The notes under the pieces are model-generated. The model saw nothing but the letters and a program-made list of their open reading frames with translations. It had not been told where the DNA came from and did not search any database. This document shows positions 1 through 64,000 of a stretch of DNA of 64,000 nt, in pieces. The position numbers were made by a program, and so were the translations under genes. Position 1 is the stretch's first letter, and every line of letters begins with the position of its first letter. This DNA comes from Blastocladiella emersonii ATCC 22665 (lineage: Eukaryota; Fungi; Blastocladiomycota): assembly GCA_025594325.1 (NCBI GenBank), contig JANHCV010000001.1, forward strand, positions 4,588,001 to 4,652,000, read 5' to 3'.

Positions 1-384
1 GGTCCCGCCGCCGCCGTCGTCGAACGCGGCCCGCTCGAGCTCCCGCCCATTGCCGCCATCGACCACCCGCTCCCGCCGCTCCGCGAGCCGTCGGTCGGCC
101 CGTCGTCGTACTCGCGCCGCGGGAGTCTCAGCCTCAGCGACGTCCCCGCCTCGCAGGGGTTCACGCTGCCGCCGATCCGCACCACGTTCGGTGCCGCTGC
201 GGAGCCCGGTCCAGCGTCTGCCGGCGGCGGCGCGAGCGTGGGCCCAAGCCCGTTTGTCGCGAACGACGCGCGGCGTGCGTCGTTGCCGCCGATCCAGCAG
301 CAGGTTCCGCCGCCGCAGCCGCTGCCTCCTGCGCAGGAACAGCAGACGCAGCAGCAGCCGCAGCAGCAGCCGTCGTCGTCGTGA
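1..384 (+). CDS. 3' end of a gene entering from the left edge; low-complexity P/Q/S-rich C-terminus
   Basis: Frame 1 is open from base 1 to TGA at 382-384 with GC3-biased codons: GPAAAVVERGPLELPPIAAIDHPLPPLREP...FTLPPIRTT...SLPPIQQQVPPPQP...QQQPSSS*. Absent from the ORF track because no start codon lies in the window. Confidence 0.6.
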   Translation, partial: GPAAAVVERGPLELPPIAAIDHPLPPLREPSVGPSSYSRRGSLSLSDVPASQGFTLPPIRTTFGAAAEPGPASAGGGASVGPSPFVANDARRASLPPIQQQVPPPQPLPPAQEQQTQQQPQQQPSSS

Positions 385-749
385 ATCGCGTCTCCCTCGT
401 TTTGAATACATTCGTCAACACCATTCTTCATCAACAGACTTGCGCTGCGCGACGCCCCCGATAGTCTAGTGCTGTAAGGGAACTCGGGCGTCGCGAAGGA
501 CTGCGAGACCAGGGGAGCGCAGAAAGAAGCAGCAAAGGCAACGTGCCACAGGGATCGGCGGGTCATGTGAGTAGCTGAACGCGTCGGCTCAAGCCCCTCG
601 ATTCTCCGGCACGGGTCCTCCACTTGGGATATGCAAAGTGCTTCGTATAGTAGTTTTCAAAAGAAGAGCCTCGCCAGGAGGGCACAATGGGGGGGGGGGA
701 TCGTGAACAAAAAGGGGTCAAAATGGAGTTGGAGGGACGCGCGGACGCA

Positions 750-2028
750 TTACACGATGTTGATACGGATGCAGTCGTCCTGGGCACCGCGGCGGGCGAC
801 GGGCATGATCACAGGCTGATGGCCGCGGGTCCCGGTCATGGTGCAGAGGCGGTACAGGCCGGGCTGCGACACTGCGTCTGCCGGGATAGTCGTAGTAAGG
901 ATGCCGTTCGTGTCCTCTTGGTCGAGCCCCTTAAAAAAGGCCAGGGAATCCGAACGAGCGTCCGGAGGCGTCTGTGCGTTACCGAGACGCTGCACCGTGA
1001 CGTGCTGGTGGCCCTCGACCTGGCCGCGCGAGTTGAGCGTCTGCGGCGACACGTAGTACCGCTCGTTCGGGTTCTCGAAGAAGCCCGCGTCGAGCCCGCG
1101 CGTGCGGATCGCGAAGTTGATGGCCTTGTTGCGCGGCATGCGCGCGCCGTTCTGCGGCGCCAGGATGATGGTCGACACCATGTTCTCGAACGACGGGATC
1201 GCGCCCTGCACCGTGCGCGAGCACGTCACCGTCTTCTTCTGCGTGCCGTCGGCGACCGCGCGGCCGAGACCGACCTGGTTGCAGAACTGCGCGTTGTTGC
1301 TCAGGCCACGGATCGGCGCGCTGCCGGCAGCGTCGCCGCCCTTGTTGGCCCCGGCGTTGTTGTTGCCGCCGCCGACCTGCTTGCGGCCGCCGTTCGCGTT
1401 CTTCTTGGCCGCGCCGCCGCCGGCAGCACCGCCGCGCTGGCGCTGGGCCCCACCGGTCGCGCCGCCAGCAGCGCCACCACGTTGAGCTCCACCGCGCTGC
1501 GCGCCCGTTGCGCCGCCACGCTGAGTGCCGCCGGTCGCCCCACCGCGCTGTGTGCCCGTCGCGCCACCGCGCTGAGCGCCACCGCGCTGAGCACCACCAC
1601 GCTGAGCACCGGTACCCGTCCGACGGTTTTGCTGCTACAGAAGGGGTGACGAAATCCGGGGGTCAGGGACGCGTGTTTCATGTGGTGATGGGAGCCACTG
1701 ATCGGCGTGGCGCAGCAGCCATGGGCGTGGCGCGGCGCGAGAGGGGCAAACCATGAGGCGCCCACAGCCACGCGGGCGACCACACGAGCAAGCCACTACG
1801 GGCCGGGGCTGGCTCGCTGGCGGATCAATGACGAAGCGAAGAGAGAAATCGTACCCGACGAACGAGGTGTGCGAGCTCGAGGGGAGCGGCCGCCGACGAC
1901 AGGTCGAGGTCGCGCGCGGCGAGCTCGGGCGATGAATCCACCGACGACGCGACGGCCATGGACTCGGGCTGGGTCATGGACGCCACCAGGGCGAGGAAGA
2001 CCACAAGAAGAGGGAACGAGGCGTGCAT
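750..2028 (-). CDS. Secreted protein: signal peptide, QRGGA-repeat linker and conserved fungal C-terminal domain (family often mislabelled 'ribosomal protein s17')
   Basis: Exon 1 (2028-1855) encodes MHASFPLLVVFLALVAS... ending in RR. Intron 1854-1635 (GTACG...CTGTAG), phase 0. Exon 2 (1634-750) is in frame with the 750..1229 ORF. The C-terminal domain has family motifs C..IPS..NMVS.II, G.F.N....YY..PQ.LN..G...GH.HV, AFFKG, G.YR.C and HQPV..PVA.RGA.DDC. Confidence 0.8.
1420..1610 (-). repeat. Coding tandem repeats QRGGA(TG)
   Basis: About 8 copies of CAGCGYGGYGGNGCN-like units on the minus strand, translating to GAQRGGAQRGGAQRGGATGTQRGGATGGTQRGGATGAQRGGAQRGGA. Confidence 0.85.
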
Positions 2029-3054
2029 GTTGATGATGGGTTGCGTCTTGTAGTCGATGAAGGGGAGGGGGAGGGTGGGGTCACGGCGAGACGTGATGGA
2101 CGGTTGTTGATGTTGACGATGGAGGTTTTCGTTCTAGCGTGTAGGGCAGGCGATGCCAGGAGCGTGTTGAGGGCGGCGTCGATGCTGATGATGGGGCAGT
2201 TGATCGCGCAGCGATACAAGTGCAAGGGGGAAGAGTCGACCAGCGAGGAGTGCAGAGTTTGGCGGCGAGCAAGGGAGCGGGGGCCGCCCGCCTTTTGAGC
2301 AGTGAGCTGGGTCGACCTGCCCATTGTTGAGACGACAGGGACGGGCTTGCCCACGCTCCTTCCCCGCCACATCGTCGTCGCAGCCCGGCTTCAAGGACTC
2401 TCTGAACGAACTCATTGCCGACACCATGCGGCACTGAGTCCTCGAGGTGGGGCCCCGGGAAGAGCCGGCCCACGAGTGCTCATGAGCGCGCACGCATGGT
2501 CGCAGGCGACGAGTGGGTGATAGTGCGAGACATCACGGGTCCCAGCGACGCGTCGCGGTCACGACCCTCGCGCGAGACGCGTCGCGCCGCGCGACACGCC
2601 GGTCGGCGATCCCTGCGGCCCGTCCCCATCCAAGGCGCTTCTCGAATGCAACCCTGCCTCAGCTCCCACCTCCACCGCATGCAACGCGAATGAATCCATG
2701 CACCTGTGCGCGAGGACCTAAAATCACAGGTACGCGACTCACACGTCAGCCGCGGTCCCTGGCCAGGCGCCATGGAGATGTTTCGCCCGCGGCCTTGTTC
2801 GCTTCTACCCCCCGCAGCGCACTTGAAACATCTCGACAGCAGCCCGTTGATCCTTGCAAGCCCAACATCTAGTTCCGTAATCCGTAACTCCCCCGCAGGC
2901 TGCTGCGCCGTTGCAACACACCGAGCTCTACCTCGTGGTACGCTTTGACGCTCGGCCCGACCGTCGCCAAGCACGACGCGATCCATTGACGGCCGCAACT
3001 ATAGCCGCCCTCGTCCCTTGTTCACCATCGGCACCGGCCGTGATAGCTGCTGCC

Positions 3055-6000
3055 ATGTCGATCGCCAGTGTTTCACCCGCGTACGTCGCATCGCTCGAGA
3101 TCTCAAACGCGACGCGTCTCACTCTCCCTCCGCGTCCTTCCATCTAGCGTCGTGTTCGGCGTCCGAGCCGCGGCTCGCGACCCGTTCCAGTTCATGGACG
3201 AGCAGTCGCTCGTGTACATTGCGGGCGGCAACATCGTCGGTACGCTGGCCGCTTGATCGCGCCGACGCGTTATTTCTCGCTGACCCGACCGCTTCAGTAT
3301 ACTCGCCGTCGACCAAGTCGCAGAAATTCGTGCCCTCGTCGACGCGCGATGCCGCGATCACGGCCCTGTCCATCACGCGCGAGCGGCACTACATGGCCGT
3401 CGGCGAGCGCGTCCCCGCGCGCGCGCAAGCGGGATCGCCCAGCGCGGCCCAGCCCAGTGCGACGTCCGGCGCATCGCCGAACGCGTCCATGAGCGCCGGC
3501 CAGCAGCAGGGCACTCGCGCGACCGGCGCTCCGACGAGCCCGGGCAAGTCGCGCGACCACGCTATCACGTACCAGAGCGCGATGCGGCCCGTCGTCCACA
3601 TCTACGGCATGCCGACGTTCCGCAAGCGAAAAACGCTCTCGCTCGAGGAGGTGTTCCACCACACGGATCGGCGGCTCAAAGTACACGAGATCACTCTCGC
3701 GGTGGTCGACAAACTCGCGAACTGACCCAACATTTTGTAGGACGTGGTCGCCATCTCATTCAGCTCCGACTCCAAGAACGTGGCCATCATCACGGCCGAC
3801 CTGTCGCTCTCGTACTGGGCGTGGGAGAAGGCGCGCTCGCTCGGCGCCATGGTCGTTCCGCCGCCGGCCCAGCACCACCATCCACCACTGCAACACGGCG
3901 GCCCGCCTGTCTCACCCGCTTCGCCATCCACGCCTCGCCCCGCGCCACCAGAAACGGGCCCGCCGTCCATGAACCGCCGGTCGAGCAACATGCTCCGCAC
4001 GCTGTTCCCGACCAACACGCACGGCGGCGGCCACCACGGCCAGGGCGGGAACCACGGCGGCGGCCACGGGATCCCGCCGAGTCTCGTCTCGACGCTTGGT
4101 CTCGCCGTCAACCCGAACGACGAGGAGCAGATCGCCGTGCACGCGGCGGGCATGCTCCGCATCATTCGCAGCGTCGACGGCGTGCTCAAGCCGTGGGTCT
4201 TCAACATGCCCGTCCAGGAACACGTACGTGATATCTGCTGGATATCGACTTGACCCGGCTCACAATTCCGCTCACCATGTAGGAGGTCTGCTCGTTTGCG
4301 TGGGTCAGTGCGGCGCGCTTCGTCATCGGCGCTCGCGGCGCGCTGCTCGTCATGGAGAACGGCAACTTCAAGTCGGCGTACATCCTCGAGCCGCCCATCA
4401 TCCCGCTGACGGCTGGTCTCGCGCCACCAACGGACGCCGGCCACGCACCGGCAAACGGCGGCAGCAGCAGCGGCGAGGCCTCGTCGATGCCCATGTCGAA
4501 CGTGTCCAGCGGCGCGTCGTCCAACCTCCCCGCAGAACTGCCGCTCATCGGCGGGCTGCCGCATCAGCTAAATCATCAAGCCGTCGTCGCCGGGCACTCG
4601 GCGCCCGCCTCGCCCGCGCCCGCGGGCCCCGTGACGGGGTACGCGCCCGTGGACGCCATGACCATGTCGACGCGGCTCCTCGTGGTCGCGTGCCGCGGCA
4701 TGATCTACGTGTACGAGCGCAACCACCGCGACCACGCCGAGCTGTTCAAGCTCGTTTGCAAGTCGCCCGTCACCTGCGCCGTCGCCGCGTCCGGCGGCAG
4801 CGGGGCGGGTCAAGGGCCGGGCGGCGGATTCGGGCTCGGGCCGGCGGCGGGACCGGCGGGGAGCGGACACGTCGACCTGCGGTTCCGCTCGCTCATCCTC
4901 AGCGCGTCCGAGGAGTCGCTGCTCGCGGTCACGGACGACGCGACGTGTTACATGCTTCACGTCTCGGTCATTGACCTCGCGCGGGTACGCTCCACCTCGA
5001 TGTCCCGAAATCGCGCCAACTCATGACCCGCGCCGTGTGTCTAGGGCGACGCGCTACGCTCGAGCCTCGCGATCCCGTCGTTCCACCAGGGCCCGATCAC
5101 CGGCATGGACACGTGCGTTCGGAAACCGTTCGTCGTGACGTGCTCGACGGACAAGAGCATCCGGGTGTGGAACTTCTCAACCTTCACGTGCGAGCTGACC
5201 AAGTTCTACCCGGAGGAACCGACGTGCGTCTCGATCCACCCGTCGGGGTACTACATCCTGGCCGGGTTCCCGGACAAGCTGCGTCTCATGACGCTGCTGC
5301 CCGACGACCTGCGCGTGGTGCGCGAGTTCCCGGTGCGCGGGTGCCGCGAGTGCATGTTCGCGCGCGGCGGGCACCAGTTCGCGGCGGTCCAGGGGTCGGC
5401 CATCAGCATCTACAACGTGTGGACGTTCGACCTCATCACCACGCTCAAGGCCCACAACGGCCGCATCCGGTCGCTGTACTGGACCCGCGGCACGTCCAAC
5501 GCCGCCGTCGGGTACTCGAGCGGGCCTGGGTTCGTTGACCTCGACGACGCGCGGCTCGTGTCGTGCGGCGCCGACGGCGCCGTCTACACGTGGGTCCTGC
5601 GCGACAGCGTATCCGCGGCCGCCGCGGCTGCGCGCAAGTCGGCGGCGGCGGCCGCGGCTGCTGCCTCGGCGTCCACGGACGCGTCGGGTGCGGACGACGG
5701 CCCCGGATCCGCGTCGCCGAGCAAACGCAACTCGCTCGCGGCGGGTGCGGCCGGGCTCAACAGCAGCGGTGGCGCGGCGGGGCTCGCGGACCAGCGCGGC
5801 AGCTTCTCGGCCGCCAACGGCAACGGCAACGGCGGGAGTAAGTCGCCGACGTCGACCGCGGCCGTCGGCAGCGTGCTCGCGAAGCGCGTCAACGAGTACA
5901 TTCTCAAGGGCGTGTCCTTCAGCGCGGCCGTCGACGTGGCCGGGACCACCTTCGCCGTGGGCTCGGACCGGACGCTGCGGTCCATCACCGACTCGCTGCT

Positions 6001-8006
6001 GCTGCGCGAGCTGCGCTGCCCGGTGCTCGACCTGACGCAGATCGCGGTGTCGCAGAGCGGGCGCATGATGTTCGTAGCGACGGGCGTCGGGACCATCAAG
6101 GCGGTGCGGTGCCCGTTCCCGAACGACCAGTGGGACCTCGACTCCGAGGACCTGGTCCAGGAGCACGCGGCGCACGCGTCGCCCGTGGTCCGCATGCGCG
6201 TCACGTTCGACGACCGGTACCTGGTGTCGGCGGCCGAGGACGCGTGCGTCATGGTGTGCCGGATCTCGGACCGCGACTCGGCGCCGAACCCGCGCGCCGC
6301 GCTCGCCGCCATGGCCGAGGTGCCCGCGTCGCGGTCCGCGTCCCCGAACGGCGACCGCGAGGGGGATAGCGGGCCCGCATACCAGCAGCAGACGCCGGCC
6401 GCGGCGGCGGCGGCGGCGGCCGCAAACCGGGCGTCGGCCATGGAGGTCATGTACGCGGACGAGGTGATCGTGACGAAGAGCGACCTCGAGGAGAAGACGG
6501 CGGCGATCAACGAGATGCGGACGCGGCTCGAGGAGCTCAAGATCGAGCAGGACTACCAGCTGCGGCTCAAGGACATGTACCTGCAGGACAAGCTCAAGGA
6601 GCTGACCAACGACCTGACCAAGGTGATCGAGTCGCTCAAGATCAGCTCGGTCGTGCAGCGCAGCGAGAAGGAGAAGGAGGAGGCCAAGCACAAGGACGAC
6701 TTCCAGCTGCTGCTGACGCGCAACACGCGCGCGCTGCGCGACCTCGAGAACCGCAACAACCAGCAGCTCATGGTCGAGTACGAAAAGTTCCAGGCCCTGC
6801 AGGAGGAGATGCGCGCGCGCCAGGCGCACTGGGAGGAGCGGCACCGCGCCTTCGAGGCCGACCGCGTCGCGCAGATGCAGATCCTCACGGCGCACTACGA
6901 CGACCTGCTGCACGCCAAGGCCGACGACCTGCTCAAGCTGCACGAGATGATGGAGTCGCAGCTGCGCGAGTTCACCGAGCACCAGCGCCAGCAGAACGAG
7001 GACATCGAGTCCGAGGTCGCCCTGCAGGAGGCGCGGTACGAGCACGCGCTCAAGGCCGAGCGCGAGATCTCGTTCCGGCTCAAGGGCGAGAACGGGATCA
7101 TGAAAAAGAAGTTCCTGACGCTCAACAAGGAGATCGAGGACAACAAGGTCGAGATGGCCAAGCTGTGCGAGAACGCGAACCGGCTGCGCAAGGTGATGCT
7201 GGCCCTCGAGCGCGAGGTGGACGGGCTCAAGAGCGAGATGGTCGAGCGCGACAAGGTGATCCAGGAGCAGGAGCGCCGCGTGTACGAGCTCAAGAAGAGC
7301 AACCAGGAGCTCGAAAAGTACAAGTTTGTCCTCGACCACAAGATCAAGGACCTCAAGAAGCAGATCGAGCCGCGCGAGCAGAAGATCGACGACATGAAGG
7401 ACGCCATCATCGCCGCCAACCAGGCCCTCACGGAGCAGCGCCGCCACGAGCTCGCCGTGCTCAAGTCCGAGCAGGAGCTGCGCGACGCCCTCGTCAAGGC
7501 CAACGACGAGTCGGCCGGCCACCACCGCCGCGCCCAGGCCCTGCACCACATGCTCAAGCAGTGCCAGACGGACGTGACCCAGGTCGTCAGCTACATCCAG
7601 GACCCGGCAGTCCTGCGCCGCGCCGTGCAGAACCTGCACGCCAAGTACTGCGCCAACATGCCTCCCGCGGAACGGCCGGTCCCGACCGAGGGTGACGGCG
7701 AGCTCAAGCGGCAGGAGGCGGCGCTGCGCAAGACGATCCGCGAGCTCAAGTCGCTGCTCGAGTCGCAGGCGTCCGAGTTCCGCGTCGAGCACTTTGTCCA
7801 CGTCCAGGAGAACAAGGCGCTGATCTCGGAGATTCGGAGGTTGCGGCAGCAGCGGGGTACGTGTTGGTTCGCGTGGGGGCGAGCGTGGGCGAGAGCACTG
7901 ACGCGTCGCGCGCGTGCGTGTAGAGTCGCTGCCGATGCTGCGAACCGGCATGAACTTGACGGCGACGAGCTCCACGTCGCTGGCGTCGACGCAGAGCTTG
8001 GTGTGA
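3055..8006 (+). CDS. CFAP57: Cilia- and flagella-associated protein 57 (WDR65): WD40 propellers plus long coiled coil; multi-exon
   Basis: The spliced N-terminus MSIASVSPAVVFGVR...FMDEQSLVYIAGGNIVVYSPSTKSQKF resembles the CFAP57 start. MDTCVRKPFVVTCSTDKSIRVWN, SIHPSG.YILAGFPDKLRLM, LKGENGIMKKKF and ELEKYKFVLDHKIKDLKKQIEPRE are characteristic. The last intron 7857-7923 leads to TGA at 8004-8006. Confidence 0.92.
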
Positions 8007-8082
8007 GCTGAGACCCCCATTAGATGCACAGAACACAATCCCTATTGCACTTTTCAAAACGCGACGCGTTTCCCTTCCTAGT

Positions 8083-8883
8083 TCACAGCTTGGCCTTCTG
8101 GTGGACCCACGACGGGTCCCGGCGGGCAGCGAACGCGGTGATCCCCTCGGCCGCCTCCTCGGACTGCATCATGGCGGCGAATACGCCCTGGACGTAGTCG
8201 CTGACGGCCGCATCGAGGTGCGGTGCGCGGCCGACGCGGTCGACGAGCGCCTTGACGTTGCTCAGCGCCTGCGGGCCGCCGCGCACCAGCGCGCCGCACA
8301 GCCGCGTCGCCTCGGCTTCGAGGTCGCCAGGCGACGCGACGACGGTCGCGACTACGCCGGCGGCAGCGAGCTCGGCCATGGGGATCCGCTCGCCGGTCAT
8401 CATGTACCGGCGCGCGCGCGCCGATCCGAGGGCGGGGACGACCATCTGGCTGATGAGCGCGGGTGCGATGCCGCGGTGCACCTCGGGGAACGACCACCAC
8501 GCGCCGCTGACGGCGACGCGCATGTCGCAGGCGAGCGCGAGGCCGATCCCGCCGCCCATGGCGGGGCCCTGGAGCAGCGCGATGGTCGGCAGCGGGCAGT
8601 CGCGGACCACGGCAAAGACGTTGTCGCTCAGGCTGCTGCTGCCGCCCGACGATGGGAGCGCGGACGGGTCCAGACGCATCCCCGTGCAAAAGTACTTGCC
8701 GCGCGCGGCGAGGACGAGCACGCGGATGCTCGCGTCAGCCTGGGCGCGGCGCACGGCGGCAACGAGGGCCTGGAGAAGCGCTGCAGAAAGGCTGTTGCCC
8801 GTGCGCGGCTCGTTGAGCGCCAGGACGCGGAAGCGCGGGTCGCCGCCCAGATCGTTCTCGAGGACCGGCGCGGAGTCGTTCAT
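8083..8883 (-). CDS. Enoyl-CoA hydratase/isomerase (crotonase) family protein, LiuC/methylglutaconyl-CoA hydratase-like, with C-terminal PTS1 (AKL)
   Basis: Intronless ORF with LNEP..GNSLS, GKYFCTGM.L, GPAMGGGIGLALACD.R, FPEV.RG..PA and EAAEGITAF..RR.P.W. Ends QKAKL*. ATG placed at 8883. Confidence 0.88.
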   Translation of the reverse strand: MNDSAPVLENDLGGDPRFRVLALNEPRTGNSLSAALLQALVAAVRRAQADASIRVLVLAARGKYFCTGMRLDPSALPSSGGSSSLSDNVFAVVRDCPLPTIALLQGPAMGGGIGLALACDMRVAVSGAWWSFPEVHRGIAPALISQMVVPALGSARARRYMMTGERIPMAELAAAGVVATVVASPGDLEAEATRLCGALVRGGPQALSNVKALVDRVGRAPHLDAAVSDYVQGVFAAMMQSEEAAEGITAFAARRDPSWVHQKAKL

Positions 8884-9065
8884 TAGCTTTGTCGTGAGTG
8901 ATTCGTGCAAGAGAGGTTACAGAGGGAGAGAGGAAGTGCGCGGCCAAAGCCGACCAAGTCGGCTGTCTGCTCTCGCTGCCGATCCTTTACGGCATTCCAT
9001 GTAACTACGCCCGCTCGTGGCGCCCACTCGACGCACCGACTTGCCGCAACAGCCGTTTGGAGACG

Positions 9066-10359
9066 ATGGGCATCGACGAGGACTTTTCCAAGAACACGCC
9101 GGGCGAGGTGAACGTGCCCGAGACCCCGCCGCTGAGCGCGCAGCTGCTCGAGTCGTACAAGCCGGCGCGGCTGTGCCAGGAGAACACGAAGCGCATCACG
9201 TCGCTGCACTTTGACGACTCGGGCCAGTACCTGGTGACGGCGTCCGAGGACGACTCGATCCGCATCTACGACTGCAACACGGCGACGCACCAGCGCGTGT
9301 CCTTTTCCAAGAAGTACGGGTGCCACCTCGCCCGCTTCACGCACGACGGGCCGACCAAGGTCCTGTACGCGTCGACCAAGGAGTCGGGCGAGCGCGCCGA
9401 CGCCGATGTGATCCGCTACCTCGACACCCCGACCAACCAGTACATCCGCTACTACAAGGGCCACAAGCACAGCGTCACGTCGCTCGAGGTCTCGCCCGTC
9501 GACGACCTCGTCGTCTCGGCCTCGCTCGACGGCACCGTGCGCCTGTGGGACACGCGCTCGCCCAACTGCCAGGGGTGCATCACGCTCGGCACCAGCCAGC
9601 GCGCCGTCGCCGGCATCGACTCGACCGGCCGCGTCATGGCCGTCGTCACCTACAACACGGCCGATCCCAAGGAGCTCCCGTACGTGCGGCTATTCGACGC
9701 ACGCAACATCGACACGGGCGCCTTCGCCACCCAGCCGCTGCTCGACCCGACCGCCACCTACACGCCCAACGGCCGCGTGCCCGCCATCCCGCCGCTGTCG
9801 GGCGTCAAGTTCAGCCCCGACGGGAAGAAGATCCTCGTCACGACCACGGGCGACGCGCATTTCGTTGTCGACTCGTACGACCCGGAGCGGACGTACTGCA
9901 AGGTCGGCCAGCAGTCGGCGCCCGACGCCGCCGGTGGCAACAACAGCAGCAGCAACGGGAACGGCGGCGGGCCAGCAAGCAGCGGGCCGAGCTTGACGGA
10001 CGTGTGGGTCGGCGGCGAGGCCGATTTCGCGCCCGACTCGGCGCACGTCGTCGTCGCGAACGCGGCCGAGGGCGGCACCATTGGCGTGTACCAGATCCCC
10101 GCCGTGCCCGCGGCGGTAACCGTGCCCGGCGTGCCCGAACCGCTCGGGTCCGCGTCCACCGGCCAGCTCGTGTGCCAGCTCGACTACGTCGCGCCAACGC
10201 CCGTGCACCGCGTCGCTTTCAACCACCGGCTCAACACGATGGTGTCGAGCTCACACTCGGCGCTGGTACGGTCATCCCGCTCGCGGTGCGAAATCGGCCT
10301 CCCTTCACTCACTCGTCGTCCTCGCCACCATGTAGTGCTTTTGGATTCCAGAAAACTAA
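9066..10359 (+). CDS. SWD2: WD40 protein Swd2/WDR82 (COMPASS/Set1C and CPF subunit)
   Basis: ITSLHFDDSGQYLVTASEDDSIRIYDC, SKKYGCHLARFTH, IRYLDT..NQYIRYYKGH...VTSLEVSP.DD..VSASLDGTVRLWD.RSPNCQG. Terminal intron 10266-10335 gives ...ALCFWIPEN*. Confidence 0.92.
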
Positions 10360-10410
10360 GCGTGTTCTTTGCGGCATACAATACACACGGGGGAGAAGTA
10401 TACACCATCG

Positions 10411-12136
10411 TCACTCCGCGCCACCCTCGACCCAGGCAAACGCGAAATCCGCTACGAGCGAGAGATGGTCGCTGCCCTCCTCGTCGTTCGGCATCGGCCG
10501 CGCGCGGCTCACCCGCGGGAGCTCGAGGACCTGCGTCGGGACCAGCTCCCAGTGCGGCACGGCCGCCGTCGCCGCGGCAGCGGGAACCCAGTCGTTGCCT
10601 ATACTCGCGGCCGCGGCATCGCCCATGGCGCGCTTTCGTATCACGCTCTGCTTGGGCGTGCGGCCCGGCGGGAACGGCGGCCGCGAGCCCGGTTCGTCGC
10701 CGAGCGTCTCGTGCCACGTCGCGGGGACCCAGCGCGACGCGTGGGCCGAGCGCGGCGGACCTTCGACCTCTGCGACCGAGGGTCCGTTGACCGGCACGGT
10801 GCCGAACGTGATGAAGTCCACGAGATCCCGGGTGCGCGGGTGCACGCTCGACACGCGGTCGACGAGCATCGCGTCGGGGTACGCGGACGCGAGGTCGAGC
10901 GGGTGCGTGAGGAACCGCGGCACCTGCCAGCCCTTGACGTCGGCCTTCTGCGCCGTCAGCGCCGGGGTGAGCGCCGGCGGGTGGCCGAATATGTCCGCGT
11001 AGCTGCCGGCGTTGGGCCGCCCCGCGGCCTGCCCCGACAGGAGCTCCTCGGGCGCGGACAGGTCGACCTGCCCCGTCGTCAGCAGCTGCAGCGTCGCCGA
11101 GTTGAGCGCACTGTTCATGTCGCCGCACACGACGACGGGCGGCGGCGCGAGGGGCGGGGTGTCGGGTGTGGCGGGGGAGGATAGGTCCGCGGCGACGCTC
11201 GCGACCGCGGCGAGCAGCTTGTGGATCTGGCCCAACTTGATGGTCCCGCGCTTCGGGTTGAACAGCAGGTGCGTGTTGGCGACGATCAGGCTGCGCGGCG
11301 GGCGGGCCGGGTCCGCGTCGGAACTAACCTCGGTCAGCGGCACGACGAGGCCGACGTTGTCGCGGTCCAGGAACGCGTTGGTTTGGTACGGCACCTCGCG
11401 GACCGGCAGCGCGGTCGTCCACCGGCCCGCCAGCCAGAAGGTCGCGACGCCGTCCTGATGCGCGTCGCTGCTCTGCGTGCGTCGGACGTAGTGGCCTACA
11501 CGATGATCGGGTTCGACGTGAGCGGGCGGGTCTTCTGCAGTAGACTCGTAAGCGCGCTGTACCCTGGTACCCGAGCCGCTCGAGCACGGGCTGGATGTCG
11601 GACTTGAGATGCTCGTGGTGCACCTCCTGGAGACACACGACGTCGGGTCGGTTCTCTACAAGTTGCGCTCATATGAGCCCGCGCCTTTGTCTCCCGCGTC
11701 GACCCGCCGTACCGCTAATGTGCGCCAAGATCTTAGGTGCGCGGTACCGCCACTGGAGCACGCTCTCGGGGAGGCGGCCGTACAGGTACCGGTTCTTGTA
11801 CAGGAGGTTATCGGCGAGGATGTTGTAGCACATGATGCGGACCGGCGGCGCCGGGTCCTGCTCGGCGGCCGCCGCGAGCGCCGCGTCGTGTGGCGGCGGG
11901 ACCGCCCGCCACTGGCGAGACGTGGGCGTGCCGCTGCCGCTACCGCCGTCATTGCTGCCGCCGTGGATCGACGGACGCGACCGGCGGCGGCGCGGCGTCG
12001 ACCACCCCGAGCTGCTCGCGGGCGACGTCGGGTCGCTCCCGTCAAGGTGGCCCGAGCCGAGTTCCGATGCACTGAGTGTTGATGACATGGTGTCGCGATT
12101 CATGAAGTGACCGTCGTCGCGGAGGAGCACGGGCAT
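10411..12136 (-). CDS. EEP-family phosphatase/nuclease of the CCR4/Angel clade (Angel/Ngl-like); multi-exon
   Basis: RIMCYNILA..L...RYLY, CLQEV, VANTHLLFNPKRG.IKLGQ (Angel-type), VVCGDMNS, VDFI.F and GSDHLSL.A.F motifs spread over spliced exons. Internal exon boundaries not fully resolved. Confidence 0.85.
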
Positions 12137-13630
12137 CGGACTTCAAGTTGAGCGCACCGGAACTCGGACATCGCCCTGACGCCTCACGAGGCCATGAGAC
12201 GCACTCAACACCCTCATGGTCATGAATATTCTCAGTGGGCACCAGGTAAATGCTGGGCTCAACCCCAGTGGTCTCCCCGAAAAAATGAAGCCCACGTGAC
12301 CTAGAGCGCGGTCGTCACATAGCGACGCGTCACCTGACCGGCAAGCACCACATAAGCCACCCCTTTTTTGCCCTTTGCTCGCTCCTCATCTCATGAAAAC
12401 ACCCATGAAGCTTCCACCATGTTAACATGCAGCAATGGCATCTCTGTGACCCAATAAAAGTCGCTGAACCTCGTCACGACGCCGTCTTCACACTGAGCGA
12501 GGCGAGGGGAAATGTCGCAACGAGCCCTGACGGTAAGGTGATGCCAAGCGAGGCGTATGCGGTGCTGCTGAGGACTGCGACATTACGCTCGTGCCCGCGA
12601 CGGCCGAGACCACGGGCGAGTGGCCGTCGATCCTCCCGCCGCTCCACCTTCAACGGGTTTGAGCGCCGCCGCGTCGTCGGCAACCGCCTAGCGCGTCTGC
12701 CACCCCGCGCAACCCGTCGCTCGCCTTCGACGTCGAGCGGTACTACAGCCAGTGGTTCTCCCTCCCGTGACCCGCCTGTGTACCATGATCAAGGGCACCA
12801 ACCAGCTCGCGCACTGCCTTGGTCTCGACGCGCGCCAGTTTGTACGCATGTCGGTGCGACCGATGGCGCGGGGAGCGGCGACGCGACCAACAACGTGTAT
12901 TTGCTCAACGTCATGCTCTTGGTGAGGAAAGTTGCCTACTACATGCACCCGCTCAACGCTGGCAAGGCGGCGGCGACCACGGCCAAGGTAGATCATCGTG
13001 CTTCTCACGCACACGAGTTCCACGCAGTCTACATGGCGATCCCTCAACGCTTACTTTTCCGTGAACACCGCACACAGGTCGAACTCGCGTCGCTCTTCAC
13101 GTTTATGCGGGGCGCGGAAGAAACGGCGGCGGTGCTCAAAGTCGGACGGCGATCTCATAGCGGGTTGAATGAATAGCTTCAACATGTTTGCTCAGCTCGG
13201 AACTTGATGGGTCAGCGGCCGCACGAGGCGCAGGCAGAGCTTGAGACGCATGCGCTGGCGACTCAGCTCGAGACGCGCCGAGATGTAATCTGGGCCCTCG
13301 GCGGGATGATCTTCGTGTCAGGTTCGATGTCGCGCGCGCCTCGACGTAGCTCACTCATGCAGTGAAGGCGGCGGTCAACGGAAGAAAAGTCGCCGCGGAG
13401 CGGCGGCCGCGTCGGTCGCGGCGAGCAACCAAACGCGTCCAGCTTCGTGGTCCTATGGATCAGCGTGCACGCGCGCGTGGGCTGCAATAGAGATCGGCGA
13501 GATCCATAGTCGCTGACGGGTCAAATCACTCATGACCATGGTCATGACCATGGCCATGGTGACGCTCCTCGCTCCTCTGATCACATCGCAGAGGTTCAAC
13601 ACGCGGAAGCGGAAAATATCATCGAGGTGC

Positions 13631-13736
13631 CAGTTGAGTTGAGGTTGAGTTGAGGTTGAGTTGGGGAAGTTGAGGTTGAGTTGGGGAGGGGTGGGTGGGG
13701 TGGGGGTGGGGGAGGGGTGGGGGAGGGGCGGGGTTG
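13631..13736 (+). repeat. (GTTGAG)n-like repeat followed by a G-tract array
   Basis: cagttgagttgaggttgagttgaggttgagttggggaagttgaggttgagttggggaggggtgggtggggtgggggtgggggaggggtgggggaggggcgggg read directly from the sequence. Confidence 0.9.
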
Positions 13737-14405
13737 AAAGCCCAGCACGGAGGGGAGCAGTTCCTAACGCTACCGGTCGCCAATAAGAGTCATGATAGAT
13801 ACGCGAAACCGATGATGTATATACAGGATCATGGCGACGCGCGGGAGAGGTTCAAAATTTGACACACCAGGACACACACACGGGGGTACGGCGTAGCTGC
13901 GCACGGCGCGGCCGGGCGAGGGCAGGATGATGGCGGCGAGGTAGCGGCGACGGACGAGCGGGACTCGAGTTCGAGTACGACAAGCTGGACTGGTCCTTGC
14001 GCGCGCACCAGCTTGACCTGCGTCGTCCTCGTCTCCCTCCCTCCCTTGCTCTCCTCGGCGGCTCGGCGGTGTTGCGCGTCGGCTGTGTGTGAAGCCGAGG
14101 GCCTGGGACGCGCGGCGTGCGTGCAGGGAGGGAGCGAGGACGCGAGGAACCGTGCCGGACCGGGATGCACACGCGCGAGCGGGTGCGGGTATCAGGTCCG
14201 GCGGCCGTGTGTGGCCGGTGTCGAGGCAGATGGGCTTGGCCGAGGAGAGGGGGCAGGCAGGAGGGAAGGGCGAGTCTTGGACGACGAGGGCGAGATGGAC
14301 ACGCAGCGAGGAAGCACAGCTCGACAAGCGGCTCGAGTCCCGCGAGCACGGCGACGGCGTTCTCGCGACCCTCCAGCCAGCGACCGACCACGGGCCGGTG
14401 CGCGA

Positions 14406-15004
14406 CTATGCCTTCCCACGGTTGTCCTGCTGCTTGAGCTTTCGGTCCTCGCTGATGTCGCCCGTCTCGCCGGACATGACGGCGATCATGTACGTGATGC
14501 CCGAGATGATGTAGAACTCGGCGCCGACGATGCACGAGAACTGCATGGCCGAGAAGGCCGCAATCATCAGGTACAGGATGGACTTGAGCGCCATGGGCAC
14601 CGGGAACAGCGGCTTTTCGATGGCCAGCGTCATCAGCGCGAACATCATGGCCGTGGCGCCCGGGATCGAGATGGGCTTGTACAGCGGCAGCCTGCAGGAA
14701 CGCGACGAGGACAAGGAGTTAGCCGAGCTCAAGGAATGCAGCGCGATGTGGCGACGCGAGGCGCAGCGCGCACCGGCCGAATGGCGCGAGGCGGTCGGGA
14801 GAAACGTACGCCTTGAACTGCGGCAGCGACGGGTACGAGAAGAGGAGGGACCACAAGCCACCATCGAACAAGCCTGCTCGCGCGAGATGGTGGGTCAGTC
14901 ACCGCGTTCGCGAGGCGGCTGCATTCATCGAGGACGGGAAACGTACAGAGGGCGGCGGCCATGGACATGTAGCGGGCCCACATGGAGTAGACGGTCTTAC
15001 CCAT
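14406..15004 (-). CDS. p22phox (cytochrome b-245 light chain)-like small membrane protein, about 135 aa, 3 exons
   Basis: Exons 15004-14947, 14873-14810 and 14691-14406 (GTACG donors, CAG acceptors, phases consistent). Product: MGKTVYSMWARYMSMAAALCLFDGGLWSLLFSYP...ATAMMFALMTLAIEKP...KSILYLMIAAFSAMQFSCIVGAEFYIISGITYMIAVMSGE... This aligns by eye with human p22phox [25 protein letters not shown]...VCLLEYP...RAVLHLLL...ASGIYLLAAVRGE. Confidence 0.7.
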
Positions 15005-15856
15005 GGTGAACGGTCGACGTTGATGGGCGAGGTGATTGGGCGGAGAGCGTCGCGGTGCACAGCACGGGCGAGCAGGTTGTCGAGGATGGAGAGCGGAGTG
15101 GACAGTGTGGAAGAGGATCCGGCCTCTTGCGCGTTCGTCTACCCCAAGGATGCCAGCGAGGAGCGGCGGGACGAGGGGGGTATAGACCAAGTGGTTGGCG
15201 GGGAGGGTAGAGCGGGAGGAGCACCAGGCTCTTGAAGGGACGGATAGTTTGCGCGTCGCGACTCCGGGTCGGCAGCTAAGTTTTGTCAAACTGGGTCTCG
15301 CGGGAGCGCAAGAAATTTGTACGCAGCGGCCGCGGCAGCAGCGGTTCGCTTGTCCCCGCAAGCGTCAGTGGCGGATGGCGCTGTTTGTGGCTGATTGAAA
15401 CCCTGAACCCACCGCTAAGCCTGGTTTCAGCACTGGGCCAGTGCGGCGCGGCTGTCCGTTGTTGGTGTACGGGAAGTGAGACGCGTTGAACGGCGCCGGA
15501 GGCGTCGTGGAAGGCGTCGAAGGATCGCTTGTCATTGATAGTGTTGATGGCCTTCGTCACTGATCTCATGTTGGCGGCGTGGTGCCACGCTGATGGAGTA
15601 GCGCTCATCGAGGCACCAGATGAGCGACTGTGAACGAGTGCGAACCGTTTCCTCGATTGGGCAAGCACTAATCTTGCCTTCGCGGCTGCGGTCCGACCAT
15701 AACCTCCCGGAAAGATGCCCTGAACGACGCGAGAAACAGCAGGAAGAGACGCGTCGAGGAACCACGAAACAAACGGGCGAGGAGCGGATCTTGAGCAGCG
15801 CTAACTCGGACTTCCCTGCTGCGGCTCGAAAGCCCGTAGAACTTGAATCAAGCTAC

Positions 15857-15976
15857 GGCCGATGATCGTACGGCGACGTCACAGTGAGCCTACGCGGCGC
15901 TCTCGTGTCGCGAAACTCCCTGCCCCCGCGCGTGTGGCGCGTGGTGGTGGCTCGTTGCGACGTGAAGCCGTGGAAG
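15857..15976 (+). pseudogene. Diverged partial duplicate of the HOP2 exon 1 end, intron 1 and exon 2 start
   Basis: ggccgatgatcgta(c/t)ggcgacgtca ... gcccccgcgcgtg(t/c)ggc ... gtggtggctcgt(t/c)gcgacgtg(a/t)agccg matches 16431-16548 collinearly. Confidence 0.8.
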
Positions 15977-16401
15977 TATCGCAGAAGCTGAAGAAGGAAA
16001 CCATGTCATCAGCGACATCTTGATCGTCGCCGTGTATGCCCTGTTTCTGGCGCAACTACATGGGCTGAACGCCGAGTCGGTCACGCCCGTGATCGCGACG
16101 CTGTTGCAAGGCGTGAGCGAGCCCGCGGCGATCAGCGACAAACCGTTTCCTCAATGGGATGGTACTCGTGAAGCGCTTGCAAGTCCTGCTCAGTGCGGCT
16201 CTGCTGCAACTCGCGCCCTAACTGGTGCGAGAGACTCGCTTAGAGACGCGTCGAGAAATCCCGACGTGGTCATGTGTGTGGCGGTGATCGCTCTGACTCC
16301 CTCTGCTCGCGCAGCAGGCCGAAAGCCGAGCGACCCGCGCCCGTCCATCTCTCTCACCCCCACACCGATTTTGCAACGTAGCCCACACAACTTGACGCAA
16401 C

Positions 16402-17411
16402 ATGCCACCCAAGAAAGCGACTGCCACCAAGGCCGATGATCGTATGGCGACGTCAGCGCGAGGCTGCACAGGGCCCTTGTCTCACGGAACACCCCCGCCC
16501 CCGCGCGTGCGGCTTGTGGTGGCTCGTCGCGACGTGTAGCCGAGGAGGAAGTGCGCCAGTACATTCAGCGCTACAACCGGCCCTTCAACTCGAGTACGTT
16601 GTTCCGAGCGGCAGGAACCCCCTGGGTCGTCGGATGCTGACGTGAACGTGAACGAGCGCAGATGACATCTTCAACGCGCTGCAAGGCGCCGTGTCCAAGA
16701 CGGGCGTGACCAAGGCGCTCAACAGCCTCGCCGAGAGCAACGAGGTGGTCGTCAAGACGTTTGGCAAGTCGACCGTATACTTCCCATGCCAGGTACGCCA
16801 TGCTGCGATTCCGTCCTCGTCGCGAGGTCTCACATCGTCTCTGTCTTCGCCGACTTGTGTAGAAGGATGAGGACTGCCCGACGGCCGAGGAGGCGCAGGC
16901 CATGGACGTGGAGATCAACCACCTCAAGGACTCGGTCCCGCAGCTGCAGGCAACGACGGCGGCCAAGGCCAAGGAGCTCTCCGCCCTGACCGCGGCACTA
17001 CCGACCTCGGAGCTCGCCGCACACGTGCAGGAGCTGCGCGACCGGCACGCGCACCTGCTGTCGCGCCTCGAGGCGGTGCGCCCGTCGTCGCAGGGCACCG
17101 ACGCGTCCGGGTCGCTCGCGCGCGTGACGCCCGAGGCCAAGGAGGAAGCTGAGCAGGAGCGCGGCAAGCTGCGCACCGCGTGGGCGAAGCGCAAGCGCAT
17201 GTTCCGCGATGCATGGAACGCCATCACCGAAGATAACCCGACCAAGCCCAAGGTGCTCGCCGAGGAGCTCGGTATCGAGACGGACGAGCAGGCCGGCGTC
17301 TCCATCGATAGCATCCCGATGCCGGCGCCCGCCAAGCGCGGTGCGGCAGGGCTCGGGGCCAAGCGCGCGGCGCCAGCACGGGCCGCGCCGGCCAAGCGCC
17401 GCAAGATGTGA
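16402..17411 (+). CDS. HOP2: Meiotic recombination protein Hop2 (TBPIP/PSMC3IP); 4 exons
   Basis: Spliced product MPPKK...EEEVRQYIQRYNRPFNSNDIFNALQGAVSKTGVTKALNSLAE..EVVVKTFGKSTVYF..Q (winged helix, NRP motif), then coiled coil, then W.KRKRMFRDAWNAITE..P......EELGIETDE. First intron 16442-16539. Confidence 0.9.
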
Positions 17412-17943
17412 GCAGAGGTGTGAGGACGCGAGAGCGAGCATGTAACCGTGCCCCCAGCATCATCAGAGTACCATATAATCATAGCATTTCTCTCCCCTCC
17501 ATGAGTGACGCACCGAGTGTCCCTCAAACCCGGGGCCAGGCACTTGAGCCAGATTCGCGACGCGTCTCGCACCGGGCACACGCACTCGGCCGCGACCGAC
17601 CCCTTCTCCCCCACCGCCCCGTCCAATCACGACCCTCGCCCCGCAATGAAGACGAATGGATCGCCATGGAATGCCACGCTGCTTGCTTGTTCACGCCGGC
17701 GCCGTGACGCGTCGGAACGCTGCCGACGCGCTCGGACCGCCGCGCGTCTCGCGTCGCCGACCGAGATGGGGCCGAGTCCCTGGCCCTCATCTTCAACGTG
17801 CCGTCATGCACCGCGACACCGAGGGCGAACGACTGCGGAGACGGTGAGGGAGCCGGCGTCGCGTCGGTGAGTATAAAGGTCGGCGGTCCCCGCCGCGTGC
17901 AGCATGAAGTGCACCATCAACCCCACCCTCGCCGTCCCTCGCC

Positions 17944-20156
17944 ATGCCCTACTGCCGCAAGTTTGTCGTCGGCAAGCCGACCGCGCTCGTCGCCGACGCG
18001 ACAACTTTCGCCGATCCCGACCTCGACTCTGACGCGGCCGGCCCGTCACGCCCGCGCCAGGCGCCGCATGTCGCCGTGACCGTGTCGTTCGAGGACGACG
18101 AGGCTGCCGCGTCCGACGTTCCCGCCGCGTCCGAGCCTGTCCCGCTCGTCGACCCCATGGAGGTCGACGACGTGGAGCCAACCGCGGCCAGCGAGCCCGA
18201 GCTCCTCCCGGCGACCAAGCGGATCCGCACCACGGCGACGCCGCCGGCGTTTGCGCGGACCTCGCCCGTCGCCATCCTCGGCGCGCCGCCGCCCGCGCCG
18301 CGATTCGGCGCTGCGACGCCTCCTCCTCCCGCATCCGAGTCCACCACGCCTTCGGCTGCGGACCCGTCCACGTCCACGACCACGCCGCCCAAGAAGACGA
18401 CCAAGGCGCGCGCGATTCTGCCGCTCATCCAGAAGGCGCGCAAGCGCATCGTGTCGACCATCGAGTCGCACCAGGAGGGCCTCGAGGGCTCGGCCAAGGA
18501 CGTGGCCGCGTACGACGTGCTCGCGCACCCCGTGACGGTCGCGTTCCGCGTGCGCCCCGTGCTCGACGAGGAAACGGAGCGCGGGCTGTACGAGGGCGTC
18601 TTTGTGCATAACCCGACGACGTACCTGTACCACCCGATCGAGAGTACGTTGCTTCTCGCTCGACGACTCGTTCGAATCCCCACTGACCTGTTCTCACCAT
18701 CGTTTAGGCCTGTTCTGCGACCTGTCGCTCGAAACGCACGTTTTCGATAACGTGGACTGCTCGTTCGGCCCCAGCGACTCGCCCGACCGCGTCTACGACA
18801 CGCTCGTCGCGCCGCTCGTCCCCTTCGTCCGCGGCGGAGGCATGGCCACCGTGTTCGCGTACGGCCAGACGCGCGGGAAAAACCCACAGCATGAACCACA
18901 TTACGCGCCGCCTCCCCCTCGACCTGTTTCCGGCGGTCGCGGCCACGCACAAGGTCACTGTCTCGTACGTCGAAATCTACGGCGACACGGTGACGGACCT
19001 GCTCGGCGACCGCCGCGACCTGCGCGTGCGGTGCGCGCCGCAGGGCACCGTGGTGATCGGCGCGACGCAGCAGCGCGTGAGCTCGGCCGACGAGTTCCAG
19101 CGCGTCGTCGAGGCCGGCGCCGAGAACCGCCGCACCCGCGCCACGTTCAAGAACGCCGGGTCGTCGCGCTCGCACGCCGTGTGCGTCGTCAGCCTGCACC
19201 GCCGCGGCGGCGTCGACGCGTACGACTCGGGCGACGACGAGGAGGAGAACCCCGAGGCCGACTTCTCATTCGACGCGCAGTCGCTCCCCGACGGCCTGCT
19301 GCTCGGGCCCAACACGCTGCTGATCGTCGACCTGGCCGGGTCCGAGCGCCGCGGCGACCAGATGCACCACGACGCGGTGCGCACCGAGGAGACGCGCATC
19401 ACCAACCAGTCGCTCGCCACGCTCAAGGAGTGCATCCGTGCGCGCCACCAGCACACGATCGAGGCGGCGCGCGCCAAGGCCAACCCGGGGCGCCGCACGC
19501 GCCACGTCCATGTCCCGTTCCGGACCTCGAAGCTGACGATGATATTAAAGGAGGCGCTTGACCCGGCGTCGCGCGTGCGGTCGCGCACCGTGGTCCTGGG
19601 TCACCTTGCGCCGGCGCTCGCCGACAGCGAGCACTCGCTCAACACGGCGCGGTACGTGGCCAACCTCAAGTCGGCCGCGGTCGCGGTGCCGACGGACCTC
19701 GCGCGCCGCCACGCCAAGCGCGCCAAGGCGCTCGCGCGGCACCCGTCGGCGTAGCCGTACTCGCACCTCGTCCAGCGGATCCGCCAGTGGTCCGACGACG
19801 CGGTCGATCTCACGCAGATCCTCTCGTACCACGACCCGTCGTCGGACGCGGTGCGCGAGCGCACGCTCAACATGGGCCTGATGGTCGACCCGACGGCGGA
19901 CACGGCCGAGCAGGAGCGCGTGCTCGCTCTCAAGTTCACCGGGATCAACGGCGAGCGCACCATGACCAAGGACTTTTCGCGCGCGCCCGTCTGGCTCGAG
20001 CTGTACCGCATGCCGCTCCGCGAGTGGCTCCAGCGCGCGCGGCCGGCGCCCCGCCGTAAGGCCCAGCGCGCGTGGGAGCAGTACCGCCTCGCGGTCGCCG
20101 AGGGCCGCGCGCAGGGGCTCGCGCAGGCCGAGAAGGTCCTCGTCCTCCTCGTCTGA
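17944..20156 (+). pseudogene. Kinesin-13-like motor gene disrupted by a frameshift in the P-loop and an in-frame TAG
   Basis: Motor motifs V.FRVRP, FAYGQT, SSRSHAV, IVDLAGSE, NQSL.TLKECIRA and HVPFR.SKLT.ILK. Intron 18644-18707. The frame changes at 18871-18882 (GQT-cgc-ggg-aaaa-acc-cac-agc-atg). TAG at 19752-19754 is followed by in-frame codon-biased sequence to TGA at 20154-20156. Confidence 0.75.
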
Positions 20157-20229
20157 GTTCCTGATCTCACTCGTTCCAGCAGTACCCGATGAATAAATAT
20201 CACGCCAGTTTGTTGTCTCACAGCTACCA

Positions 20230-22213
20230 CTACGCTTGCTTGGCGACCGCAGCCTTGGGCTTGGCGAGGGACGCGATTCGGGCACGCCTTGCGGCGGCCA
20301 CGGCCGCGACCTTGGTGGCGGCGGCGGGCGCCGGGACCGTCTTGGTCGCGACGACGACGGGTGCGGTCGCTTCCTCGAGCAGCTGGTCGTACTTGGCCTT
20401 GAGCTCGTTCATTCTATGCGCGGACCGTCGGTCAGTTGAGGGAGAGGGAAGGTGTGCGACGGATGAGCGAACGTACTTTTCTCGGAACTGGTCTGTGAGC
20501 TTGCCCTTTCGCCGCTCCCACTCGAGCTCGAGGTGCTCCTTTTCTACACGCCGCGAGCATCCAAGTTAGCCTTGTACCGCGATGGTACACACGAGCAGCC
20601 GCGCGTACCCTTCTGCCGGTTCGCCGCGACATCATCGCGCATCTTACGCAGCGTGTCCGCGTACTCGCCCTTGATCCTCGCGAGCTCCGTCCTCGCACGT
20701 TCGCGGAGCGCGTCGAGCTCAGCCTTGACCGCGTCCCGCTCGCGCTCGGCGGCCGCCTGCGCCTTGATCGCGGCCTTGAGCGGCTCGCGGTTGCGGTTGA
20801 CGGCCGCGACAAACTCGGCGACGGTCTGGTCGCGCAGCGCGGCGAGCCGCGCCTCCCACGCGGTCGCGGACCGCGTCTCGTCGAGCGCGCGCGCCGTCTG
20901 CGCCTCCTCGAACCGGCTGCGCCACTCGTGCGCCTGCTTGGTCGCCGTGTCGGTCGCCGCGGCCGCGGTCGCGAGACGGTGTTCGAAGTCGCGCGTCGCG
21001 CGGTCCAGCTCGGCGCGGGTGCTCGCGGCATCGGCGTGGGCGCGGTCGAGCTCGGCGCGCGTGCTCGCGGCATCGGCCTGCGCGCGGCGCACCTCGCCGC
21101 GGAGGTTCTGGATCGCGGCCTTGGCGGCAGCCGCGTCGCCGTCGGTCTCGGCACCAGCAGCGGCGCCGACGACGGGGCTCGTGAGCCGCGCGACCGACGC
21201 GGATGTCGGGACACGGCTGTGGTGCGACTGCAGGCGGAGCTGGTGGACCTCGTTCTCGAGCTCGTGGATGGCCGCGCGGTCTGCGTCCATTTCGGCGCGC
21301 ACGAGCGCGACCCACGCGGCCGGGTGGTCGGCCTCGGGCCGCGCGGCGTCGGACGGGATCAGCGACTGGATGTGCTGGCGCCACTGCCGCTCGACGGCCG
21401 CCACGGCGGCGGCGACTGCGGCCTTGCCCGTCAGCGGCGGCTCGGGCGCCGGTGGTTCGGGTGCTGGTTCGGGGACGATCGGGTCCGTCTGCACGCCCAC
21501 GGTGGCCGACTCGACGTGACACTGCGCGCTGGTGGTGACGGGCTGCGCGCGCGCGGCAGCGGCCTCGGCGCGGGTCCGCGCCACCGCGTCAGCGACCGCG
21601 CGATCCCGTTCTGCGGCAGCCTCGGCGCGCGTCCTCGCGACCGCGTCCGCGACCGCGCGGTCGCGCTCCTCGGCCATCTGCGCCTGGACGTTGGCGTACA
21701 TCTGGCGCAGTTCGTCCTCCTTTTCCTTGAGGATCCTGCGCTTGGTGGCGCGGGCGTCGTCGCGGAAGCTGGCCTCGATGGTCTTGCGGAGCTCGCCGAC
21801 GTTCTCGTTCTCAGCGCGGGCGCACGCGAGGTCGGCCTCGAGCTGCGACACGCGCGCGCGGAGCTCGTCGCGCTCCGCGTCGTACGCGGTGCGGGCCGCG
21901 GCGCGCTCGGCCTGGTGCTTGTCGAGCAGCTCGCGCATCTCGGCCTGCAGCTGCTTGACGACCACGTCGTGGTACACCCGCGTCACGGTCTCGAATGGCG
22001 GCGACGAGGCGGACGTGTGGGCCGAGTGGCCGGGGTGGAATCCGGGAAGCGCGCCCCCGCCGCCGCCCACGCCGAGCGCGGACATGGTGAAGGGCAGCGT
22101 GGTCGAGGCGCCGAAATGTGGTTGATGCAGCGTACTCGCGTGGTAGCCCGAGGCCGCGAACGGGTACTGGTCCACGGGCGACGGGCGCTGCGACTGCTGC
22201 TGCTGTGGTGGCA

Positions 22214-22254
<41 letters not shown>

Positions 22255-23978
22255 GGCTCGTAACCGCCGTGTCCATGCCCGTTCGGGGCCGCCGCCACGC
22301 CACCGTCGGGGCTAAAGAAGTTGGCGAAGTCGCTACCGTCGACATCGACGTCGTCCTCGACCGTGGCCTCGCGCGCGTGGCCGGCATAGCGGTGGTCCGA
22401 CGGCACGCCGTTTTGCTGGTTGACGGCGGAACCCTGCTGATGGTACTGCTGCTGCTGCGGATGCGCGTAGTGGTCGTGCGGGTCCTCGTGCTCGTTGAGG
22501 GCGATCGGCGAATGGTCGTCGTCGCCGTCGTCGAGCTGCAGGCGGTGCGGCGAGTCGAAACCATCGACGATAACGGGCCCGTCGACGCGCTCGTGGTCAG
22601 CGAGCGGAATCCCGTCCTCGCTCTCGCCGCCGTCGGCCGGCGAATGCCCGGCGTCGGGCCGAGCGGCGCCGTTCTGGCGGTGCACCCGCGCCGCGAGCGG
22701 TGGGCGGCGCGACTCCGCCGCCGCTGCCGCGTGCTCGTGGGTGTTGATGCTGCGGTGGAACAGCGGCGAGTCCTCGTACGGCATACCGGGTGCGCTGTCG
22801 CCGCTGCGCGTGAACGAGGGGCGGCGCAGGTTCGGGTCGACGGGCGCGGCGGGCGAGGTGCGGAACGACGAGCGCAGGAAGTGGCTCGGCGGCGGCGTGG
22901 TGGAGTGCTCGCGCGACGGATGCTGCTGCTGATGCGGCGGCGGTGGTGCGGCGGGAGCCGAGGCGACGCGCGGGGTGAACGACATGGGGTTGGTGGGACC
23001 GCTGGGTGGTGCGGAGTCGGCGTGCGGCGGAAGTGAGAAGTCGACCTCGAGATGAGCTTCGGCGGACGCGGCGGGCGCGAGCCCCGGGATCCCCTGCAGC
23101 GTGTCGACGAACCGGCGGCGCTCGGTCTCGAACTCGTCATGCAGCGTCTCCCACGGCTGACCGGTCCACGGGCCGGTGCTCGCACCGAACTGGCTCGACG
23201 CGCCAATGTCAAACTGCTGCTGTTGCTGCTGCTGCTGCTGGGTGGCGGGCTCGGAAGCGGCGCCAGCGTGATGACGGTCGGGCGACGCGTTCTCGCTCTG
23301 CATCATGATCGAGTCCATGCCGGCGATGGTGAGGCCGGCGTCGCCGTCAGGAAGACCGGGAATGAGGTCGCTCACGTCGTCGTCGTCGCCGTACTGGACG
23401 TGGCGGCCGGGATGCTGTTCTGGCGGATGTCCATGGTGCTGCGAGTAGTCGTGGTACGCCTGCCCCTGGTCGCCGGCGAGAAGGTCCTCGAGGTCCTCGA
23501 AGTCGTGGTCGGTGAAATCGGGCACGTCGCCTTCACCATCGGCGCCGCCGTAGTGGTACTCATGGTGCGAGTGCGGGTGCGACGCAGGTTGCCCGTCCTC
23601 GTCGAGGTGGGGCTGACCGAGCCCGTGGCCGAGATCGTCGTCCTCGTCAAAATGAGGTTGGCCGAGCCCGTGGCCGAGGTCGTCCTCCTCATCGTCGAGG
23701 TGGGGTTGACCGAGTCCATGGCCGAGATCGTCGTCCTCGTCGTCGAGATGGGGCTGGCCGAGGCCGAGGCCGAGACCCAGATCGTCGTCGTCGCTCTCCT
23801 CCTCGTCGTCCTCGAACTCGCGCACGGCGACACCGTTCGAGTAGACGGGGTGGCCGTTGTGGTGCGAGTGCGGATGCGGCTGCGAGATCTCGTTCATAAA
23901 GTCGCCGATGGTGTCGAGCGTCGGGTCGGGGTGCCGCGGCGGGCCGCCGAACCCGTTGGCCGCACGGTAGGAATGCAT
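20230..23978 (-). CDS. Large protein with acidic/disordered N-terminus and C-terminal coiled coil; possibly centrosomal (CEP152-like)
   Basis: Long ORF 20544..24032 (ATG placed at 23978) plus two short spliced 3' exons (...EHLELEWERRKGKLTDQFREK / MNELKAKYDQLLEE...KQA*). The segment ARIKGEYADTLRKMRDDVAA recalls the CEP152 C-terminal coiled coil; this is a weak similarity seen by eye. Confidence 0.7.
22195..22252 (-). repeat. (CAG)n poly-Gln microsatellite in coding sequence
   Basis: Run of (ctg/tgc)n on the plus strand encoding PQQQQQQQQQQQQLPPQQQQSQ. Confidence 0.9.
23590..23800 (-). repeat. Coding tandem repeat DDDLGHGLGQPH(L/F)D x4
   Basis: DDDLGLGLGLGQPHLDDEDDDLGHGLGQPHLDDEEDDLGHGLGQPHFDEDDDLGHGLGQPHLDED in the ORF translation. 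Confidence 0.9.
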
Positions 23979-24286
23979 GGAGTAGCGTAATGTTTCCGTC
24001 AACGATTCATGGGAGGTCGGGTGCGAGTGCACTCACTGAGGTCGAGCAGAGATGCATTCAGGGGTCGGCCGATCACTGCACGTGGCGGACCTGCTCGACG
24101 CGTCGCGCGGCGCGCCACGTCTCCCACCCGCGCTCGTCCGAGTTCCCATCCCTTCCACTCCACGGCGCAGGCGATCGAGGGTGCATCCCGCCGCCGTCAA
24201 TCACCGCGGATGCATCGCTTCTCCGCACCTTGCCCACCGACTTGCAACGTAACGACGAACGACTCGAAGCAGACGTGACCGACACC

Positions 24287-26417
24287 ATGGACATCAACCT
24301 GCCGATTCCTGTCAAGGAGGAGGAGATTGCCAAGTTCGAGGACTTTGTCGACGACTTCAGTCCGTACCGTCGCCATCCCCGACCACCGAGCGTGAGCTGA
24401 TCACCGAGGCCCGCGTGTAGGTCGCAAGATGGACCGCATCCTCAAGGGCGAGGAGGTCGACGACAACCTGCTCTCCGACTTTGAGCGCATTGGCGGCGTG
24501 GTCACCTCGACCGACGCGGCGCCAGCGCTCGCGGCCGAGCAGGTCGTGGACGCTGTGCCCGACGCGACGCCGAAGCCGGCCGAGACGCCCGCCGCCAAAT
24601 TGCGCACCGTCAACGACAAGGGCGTCATCGACTACACACAGTTCGAGCAGCTCGACCCCGAGGCCGTTGCGGTCGAGGTGAAGGAGCCGGCAACAAAGCC
24701 CGCCGCCTCCGCGACGACATCCGACGATGCTCCCACCGCCACGCCCAACAACGACGGCGCTGCCGAAACCTCGCGCCGCGCCGAGTCGGCGCTCGAGTCA
24801 GGCAAAGCCGCGGTCCTCGCGGGCGACTGGCCCGCCGCGCGCGCCGCGTACGAGTCCGCGCTCGCCGCCGTGTCGACGGGCTCGCTCGCCAAGCGCGCGC
24901 ACTCGAACCTCGCGCTCGTCTTCCTGCACCTGCACGACGCGCGGGCCGCGCACACGCACGCGTGCGCGTCGCTGGCGCTGGACGGGACCAACCTCAAGTC
25001 GCACTGGCGGCGGTGCCAGGCCGCGCGCGAGCTCGCGGTGCAGGACGCTGCGCAGTTTGGCGAGTGGGTCGCTGCGTCGGCTGGACTGCGGCTCGCGATC
25101 GTCGCGCACCCGGCGCCGTCCGTCACGCTCGCGGCGGCGCTCGAGACCGAGGTCGCCGGCTGGCAGTCGCTGCCCGCCGAGACGACGGGGATGCCGGCGG
25201 ACTTCCCGTGGAAGACCGAGGACATGTTCCGTTCGCCGGGTGTCGTGGGCGACGCGAGCAAGGCGCTGACGGGGCTCGGCAAGTCGGCGCTCGGCGCGGC
25301 CGCCTGGTGGCTGCGCAAGGTGGCGCTGCCGCACGCCGCGGCGCGGTTCGGCGCGTGCTCGGTCGACGCGCACGTCGCGCTCATGGACCTCGTCCAGTCC
25401 GTCGGCGCGGTGCCCGAGGCCGTGGCGACGCTCGACCCGCTGCACCTGAGCGCGTGGCTGGTCCAGGTGTGGCAGGCCGAGGGCAAGGACCTCGAAGTCG
25501 TGCGCCGCGTGCCGTACGTGCTTGCGCTGCCGTACAACTTCGCCGGCGCGGTCCCGGCTGACGCGTGGATGGACGCGGCGACCGAGCACGTGCGGTACGT
25601 GGTCGAGTGGCGGGACGTGTCGTCGCCCGCGCTGCCCGTACTGCTCGTCGAGGCCATCTTCGCGTCGACGCGCGCGCTGCGCCCGAAGCACGCCGCGTGG
25701 CCGCTGATCCACGAGCTCCTGGCGCAGCCGTGGGTCGACCGCGACCACGCCGCGGCCATTGCGACCAACCTCCTGCACATGCGGCCGTACACGGGCCCCG
25801 CGAGCCCCGAGACGTGTGCGCGCGTGCAGATGGACCTGATCGACGGCGCCGGGCCCGAGCACTTGCGGCTGTGGAGCCGGCTGTCGCGCATCGACGAGTT
25901 CAAGCCGGCCCTCACGCGCGCCCTGTCGCGCGTCGTCCCCGCCACCACGCTCACGTCCCTCGACATGTGGCGCGCGTGGTCGATCGCCGCGCTCGACCTG
26001 CCCGAGCTCGACAAGACGCGGTACCTCCGCCCCGCGGCGCTCGCGCAGGCCCAGGGGACCGTCGATCTGGCCGCGGACGACGTGTGTATCGGCAACATGG
26101 CGCTGCTCGTCGCCCGCGCGCCCAACGTGTCCAAGGTCGAGACCATGGCGTTTGCGCAGTGGCTGTTCCCGGCGCTCCAGTCCCGGTCCGCTGAGGTCGC
26201 CAAGGCGTGCCCGCACGCGGCCGCGGCCCGCGAGAACATTGCGATTGCCATGGCCAAGCTGTGCACTCACAACGGTACGCTGATCCACGCGCCGTTTACA
26301 GGTGATGGATGACTGATAGCCAACTTGTGTGTAGACGCCGTCCGCGAGTGGCTCCGCGAGTGCCGCGGCATGGAGCTGCTGCACAGCGTGACGGTGGCAG
26401 CGACGGGTCGCAAGTGA
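24287..26417 (+). CDS. TTC12: TPR + ARM-repeat protein, TTC12-like (axonemal dynein assembly factor)
   Basis: N-terminal EEIAKFEDFVDD and a three-TPR block (G..A...GDW.AA...Y..AL; HSNLALVFL.L; LALDGTNLKSHWRR.QA). The spliced C-terminus IGNMALL...NIAIAMAKLCTHNDAVREWLRECRGMELLHS matches the TTC12 end (NAGIALGKLCTAEPRFAAQLRKLHGLEILNS). Confidence 0.72.
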
Positions 26418-26503
26418 GTTGAAGTGACGGTTAACATGAATCTCTATAACAATTTCTCAATCAAACACTCTTGCGCCGTCCTCGCTACCGCCGCTGCCTG
26501 CGC

Positions 26504-28422
26504 TCAGAGCGGGTGCGATGTTGGCGCTGCCACCTCGATCATGGCGTACACGGCGTCCATGGCGCCGCGCTCGTAGTGCGACGTCGACTCGGTCATGAGG
26601 CAGCTTGCGCTCGCCGCCGCGAGTCCGCACCGGAACGCGTCCACGAGATCCTACACGTTCGATCAGTCAGCACCCGTCTCGGTCGACCACGGCAATCGCG
26701 CGCGTACCCCAGACTCGAGATACGCCGCCAGCGTGACGCCCGAGCACGTATCCCCTGCGCCGAGCGGGTTGAGCACGAGCTGGGTGCGCGTGGGCGGCGT
26801 CGGCGGCGTGAGCGGGCCGTTCGTCGACAGGACGGGGAGCGGCGGCCGCGGGAGATCGGGCCCGATCGGGCTCGGTAGCGCGGCCGACGACTCGCGCAGC
26901 GCCGCCGCGCGCGTGCTGTCCGTGTTGAGGCGCAGCGGGCTCTTGCCGGCGCGCGGCGCGTTCGGCGACCGCGGCGGACGCTGTGCACGCGTCGGGCGGA
27001 CTGGCGCGGGCGAGGAACACGCGTCGGCGCTGAGCGAGTCGGTCGAGACGGCGGCGACTGCAGCGGCGGCGGGAGGCGGGGCGCTGATGGAGGCGCGGTC
27101 GAGTGCGGTGGAGAGGGCGGGGACGTCGGTCGCGGGGGTCTCGATGAACTCGGACGAGGCGATCGTGTCGGCCGCGTCCGACTGCGCGAGGACCGTCTCG
27201 AGCGACGGGATCTGGTACTCGTGCACGGTGACGGCGGTGCCCTCAGCGTTGCGGATAAAGAGGAAGGCACTACGGCGAGGTGCGGTGTGAGTCGAGTGCG
27301 GCGGGATCGGTTGCGCGTGGAAAGTACCTGGAGGGCCCGTTTGTGATGGCTGCTGCCGCGATGGGGTACCGCGCCAGGATCTTGACGCCGACCTCGCGAA
27401 TCGGCGAGGTGCTTGGCCTACGCGAACGTGCGTAAGCCAGCGAATCTCAAGCAGCACTCGCGCGAGTGCACGTACACCTGCATCAGCGCACACGACTCCT
27501 CGCCGTTGATTTTGAGGATATCCACGCGGCCCGAGCTGAGCGTCACGTCGACGCCGCGGTACGCGTCGAGCAGGAGGACGCACTTGCCGCCATCCTTGGT
27601 CATCGCTGGCTTATGGGCGACGAGAAAGTCGTACAGCGCGCCGTCGACGCCCGACGGGAAGGTACCGCACAGCGCCATGCCGCGGACGGCGCCCGTGGCG
27701 AGGATCGTGGTCGCCGTGTCCTGGAACTGGGCGTACTCGGTGGGCGAGACGTGGCCCGACGGCTCGATCAGCTCGGTCGTCGAGTTGGACGCGTAGTCGA
27801 GCACCGTGGTGCAGGTGCGCGTGGGTTTCTGGACGGGGACTGGGTTGCGGGGGATGTGAGACACGGGTGGAGCATGGTGCGAGGCAGTGATGGTGGGGGC
27901 GGTACCGTTGAACTGCGAGATGTGCTTCTCGGCGAGCGCGTCGCGAATGTACTTGCCCGTGGTGCCGCCCGTGAACTATTCGAGAGAACGAGCGGGTCAG
28001 CGGACACAGTCTCAGAGCGCGGTGCGCGCGCGGCGCACCTGCAGCACGCAGATCTTGTCGGCCCTGCCGAGCTGCTGAATCGCGATGGCAACATTCTGAC
28101 CTAATACAGCGCACAAGACGGTCAGCACGTGTCTGGCCCGAGTGGACGAGACGCGCGAGCGTACCCTTGCCGCCGATCGAGTGTGTCTTCTTGAAGGCGC
28201 GGTTGACGCGGCCGGGCTTGAACGACTCAAAGTGCAGGGTCGTCTGGAACGCCGGGTTGACGCCTGGATCCGCAACACGTGAGTGATCGCCGTCATCATC
28301 ACTGCCAGCAACGGCCACGAACCGATGCAGAGAATGTCCTTGACCACGCCCGAGTGACCCGGGATCGTGATCACGCCCGCCGGCGGCGCGGCGGCGCGCT
28401 CGTCAGAGCCTGGAGTTGCCAT
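26504..28422 (-). CDS. PfkB-family sugar kinase of the 1-phosphofructokinase/tagatose-6-phosphate kinase (FruK/LacC) type; multi-exon
   Basis: GVNPAFQTTLHF..FKPGRVNRA......GGKG-QNVAIAIQQLG, FTGGTTGKYI...L, TRTCTTV, TELIEP, LCGTFPSG, LLLD, LKINGEE, NPLGAGDTCSG (PfkB signature) and AFRCGLAAASASCL. TGA at 26506-26504. Confidence 0.82.
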
Positions 28423-28658
28423 GAGCTGCATGTAGATCCGCGGATGCGCGCTGGAGTGCGAGGGGGAGAGCGAGCGTTCGGCAGGGATGTGGCGGCGGCG
28501 GCGACACGCGACGCGTTGCGGCGGAGACACTTTTTCTCGGCGCCCTGCCATTTTCGCGCCCGGCGTGATCTCACGCTCACATGTCTCACGCTGTCTCGCG
28601 CTTTCCACTTCCGGTGCACCCAAGGCAAGACAACCGCTCCACTCCGTGCAACGTCACC

Positions 28659-28922
28659 ATGTCCTCCTCCTCGACGCCTTACCGCCGCGGACGCGTCCAT
28701 ACGCCGGGCAACGCGTACCTGACCATGTCCGAGCTGCGCCGCGGCATCCGCGACGGCGACGCCTCGTCCTCGACGACGCGTGCGGCGACTTTGCCCGCGG
28801 ACGCAAGCTGGCTCACCCGACTGCGCGCGTGGTCGCACACGGCCAACGCGCGGCATCTCCTACGCGTGCTGGGCACCATCGGCGTGCTGATCCAAGTGTT
28901 CCGCCTGCTTGCGCGCTTGTAA
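28659..28922 (+). CDS. Hypothetical small protein (87 aa) with hydrophobic C-terminal helix
   Basis: MSSSSTPYRRGRVHTPGNAYLTMSELRRG...HLLRVLGTIGVLIQVFRLLARL*. GC3-biased codons, divergent from the PfkB gene, and followed by more AT-rich 3' sequence. Confidence 0.45.
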   Translation: MSSSSTPYRRGRVHTPGNAYLTMSELRRGIRDGDASSSTTRAATLPADASWLTRLRAWSHTANARHLLRVLGTIGVLIQVFRLLARL

Positions 28923-30635
28923 TCGGCGGCGGGAGGCGCCGCCAAACCGTAATACATCGATGCGTTTGAGTGTCGAACACTCCTTCACGCATATAAGATG
29001 GTCACATCGACGCGCAGCAACAGGTCATGCAGGGCAAGGTGACCAACATCACAAGCCGCATCACTTGGGAGGGCGGCGGGGGATGCATTCACGCGCACTA
29101 CGAGAGCGAGCCCGGTGGAATCGGCTCGCGCTCTCCAACAATTGACCATGAAGGATACGAGTGTCGCCCGTCAGCAACCACTTGATGCAAACAGTTCCGG
29201 AAGTCAGCTGGGCCAGCAACGAGCGCTGGACGTGGTCGCCAGCAGCAAACACGAGGAACGTCGGCAGGAACGAGTCGTGATCCATCTCTGGAACTTGTTC
29301 ATGACGAGAGTCCTTGTGACCGCGGCCAGCAAGCGGGAAACCGACGCTGTCAATATCGTCGGACGTGATATTGCTTACAAAGCGCAAACTGCGGTCATAC
29401 TTATGAGCCGCTTACTCGACGCCGAAGTCAACTTTGAACAAATAATTGATTGGGCGGTCGCACATCATGCTCGGTCGGGTGATCCCGACTTTGATGCTCG
29501 CGCCGCGCGCGAGCGCCTGGCCCGCGTATGCGCGCCATTCCACCAACGCTCTCAGCCGAGTTGTGTGCAAAAGTAGAGGACCTGGACGCACGGGTTGCCT
29601 CTTTGCGCACCAACGATAACGATTGCCGTGCCACGATAGCCTGGCCACCGGGTGTTACCCTTGCACATGTTGTTGACCTCTTCATGGACGCGGAGCGGGT
29701 TCAAAATGAAGCCAAGGAAATGTCGTGCTTGAGTTCCAGCGAGTGTAAACGCTTTCTTACACTATTTCCCGAGATACTAGCGAAGAGATAATTCGATTGG
29801 ACTGTCCTCGTTTTCTCGACAATACATATCAGGAGAAGTTTGGAAGAGCTGGTTGGCGGTCGCGTTGCGGCCATGGTCACCCTGACAAGCGCGTCTTGCT
29901 GGACGCGCGCTTTTGTCGATGTGCCCGTGCACGATGATAGCCGCGTTGATGTGCCACTCTTTGCGTCGGTGTGACGTTGTGCCGGGACAAACGGCTAGAG
30001 GGAAAACGCGTCTCGCGCGGATCACATGATATCGCAACGTGTCGTCGCCCTCGAGCCTGAGCGCGAGGTCGGGAAGTCGGAAAGCCGCGTGCCTCAGCGA
30101 ACCCTTGTCTCTCTTGTTTGTTCTACCGCCAGAGAAAACTAGTGAGCGCTGTGACAGACCGCGCGCGTCACGCCAAGTTCTCCAGGGTTGGTTTGTCGAA
30201 ACGACACGTCCAAGAAACTCCACGCGGGGAAGAACGCCTTGTCCACGGCTCGCGAGGCAGCCTCGCAGTTGGTATTGATACATCAAACAAGGGAGTCGGT
30301 CATGATGTTGGATGTTGAAGATGTTGAACGCGCTCGTGCCATAGACCAAGACCGCGGGTTGAAAACTGACAACAACGAACGATTTCACGTGTACGATGAT
30401 CCGCTGCATTCATTTCTCGCAGCAAGGTCTTTCAGACAAAGCGCTCGACCGTGAGGCGAACAGGGGAGGTGCAAGAGATGAACAAGGAGAGCCTTCGTCA
30501 CAGGCAAACTCGGGCTGGTACGTCAGCTTACTGGCACAGGTAGACAGTAGTATATAGCGGTTCGGTGTGACTGGGAGGTGGTGTGGTTCTGCGTTCGGGT
30601 CCGGGAGCGAGCAACTCCTCATATCGCAACCCAAA

Positions 30636-31339
30636 CTACTGCTTGGACTGGATGATGTTCACGAGCCAGTCGAGGGACTCGTTCAATCCTACGCGCGCGG
30701 TTGTGTTAGTGAACGCGACAAGCAATGAGAGTCAGGAACCAAAGCGTACCCTCGCCCTTGAGCGCCGAGGTGCGGAAGATCTGCCACTGGCGGTTCTTGA
30801 GCGCGGCGAGGCCGAGCTGTTCAGAGACCTGGGCGGGGCTCAGGGCGCCCTCCATGTCCTGCTTGTTGGCCATGACGAGCAGGGCCGCGTCCTTGAGCTC
30901 CTCCTCCTCGAGCATGGCGACGAGCTCCTCGCGCGACACGGACATGCGGTCCTTGTCGCAGGAGTCGACGACATAGATGATGGCGTCCGTGTTGGCGTAG
31001 TAGCACCGCCAGTACGGCCGGATCGACGTCTGCCCGCCCAGGTCCCACACCTGGAACTTGATGTTCTTGTACGCGACCGTCTCGACGTTGAACCCGATGG
31101 TCGGGATCGTCGTCACCACCTCGCCGACCTGCAAGCGGTACAGGATGGTCGTCTTGCCCGCGCCGTCGAGACCTGTTGTGGTGTGAAAGCGGTTAGCGCG
31201 TGCGACTTCGCGCGAGCGTGCGCGACGGCGGCAGAGCGACGTCGCCGCGGCGCCGAGCAAGGACCGTACCGAGGATGAGGATGCGCACCTCCTTGTCTCC
31301 CCAGAGGCGCGACAGCAGCTTGCTAAACAGGCCACCCAT
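30636..31339 (-). CDS. ARL1: ADP-ribosylation factor-like GTPase Arl1; 4 exons
   Basis: MGGLFSK...[102 protein letters not shown]. Confidence 0.97.
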
Positions 31340-31771
31340 GGTGTGTTTGCTGCCGAAGGAAGGCAAGGCAGGGTCGAGGGCACGGCGGTTAGCATTCCGC
31401 CCGCCAAAAGTGAAGCGCAGCGTCGGGCTGCCATTTCATGAGCTTTCATGCGCTACCGTAGTGGTGGTGGGGTTACAGGAAGTGTAATAACGCACGCTAC
31501 GAGGTCAGCCGCGGGGAGCGAGAGAAACGGTGTGGCGCCCGCGGTCGGGTCGGCGACGCCCTTGGTCAGCGCCGTGTGGCGAAGGGGACCGCCGCGTGCA
31601 CGACGCCCACGCGTCGCTCTTCTCCTCGCCCTTCTCTCGACCTTCTACACGACACCGCGCGCAAGGGTAGCAAGACTTAGGAGTGTATATAGTAGCGAGG
31701 AGCGAGGCAAAGGGGGGTAGTACAGAGAAGAGGGTGGTCACCACCCTCAGGAACGACAGCTTCGACAAAAT

Positions 31772-33121
31772 TTACTTGGACTGGGCGTAGCCCTTGGTCG
31801 AGTAGTGGTCGGGGTGGAGCTTGATGAGCTCGTGGAGCTCGGCCTCCTGCTTGCGGAGGATCGGGGTGGGCTCGTCGAACACGTCGGTGAAGAGCTCCGA
31901 GAGCGGGGGCTTCTCGACCGTCTCGGCCTTGGCAAACGACTCGAGGATCTGCTTGCGGACCGACTTCTTGAAGCTGTCCTCGTCGGCCTGGGTCCACCAC
32001 CCGCGCGACTCCATGTACTTGCGGAACCGGACCACGGGGTTGTCGCGGGTCTTCCAGTCCTCGACCTCGTTCTTGGACCGGTACGCCGACGAGTCGTCCG
32101 AGGTCGAGTGGTGGCCGATGCGGTACGTCATGGCCTCGATGAGGACCGGCATGTTCTCGCGCAGGGCGTAGTCGCGCGCGGCCTTGGTCGCGTTGTACAC
32201 GGCGAACACGTCGTTGCCGTCGACGCGCAGCGTGGCCATGCCGTACCCGACGCCGCGAGCGGCGATGCCGTCGCCCGAGTACTGGTCCGACGAGGGCGTC
32301 GAGATGGCGAACCCGTTGTTGCGGCAGAAGAAGACGACGGGCGACTTGAGCGTGGTGGCCATGTTGAGAGCGGCGTGGAAGTCGCCCTCGGACGCGGCGC
32401 CCTCGCCAAAGTAGCAGATGGCGATGGTGTCCTTCTTATCGCGCTTCATGGCGTAGGCGGCGCCGACGGCCTGCGGCAGCTGGGTGCCGAGCGGCGACGA
32501 GATGGTCTGGAAGTTGAGCTTGCTGGACCCGTAGTGGACGGGCATCTGGCGGCCCTTGCCGTAGTCCTTGGCGTTGGAGTAGCACTGGTTCATGAACTCG
32601 TCGATGGTGAAGCCGCGGTACAGCAGCACGCCGGCCTCGCGGTACTGGCCGAACACGACATCGGCGGGGCTCAGGGCGGCGGCCGAGCCCATGTGGGTGG
32701 CCTCCTCGCCGTAGTTGGTCATGTAGAAGGAGACGCGGCCCTGGCGCTGCGCCTCGTACAGGATCAGGTCCATGGCGTTGAGCGTCAGCATGTCGCGGTA
32801 CACCTTGAGCGCCCAGTCCTTGGACACGTTCGGGTCCTGCGCGGGGTCGAGCACCGCGCCGTCCTTGCTCAGCACGCGGTACGTCGGCAGCACGCCGTCC
32901 TGGTGGATGAAGGCCAGCGCATTCGTGTACTTGGAGTTGAGCGCGCCGGGGAACCGCGGACCGTCCTCGGTCGCCGCGGGCGCCGTCGTCAGCTTGACCT
33001 GGTCGCGCACGACGCGCGCCGTCGCGAACGCGCGGGTCGCGGTCGCGGTCGCGGTGGGGGTCGCCGGCCGCAGCAGAGCCTTGGCGGCGAGCTGGGCGAC
33101 GGAGCGGCGGAGCGTCGACAT
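31772..33121 (-). CDS. BCKDHA: Branched-chain 2-oxoacid dehydrogenase E1 alpha subunit, mitochondrial
   Basis: Intronless 449 aa ORF with presequence, YEAQRQGRVSFYMTNYGEE, GQYREAGVL, GRQMPVHYGS, TISSPLGTQLPQAVG, YFGEGAASEGDFHA (TPP motif) and RIGHHSTSDDSSAYR. Confidence 0.97.
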   Translation of the reverse strand: MSTLRRSVAQLAAKALLRPATPTATATATRAFATARVVRDQVKLTTAPAATEDGPRFPGALNSKYTNALAFIHQDGVLPTYRVLSKDGAVLDPAQDPNVSKDWALKVYRDMLTLNAMDLILYEAQRQGRVSFYMTNYGEEATHMGSAAALSPADVVFGQYREAGVLLYRGFTIDEFMNQCYSNAKDYGKGRQMPVHYGSSKLNFQTISSPLGTQLPQAVGAAYAMKRDKKDTIAICYFGEGAASEGDFHAALNMATTLKSPVVFFCRNNGFAISTPSSDQYSGDGIAARGVGYGMATLRVDGNDVFAVYNATKAARDYALRENMPVLIEAMTYRIGHHSTSDDSSAYRSKNEVEDWKTRDNPVVRFRKYMESRGWWTQADEDSFKKSVRKQILESFAKAETVEKPPLSELFTDVFDEPTPILRKQEAELHELIKLHPDHYSTKGYAQSK

Positions 33122-33391
33122 AGGGGTTGTGCGCGTGGGCGTTGATGCGTGTGCTACGTCGGCGAGGCGATCACACCCGAGGAGGAGGAGGGGAGAGAGA
33201 AGGGAGGGACGGGCGCGCGGCCTGGGGCCTCTACGGGGCGACTCGGGCGAGCTTCCCCCAACCTAAGGTCGCGGTCACGTGCCCCAACGCCACACCTCCG
33301 CGCGCCGCCGGTCGCCGCCGCGCGCGTGTTGTGTCCTGTTGTCAACGCTGATCGCCGGCCAGCCGCTCCATCCCACTCGGCGCAACCGACC

Positions 33392-34399
33392 ATGCTCCGC
33401 GCGACGCACTCGCTCCTCCGCGCGCGGCTCTCCACCGCAGCGGCCATGAAACCTACCATGCAGATGCAGCAGCGCTCGGTGCACATCATGCACTCGCTGC
33501 CGGAGCTGCGCGCGTTCCGCGAGACGGCGCGGCGCGAGGGTAAGACGATCGGTTTCGTGCCGACCATGGGCGCGCTGCACGCGGGGCACCTGGACCTGGT
33601 CGGGCACGCGCGCAAGCACGCCGACATCGTGGTCGCGTCCATCTTCGTGAACCCGGCACAGTTTGCGCCGCACGAGGACCTCGACCAGTACCCGCGCACG
33701 CTGCCCGACGACGTGCGCGCGCTCGAGGAGCACGGCGTCGCGACCGCCGTGTTCGCCCCCTCGGTCGCCACCATGTACCCGCGCGGGATCACGACCCACG
33801 TCGACCAGCAGAAGGGCACGTTTGTCTCGGTCGCCGGCATGTCGCACCAGATGGAGGGCAAGGTGCGGCCGCACTTTTTCCGCGGCGTGGCCACCGTCGT
33901 CACCAAGCTCGTCAACGCGGTGCAGCCCGATACCGTCGTGTTCGGGCAAAAGGACGCGCAGCAGTGCTGCGTCGTCCGCGCCATGCTCGAGGACCTGCTC
34001 GTCAACACGCGCATGGTTGTCGCACCGACCGTCCGCGACCAAGTCGACGGCCTCGCCCTCTCGTCGCGCAACCGCTACCTCTCGCCCGAGCACCGGTCCC
34101 TCGCGCCCGCCCTCGCTGCGGGCCTGCTCGCCGCCCAGGCCAAGTTCGAGCAGGGCGTCTCGTCGCGCGCCGAGCTCGTGGCCGCCGTCGAGGACGCGAT
34201 CCGCACCGTCGACCCGGCCGGCCAGACGCTGCAGCTCGAGTACGTCAGCCTCGCGACGCGCGACTTGGTCGAGGTCGACGAGGTCAAGCGCGGCGACAAC
34301 CCCGACGCCGACAAGTCGGTCGGCGCCATTCTCTCGGCCGCCATGCGCGTCGAGTCCACGCGGCTCATCGACAACGTCGTCCTCGGGTGCTGGCTGTAA
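33392..34399 (+). CDS. PAN6: Pantoate-beta-alanine ligase (pantothenate synthetase) with putative mitochondrial presequence
   Basis: IGFVPTMGALHAGHLDLV, SIFVNPAQF.P.EDLDQYPRTL, EGKVRPHFFRGVATVVTKL, FGQKDAQQ, DGLALSSRNRYLS and RLIDNV. ATG at 33392 gives MLRATHSLLRARLSTAAA. Confidence 0.95.
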   Translation: MLRATHSLLRARLSTAAAMKPTMQMQQRSVHIMHSLPELRAFRETARREGKTIGFVPTMGALHAGHLDLVGHARKHADIVVASIFVNPAQFAPHEDLDQYPRTLPDDVRALEEHGVATAVFAPSVATMYPRGITTHVDQQKGTFVSVAGMSHQMEGKVRPHFFRGVATVVTKLVNAVQPDTVVFGQKDAQQCCVVRAMLEDLLVNTRMVVAPTVRDQVDGLALSSRNRYLSPEHRSLAPALAAGLLAAQAKFEQGVSSRAELVAAVEDAIRTVDPAGQTLQLEYVSLATRDLVEVDEVKRGDNPDADKSVGAILSAAMRVESTRLIDNVVLGCWL

Positions 34400-34679
34400 T
34401 TGATCGATTGATATCTCCCTAGTATATTTGCTCCCTGTATTGCGTGCTTACTCAGTCCCTTCCGCGTGCGAGCCTGGCCGGTGGTGGCGACGCCCACCGA
34501 CGCGCGTGTGTGGCACCGCCCGGCGTTGCGCCCTGACCGCCCTTGGGCGTCGCTGCCCTTCCTCTCTCCCTTCCCTTTCGCCCTCCAACCTGTACACGGC
34601 GGACCCGCCAGACGTTAACTTGACGCAATCGACACCCGCTCCATCGCGGCACCCTTCGGACCGCGTCGATCCACCCACC

Positions 34680-37600
34680 ATGGCGTCCCCGCCGTCCACG
34701 GATCCGGCCGCCGCCGCGCCGCCGCCGCCGCTCCTCTACGACCTGGTCCCGACCCGCGACTGGCCGCCCACGCGCCCGCGCACTGCCACTGCTGCCGATA
34801 CCGCCGCCGTCGCCTCCGTGAAACCGCCACGCGTGCCCGCCTCGGTCGCCGCCCTGCTCGCGGCGCCCGACGTGGTCCCTGCGTGGCACGTCGCCCTCGC
34901 GCCGTCGGGCCTCGAGGCCGCCATCGTCACCGACACCCACCTCGAGCTGTACGCGCTCGGCACCGGCGTCGACTCGTCGCCCGATGCGCGACACGCGCCG
35001 CTTGCGACGTGGCCGCTGCCCGTCCGCGGTGGTGCAGCGCCGCCGCCACACGACCTGCTCGTCTGGCGCCGCCTCGCGTGGGCGCCGCGCGGCGACTTGA
35101 TCGTCGTCGCCGACTGGGACGGCGCGATGCACGTTCTGCACGTCGGGACCGCGGGGTTCGTGCACCTCGCCACGCTCAACCCCGCTGCCGAGGCCGCTGA
35201 TCGCGCTGCCGCCGCGGCGTCTGCGGGACCCGCGATCGATGCCGCGCCCGAGCCCATCACGTTCGTTTCGCTCCTCGACGAGGACGAGCCCGCCGATGCC
35301 GCCGCGCAGGACGGCGCCGTCGTCACGTTCAAGCTCGTGTGGGCGCACCTGCACGGCACGCTGCGCCTCGCCGCGGGCACTGTCACGCTGCGCGCCGTGA
35401 AGCCGCCCCCGAGCCCGCTCGTCATCCACCAGGGCACCGCCGGCGAGTCCGCGCACATCGCGGTACAGCACCTCGCGTCGTTTGACGCGTCGCCGTGGTT
35501 CGATGTCGTCGCCGACGCCGCCTACCTCGCGTCCGAGCGCACGCTCTACGTGACCGGTAAGGCCGCGCACGGGTGCGCGTCGGGCGCGCCGCGTGCTCGT
35601 GCCGACGACGAGGATGACGACGACGAAGCGGACGAGGACGACGAGCGGTACCCAGTCCTCGCGCTCTTCGTCAGCCGCGGGTTCAAACTGCACGCGTCGA
35701 TCCCGTGCACCCTCCCGCAGCGCACCGTCCGCGCGCCCGGCCTCCTCGGCACCGTCGCGGGCGTCGCACGCGCCCTGTTCGGCCGGTTCGGCGGTAGCGG
35801 CGGCACCGAGACCGCGTCGCCCGAGTCGGACCGCGCCCTCGCCCGCGAGCGCGAGTTCACGGGCCTGCAGCTCTCCGTGTGGCCGGGCGCCGACCTCGAC
35901 TCGGCGCTCGTCCTGCTGCGCGACGCCGCGAGCAACCTCGTCGTCTTCTCGGGCCGCCTCGACCCGCGCGACCGGTACGACGGCGGGTTCCTGACCCTCG
36001 CGCATCGCGGGCACGCCCTGACGCACGCCGCGTGGTGGACGGGCGCCGTCGCGCCGCGCGTTGCCACCGACTCGGCCGCGAGCCCGTTCAAGCCCGCCGA
36101 CGCCGACGCGACGGTCCCGGTCCCCGCCATCGTGACGTGCTCGGCCGGCGGCCTCCTGACGGTCCACTCGTACCCGGCGTTCGCGCCGCTGTCGGCCGCG
36201 GAACAGTTCGCCGCGCCCGTCGCCGTCGCCAACTCGGTCGCCGGCCACGGGTGTATCCTCGACTGCGAGGTCACCGCCGCGCCTGCCGGCGCCGCGCGCA
36301 CCGCGGCCCCCGCCGAGACACCCCGCGGGATCCTCGCGCGGTCCCTGCGCAGCCTCACCAATACGTTCTTGTGGCAGTTTGACGACGAGGACGCGGCCGG
36401 CGCTAGCATCGCGCGTTCAGCTATCGCTGCGCCTGCTGCGCGCCGGTGCACGCTGTACGACTGGCGCCCGCTGAGCCCGACCGAGATGCTCGTGCGCCAC
36501 CTGCTCGACCAGGACTACGACGCGGCGCTCGCGCTCGCGACCGCGCACAACCTCGACACGGATATTGTGTACCAGTCGCAGTGGCGCGCCCTGATGCAGC
36601 GCGAGCAGCAGCCGCAGGCCGCGGTCACGACGGGGTCGGGAACGGCGCCCGGCGGACCCGACGATGAACTCGTCGTGCTCCTCGGCAAGATCCGCGACAC
36701 CACCTGGGTCCTGCAGGCGTGCACCGAGGCGCTCCCGGCGTCCCCCGCGCGCGCACGCGCCCTGCTCGTGCACGGTCTGCGGCTCACCGAGTCGATCCGC
36801 GCGTGGGCCGAGGAACCCGAAGCGGCCGACGCCGCCGTGGACGAGTCCAAGCTCGTCTTCTTCGAGTACCGCCTGATGCTCCTGCGGCTGCTGGACCGGC
36901 TCGAGCTGTACACGCGGATCCACGGCGCCGCGGGCGGCACCAGCACTGCCACCAACCTGGCGGCGGACCCAAACTACGCGTTCCTGCGCAACTCGAACCT
37001 CGTCGACGTGGCGTGCGCGTATGCGCGCGTCGCCGACGCCCGCGCCCTGACGGTCCTGTTCGGCGCGGTCCCCGCCCTCAACCAGTTCCGCCCGCTCATC
37101 GTCGCGTGCTTCCCCGCGTACGTCGACCCGCGACAGTACGCGGCGCTGCTCCCGACGCCCGAAAACGCGTCGCGCGCCGCCGCGCAAATCGTGCCCGCGC
37201 ACTGGCGCAAGTCCGACTGGGCCGAGCACCCCGACGCCGCCGCGCGTGTCGCGTGGACCGACGATCTCGCGGCGGCCGCTGACGCGCTCGAGGCTGGGTT
37301 TGCCGGCGAAGAGCCCGGCGCGCTCACGCAGTGGTACCTGCGCCGCGCTCGCGAAATGGAGGCGCTCTCTGGGTGCGCGGATACCGCGCTCCGCGTCCTC
37401 GAGCTCGGCGCGGCGCGCGGCGTCAAGGGGCTCGGCGACCTCATGGCCACGCTGCGCCAGTTCAACTGCCTCGTCTACGAGCTCCTCCCCATGGCTGGCG
37501 ACCGCCACGACGTCTGGCAGAAGCTCGGGCTCGAGGACTTTGAGCAGATGCTTCCCGCGCAGATCGTCCAGATGTTCCTGTCCATCAATTTCGCCGAGGT

Positions 37601-40600
37601 GGATGCCGGTGCGGCTTCCACGGGTGCGATCGCCCACGCGACGCTCGACCGCGCCATCGCCGCGTTCCTCGCGCCCGCCATCGTCCAGCGCCGCGCGTTC
37701 AAGCCGCTCCTCGACGCCCTGGTCCCCGTGTTCCCCGCGCGCCGCGAGCTCGTCGTCGCGATCCTCGAGCACGACGACCTGTGGTGGCACCAGGTCCACC
37801 CGGACCCCGAGTTCGACCCCGCCGGCGTCGACGACGACGCGGTCCCCGAGGACGTGCTCGAGGTCATGTTCGCCGAGGCCGTCCTCGACATGGCGTACGC
37901 CGTCGAGGACGTCGACGCGGCGTGGTTCCCCGTCCTCGACCGCCTGTACGAGTCGGTCCCCGACTTCTCGGATGAGCCCGACGAGGAGGACGAGGAAGGC
38001 GACGGCGGGAGCGACGAGGGTGTTGCCGAGAAACCGTCCGCGCCCGCCGCCGCTGACCCGACGTCGCACCGCGCTACCGTCTGGCGCCGCATCCAGGCGC
38101 TCGAGGCCCACATCACCGCGGCCGAGCTTCTCGCCAACGTCCACCTATACGCGTCGCCGGCCGCCCTGCGCGACGCGTCGCACGCCGCTGGACCCGCTGC
38201 GGCAGCGCCGGTCTCGCCCACGGCGCCCGCGTGGCTCCGCGACCAGCACTCGATTGTCCGCGAGCTCATTGCGCACACGGCGCGCGGCTCCGGGCACGGC
38301 GCGAACGGGCTCGCGTCGCTCGTCGAATCGATCGATATCCTCGTCGAGCTCGGGTTCTTCCGCATCCCCATCGACGAGGTGTACGCGCCGATCCTCCAGC
38401 ACGCGCTGCGCGCGGGCAACGCGGCGGTCGCGCGGGAGGTCGCGGACAAGATGCCCGCTGACGCGATCGAGGAGGCTGTCGTCGCGCTCGCGAATGACCG
38501 CGCGGATGCGGGGCGGTTTGACCAGGCGGTCAATGTGTACGTTACGCCTCTCACTCGATCGTGATAGTGAACCATGCTGATTCTCGCCCAACATCGCTAG
38601 ACTCTCGGTCATCACGATCCCGTCCCTGACCAACTTGCGCACGCACATGACGACGCTGCACACGCTGGCGGACCACGGCGTCGCGGGCCTGTCGCGGCAC
38701 ATGACGCGCGATGCGATCCTCGCGCACGCCGTCGCCGACTCGACGCTCCCGCCCGCGCTCCTGCACCGCATCGGCGCCACGCTCGGGTTCCGCGCCTTTG
38801 AGGTGACGTGCATGATGGCGCGGCGCGCCGGCATGGCCCGCGCCATCGACCTGTGCATCGACCTCATCGACACGCTGCCCGCGACCCACGCCGACGAGCC
38901 CGATATCCGCCTCGTGTGCGAGACGGTCCTCGACGTTGTCGCCGCGTTCCCGCTCAACGGCCGCGCCCACGCGCTCCTCCAGTTCGCCCTCGAGCAGGCG
39001 CCCGCGGACCTCCTGCCCAAGGTGCTCGGGACCTGGGACCTGACCAACGTCCCGCCGCCGTCGCCGTCGCCCACGCGCGCGACCTCGCCCTCGCGTGCGT
39101 CCGCCGACCACGCCAAGCTCCGCTCGCCGTTCCACCCGCACATGTTCCCCGCGGGCGCCGAGCCGACGTACGCGGACGTGGCCGCGTGGTTCAACACCGA
39201 GGAACACGTCCCCGCCGACGACGACGCGCTCGACGCCGACGCCCTCGCGGCGTTCCGCCGCGCCACCTCGGTCCACGCCGCCCTCGCCGCCACGCCGCTC
39301 GTCGACCCCGCCGCCGTCTCCGCCGCGCACCAGGACGTGGTCGTGTACGCCGCGACCAAGCGCATGGCCGTCGACGCGGTCCGCGCCGCAGCCCCCGAGA
39401 TCGCGCCCGTCGCGGTCCTCGCGACACCGACGCCCGCGGCCGAGGAGTTTGCCGTGCTCGCGGCGGCCGTTGGTGATGATCTCGATCCGCGACTCGCCGC
39501 CGTCGCGGACGAGATGCAGGCGCTCGAGCGGCAGGCCCTCGACCGCGCGCTCGCCGAGTTCCCGGAGGTCGATATCCACGCGGTCCTCGCCGATAACGCG
39601 TACCAGCACGCGACGATCCAGCGGCTGCTCCGCGTCGGTGGTGCTGGTGGTAGCGAAAGTGTCGCGGCCGCTATCGCGATTGCCGAGCACGCGCAGGTCC
39701 CGCCGCACCGTCTCGTCGCGGCGTGGATCCAGTCCAACGCCGGCTTCCCTGGACCTGGCAGTCTCGTTGTCCACCAGCCCGCGGTGTGGGATAAGTGGAT
39801 CGCCGAGACGGCCAAGGACGCGGACGCGGTCGCGCAGGTTCTCGCGGTCGCCAAGACGGTGCTCCAACAGGTACGCTGCACCGCGTATCTCTCATTCCTC
39901 GATTTCGGTGGCTGACGTCCTGATACGTTCGTGTAGGAATCCACGTCGGTCCAGGGCACACTCGCCATCCACGAGACCGCGGCGCGCCTCGCGCCGGACC
40001 TCGCGCGGCAGTGCCGCGTGCGCCAAGCGCTCGCCGAGCACCTGCAACGGCTCAAGCTGCGCGACTGGGCCGCCCGCCCCATCGCCGCGCACCTGCTCGC
40101 GGGCGACCGCGCCTATTTCGGCGCCCTGTTCCACGTCTCGATCACGTCGCAGTCGCTCTTCGAGACGGTCGCGCGCGACGTGCTCCCCAAACTCGCGTCG
40201 ATCGCCGCCATCCCCGCGCTCGACGCGGTTCCCGCCGACGCGACCCGGCTGTCGGGCGCCGACCTCGAGAGCGTGCTCACCGCCAGCTGGCTGCAGCGCC
40301 GGATCGCGGCCGAGCTCGCGGCGCCCGCCGCGCCGGCGTCGCCTGTCAAGAGCCCGATCGTGTCGCCCGCCCAGCGCGCGCGCACCTCGAGCACGCGCAG
40401 CGAGGACGGCGGCGCGCTCGGCTGGCTCAGCTCGCTCGCGAGCCCGATCGCGTCCATGGCGCACTCGGTGACCCACGGCGGAAGCGCTGTCGCCGCACCA
40501 GCTGCCGCGGCGGCGGCCGAGACCGAGCTCATGAAGTACCTCGCCGCGCATATCGGCAAGGTCCAGCCCGCGGACTGGTCGGTGCTCCGGTCGGACCTCG

Positions 40601-42027
40601 TCGCGCTGCTCCGGCCCAAGATCGCGCCCGCGCACCGCGCTGCCGCTGCCGCGGTCCTCGACGCGTGTCCCAAATCGGAGCCGAGCCTCGCGCCGCTCGT
40701 TGCTGGGATTCGTGTCATCGACGCGTGCCGCGCCGCGGGCGTTCGCGCGCCGTTCCTCGACAACCTGTTCGCGACGACGGTGCCCGAGGCCGCGCGCCAG
40801 ATGCTCGCGCAGGGCGTCGCCATCTCGATTGTCCGCGACGTCGCCGCGCAGCTCGGCGCTGCTCTTGTCGGCGACACGTATGCCAGTTCCGCGGCTGATA
40901 TCGACTCGGCGCTGCGCGACCTTGTCGCGTCCGGCGCGAGCCTCACTCTCGCCGTGGCCGCTGTCAAGACCTCGCCCGCCGACGCCCGCGCGCTGCTCCG
41001 CCACGTTCTCGCGCGCATGCCCGAGACGCCCGCGCTCGCGTCTGCCGCGTCGCAGCTCGCGGCGATCCTTGGCTCTGACGTCCAGTGCCGCATCATTGCC
41101 GCGCGAGCGTCCAGCCTTGGCGCGGCAGCAGTGCTCGACATGCCCGACCTCGACGCGGTCCACATCGCGTGGCTCCAGGCGCAGCCGCCCGCGCACGAGT
41201 CGCGGCTCCGCGCGGTCCAGGCGTGGGCGGCGCACCTCGGCGGCGCGACGTCCCCCGCGATGGTGCGCGCGTGGACCCGCGAGTTCCAGCTCGCGCAGAC
41301 GCTCCCCGTCGAGTACCTCGTCGAGGTGCGCGTGCAGGCGCCCGAGTTCCCGGTCGAGGTACGCTACCTTGCGCGGTTCATTGCGAGGTTCAGTGTCACT
41401 AATCCCGCGTTTTATGAGTAGATTGACCAAGCCATCCTCGCTGCGCTGACCTCGCCTGTACACGCGCTCGCGTTCGCGCTGACGTCGGCGCACGTCGCGC
41501 TCGTCGACCACGGGAAGCGCCAGCTCCCGCCCGCGCCGCCCGCCGGGTCCGGCACCGCGACGCCGCAGGTCTGGCCCGCGCCCCTCGCCCCGCTCGTCCC
41601 CGTGCTCACCCAGCGCGCGGTCCTCGCGGATATCGCGGCACGGTTCGGATTGCTCAACGGCGGCAGCATGTCCCGCAGCACGTCGTCGGCGAACGAGCCG
41701 TTGGCCGAGGTGGCGAAACCGGCCGTCGTTGTTGCGGAGGTGCGAACGGACCCGCTCGCGGCTGCGCGACGCGCGAACGTCCACCCGTCGCTCTGGGCAG
41801 CGGTCGCCGTCGGCCGGATCGCGGTCCCGGAACGGCCAGTGGCGGCACCCGCGCCGATCGTGGATGACGACGACGATGATGTGCTCGACCCGTGGGGTTT
41901 TGGCGAACCTTCGACCAAGAAGGTTGCCACCGCGCCGGTTGCAGCAGCAGCAGCGTCGGGTCCGCTGCGGATCGGGTTGACGGAAGCCGAGCTAGCGCAG
42001 TTCATCGCGGCGCGGTATTGCGACTGA
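34680..42027 (+). CDS. NBAS: NBAS/Sec39-like Golgi-to-ER tethering (Dsl1/NRZ complex) subunit; multi-exon
   Basis: WRRLAWAP.GDL.VVAD..G (beta-propeller), SPTEML...L.DQDYDAALALA..HNLDTDIVYQSQW, LGKIRD..WVLQAC and YRL.LLRLLDRLELY.RI match NBAS N-terminal blocks. Joined through introns near 38530-38600, 39870-39936 and 41360-41420. Confidence 0.82.
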
Positions 42028-42128
42028 AGAATCGAAGAGAAGAAGACGTAATACAAAGTTTTATAGACAGACTATGACGATGGTATCCAAGTCTCCTCAC
42101 CTCCAACAGCACCCCTTCAAAGCCAGTG

Positions 42129-44193
42129 TCATCCAAGCCGGAGCGTCTGATCCAGCGCGCGCAGCTGCCGCGAGTCCTCGAGCGACAGATGGCTCGCGAA
42201 CCGGACATCGACGGCCGCGGTCGCCGGCCCGCGCGCCTCCTTCGGGATGAACGGCAGCACGATCCCGCCCGCGGGCGTCGCCGCCACGGTGCCGTACGAC
42301 GTCCCGATCGCGCTGTCGATGGACGTCGCGAGGTACGTCGACGAGGCCGACGGGAGACGCGGCCGCGCGATCGCGGTGAACGGGATCGGCTGGGCGGTCG
42401 AGGTCGCGGCGGTGGTGGGACCCGTCGAGTGCACGGCCACGGGCGGCGAGGGAGGCGCCGGGGCGGGCGTCGACGAGGACGCGGGCGGCGAGGTCCCGTA
42501 CGGGTGGTACGCCGGCTGCGGCTGCTCGTACACGTAGTGGTGCGGGAGGTGGTGGTGATGATGTGGAGCGTGATAGTGATGATGTGGATACGCGTGCGGT
42601 GCGCCAGCGGGCGGGAACGGCGGCGGGGAGACGGACATGGGGGCCGGCGGCTCCTCGATCGACAGGTTGGCGAGGTCGTGGTGGTACGAAGCGTGGTGCG
42701 CGGCAGCAGGTGGTGAAGAGACGTGATGATGGCGAGGTTCCTGCTGCTCGTGGTGGCGGTGGGGCGCCGAGTACGGATGCGCGCGGTGCCCGTGCGCAAG
42801 CGACGAGGTGCGGCGGCGGCGGCCCTGCGGGCTCGTCTCGCCGGACGAGCGACGACGCCATGCAGCCGTGTTGGTCGCGGGAGCGGGACCCGTAGCCGCC
42901 GATCCCCTGCGGCTCGAACTCGCGCCACTGCCCACGACGAGCGGCGAGCCCGTGACGACGACCGGCGGTCCAGTCGGGAGCGGCTGCATGGTCGCCGACT
43001 TGCGCGACAGCGCGACGGGCGTGTCGTTACAGCTGAAGTACATGCCCTCGGGGAGTTCGAGCTGCGCGAGGCGGTCGTCGCTGTCGACGGTCGGCAGCCG
43101 GCCGGGCGCCGTGTCCTCGTCCGTGTAGTAGGAGATGAGGCGCAGCTTCTGCCCGTACAGCGTGGTCAGCGACAGCGCGCGCTTCTTGAGCAGCGTCTTG
43201 CCAGCGGACGACGAGCTGTCGCCGGCATCGGTGCCGGACGGATCGGGCGACGACGCGGCCGTGTTGGTGGGCGAGGTCGGCGACGAGGCGGTCGCGGACG
43301 CGTCGTTCTGCGGCGGCAGCTCCTGGTAAAGCAGGAAGGATCCCTTCATGCGGGACGACGACCACAGGCGCGAGTCGGCCCAGCGGCGAACCTAAAGATG
43401 AAAGCGAGGGTGGTGAATTGTGAGTGGGATTGGTCGCAAGCGAGTGGTGTGGGGTGATGCGTCGCGTGATGGACGTGATGAACATGATGGAAGGCGATCC
43501 GGGTGCAGAGATCGGGTGGCTCCGGAGAACAACGGCGGTTACCCGTTCCGCGCTAGAGCTCGCAACAAGCGCGCGACAAACTCCGGCGCAACCGCATGAC
43601 CGCTCGACCGCTCGGAGTCACGGCCCCGCGAAACGATTGGCCAGGGAAAAATGGAAGCACACGACCAGCAATCCGAGCCGCAGCGCTAAAACGCGATGGA
43701 TGATCTCCGTGCGGCCATGCACTGCGGTCGGCGAGAACAACAGCTCGGGTCGGCACCGACCCCTCGTCGTCCTCGCCGACCTCGGCATCGACCCCTCGTC
43801 GTCCTCGCCGACCTCGGCACCCCCGGCGCCAGCAACGCCAAGGGAGACTTCGCAGCGGGCGGGCGACGGCGGATCGCGTGGGAGACGCTGGGAAAGTTTG
43901 CAGGGGAGGGCGGAAATAGAGGCACAAGGAGCGCAAATGGGGGGATCGGGAGGCGCGGAGGCGACAGGAACAGCGGCAACAAGCACGACGAGCGAGGGAG
44001 CGGAAGAGTACGAGAGCAAAGGTACCTGAGATTCGTGCTCCTCGAAGCAGAAGACGGCGCCCGACTTGATGAGCGAGGCGCGCTCGTCGTCGGTGAGCCG
44101 GCGGGTGACGCGCGGCAGGACGCCCGTGCGCGCGGCTTCCACGACGCGGAGCGCGTCGTCGAGCGAGCGGATGATGCCGTGCCAGGTCTCCAT
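42129..44193 (-). CDS. Gti1/Pac2 (WOPR) family transcription factor; 2 exons
   Basis: METWHGIIRSLDDALRVVEAARTGVLPRVTRRLTDDERASLIKSGAVFCFEEHESQ / VRRWADSRLWSSSRMKGSFLLYQE; LLKKRALSL...LISYY; C-terminal EDSRQLRAL motif. Intron 44025-43392. Confidence 0.92.
43751..43821. repeat. 32-bp tandem duplication inside the WOPR-gene intron
   Basis: cggca(c/t)cgacccctcgtcgtcctcgccgacct x2, plus a partial third copy. Confidence 0.9.
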
Positions 44194-44336
44194 GGTGATC
44201 GATGAGGGCGTGGTGGAAGGTGGTTGAGGTGGAGCGGTGCGTGGCGAGTCTCCGCGACGTGTCGTGATGTGGCTTTGATCGCTCCAAGCGGACGAGTCGA
44301 GCGGCTTGCGGAGTGTGAGGAACTGCAACGCAGCGT

Positions 44337-44393
44337 AGGGGGAGGAATGTGAAGGCCAAGGTCAGGGGGAGGAATGCGAAGGCCAAGGTCAGG
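44337..44393. repeat. 27-bp tandem duplication upstream of the WOPR gene
   Basis: agggggaggaatg(t/c)gaaggccaaggtc x2. Confidence 0.9.
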
Positions 44394-44653
44394 AGGGGGG
44401 ACCCTCAGGTATTTGAAGGCCGACAGCACGACCTGGGGCCGCGGACTTGGTGTTGCGCGGTTGCTGCACGGACCGTTCCTGCTGTCCAATCGGAATTCTG
44501 CCCGCGTGAAGCGCCGCCTCGCAGCCTGCGGCTTTCTGTCGCGCGAGCTGTGAAACGAGCGCCATCGACTCTACGCTCACCAAAGATCCGTAAGCGCGTA
44601 CGCTGATATTAGAAGCGCCGTTCCTCCGGTGTAGAAATAGGACTTGTTCTCGT

Positions 44654-47600
44654 TCACGGGACATGCCCAGCTCCCCGGTCTCTAACCGTGGCGTCTCCCG
44701 GCGGCGGCGCCTTGGCCATCGTCGCGGACGTGTTGAACGCCGACTTGCCGCGCAACTTGACGCTCGGCGGCTCGAGCCGCGAGTCGAGCGTGATGGCGTG
44801 CGCGTAGTCCTGCAGGGCGCCCGTCATCTTGCCGAGCTGGCCGCGGCTAAAGATTCGGGACGGGAAGCGCAGAGTTAGGTTCGAGCAAGCATCGCGGTCA
44901 CTCGGGACAAGGGCGGCACGCCGCCGCAATGGACGCGGTCGGGGGACGATGTCCTCATCTCCGGTGATGCAGGCGCAATCACCCTCGACCCGCGTCCATC
45001 GCGGCCGAGATGAGGTGCAAGCTCGATGGCCACGGCCAGGGCGGCGGCGGCGGGCCGGTGCACCAGACGCGTCGCAAACGTCTCACACGCGTCGGCTGAA
45101 CTGGAGCTACGTACATCTCAGCACGCTTGATCCACGCGTCCACGGCCTGGGGAACCAGTTGGAGCGTCTTGTTGAGGTGGGCCTCAGCCGCGGCGAACTG
45201 CGACTGGCGTTGGCACAGGATCGCGAGGTGATACATGACGCGCGCCGCCTCCTCGGGCGACTGCGCAAACTGGCGCGCGTGTTCGAGGTCCATCTCGGCT
45301 TGGCCGTAGTCTAGAATACGCGCGGAAGGGGGTGCGGAGATGGTATCAGTGTCAGTGGCCGGTGGAACACCGAGATCACGGAACGGATCAGAGCGAGGCG
45401 CGGCGCGGCACGGTGCGAGACGTTTGCTCGGCCATCGCGTCTCCCATCACGCGGTCACCACCGACGCGCCGAGCTACATGAGCCAGCAATCGCCGCCGAC
45501 CTTGGCACGCCGCGTGACGCGCAAGACAACGACGAGGGTGCGATGCAGAAATATCGTCCCCGCGCCGTCATGTGCCAGTCAGGGACACGAATCCGCGCGC
45601 GTGAACGCGTCCCGCCGACCAAGAATAGCCGGCGCGGGCGAAGCGCAACACACGCGTCGCCCAAGGCCGCCCCACATCCAGGTCCGCAAATAGCGGGCTT
45701 CGGGTGAAAGGAATCGAACGCGAGAGGACAAGGGCGGAGCAGAATTAAACGACGTTGCAACGCGGCGGCCGCGACAGCGACGACGGCGTATAAAACGGCC
45801 GCCACCGTTGCTGCGTCGGGTCCACGTTGGGCCAGCGAGAAGGAAGGACAAGGCGACAAGGCAGGGACGAAAGGATGGCGCGAGCATGGGGTACTCCACG
45901 GCGGAGAACAAAGCGAAGCGTACCTTGCAGCTCGATGCACGTCAGGGCGCGGTTGACGAGCGCGTGGTAGTCGTCGGCGTCGAGCGCGAGCGCCGCGTCG
46001 TAGCACGCCCTGGCGCGCTCCCAGCTCTGCTGGGCAAAGTACAGGTTGGCCGCGTTGAAGTGCGCGAGCGGGACCGCCGGGTTGAGCGCGATCGCCGCCT
46101 TGAAGTCGCGCAGCGCCGCGACGTGGTCGCCCATGGCCTGGTACACGACGCCGCGGTTGACCATGGCGTTGGCGTCGTTCGGGTCGAGCGTCACGGCCGA
46201 CGTCATGTCGAGCAGCGCCGCGAAGAAGTCGCCGCGCGCCAGGTGGATCGACGCCCGGCCCTGCAGCGCGGCCGTGCAGTTCGGGTCGAGGGCTAGCGCC
46301 GCCGTGAAGTGATCCCACGCCCGACGCGGCGCGCCGATGCGCTGCGTCACGTAGCCGAGGTTCACGTACGCCTCGACGCACCGCGGCTGCAGGTGCAGGC
46401 AGCGGGCGTAGTCTCCACTACAAGTGTTACGCGTCAGTGGTCGTCGAATTCGATGGTACGAGGGTCGTACATGGCGGCCTGCACGCGGCCCGTCTGCGCG
46501 TACACGTTGCCGCGCGCTAGGTACCCGGACACGTTCTCGGGGTGCGCGGCAATGACCTGCGAGAAGACCTCGACGGCGCGCGGCACGCGGTGGACCTTGA
46601 ACAGCGCGAGGCCGAGCAGCTCGTGCAGCGGGATATCGTCAGGCGTGCCGGCCGCCGCCTCGGACAGGTCGCACAGCGCGGCGTGATAGTCGCCGCACTG
46701 CCAGTGCAAGAACCCACGGTTCCGGTGCGCGGCGAGTGCAATCGAGCGCTGCTTCTCGTCGCTGCTGTCCTCGGACAGCGACCGGTTGATGCTCTCGCTG
46801 AGGTCCATGGCCGCGCCCGTGGCCGCCGTGGTCCCGCCTCCGCTGCCGCTCGCGTTCGGGCTCCCACCGCTGATCCCGCCGATCGTGCGTCGCGTCGGCC
46901 GCGCCTTGGTGCCCGCGATCATGAGCACGATCGAGTAGTCGCGCAGCGCCGACTGCAGCTCGCCCGCGTGGTGGTGCGTGATGGCGCGGTTGAGGTACGC
47001 GGACGCGCAGTCGCGGTCAATCTCGGTGACGCGCGTAAAGTCGGCGAGCGCGGCCGGGTACTGCTTGAGGCGGCACCGCAGGAGGCCACGGTACAGGTAC
47101 CCGCGGACGGACCCGGGCTCGAGGCGGATGGCCGTGGTGCAGTCCTCGACGCCCTCGTTGAACCGACCTTGCCGCTCGTAGTGGCTCGCGCGCGTCAGGT
47201 ACGCCTCGAACATCTTGGGGTCCTGGCGGATCGCCTCGTTGATGTCCTCGAGCCCGCCGAGCGCGTCGCCCGAGACGAGCCGGCACACGCCGCGGTGGTA
47301 GTACGCCTTGGCGAACTTGGGCGACAGCACCACGCACCGCGTGTACTCGTTGGTCGCCTGCGCGTACCGGCGCAGGCTCTGGTAGCACAGCCCGCGGTGC
47401 AGGTGCAGTTGCGGCTCCGAGTTGTTGGGCGACTCGTTGAGGATCGCGAGCGCGCCCTCGGCGTCGCCCGTGCGCATCTTGGCCTTGGCCACGAGCACCA
47501 GCAGGTTGTCCTCGAACCGCACGCCCGCCGCCTTCTGGTCGGCAAACTCGCGGATGATCTGCGCGTACTTGCCCTGGAACGACAGGATGAGTGACCGCTG

Positions 47601-50600
47601 CAGGAACGTCTGCGCGATGCCCGAGTTGAGCTCGAAAGCCGTGTGGAAGTCGTGCATCGAGAGACCCGTTTTCCTACACAACGTCGCAAGAGCAAGTGAG
47701 TGATGGCTCAAACAATCGGTCCCGACCCAAGCGTACTTTTGCCGCAGCAACAGTCGCCCGCGGTACAGGTACAGCGTGTAGTTGCGCGGGTACAGCCGGA
47801 TTGCGCGCGAGTACTCGCGGGTTGCGCGCTCGAGAAAGTTGACCTCGACGGCGCCCGCGTTCTTCTTGCGCAGCCGCCGGATGATGCTGCCCGACACCAT
47901 GAACGACTCGTGGTGGAGCAGCTGGCACAGCTCGGCGCGGGCGAGGTACGCCTTGAGCAGGAGCGGGTCCATGTCGAGCGCCGTGTCGAGGTGCTGCATC
48001 GCCTGGACGTAGTCGTCGAGGTGGTGCATGGCGAGGATCCCAAGGTTGAGGTGCAGGTGCGCCGTGGCCGCGAGCTCCGACACGCGCATCCAGTCGCTGT
48101 GCGCGAGCTCGTACCGGCCCTCGGTGTAGTAGACGTGGCCGCGGTACAGCAGCGCGTCGACGTTGTTCTCGTCGAGCAGGAGCGCGACGCTGAGGTCCTC
48201 GAGCGCGCGCTTCGGGCTGACGATCCGCGCGAGGCAGCCGCGGTGGACGTACGGCTCGGGCGCCGCCGGGTCGAGCCGGATCGCCGCGGTGAAGTCGTCG
48301 AGCGCGCGGCCCCAGTGCGTCAGCTGCGCGAGCGCCGCGCCGCGGAGGAACGTGGCGCGGGCGTCGTTCGGGTGCGCGTCGAGAATGACCTGGATCGTGC
48401 TGAGCGCGTCCTCGTACAGCTCCTTGTCGAGGTAGTACTGGACGTGCCGCCACACGGCGTCCATGCACGCCGGGTTGTGGGCGCGCACCATCTTGAAGTC
48501 CTCGAACGCGTACATGGGCTCCTTGGTTGCCTCGTGCATGCACCCGCGCTCGTAGTAGATGCGCCAGCTCTCGGGGCCCGGACGCAGCTTGAGGACGTGC
48601 GTGTACCCATTGATGCAGAGCCGGCTCGGGCCGAGCAGCTGGTGCAGCCGCGCCTTGAGCGCCCACGCCTCGACGAGGTTGCGGTCCTTTGCGAGCACGT
48701 CCTCGAGGTCGCGCAGCGCGTCCTCGGGCTTGCCGCACATGACGCGCAGCTGCGCACCGAGGTACAGCAGCGCGGCGGGCGCGGCCGACACGAGCTCGGC
48801 GTTGATGCGGGCGAGGGCCTCGTCGAGCCGGCCCGAATTGGCCATCCAGAACAGCGTGACGGCGCGCGGCGCGCGCTGGGTCTCGGCGAGGTGCCAGATA
48901 TCCCAGCTGACGTCCTGGCTCGGCAGGTCCGGGTTGACGAGGCACGCCATCTCGACGTCGCGGAACTCGGGCAGGTCGACGAGCTGGCCCGCGGCGTCGT
49001 ACATCTCGGACTCGTGCGGGAACGACAGCGGGTGCAGCTCAAAGTGGCCCGGCCACTCGAGCACCTGCGCGACAATGTACTCGCGCGGGTACACGGGCAC
49101 GTAGTCGGCGTCGCCTGGGTCCTCGGACGTGTCCTCGATCGTGTTGTACTCTTTTCCGTCGGCGTCGGTCGTCGGCGCGAGCTCCAGCATCGAGTCGCTG
49201 ATCCCGTACCCGCCGTCCTCGCTGCCGAGCCGGCTCGCCGACGAGACGGACGCGGACGCCGAGAGACGCGAGTTGTCGTCCTGGCTCGACCGTGACCGGT
49301 GGCTCTGCCGGCTGCCAGCGAGCGACACGCCCTTGGTCGGCGTAGCCCCAATCCCAGAAGACGAGCTGCCGGGCGTGGTGGCCGCCAAGACCCGGCTGCC
49401 GCGCTCGCTCGGCTCGTGGAGCGACGAGGCGCCGCGGTGGACGTGCGTCGAGCCGAGCCCGCGACCGGAACTCGTGCCGTGCAGCGGGTGGAACCGATCG
49501 GGGGACGCGGCGGTCCGCAGATCGGGCGTGGTGCCGCCGCGTTGCGCCACATTGAACCCGAGGCTGCGGTTCAGCGCGGCCGCACCGCCCGCGCCGATTG
49601 GCGACGGCGTCGTGGAGCGCGAGAGCGCGTCGGGCTTGGGCTGCACCGACGGTAGAGACGGCGAAGATGAACGTGTCTCGACGATCTGGACGACGGGCGA
49701 GCGGCCCGGCGCGTGCGGTGGGCGGCCCGCAATCCGCTCCGTCGACCCCGCTGCGCTGCGAATGCCCGACGGCACGCCGGGTCCGCTAGAGCCTAGCTCG
49801 GCAGCGAGCCGAGCTAACGCAGGCGGCCGCTTGTGGATGGCGGGTTTGGGCATGGGCGGCGGCGGCGATGGGGTGAGGCGGCCCGGGTGGTCGAGGTGCG
49901 GGCTGCTTCCGGCCGAAGCGGTAGCCGGCAGTGCAGGTAAGGTTTCCGACGCTCCAGCCGCCTCAGCAGCCCGACGTGCGTGGAGCCCGTCGACCGAAGC
50001 CGTGACGGGCGCGGGCCGGCCACTCGCGTTGGACAGCGACCCGAGCACGCTGCCGCCCTCGGATATGGGCGTCGCGGTACTCCGCGCCGACTCGCTGCCC
50101 GAGACGGCGAGCGCAGTCATCATGGGCGCGCCGTCGAGGATGCTGGACATGAACCGCGGCGGTTCCGAGTCGAACGTGCTGACGGGATCAGCGCCAAACG
50201 ACTTGGTCTCGCGCATGTCGTGGCCGCGGACGCTGTCCGAGTCGCTCGAGCCGGGCCGCAGTTCCATGCCGCTCGAGCGCCACTGCGCCGGCGACAATGA
50301 CGTGCTGCCGTCGGCGCTGCGGGTGGAGGGCTCGTGCGACGAGGCGCTCGACGGGGTCGAGTGCATGGTGGCGAGGACCGCGGCGGGACCGAGAGCCGGC
50401 TCGGTCAGCTGCGCCGGCGGCGCTTCGGACTCGGGCGAGGTGCACAGCGGCAGCGCAGCCGTCGAGGGTTTAGACACCGAGATCGAGATACCCGAGGGAC
50501 GGCGCTCGCGGCCGAACGGCTCGTCGCGCTCGGGTGCGGGCCGCGACGAGCTGCGTCGCCGGCGGCGCTGCTGCGAATGCGGACTCGAGGAGCGCCGGCG

Positions 50601-51993
50601 CGACGACGCCACGGGCGAATTGGTCTCGGCCATCTCGAGCGAGTGGATGGCGGAGAGCGGCGGCGGCTCAAACTCGGGCTCGCGGAGGATGAAGCGCATC
50701 GGCGAAATGGTCCAGTGGAACGGTGACGTGGACCGCTGCGGCGATAGTCGGACGGGCGACGCGGACGGCGCCATGGACGTGATGTCGTCGGCCGTGTCCT
50801 CGGCGCGAGCAGCCGCGTACGCGGGGTTCCAGTACGTGGCGCGGTCGAGCTCGTCGGCGGGCTCATGCGGCGGAAACGGGTCCTGGTACTGCAGGTACGG
50901 CGCGGGCGGGCCGGGCGCCAGCTCGTCGATGGCGGTGAAGCGCAGCTTGGGGTGGATCAGCGTGGCCTGGCTGCCCGGGTCCTCGTCGTTGGCGAGCAGC
51001 TTGGCGCGCTGGATCTGCTGTCGCCGGATGAACTCGAGAAAGTCGGCCTGGTTGAGCGACGCCGGGATCTCGACCTGAAGCGGCTCGAAGTGCGGCTGGA
51101 TCGTCGGCGCGGGCGGGACGTTGTCGTCGCCGAGCGCGAGCGCGTTGTTGGACGAAAAGGAGCGGACGTGGATGCTCTCGTCTACGATACACGAATGGTC
51201 AGTTTTTCGTCGATTCGGTCGGACCACGACGAGTAGTACCGTGGTTGAGCTGCACCTCCTCTTCAACGGCATCGTGTTGAACATGGCCTGGCTCGTCGAC
51301 GGGCGCCTGGGTGCTGAGAAACTTGGAGATGGACATGCCGAGCTTCTCGGCCTCAAACTTCTTGACGAGCAGCTTCTTCCGCGGCTTCGGTTTGAGGTAC
51401 GGGATGGGCGGTGGCGGCGACGGGCCAGGTGGACGGCCGCGTGCGACCCGCGGCGCGCCGCGCCCGACACCAAGCGCAGATGATGGTTTGAGGCGAACAG
51501 GTCCCGACCCATGCACTCGAGGCACGTCGGGTTGCGCCGCCGCAGATGAAGCAAAGGAGGCACCGCTGACGTCGCCGGACTGCTTCATGGCCGACATGGC
51601 CCGAGCGCGAGCCTCGCGGAGGATGGGCGGCGTTTTTGGTCGTGGTGGCGGAATGGGCGGGAGCGGGTGTCGGTGGTTCATGGTCGAGCTCGCGGGGGCG
51701 ACTTCGGCTCGTGCTGGAGGTGCGGCAACCGCTGGGCCCGGGTCGGGTGGTCCCGGGCGAGCAGCGGGGTCATCATGTTGCGCAGCGACCTCAGTCGGCG
51801 GTAGTAGTGGTGGTGGTGCGGCAGCCTCAGCATGAGGACGAGTATCGTGGGTTTGCGTGGCCGGCGCAGAGGGCTGCCGTCGCTGCGAGTGGTCGGCGTG
51901 GATGTCGAGAGCCAGCAGCCGCTCCTCATTCTGCAGCAGCATGCGGTAGCGCTGGACGAGGGCGTCGGCGTCCTGCACGCTTCGGACGGCCAT
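44654..51993 (-). CDS. TTC6: Very large multi-TPR protein, TTC6-like; multi-exon
   Basis: Exon 1 from 51993 splices (about 51240 to 51187) into the 46434..51563 ORF. HRGCLARIVSPKRALEDLSVALLL, NLGILAMHHLDDYVQAM, ATREYSRAIRLYP...LYLYRGRLLL resemble TTC6. Further TPR exons continue to the stop at 44654. Confidence 0.75.
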
Positions 51994-52060
51994 TTTTGCA
52001 TCAGCTTTGCATTCTTAGGGTGTGGAGGCGTGAAAAGAGAGGAGACCAGCCGCGAGACAG

Positions 52061-52098
52061 ATTCGCGCGCTCGACGCGTCGAGACGCGTGTTCACGCG
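52061..52098. promoter_or_regulatory. Cluster of CGCG cores, including two ACGCGT (MCB-like) sites, in the TTC6/ECO1 bidirectional promoter
   Basis: attcgcgcgctcgacgcgtcgagacgcgtgttcacgcg; ACGCGT at 52074 and 52084; 12-bp palindrome TCGACGCGTCGA. Confidence 0.4.
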
Positions 52099-52241
52099 GC
52101 AGCACGCGACCCGAGACGGCCGATCCCTTCGACTCCTTGGCGCGCTCTCAGGCTCGCTTTCCCTCGCATGCACCCGCACTTGCCATGAATCCAGCCATCT
52201 GAGCTCTCTTACACTTATTGCACTTTTGCTTCACTTGCACA

Positions 52242-53447
52242 ATGTCTCCTGGACCAACCGTCCCGTCGACGCCCGCGCCCGCGCAGTCCGCACAACTCCC
52301 GCGCTCGGGCTCTGCGCCGCGCACGTACAGCTCGCGGCGGAAGCGCAGGGCCGAAGAGGACGGAGTAGATGCCGAAGACCTAGATGAGCGCGCCCGGACC
52401 CCTTCTGCGGACGAAGCCCGGCTCGCCCTTCGCGAGGTCTTTGCAACCGGCCGCGCCAGCGTCGCTCGTTCCGCTCTCGAATCCCTTGAGTCTGAGCCCG
52501 CACCGTCACCACCGCCGGCGAAGCGGCCCGCCATCCGTGGGCCCATGGACCGCTTCGTCACCGTGTCCCGGCCGAAACCCGCATCGCCCGCGCCTTCCAC
52601 GCCCGCACCCACCTCGGCCTCGAAGCCCTCGCCGAGTCAGCCGCCAGCCGCTTCCTCCTCGTCGAGCACGAAACCATCCTCGTCGCCGTCGAGCATGAAG
52701 CCGCCCTCGAAGCTGACCACGCCCAAAGCGAAAATCCAAACGCGGCTCAACTTTGGCCAGCGCGGGCAGGGCGTGATCCGGTGCTCGGGCTGCGCCATGT
52801 ACTACCTCCCGACGAGCGAGTCGGACCGCAAGCTGCACGACCGGCACCACGCCGCCAGTCTCAAGGGCATCGAGTTCCCCGGGTACCGCGCCGAGTTGCT
52901 GCTCCCCGACGACCCGGAGCTCGCGCCTGCGACCGAGTCGTCGTCGCCGATTCGGTTTGTTCTCATCGACCCGTGCGCGAAACCCGCACCGTCCTCGGCG
53001 CTCCGTGCCAAGGGCCGCGCCATCATGGACCACGTCGACGAAGCCCTGGGCGCCTCCTCGCTGCCGTTTGACCCTCCCGACGCGTCCGATTCCGACACCG
53101 AGCTTCCGCCGTGGCTCCTCGTCGCCGTCCAGGGCCGGTTCGCAGTAGGCGCCGTGGTGGTCGACCGCGACGTCAAGGAGGCGTGGCCCGCGCAGTCGGC
53201 CAACGACACGCTCCCCGAGTCGATTCCCCCGCCGTCGTGCACCGTGACGGGCGTGGCGCGCATCTGGGTGCACCCGAGCCACGGGCGGCGCGGGATCGCG
53301 TCGCGGATGCTGGGCGCCGTGTGCGAGCACGTCGGGATCGGCAAGTCGGCGCGCAAGGCAGCGCTGGCGTTCTCGCAGCCAACCGAGTCCGGGTGGGCGC
53401 TGGCCAAGGCGTTCATCGGGTCGCCCGAGGTGCTCATCTACCTTTGA
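52242..53447 (+). CDS. ECO1: Cohesin acetyltransferase Eco1/ESCO
   Basis: Q..L.FGQ motif (PIP-like) followed by a C2H2 finger (CSGCAMYY...SESDRKLHDRHH) and a GNAT end (GVARIWV.PSH.RRGIASRML, AFSQPTESG.ALA). Confidence 0.92.
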   Translation: MSPGPTVPSTPAPAQSAQLPRSGSAPRTYSSRRKRRAEEDGVDAEDLDERARTPSADEARLALREVFATGRASVARSALESLESEPAPSPPPAKRPAIRGPMDRFVTVSRPKPASPAPSTPAPTSASKPSPSQPPAASSSSSTKPSSSPSSMKPPSKLTTPKAKIQTRLNFGQRGQGVIRCSGCAMYYLPTSESDRKLHDRHHAASLKGIEFPGYRAELLLPDDPELAPATESSSPIRFVLIDPCAKPAPSSALRAKGRAIMDHVDEALGASSLPFDPPDASDSDTELPPWLLVAVQGRFAVGAVVVDRDVKEAWPAQSANDTLPESIPPPSCTVTGVARIWVHPSHGRRGIASRMLGAVCEHVGIGKSARKAALAFSQPTESGWALAKAFIGSPEVLIYL

Positions 53448-53507
53448 GCGAATGTGTGCACTACGAGTTGTTTTTGTTATAAATACACGAGCTACCTGCA
53501 CAAATCC

Positions 53508-54074
53508 TCATCCGCGCTTGCTCTCGGCCTGGAGCTTGTCGAGCAGCAGGTTGATGCGGCCGCGCATGTTGGGCTGGCCGCGTTCGTTGGCCTTGTTCAT
53601 GACGGTCGACATGCGGTGGCGCTTCTTGTGGGCCTTCTTGCGCGCCCTGTCGGCGTCCTCCTTGGCGCGCAACCGCTCCTTGATCTCGCGCTCGCGCTCC
53701 TCGCGGATCCGCTGCGCCTCCTCCATGGCCTTCTTGAACGGGTTCGGCTTGGCGCTCTTGGGCGCCGCCCCCTCGGGCTTCTTGCCCTTGCCGCCGGGAC
53801 CGAACTTGCCCGGCGCGGCAGCGGGACGTTCCCGTGGTGGTTGCGGCGCCTGCCTGGTTGGTTCCCGGCGCTTCGACTGCTGCTCAATCTCCTGCAGCTC
53901 CGCGTCCGAGATCTTGACCTAAATAATCATCCCAATCAGTAAGTAGTCCATTCCGCGCCGGCGCAAGGCGGGATGAGCGCATACCCCTCCCTCGCCGTAG
54001 CCCTCGCGCTCGAGCAGCTTGGCGTAGCTGCGCTTGATCTTGGAGTTGTGGATGAGCTTGTGCTTTCCCTTCAT
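53508..54074 (-). CDS. rRNA-processing protein, FYV7/CCDC59-like; 2 exons
   Basis: K.KLIHNSKIKRSYAKLLEREG...KPNPFKKA.EE...REERE...K.....RGQPNM..RIN.LLDKL matches the family pattern. The start codon is uncertain. Confidence 0.75.
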
Positions 54075-54332
54075 GGTGACAGATTGCATAGACTGGTGGG
54101 TCGGTATAGGGTAAAGTCGATGCATGGATGGAGGGGACAGGTCGGCGGTCGCGACCACGGCGGAGACACGGAGCGAAGTGTCTCCGCCTCCCCCGTGCCA
54201 CAGCGTGACCGGTCGCGTCGCGCGTCGCGCCTCGGCCCCGCTCGTGCGAGACGTTCGGTTCCGCGCTGCGCACTCACCCCCACGGCGATCACCTCGCGCG
54301 CTTGCAGCTTAGCGCAAACACACGAATCTGCA

Positions 54333-57038
54333 ATGTCACCAGCACCGTACATGCCCGGGTCGTACCCGCAGTCGTCGCACGGCGGGAGCGGCGCGACGGC
54401 CGCCGGGCGCACGTCGTCGTGGGGCCGCGGCGGCGGCGAGATGGGTGCCGGCATCGGCATGGGCGCCGGGATCGGAGCACCCGCGACACGCATGGGTGTT
54501 TCGCGAGCCGGCGTCTCGCGCGCTGGGGGCGCTGGCATGTCCCACGCCGGCGGCGCCGACAGCAAGGCGCGGCCCGTGACGAGCAACCGTGCGGCCGGGT
54601 TCTCGAGCCGCGGGCGGCCCGGCACCTCGGCCAACATGGCGGCGTTTGATCCGTTTCGCGTCAACAGTGGGTACCCATGTATGCCGAGTTGGCGGGCGCA
54701 AGAGGGCTAACACGCGGCTTGAACAGAGAACGGCGGACCCGCGGGCGGTCCCGGCGACGCGCCCAAGCCCGAGCCGACGCCCGAGGAGCAGGTGCGCGAC
54801 GTGGAGCGGGCCATTTTCGCGCTGCTGCACGAGAGCTCGCTCGCGACGGCCGAGGGCCGCGCAGCGGTCGGGCTCGCCAAGGCCAAGGAGGCCGGGAAAC
54901 GCGAGCGGGCGCTGCTGCGTCAGCGCGAGCAGCTCGGGCTCATGGAGAGCGTGAACCTGGACCTGACGTACTGCGTGCTGGTGAACCTGGCGCACCAGTA
55001 CCGGGCCAACAACATGCTGAGCGAGGCCATCAACACGTACGGCGTGGTGGTCAAGAACAAGACGTTCCACCAGTCGGGCCGGCTGCGCGTCAACATGGGC
55101 AACATCTACGCCGACATGGGCAAGCTGTCGCAGGCCATCAAGATGTACCGCATGGCGCTCGACCAGCTGTCGCCGCAGGTGCACCGCGACCTGCGCCTCA
55201 AGGTCCTGCACAATCTCGCCTCCACCTTCTTCCGGTGCGGCCAGCTGCAGGACGCCGTCACCGCGCTCGAGACCATCATGGAGACGCTGCCCGACCACAA
55301 GGCCGCCTTCAACCTCGTCCTGTGCTACTACGCCCTCGGCGACAAGGAAAAGATGCGACGCACTTTCCAGCGCCTCGTCAACATCCCGCACCCGCGCATC
55401 GAGTCGGACCCCGACGGCGCCACCGGCTCGGGAAGCGGCGGCGGTAACGGCGGGATGAGCTCGCTCATGGGCTCGACGGGCGTCATCGACGAGGGCCTGT
55501 TCTCGGGCGAGGACTCGCTGCGCCAGCTCGCGCGCCAGACGGCCAAGTCGATTGAGCGGCAGACGCTGCTCGCGGGGAAGCTCGTCGCTGCGTCCGTCGG
55601 CCCGGGCGACCCGGAAGCCATCGGGCAGGCGTACGACTGGCTCGTCGAAGTCGTCCGGTCCTCGCCGAGCGCGGCCGTCGCGAGCGAGCTCGAGATGGCC
55701 AAGGCCGTGCACCACCTGCGGGCGCGGGACACGGCGCGCGCCGCCGAGTGCCTGCGCGAGTTTGAGCGGCGCGCGGGGGACTCGGCGCCGCTCGCCGCGT
55801 CCATGGCGGCGACCAACCTCGCATTCCTCGCGCTGCTCGAGAACGACACCGAGGCCGCGGCAACGCACGCCGACGCCGCCATCAACCGCGACCGGTACAA
55901 TGCCCGCGCGCACGCGAACCGTGGGACTGCGCACTACCTCGCGGGCGAGTTCGGAAACGCGCGCGACATGTACGTCGAGGCGGTCAGTCTCGACGCCGAG
56001 TGCGCCGAGGCCGCGTTCAACCTCGGGCTCGCGTACAAGTCGCTCGGCCAGCTGCAGGACGCGCTCAAGGTGTTTGAGAAGCTGCACGCGATGCTCCGCG
56101 GGAGCCCCGAGGTCATTTGCAACCTCGCCGAGCTGTACGTCTCGCGATTTTCAGGGGCTCGAACAGCTCGCTAACCCATCATGTCGTCCGCGATAGCCAC
56201 GAGCGCATGAGCAACATCCCGCAGGCGCTCGAGTGGTACAGCGTACTGATTTCGATCGTGCCGACGGACGCCAACGCCCTGGCCAAGCTGGGCGACCTGC
56301 ACTCGCGGCTCGACGACCAGGCGCAGGCGCTGCACTACTACGCCGAGGCGCACCGGTACGACCCGTCGCACACGGACTCGCTGGCGTGGCTCGCCGCCCA
56401 CTACGTCAAGTGCGAGGCGTACGAGCAGGCGTTCCCGCTCTTCGAGCGCCTCGCGGCGCAGGACCCCAAGGAGATCCAGTGGCCGCTCATGGCCGCGTCG
56501 TGCCTGCGCCGCTCGGGCAACTACCCGGCCGCCATGGCCGCCTACGCCCGCGTCCACGCCGCTTGGCCCAACTCGGTCGAGACGCTGCGGTTCCTCGTCC
56601 GCATGGCCGCTGACGTCGCCGCCAAGGAGTACCCCGAGTGGCAGGCCAAGCTCACCGCGCTCGAGGCGCGGACTGAAAATGGCGGGAGCGGCAGTGGTGG
56701 CGGGAACGGGTCCGCGGGATCGAACGGCAACGGCCGTGCGAACGGCAGCGTGTCGGGCCTTGTCGGCGTCGGTTCGGCGGGATCGGTTGCGGGCGGCCTC
56801 GACTCGGCCGAGCGGACCATGTCCAACCTCAGCTTGCGCCGGTCCTCGTCCAGCACCGTCCCGGGAACCCGCGCCGAGAGCAGTAACGGGGCTCGATCGA
56901 GTATCTGTACGTTTTCGCACCTTGTCGCTCTCACGATTTTCGCTGACCTACCCTTGCCCTCGCTCAGACGTTGCCAAGGACACGACCGTGTACCGCGAAG
57001 AGGCCGAGGACCACAACGTCGTCGACATGCTCCCGTAG
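54333..57038 (+). CDS. IFT88: Intraflagellar transport protein 88; multi-exon
   Basis: AKEAGKRERALLRQREQ...NLDLTYCVLVNLA.QY, VKNKTF..SGRLRVNMGNIY, AIKMYRMALDQ, FNL.LCYYA.GDKEKMRR.FQRL, DRYNA.A..N.G, LA.LG.L.....D..QA.HYY.E..RY.P and W.LM.ASC.RRSGNY..A. Confidence 0.95.
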
Positions 57039-57143
57039 CAGCACGCACCGCGGGTCCTCCATTTACAAAATGAACCGTGTAAGACTTTTGATTGATATCT
57101 ATGTTGAGATGTTGTACACGCGCGCGCTCGCCGGCCCTTTCTC

Positions 57144-58357
57144 TCACATCGTAAACGACAAGTCGACGCCAAGCGACGACGCCTTGCCGGTCGTCGCAAG
57201 CCCGACGCGCACGGCGAACGCGCCCCACGACTGCTGGTACACGAGGGCGAGCCCGCGCGCGATGCCGTACCGGACGCGGATCAGCGTTCCCGGCCGCTCG
57301 GGTTTCGCGGCGCCGACGGGCGCGGTCGGGTCGTCGCGGCAGTCCGTGTCGGGCGAGTAGGCGAGGCCGACGGCGAGGTCCGACTCGTAGCTGTACACGT
57401 TGTAGTCGTAGCGGCACGCGGCGCGCAGGCCCTGCTGCACCCACGTCGTGTAGCTCGTCGACACGTGGCCGAGCAGCGGGTTGATGGTCACGGTGGTCGT
57501 GGCGAGGCGCGACGTGTGTTTTCCGCCGAGAGACACTACGTAAGGGTCGTGGTGAGAACGCGGAGGATGGGTTTGAGGGGGTGGGCGTGACGTACTCCCG
57601 CCGCTCACCTCGTTGGCGAGATAGTACAGCTCGCCGCCGAGCGAGAAGGAGGGCGAAATGGAACGGAGCCAGCGGAACCCGAACAGCGCGGCTTCAGACG
57701 AGAAGCAGAACTCGTGGCCCCACTTGCCGCGGTTCGTTGCCAGGTTGTAGTGCACCTACGCGATTCCAGCGCGTCAGCACTCGGCCCGTCCCCGAATTGC
57801 GAGCTGCGGTACGCACAAACGACTGCTCGGGGGTCCACGAGCTGACGCCCGAGACCGTGAACAGCGTGCGCTGCGACAGCCGGCGCGCGAGCACGTACTC
57901 GAGGCGCGCGTCGCGGAAGATGCGGCCGTACAGGAGGTACGTCGAGACGACGGACCCGGGCGAGCCCAAGCTGTGGGCGACCGTGAACGCCTCTGGCCGC
58001 GTCGTCAAGGCAGCCGCGCCGCTGCTTCCGCCGATGGTCGCGGATGGTGGGTCGTCGCTCAGCGGGACGGACGTGAACAGGAACCCGATGGCGCCCGACA
58101 TGGGCAGGCCGAGCGTGTACTGGCTCCGCAGCAACGCGGACGCGGCGCTGCCGAGCGACATGGAGAAGCCGTTGGGCGTCACGAACTCGAGGATCGCTAG
58201 ACGGTGCCGCGGATGAGGACCCGGTCGACGAACGAGACAAGGAGGCTGCGGGCTACCCACCTCGCGAGTCTTTGAGCAGCGAGCCGTACTGCTGGTCGAC
58301 CTGCCACCGGGTCGCGGCAAAGTACTGCTGCAGGCACGAGTCGAGGTAGTCGGCCAT
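57144..58357 (-). CDS. MDM10: Mitochondrial distribution and morphology protein 10 (ERMES/SAM beta-barrel); 4 exons
   Basis: M.DYLD.CL..YF.AT.W..D..Y..L...SR.ILEF.TP.G, FLFTS, YLLYGRIF....RLE....RRLS, HYN...GKW..EFCFSS..ALFGFR.L, SLGGELYY, T.T.NPL.GH.STSY and A.CRYDYNVYSYESDL..G. Confidence 0.92.
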
Positions 58358-58553
58358 GATGATGATGATGGTGCAAGGTCTGCTCTGCTGGTTGGCGGCC
58401 GTCCGGCGGCGGCTAGTGCATCAAGTTCCGTAGAGTCCGTTCGCGACGCATGCGCGAGTGATGAGAGCGTCGACGTTGACGCCGTCGCTGCGAACATCAC
58501 GGCGATCAACACGGCGGCGGCGTTCCTTCTCCGCTCCCCCACTCCACCCTGCC

Positions 58554-59635
58554 ATGTATTCTGTACTCCGCGCATCGCCGACTTGCGGCAACGGCCTGAG
58601 CCGGGTCGTGCGCCACGGCGCCGTGGTCTCGCGCCGCACCCTCGCGACGGGGGAGCCGCCGAAGCCCGAGACCAAGGCGGCCGATCCTGCGCCTGCGCCG
58701 ACGTCCCCTCCTACGGCGACTGAGACGACGCCAGCAGCGCCTGCCGCGCCCGAGAAGCCCAAGTCGCTCGGCCGGCGCATCTTCAGCTCGCTGTTCGACG
58801 TGTTCAGCAAGGAGAAGCGGCTGGCGAACCGGCCCGCGCTGTACGTCCGCCGGCATCGCGATCTCGCTCAAGCTGCGACGTTGACCGAGCCCGCGATTGC
58901 GTAGCCAGAAGGAGTACCGCGAGAGCTACTGGAAGGACCTGCAGGAGCTCAACAAGACCAAGGGCAAGCTGTACATTGCGTCCGACAAGCTGACCAAGCC
59001 GCAGGTGCGCTCGCTCTCGCGGATCCCTCGCGAGATTCGTCGCTGATGCGATCCGCGCTGCGCGTGTGTAGAGCGCGGTCCGCTTCCCGAGCCTCATGGT
59101 CAACCCCCTCGACGCGCCGAACACCAAGATCGACCTGCTGTCGCGGATCCAGGGCCAGGTCACGCTCGTCACCTTTGCCTTCAACACCTACGGAGACGTA
59201 CGCACTCTCTCAGAGACCCGCTGATCGATTGCGTCAGCTCACTCTCCTCGCGCACCTCCGATCGAGTAGAAGCACACCAAGACCTTCGAGCTGCCGTTCC
59301 GCACGGGCTACCCGAACGTTCCCGTGGCGCAGGTGAGTCTGGCCGACACGCCGGCCAAGTCGTGGATCCTCAAGATGCACGTGCCGTACACGGCGCGCGT
59401 GGTGGCCAAGCCGCTGCACCCGTGGTATTTCGTGTCCATGTTCGAGTCGCTCGACGCGCCGCTCGACCACCTCGCCGTCACCAACCGGTACCTCGGCTGG
59501 GTCTTCCTCGTCGACGCCAACGGCCGCATCCGGTGGCGCGCCCACGGCATGGCTACGCCCGAGGAGCTCGCGGCGCTCGGCCGCGGAACGCAGATGCTGC
59601 TCAACGAGCAGGAGGAGATGAAGCATCGCAAGTAG
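58554..59635 (+). CDS. ATP10: Mitochondrial ATPase assembly factor Atp10; 4 exons
   Basis: Presequence; YW.DL......KGKLYIAS..L; A..FP.L; VTN...G.VFLVD.NGRIRWRA.G.AT.EE..AL. Confidence 0.88.
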
Positions 59636-59735
59636 TGGTGGGTGTGCGGAAAAGGTTGCATCGATTCATATGTACAAGACGGATGGATATAGCTCATCCA
59701 CAACCCTCACGACTCACGGCTCGACTGACCGAGAC

Positions 59736-62700
59736 CTACTCCCGCCGCCGCTGGCGCTTCGACTTGGGGGGCGGCGACGGCGAGAAGCTGCCCGACGACG
59801 AGGACGCGCCGTGGTGGTGATGGTGATGGTGGTGGTGGAACAGCGTGCCGGCCGAGGACGGACCCGCAACGGACGCGTGCGCCGCCGGACCTGCGCCGCC
59901 GCCCGACGCGGCGTCGTTCGGCTGCTGAGAACCGAAGGACGCCAGGAACTGCGACGGCGCCGGCGGCGAGAGCGGGCGGCCGTGGCTCGGCTCCTCGTCG
60001 AAATCGAGCTCGTCCAGCTCGCTCTCCGCGCCGCCGCCGCCCATCTCGTCGTCGTGCGGGGTGCTGGCGACGTGGGCGGCGTCCGCATCGAGCTGTGATG
60101 GGCTGATCGGAGAGTACGAGGTGGGAGAGTGGGGGGGACTGGGAGAGTAAGTGGGACTGACGGGCGAGTACGAGGGGCTATCCGGCGAGTACGAAGGACT
60201 GGTAGGAGAGTAAGTGGGACTGAAGGGCGAGTACGAGGGGCTGACTGGCGAGTACGAGGGACCGCCGGCCATCTCCTCCTCTAGCACCGCCAATGCCGCG
60301 ACAATCTCTTCCGCAGATACACCCATGGGTGCGGACGGCGACGTGCCGCCCTCGTCCACGTCCATGTCGACGTCCGAGCTGGGGTCGTAGTCGAACAGCG
60401 GCGCCGCGAGGCTCGCGCCCACGCCGTCATCGACGTCGTCCTCGTCGGTTTCGGCCGGGTGGTCATGGTCGTCGTCGTGGTTGCTCACGCCGCTGACCGT
60501 CGACGGGCTGTACCCGCCGCCGCCGCCGAAGAACCACGGGTTGTAGTACCCGGCGAACCCGGTCCCGAACCCGTCGTCAAAGTACCCGTCATCGAAATCG
60601 TCGTCGCCGTCGCTGCCGTGGTCGTCGCCGTAGTCGGTCGCGTCGGCGTCCATGCCGTCCGAGTCGAGCTCATCATCTCCGTCGTCCTCGTCGTCGGTGG
60701 CGCCGTCGAACATGGGCAGCGCGAACCCTGCCGCGCCATCGCCCGCCGCGGCAGCGGCAGCGGCCGCGTTCGCCGCAGCGAGGTCGAGCAGCTCGTCCTC
60801 GTCCATGGGCGGCTCGGCCGCGGGCGCCTCGTTGAACACGTACGACCCGACGGCCCAGTCCCACGTGCCGAGGGTTCCGCTGGGTGGCGGCGGCGGCAGC
60901 GTCGACATGTGCGCGAGGACGTGGTGGATCCCTGCTCCGCCGGCCCCAGCAGCGCCACCCGCGGCAGCGCCGCCCGCGCCCGCGCCCGCGTACTCGGGGA
61001 GCGGGACGCCAAAGTCGGGCGCGTCGTACGGGAACAGCGGTGCGGAGAGCGCGGGGAACCCGTCGGCGTAGGCCGTCGTCGTCGCCGCGCCGCCGGCGGC
61101 AGCGGGCTGCGGGCGCGGCCGCGCGCGGTCGACGACGGTGAGGTGCGTGAGCGGGGTCCAGAGTTGCTCGTTGGACGCGTGGAGTGACCCGTCGACGCGG
61201 ACGGCGAGCGGCGGGGGTTCGCGTTCACCGAGGGCGGCGGCGGTGCGGCGGTCGCGGTCGCGGCGCTCGGCGGTCGCGACGATCACGCGCGCAATGTCGC
61301 AGGTGATGCCCGGGCAGTGGACGAGCGACAGCGACGCGAGGTGCGGCGACGAGACGAGCAGGCTGGCGAGGACCGCGTCGGACAGCGCCGTGTGGGCAAA
61401 CGAGATGGACTGGAGCGAGGGCGCGGCGCCCAGGACGAGCTGTGCGAGCACGTCGAGCGATTTCGCCGCGCGGTACACGCCGACGGCGCCGCCGCGGTCG
61501 GCTGGCTGGTGCTGGTCGACGCGCTCGAGGGCGAGGTGGCGCAGGGATGGGGTCGGGAGAATGGTTTGTGGGGACATGGTGACGGTGCAGCAGCGCAGGG
61601 TCAGGCGCTCGACCTCTCCGAGGCTGCTGGCCAGCGGGAGCTACGCGGGCTCGGCGTGTTAGCGAGAGTCAATCCACTGAGCAAGAGCCGGGAAGCGTAC
61701 CGAGAGGTTGGCATGACCCTCGAGACACAGGCTCTTGATCCCAGCAGGCAGCACGCCGGGGAACACGGACGCGCGGGCGGCGGGCTGCAGGGCGCGTGCT
61801 CGAAGAAAGTCGACGGTACCGTGGAAGCGGAGGTAGGCGGTGTGGATCTTCGAGAAGAACTTGGCGAGGTAGGGCGCGAGGTCGGCGGCGCGGTGCACGC
61901 TGGCGCGCAGGTTGACAATGAGGCTCTTGAGGTGCAGCACGACGGGTAGCGGCGCATCGTCCTCGGCGGGGACCGGTGCGGGAAACGCGACGCCAGAGGA
62001 CGAGAGGGTGCTCACGACGCGAAGCCGCGAAAGCAACCGCAGCGCGAGCAGCGCGTCGAGATGGGCCACGGTAAGCTTCGGCATATCGAGCGTCAGGTCG
62101 CGCAGGCCGGGCATGCAGCGAGGCAGGCCGCGGCCAAAGACGGTAGCCGGTACGTTGAATGGCGGCGAGAGCTCGAGTGTGGAGAGGCGGCGGAAGGCAG
62201 CGGGCGTGGGACCGTGAAGGGCGGGGAGCATCGAGGTGGACGGGAAGCTCGATCGGACGCGAAGCTGGCGCAGCGGCGCGACGTGGTTGAAGAGAACGTC
62301 GAGAAACTGCGGCATCCAGTGCGGGCCCGGTGCGAGTTTGGCGGGCCCGAACGGCGAGCGAGCGGTCCACAGCATGTTGCGGTCGTAGAACTGGCCCGAG
62401 ATGGTGATAGAGGTGATCTCGCGCAGGTTCGGGAACGCGCAGCCGCCGCTGCCACTCGACGTCGTCGAGGCGGCGTCTGTCCGCGATCTTGGAGAGCCAA
62501 AGACGAGCTCGCACACGCGATCGAGAACAATCAAGTCATCGAACAGGATCCCCTGGGCGTCGGGTTGGCGTACGCCCGTGGACTCGTAGCTGCGCATGTT
62601 GCGCTCGAGGGCCATGAGCTGGACGCCCGGCTGGGTGTGGGCGGTCGAGTGGATGAAGGTGAGGTGGCGCAGCGGCAGGTGCACGGGGAGCGGCTCGGCG

Positions 62701-63161
62701 TCGAGGAGCGTCTCGAGGTGGGTGACGACGGCAGCGGGCGGCAGGGCCGAGAACGGGTTGGTGGCGGAGACGGGGCCCCAGCCGGTCGAGAAGGGCAGGG
62801 CGGCGATCTTGCGGATAAACTCGACGAGCGAGTAGGCCTCGACGTTGCGCGTGGTGCCGACGTGGTCGCGCACGGCGGACGAGAGCACGCGGCAGGTGCA
62901 GGCGAGCTCGTGCAGGTCCTTGGTCGAGGGGCAGCTGGTCGCGGCGACGTGGCGCACGACCATGGCGATCAGCTCGGCTGGGAGGCCCGCGAGGCGAGGC
63001 GCAGCGAGCGGTGGTGGATCGGCGGCGGCGGTAGCAGCAGGAATGGGAGAGTTGGGCGCGTCCTCGTCCATGTGCGACGAGGAGACGGGCGACTGGAGCG
63101 GCGTGGGGCCGGTCGAGTCATACTCGAGGCCGGCGTAGGCGTCGGCGTGCATTTGATCCAT
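59736..63161 (-). CDS. F-box-like/LRR-like protein (about 1120 aa) with acidic tail, Pol II CTD-like heptads, His9 and basic C-terminus; 2 exons
   Basis: Exon 1 (63161-61701), phase-0 intron 61700-61641 (GTACG...GCTAAC...TAG), exon 2 (61640-59736) in frame with the 59736..61577 ORF. F-box-like [16 protein letters not shown]...[15 protein letters not shown]-like repeats [56 protein letters not shown]. Confidence 0.8.
60096..60254 (-). repeat. RNA Pol II CTD-like heptad array (YSPxSP[ST])
   Basis: [53 protein letters not shown]. Confidence 0.93.
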
Positions 63162-63340
63162 GGTGTAGAGCCGTGCGGCGCTGATGCATAGAGTTTCGGG
63201 TTGCTTGCAGTGTCCGTGAGGGAAGGGAGAGCGTTCGTGAGGTGTGGGCGGGGGAGAGGGAGAGACCGGGCCGCGCAGCGGCAGCGCAAACGGCGCGTCG
63301 CCGCGATCGCCCTCGCCGCACGTGCGACCCGTGCGCGGCG

Positions 63341-63370
63341 CGACGCGTCGACGCGTCGGCTGTAACGCGT
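63341..63370. promoter_or_regulatory. Three ACGCGT (MCB-like) sites, including an 18-bp palindrome, about 180-210 bp upstream of the F-box/CTD gene
   Basis: cgacgcgtcgacgcgtcg (63341-63358, self-complementary) and acgcgt at 63365-63370. Confidence 0.4.
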
Positions 63371-64000
63371 TCTGACGCGCGAGACAAGCCGCGGGCCCGC
63401 GAGACACTTGCGCGCGCGCTGACGAGCTCCTCGTCGGAAGCAAGAGATATGACCCTCGATCACTATCTCGATGACCGCATCCGTATCATCGGGGCGCGCG
63501 TGCCCTCATTTCGGGTCGGGATCTGTCGGACCGACGGTGGAGGCGAGCTCCTATCGTTGCCGCGGACATCACACTCGGATTAGACTTTCAGCAGTGGCGG
63601 TGGTGATGGCGGCGCAGCAGCAGCGTGTTGAAAACTTGAGCGTCAACGCGTGGTCCCTGTCGTCGACCGTCGACTCCATGAAATGATCCGCCACCGTATC
63701 GCACTCGGTGCACTTGCCGTGCACGGCGATTGACGAGGCGACCGTGTCGTGTGGTCCCTGGTCAGCTGGCGCCGCTCGCGCCGCGACGCCTCCCTTTCGT
63801 CCCTGCACTCGCGCGCGAGGGTGCTCGAGCGAGGCACCGACGCCGACGAGGATGTGCGCGTTCTTTGACAGCGCGACACGTATAAAGCCGCCATGGCGTC
63901 GGGCCTCTCCGGCGACGGTCAGCGACGACCGTGACTCGTGCCCCCGCTGCAGCCGCACTCGACCCGCTCCCCGCCGATCCGCCGCTGCAGCTCCGAACCG

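Follow-up and report, generated by a model that had tools for sequence, protein, structure and literature searches.

The gene H9P43_001764 (NCBI locus) of the fungus Blastocladiella emersonii ATCC 22665 lies at 59736..63161 on the (-) strand of the window, the 64,000-nucleotide stretch of DNA that was analyzed, and all of the features described below are on this strand. When its two open reading frames are joined by the removal of a 60-nt intron, the gene encodes a protein of 1121 aa; the public model (NCBI protein P0001) has 1072 aa. Exon 1 (61701..63161) begins with the ATG at 63161 and codes for 487 aa, which match residues 1–487 of P0001 exactly. It is followed by intron 1 (61641..61700; 60 nt, phase 0, GTACGC...CTCGCTAAC...CGTAG) and exon 2 (59736..61640), which codes for 634 aa (61640–59739) and ends in the stop codon (59738–59736). 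Along the protein, an F-box-like motif is followed by an LRR-like solenoid and then by a long acidic tail, which carries an array of heptads resembling those of the RNA polymerase II C-terminal domain (CTD).

The case for intron 1 as a genuine intron is well supported. Its signature is typical of introns in the B. emersonii genome, and an intron is found at the identical position and in the same phase in the only known relative of this protein, P0054 (contig L001, 2167–2265, GTACGT..TTTAG). Since the site and phase are common to both proteins, and since the LRR-like solenoid is continuous over the exon 1/exon 2 junction, the two reading frames are best regarded as one spliced gene. This agrees with the earlier note on this DNA, which had proposed that a 60-bp intron fuses the two frames into a protein of about 1120 aa. 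One could consider the frames to be two separate genes, but this is the least probable of the alternatives weighed here, given the intron shared with the relative and the homology that runs across it. Three sequencing runs of the source sample behave as DNA, their contigs passing unspliced through intron 1, and a search with the whole gene turned up no RNA runs.

The gene appears to be real and lineage-restricted, belonging to a family with two known members. With exon 1 as the query, an exhaustive phmmer search against 1.84 billion representatives returned only the protein itself and P0054, which is encoded on a metagenome contig and is 34% identical (E 6.6e-26). The homology is carried on in the second exon of P0054, through the LRR region and then into an acidic tail, and the contig stops before the region that would match the heptads. 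A profile search of a 5.8-billion set brought no further relatives, a protein search with exon 2 of the relative gave no matches, and an exact-word DNA scan with the last 30 bases of its contig gave no extension. Metagenome contigs scanned with the alignment of the two sequences likewise gave no matches, and even the known L001 contig was missed.

The F-box-like motif (62865..62984, aa 60–99) is the first of the features that point to a ubiquitin ligase. Domain searches, which the earlier note had proposed as a check, bear out its F-box claim in part. The relative passes the Pfam cut-off of 20.5 bits for PF00646 when its residues 8–60 are scanned as an isolated piece (25.7 bits; 20.1 when 454 aa are scanned), but the protein's own segment (aa 48–100) remains below the cut-off, with 16.3 bits for PF00646 and 15.6 bits for PF12937 (cut-off 24.3). 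A Pfam scan of the whole exon-1 piece contained no F-box match. The L-P-x-E start and the hydrophobic and cysteine positions of helices 1–3 are nevertheless present (...LACTCRVL here versus LTTLPAELLNQII...FLCTCKLL in the relative), and the two proteins agree at L57, L60, P61, A62, E63, L64, C88, T89, C90, and L93, so that both the LPAEL and CTC motifs are shared. AlphaFold, another proposed check, places helices at aa 62–75, 80–103, and 112–120, with a pLDDT of only about 30–38; the whole model of aa 45–245 is of low confidence, and that of the relative is too poor for use (pLDDT 42).

The LRR-like repeats that had been claimed after this motif are borne out as a predicted fold. AlphaFold predicts a beta/alpha solenoid of about 12–14 strand-helix units at 61131..62417 (approximately aa 249–657, spanning intron 1), with most units at a pLDDT of 70–90. 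The Pfam LRR family PF24758 reaches 16–17 bits in both proteins against a cut-off of 27. The best Foldseek matches in the PDB and in the Swiss-Prot part of the AlphaFold DB are the F-box/LRR proteins TIR1, COI1, D3, FBXL2, FBXL6, FBXL17, Pof3, and Dia2. The Foldseek probability is 1.0 for TIR1, COI1, FBXL2, ribonuclease inhibitor, and internalins, with TM-scores that are low (0.2–0.47 overall, and 0.2–0.4 for the F-box/LRR structures). Fungal F-box/LRR proteins also make up the nearest clusters in the ESM Atlas (score 0.96). An F-box-like motif joined to an LRR-type fold is thus partly supported by sequence and model, and the protein is probably an SCF ubiquitin-ligase substrate adaptor. It might instead be an LRR protein whose helical N-terminus merely resembles an F-box and which acts outside ubiquitylation. 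Generic LRR proteins (internalins, NLRs, and TLRs) score almost as well as the F-box/LRR proteins in Foldseek, and a search for sequence matches to solved F-box proteins found none, which, together with the sub-threshold F-box segment and its unconfident model, favors such a reading. We consider it very doubtful all the same, since F-box/LRR proteins rank first among the fold matches in both libraries, the segment of the relative scores above the F-box threshold, and both proteins share the key positions.

Beyond the solenoid lies the tail (aa 661–1121), which has a net charge of -67. Most of this charge (-58) is found in its first part (60258..61121, aa 661–948), a Gly/Ala-rich, acidic, disordered region in which aromatic residues are present; the tail of the relative has a similar character. 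Further short tandem repeats occur in the tail, as do a tract of nine histidines (59811..59837, aa 1089–1097) and, at the very end, the basic sequence KSKRQRRRE (59739..59765), so the acidic disordered tail, His9, and basic end that had been claimed are all present. KSKRQRRRE fits the classical K-K/R-x-K/R pattern and may serve as a nuclear-localization signal.

The heptad array occupies 60096..60254 (aa 950–1002). It starts with five contiguous, in-register YSPxSPx heptads at aa 950–984 (60254–60150), one of which is exactly YSPTSPS, as the earlier note had said. These are followed by a decayed unit, YSPSPPH (Y to H, S to P, and one codon gone), then by SPTS, and then by a sixth good unit, YSPISPS (aa 996–1002). 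The two degenerate heptads that had been described are therefore one, since YSPISPS fits YSPxSPx perfectly and is merely out of register. In a phmmer search, the heptad stretch matches RPB1 CTDs with E-values down to 1.8e-39, and a Pfam scan of the exon-2 piece did not report PF05001. The RPB1 domains (RNA_pol_Rpb1_1 to _7) are absent from Pfam scans of both exons at E-values up to 10, in line with the claim that the protein lacks RPB1 catalytic motifs.

At the DNA level, the array repeats in tandem every 21 nt, and within it a 63-nt unit is duplicated (86% identical in direct comparison, 91% matches in TRF). The heptad copies are hence not independent coincidences, and what has to be explained is one amplified heptad and its subsequent conservation. 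In all six units, the S2 codon is TCN and the S5 codon is AGY, a common pattern indicating that the six descend from one 21-nt unit. Contigs from two DNA runs of the source sample contain the array unchanged, so it is not an artefact of a single assembly; and since no other contig of the source assembly matches 60170–60303 at 95% identity, a recent origin by near-identical copying from some other locus is excluded.

The public model removes nearly the entire array by means of two additional introns. These are "intron 2" (60178..60255; 78 nt, GTACTC..GATAG) and "intron 3" (60093..60161; 69 nt, GTCAGT..CACAG), and P0001 lacks exactly the 49 residues that they encode, with only PSYSP kept in the main protein. 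If this model were right, always or in some transcripts, the array would lie within two short introns; in one form of this reading, the retention of the two in-frame segments would be alternative. Both segments do have GT..AG ends, lengths within the 60–79 nt usual for introns of this fungus (PMC2773782), and a GC3 lower than anywhere else in the gene. In an EST study, however, a CTAAC-like branch site was present in every B. emersonii intron analyzed (PMC2773782), and the YTRAY branch motif is absent from both segments. Their donors also differ from the GTRNGY of the intron-like segments in the window. In DNA this rich in GC, enumerating the introns of neighboring genes from gene lengths alone yielded numerous solutions with no clear choice among them, and a count of the signature against shuffled sequence was used instead. 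The window holds 32 GTRNGY..YTRAY..YAG segments of 55–72 nt, compared to 11.6 +/- 3.2 in the shuffles. Moreover, both public introns are multiples of three and free of stops, reading YSPxSPx in the frame of the host gene. The public annotation comes from ab initio predictors, with RNA-seq not mentioned (PMC9730499), and the low GC3 of the array (0.70 versus 0.88) is a likely reason for a predictor to skip it. Introns 2 and 3 therefore look like prediction artefacts, produced ab initio where codon usage is unusual, and the public model, as a reading of the array, seems quite unlikely. We hold with some confidence, though short of certainty, that the array is exonic. It is conceivable, if improbable, that the two in-frame GT..AG segments are retained in some transcripts and removed in others, which would amount to a switch for the CTD-like module.

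The divergence of the copies also appears to be of the coding type. When the two 63-nt copies are compared, their YSP and SP codons differ by three synonymous proline changes only, and the three position-4 codons carry five changes (Fisher p = 0.004, on small counts). Across the six heptads, all differences in the codons of Y1, S2, P3, S5, and P6 are at third positions and synonymous. Constancy at these five positions with freedom at position 4 is the pattern of a true CTD, and it is the main point against a reading in which the array is translated but plays no CTD-related role. According to that reading, the disordered tail, rich in Ser and Pro, happened to contain a single YSPxSP(S/T) unit, which replication slippage then multiplied; the likeness to the CTD is a coincidence that amplification brought to light, and the units offer at most generic proline-directed kinase sites or a spacer. 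The array is young and has atypical codons, which fits a recent and possibly neutral slippage product. The recent 63-nt duplication, the descent of six units from one, the other short tandem repeats in the tail, and the decay of one heptad all agree with such an origin, and similar arrays in unrelated database proteins suggest that such amplifications recur. Proline-directed kinases act on Ser-Pro sites in general, so the resemblance to the CTD is no proof that the CTD machinery makes use of it. A chance origin and no CTD role is, on balance, unlikely, though it is a serious alternative.

Several known systems can be compared with this protein. The F-box/LRR adaptors of SCF ligases, such as Arabidopsis TIR1/COI1, human FBXL2, Schizosaccharomyces pombe Pof3, and Saccharomyces cerevisiae Dia2, likewise have an N-terminal F-box-like motif of the LPxE..L..C type, with a long beta/alpha solenoid of LRRs behind it. 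No homology to them can be detected in sequence, however, and here about 150 poorly modelled residues separate the motif from the solenoid, which leads into an acidic tail of 460 residues that contains CTD-type heptads and His9 and ends in a basic stretch. A literature search found no F-box protein described with an acidic tail bearing CTD heptads. The RPB1 CTD shares with the array its tandem Y1-S2-P3-x4-S5-P6-x7 heptads in a disordered C-terminal region, as well as variation limited to positions 4 and 7. The CTD has 26–52 heptads in yeast and human, whereas the array has only six good units, set in a strongly acidic tail and without a polymerase core. The C-terminal repeat region (CTR) of Spt5 is a second platform of Ser/Thr-Pro repeats found outside RPB1; a CTD-type kinase phosphorylates it, and the capping enzyme reads it. 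The repeat sequence of the CTR is different, and it is conserved across eukaryotes as part of an elongation factor.

The closest precedent for the proposed working is a CTD-like peptide on a protein other than the polymerase. According to two papers, yeast Trf4 and Sen1 have endogenous CTD mimics, their Nrd1-interacting motifs, which compete with the phosphorylated CTD, or take its place, at a CTD-interaction domain, and this binding has been demonstrated (PMC4186968, PMC7110113). These are single short phospho-CTD-like motifs in RNA-processing enzymes and not heptad repeats; here the likeness is one of sequence, to the CTD itself. The sequence databases also hold non-RPB1 proteins with two to five contiguous YSPxSPx heptads (P0035, P0044, P0047, P0053, P0041, and P0049). 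The arrays stand beside VWA domains in P0035 and P0044, a RING/B-box in P0047 of Saccoglossus, and an ADP-ribosyltransferase domain in P0053. Although P0047 is likewise a protein of the ubiquitin-ligase type, the architectures and organisms of this set are unrelated to H9P43_001764, and some of its members may be chimeras of assembly or gene modelling. None of the six is described in the literature found. The statement that no such system had been described thus holds for the searchable literature but not for the databases. A "CTD-like sequence" reported in a Dictyostelium VWA protein (PMC10539598) was set aside, as it apparently refers to that protein's own C-terminal domain and not to the CTD of polymerase II.

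The explanation that is preferred, if only tentatively, is that H9P43_001764 encodes a protein of the F-box/LRR type with a translated heptad array, amplified in place, that would act as a phospho-regulated docking module for the CTD network. The array grew at its present site from a single 21-nt unit that was amplified in tandem, and it is most likely translated. The LRR solenoid would bind a substrate, and the acidic, disordered tail of about 460 residues that follows it is probably nuclear. Five consecutive canonical heptads should be of sufficient length to serve as a substrate of CTD kinases and phosphatases and could provide a docking site for CTD readers such as CID domains, the Ess1 WW domain, and the capping enzyme. 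The ligase would in this way be brought to, or regulated through, the RNA polymerase II CTD network. A stronger form of the proposal, which we think improbable, is that of an SCF-type adaptor with a genuine, selected mini-CTD entering the network of CTD kinases, readers, and condensates, either to bring the ligase to the transcribing polymerase or to trap CTD readers and kinases as substrates. From the likeness of the heptads we infer a possible function as a CTD mimic, and the functional claim for them is altogether one from resemblance. Binding to Skp1, nuclear location, phosphorylation, binding of readers, and a part as either targeting module or decoy would all follow in the same conditional way.

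For the gene itself, the two-exon reading would correct the public model of H9P43_001764. More broadly, the databases contain a scattered set of non-RPB1 proteins with CTD-type arrays that have so far escaped the literature found. The CTD code is regarded as RPB1's own, and the endogenous mimics known so far are lone, short motifs within RNA-processing factors. If true, an adaptor of a ligase that carries a run of canonical heptads would be a natural experiment on whether a CTD free of the polymerase is acted on by CTD kinases, phosphatases, and readers, and it could show whether the CTD code steers ubiquitylation.

[quoted passage not shown] The gene runs from 63161 to 59736, and its spliced product in the translation used here is 1121 aa long. 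Exon 1 extends from the ATG at 63161 to 61701 (487 aa), intron 1 occupies 61700-61641 (60 nt, starting GTACGC and ending CGTAG, with CTCGCTAAC 18 nt ahead of the acceptor), and exon 2 covers 61640-59739 (634 aa) and is followed by the stop; the public model has the same start and intron 1. The ATP10 gene is convergent with it, about 100 nt from its 3' end, and its head-to-head neighbour upstream, about 0.9 kb off, is a type III glutamine synthetase gene. At 63343-63370, 182-209 nt upstream of the ATG, three ACGCGT sites (MluI cell-cycle-box-like) cluster within 28 nt; the window as a whole has 68 of these sites where 51 +/- 7 are expected. The cluster might be a sign of G1/S-type regulation of the gene. 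In the low-depth run X3, one of three DNA sequencing runs of the source sample, the contigs show one inserted and one deleted nucleotide (59867 and 62219). The deeper runs X1 and X2 share neither, and at a word depth of about 4-5x in X3 both are most likely errors of assembly rather than variants.

When 1.84 billion representative proteins were searched exhaustively by phmmer with exon 1, the sole relative recovered was P0054 (34% identity, E 6.6e-26). It comes from a 3.4-kb JGI metagenome contig (metagenome 3300047125, contig Ga0499901_2767, here L001, 817-3429), which is of lower G+C. A prokaryote-style gene caller had run into an intron at L001 2167-2265 (99 nt, GTACGT..TTTAG), splitting the gene into two ORFs. 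This intron matches intron 1 exactly in position and phase, and beyond it an open frame homologous to exon 2 continues through the LRR region into an acidic, aromatic-rich tail, in which the contig stops, possibly at a repeat. Because the intron is shared and homology extends on both sides of it, this sequence comparison speaks for intron 1 and for one protein, bearing out the earlier note's splicing of two ORFs across the 60-bp intron at 61700-61641. All of the features listed in that note are indeed present in the sequence.

Known F-box/LRR adaptors form a large class, and next to them the heptad protein resembles a lineage-restricted, sequence-orphan member with an unusual tail of its own. 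Pfam found no F-box in the whole exon-1 piece, and the isolated segment aa 48-100 scored 16.3 bits for PF00646 and 15.6 bits for PF12937, each under the cut-off. The equivalent segment of P0054 scored 25.7 bits, above the cut-off of 20.5 (20.1 bits in a 454-aa context), and the two proteins share invariant LPAEL and CTC. The AlphaFold model (three-row alignment, pTM 0.60) is poor over aa 45-245 and has a strand-helix solenoid over aa 249-657, mostly at pLDDT 70-90. Foldseek ranked TIR1, COI1 and D3 at the top in the PDB, and TIR1-like, FBXL17, Pof3, FBXL2, FBXL6, Dia2 and MAX2 highest in AlphaFold DB Swiss-Prot, with TM-scores of just 0.2-0.47 and generic LRR proteins close behind. In the ESM Atlas the closest clusters consist of fungal F-box/LRR proteins (score 0.96, 144-148 shared features), a lead only, and there were no sequence matches to solved F-box proteins. 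Of the proposed F-box-like motif and LRR-like repeats, then, the LRR solenoid is well supported by the model and fold matches, and the F-box, whose own segment is below the Pfam cut-off, is rather likely.

The tail has a net charge of -67 from aa 661. Its first part, aa 661-948, is Gly/Ala-rich with 21% Asp+Glu, scattered aromatics and a net charge of -58, and is followed by the heptads, a His9 tract (aa 1089-1097) and a basic end of the K-K/R-x-K/R type; the acidic tail and His9 had both been described correctly. The reported absence of RPB1 catalytic motifs agrees with Pfam, which found no polymerase domain. Going by established knowledge, the protein may reasonably be expected in the nucleus. 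The post-LRR tails of both proteins (window 60258-61121; L001 2720-3429) are highly acidic and dotted with Phe, Tyr and Trp, as in DEFIVSSDEILDQENPLDELPFYFE of the relative, a composition reminiscent of acidic activation domains. They are unalignable and conserved in character.

The array of YSPxSPx heptads spans aa 950-1002 (60254-60096, minus strand). The five in-register heptads first noticed are contiguous at aa 950-984, the last being YSPVSPT, with YSPISPS farther on, and the array is identical in contigs of two DNA runs. The public protein P0001, at 1072 aa, lacks 49 residues of the translation used here and is otherwise identical to it. Two extra predicted minus-strand introns, at 60255-60178 (78 nt, GTACTC..GATAG) and 60161-60093 (69 nt, GTCAGT..CACAG), account exactly for this gap and leave just PSYSP of the array. 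The genome was annotated by funannotate with BUSCO, Augustus, SNAP, GlimmerHMM and GeneMark-ES, with RNA-seq unmentioned (PMC9730499), so these introns are predictions without transcript support. In an EST study of B. emersonii, 102 of 105 introns had GT/AG ends, lengths were mostly 60-79 nt, and every intron analysed had a CTAAC-like branch site (PMC2773782); neither extra intron contains a YTRAY branch-site motif. Over both strands of the window, 32 segments of 55-72 nt combine GTRNGY (chiefly GTACGY or GTGCGY) with YTRAY and YAG, versus 11.6 +/- 3.2 in dinucleotide shuffles, an excess that makes this signature a mark of real introns here; their branch sites are of the CTGAC/CTAAC type, with the A placed 10-29 nt, and in most cases 14-25 nt, ahead of the 3' end. 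Intron 1 carries the signature and the extra introns do not, their donors being atypical (one has T at +5, the other C at +3). Both extra segments are multiples of three, stop-free, encode YSPxSPx in register with the exons on either side and diverge in the manner of coding sequence; they may be retained in some transcripts and removed from others. The array, whose GC3 is 0.70 versus 0.88 in the rest of the gene, lies in the gene's lowest-GC3 stretch and uses AGT, ACT, TCT and CCT, codons rare or absent in the remainder, a usage that likely caused the prediction. We hold with good confidence that the array is exonic; the extra introns in H9P43_001764 are probably false, in which case the deposited KAI9190330.1 would be 49 residues shorter than it should be. 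Correcting this gene model is a useful outcome, and the intron signature, seen without annotation, is useful for checking other models in this assembly.

Tandem Repeats Finder gave periods of 21 nt (5.6 copies) and 63 nt (1.9 copies). Ser2 is TCN and Ser5 is AGY in all six good heptads, which points to an origin from one 21-nt unit. A recent near-identical copy from elsewhere was ruled out, since 60170-60303 has no match at 95% identity on any further contig of the source assembly. Identity between the two 63-nt copies is 86%. Of the nine differences between them, three are synonymous and fall in the third position of Pro codons, five lie in the three position-4 codons (V/D, F/V, T/S) and one is at the edge (G/S); Tyr1, Ser2 and Ser5 have none. 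Position-4 codons changed at 5/9 sites versus 4/45 elsewhere (Fisher p = 0.004), and across all six units the codon differences at Y1, S2, P3, S5 and P6 are exclusively synonymous. This variation is like that of true CTDs, in which positions 4 and 7 are free, and suggests, from small counts in a young array, selection on the peptide after amplification. One unit has decayed (a lost codon, Tyr to His, Ser to Pro). In the main rival reading, only a little less probable than a docking role for the heptads, the array arose neutrally by slippage from a single chance YSPxSP unit.

The functional unit of the CTD is a pair of heptads; CID domains, the Ess1/Pin1 WW domain and the capping enzyme bind one to three repeats, and for CTD kinases short repeat peptides suffice as substrates. 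A run of five contiguous canonical heptads is therefore long enough to engage the CTD machinery. The most economical reading is that the LRR domain would bind the ligase's substrate while the heptads would form a phospho-regulated module for docking or regulation, tying the adaptor to the network of CTD kinases, phosphatases and readers and, through it, to sites of transcription. The decoy or trap proposed in the earlier note would be a variant of this docking role, and that note's interpretation as a whole is partly supported.

In the literature searched, on YSPTSPS together with F-box proteins and on CTD-like repeats or heptads in proteins other than RPB1, no comparable protein is described. 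The claim that no such system had been described holds for that literature and fails for databases: non-RPB1 arrays are not unique, just undescribed, because six further database proteins carry tandem YSPxSPx (P0035, P0044, P0047, P0053, P0041 and P0049). Two have a VWA domain and a CPSF6-RSLD-like stretch, one is a Saccoglossus kowalevskii RING/B-box protein with a Nup98 GLEBS motif, and a further one contains an ADP-ribosyltransferase domain. Together the six resemble a scattered class that has gone undescribed, some members of which could be chimeras of gene modelling or assembly. Yeast has endogenous CTD mimics in Trf4 and Sen1, where a short motif binds the Nrd1 CID (PMC4186968, PMC7110113); these differ in being single motifs in RNA-processing enzymes. 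The heptads of the B. emersonii protein are striking and their array is young, and a CTD-related role for them is a proposal drawn from their resemblance to the CTD.
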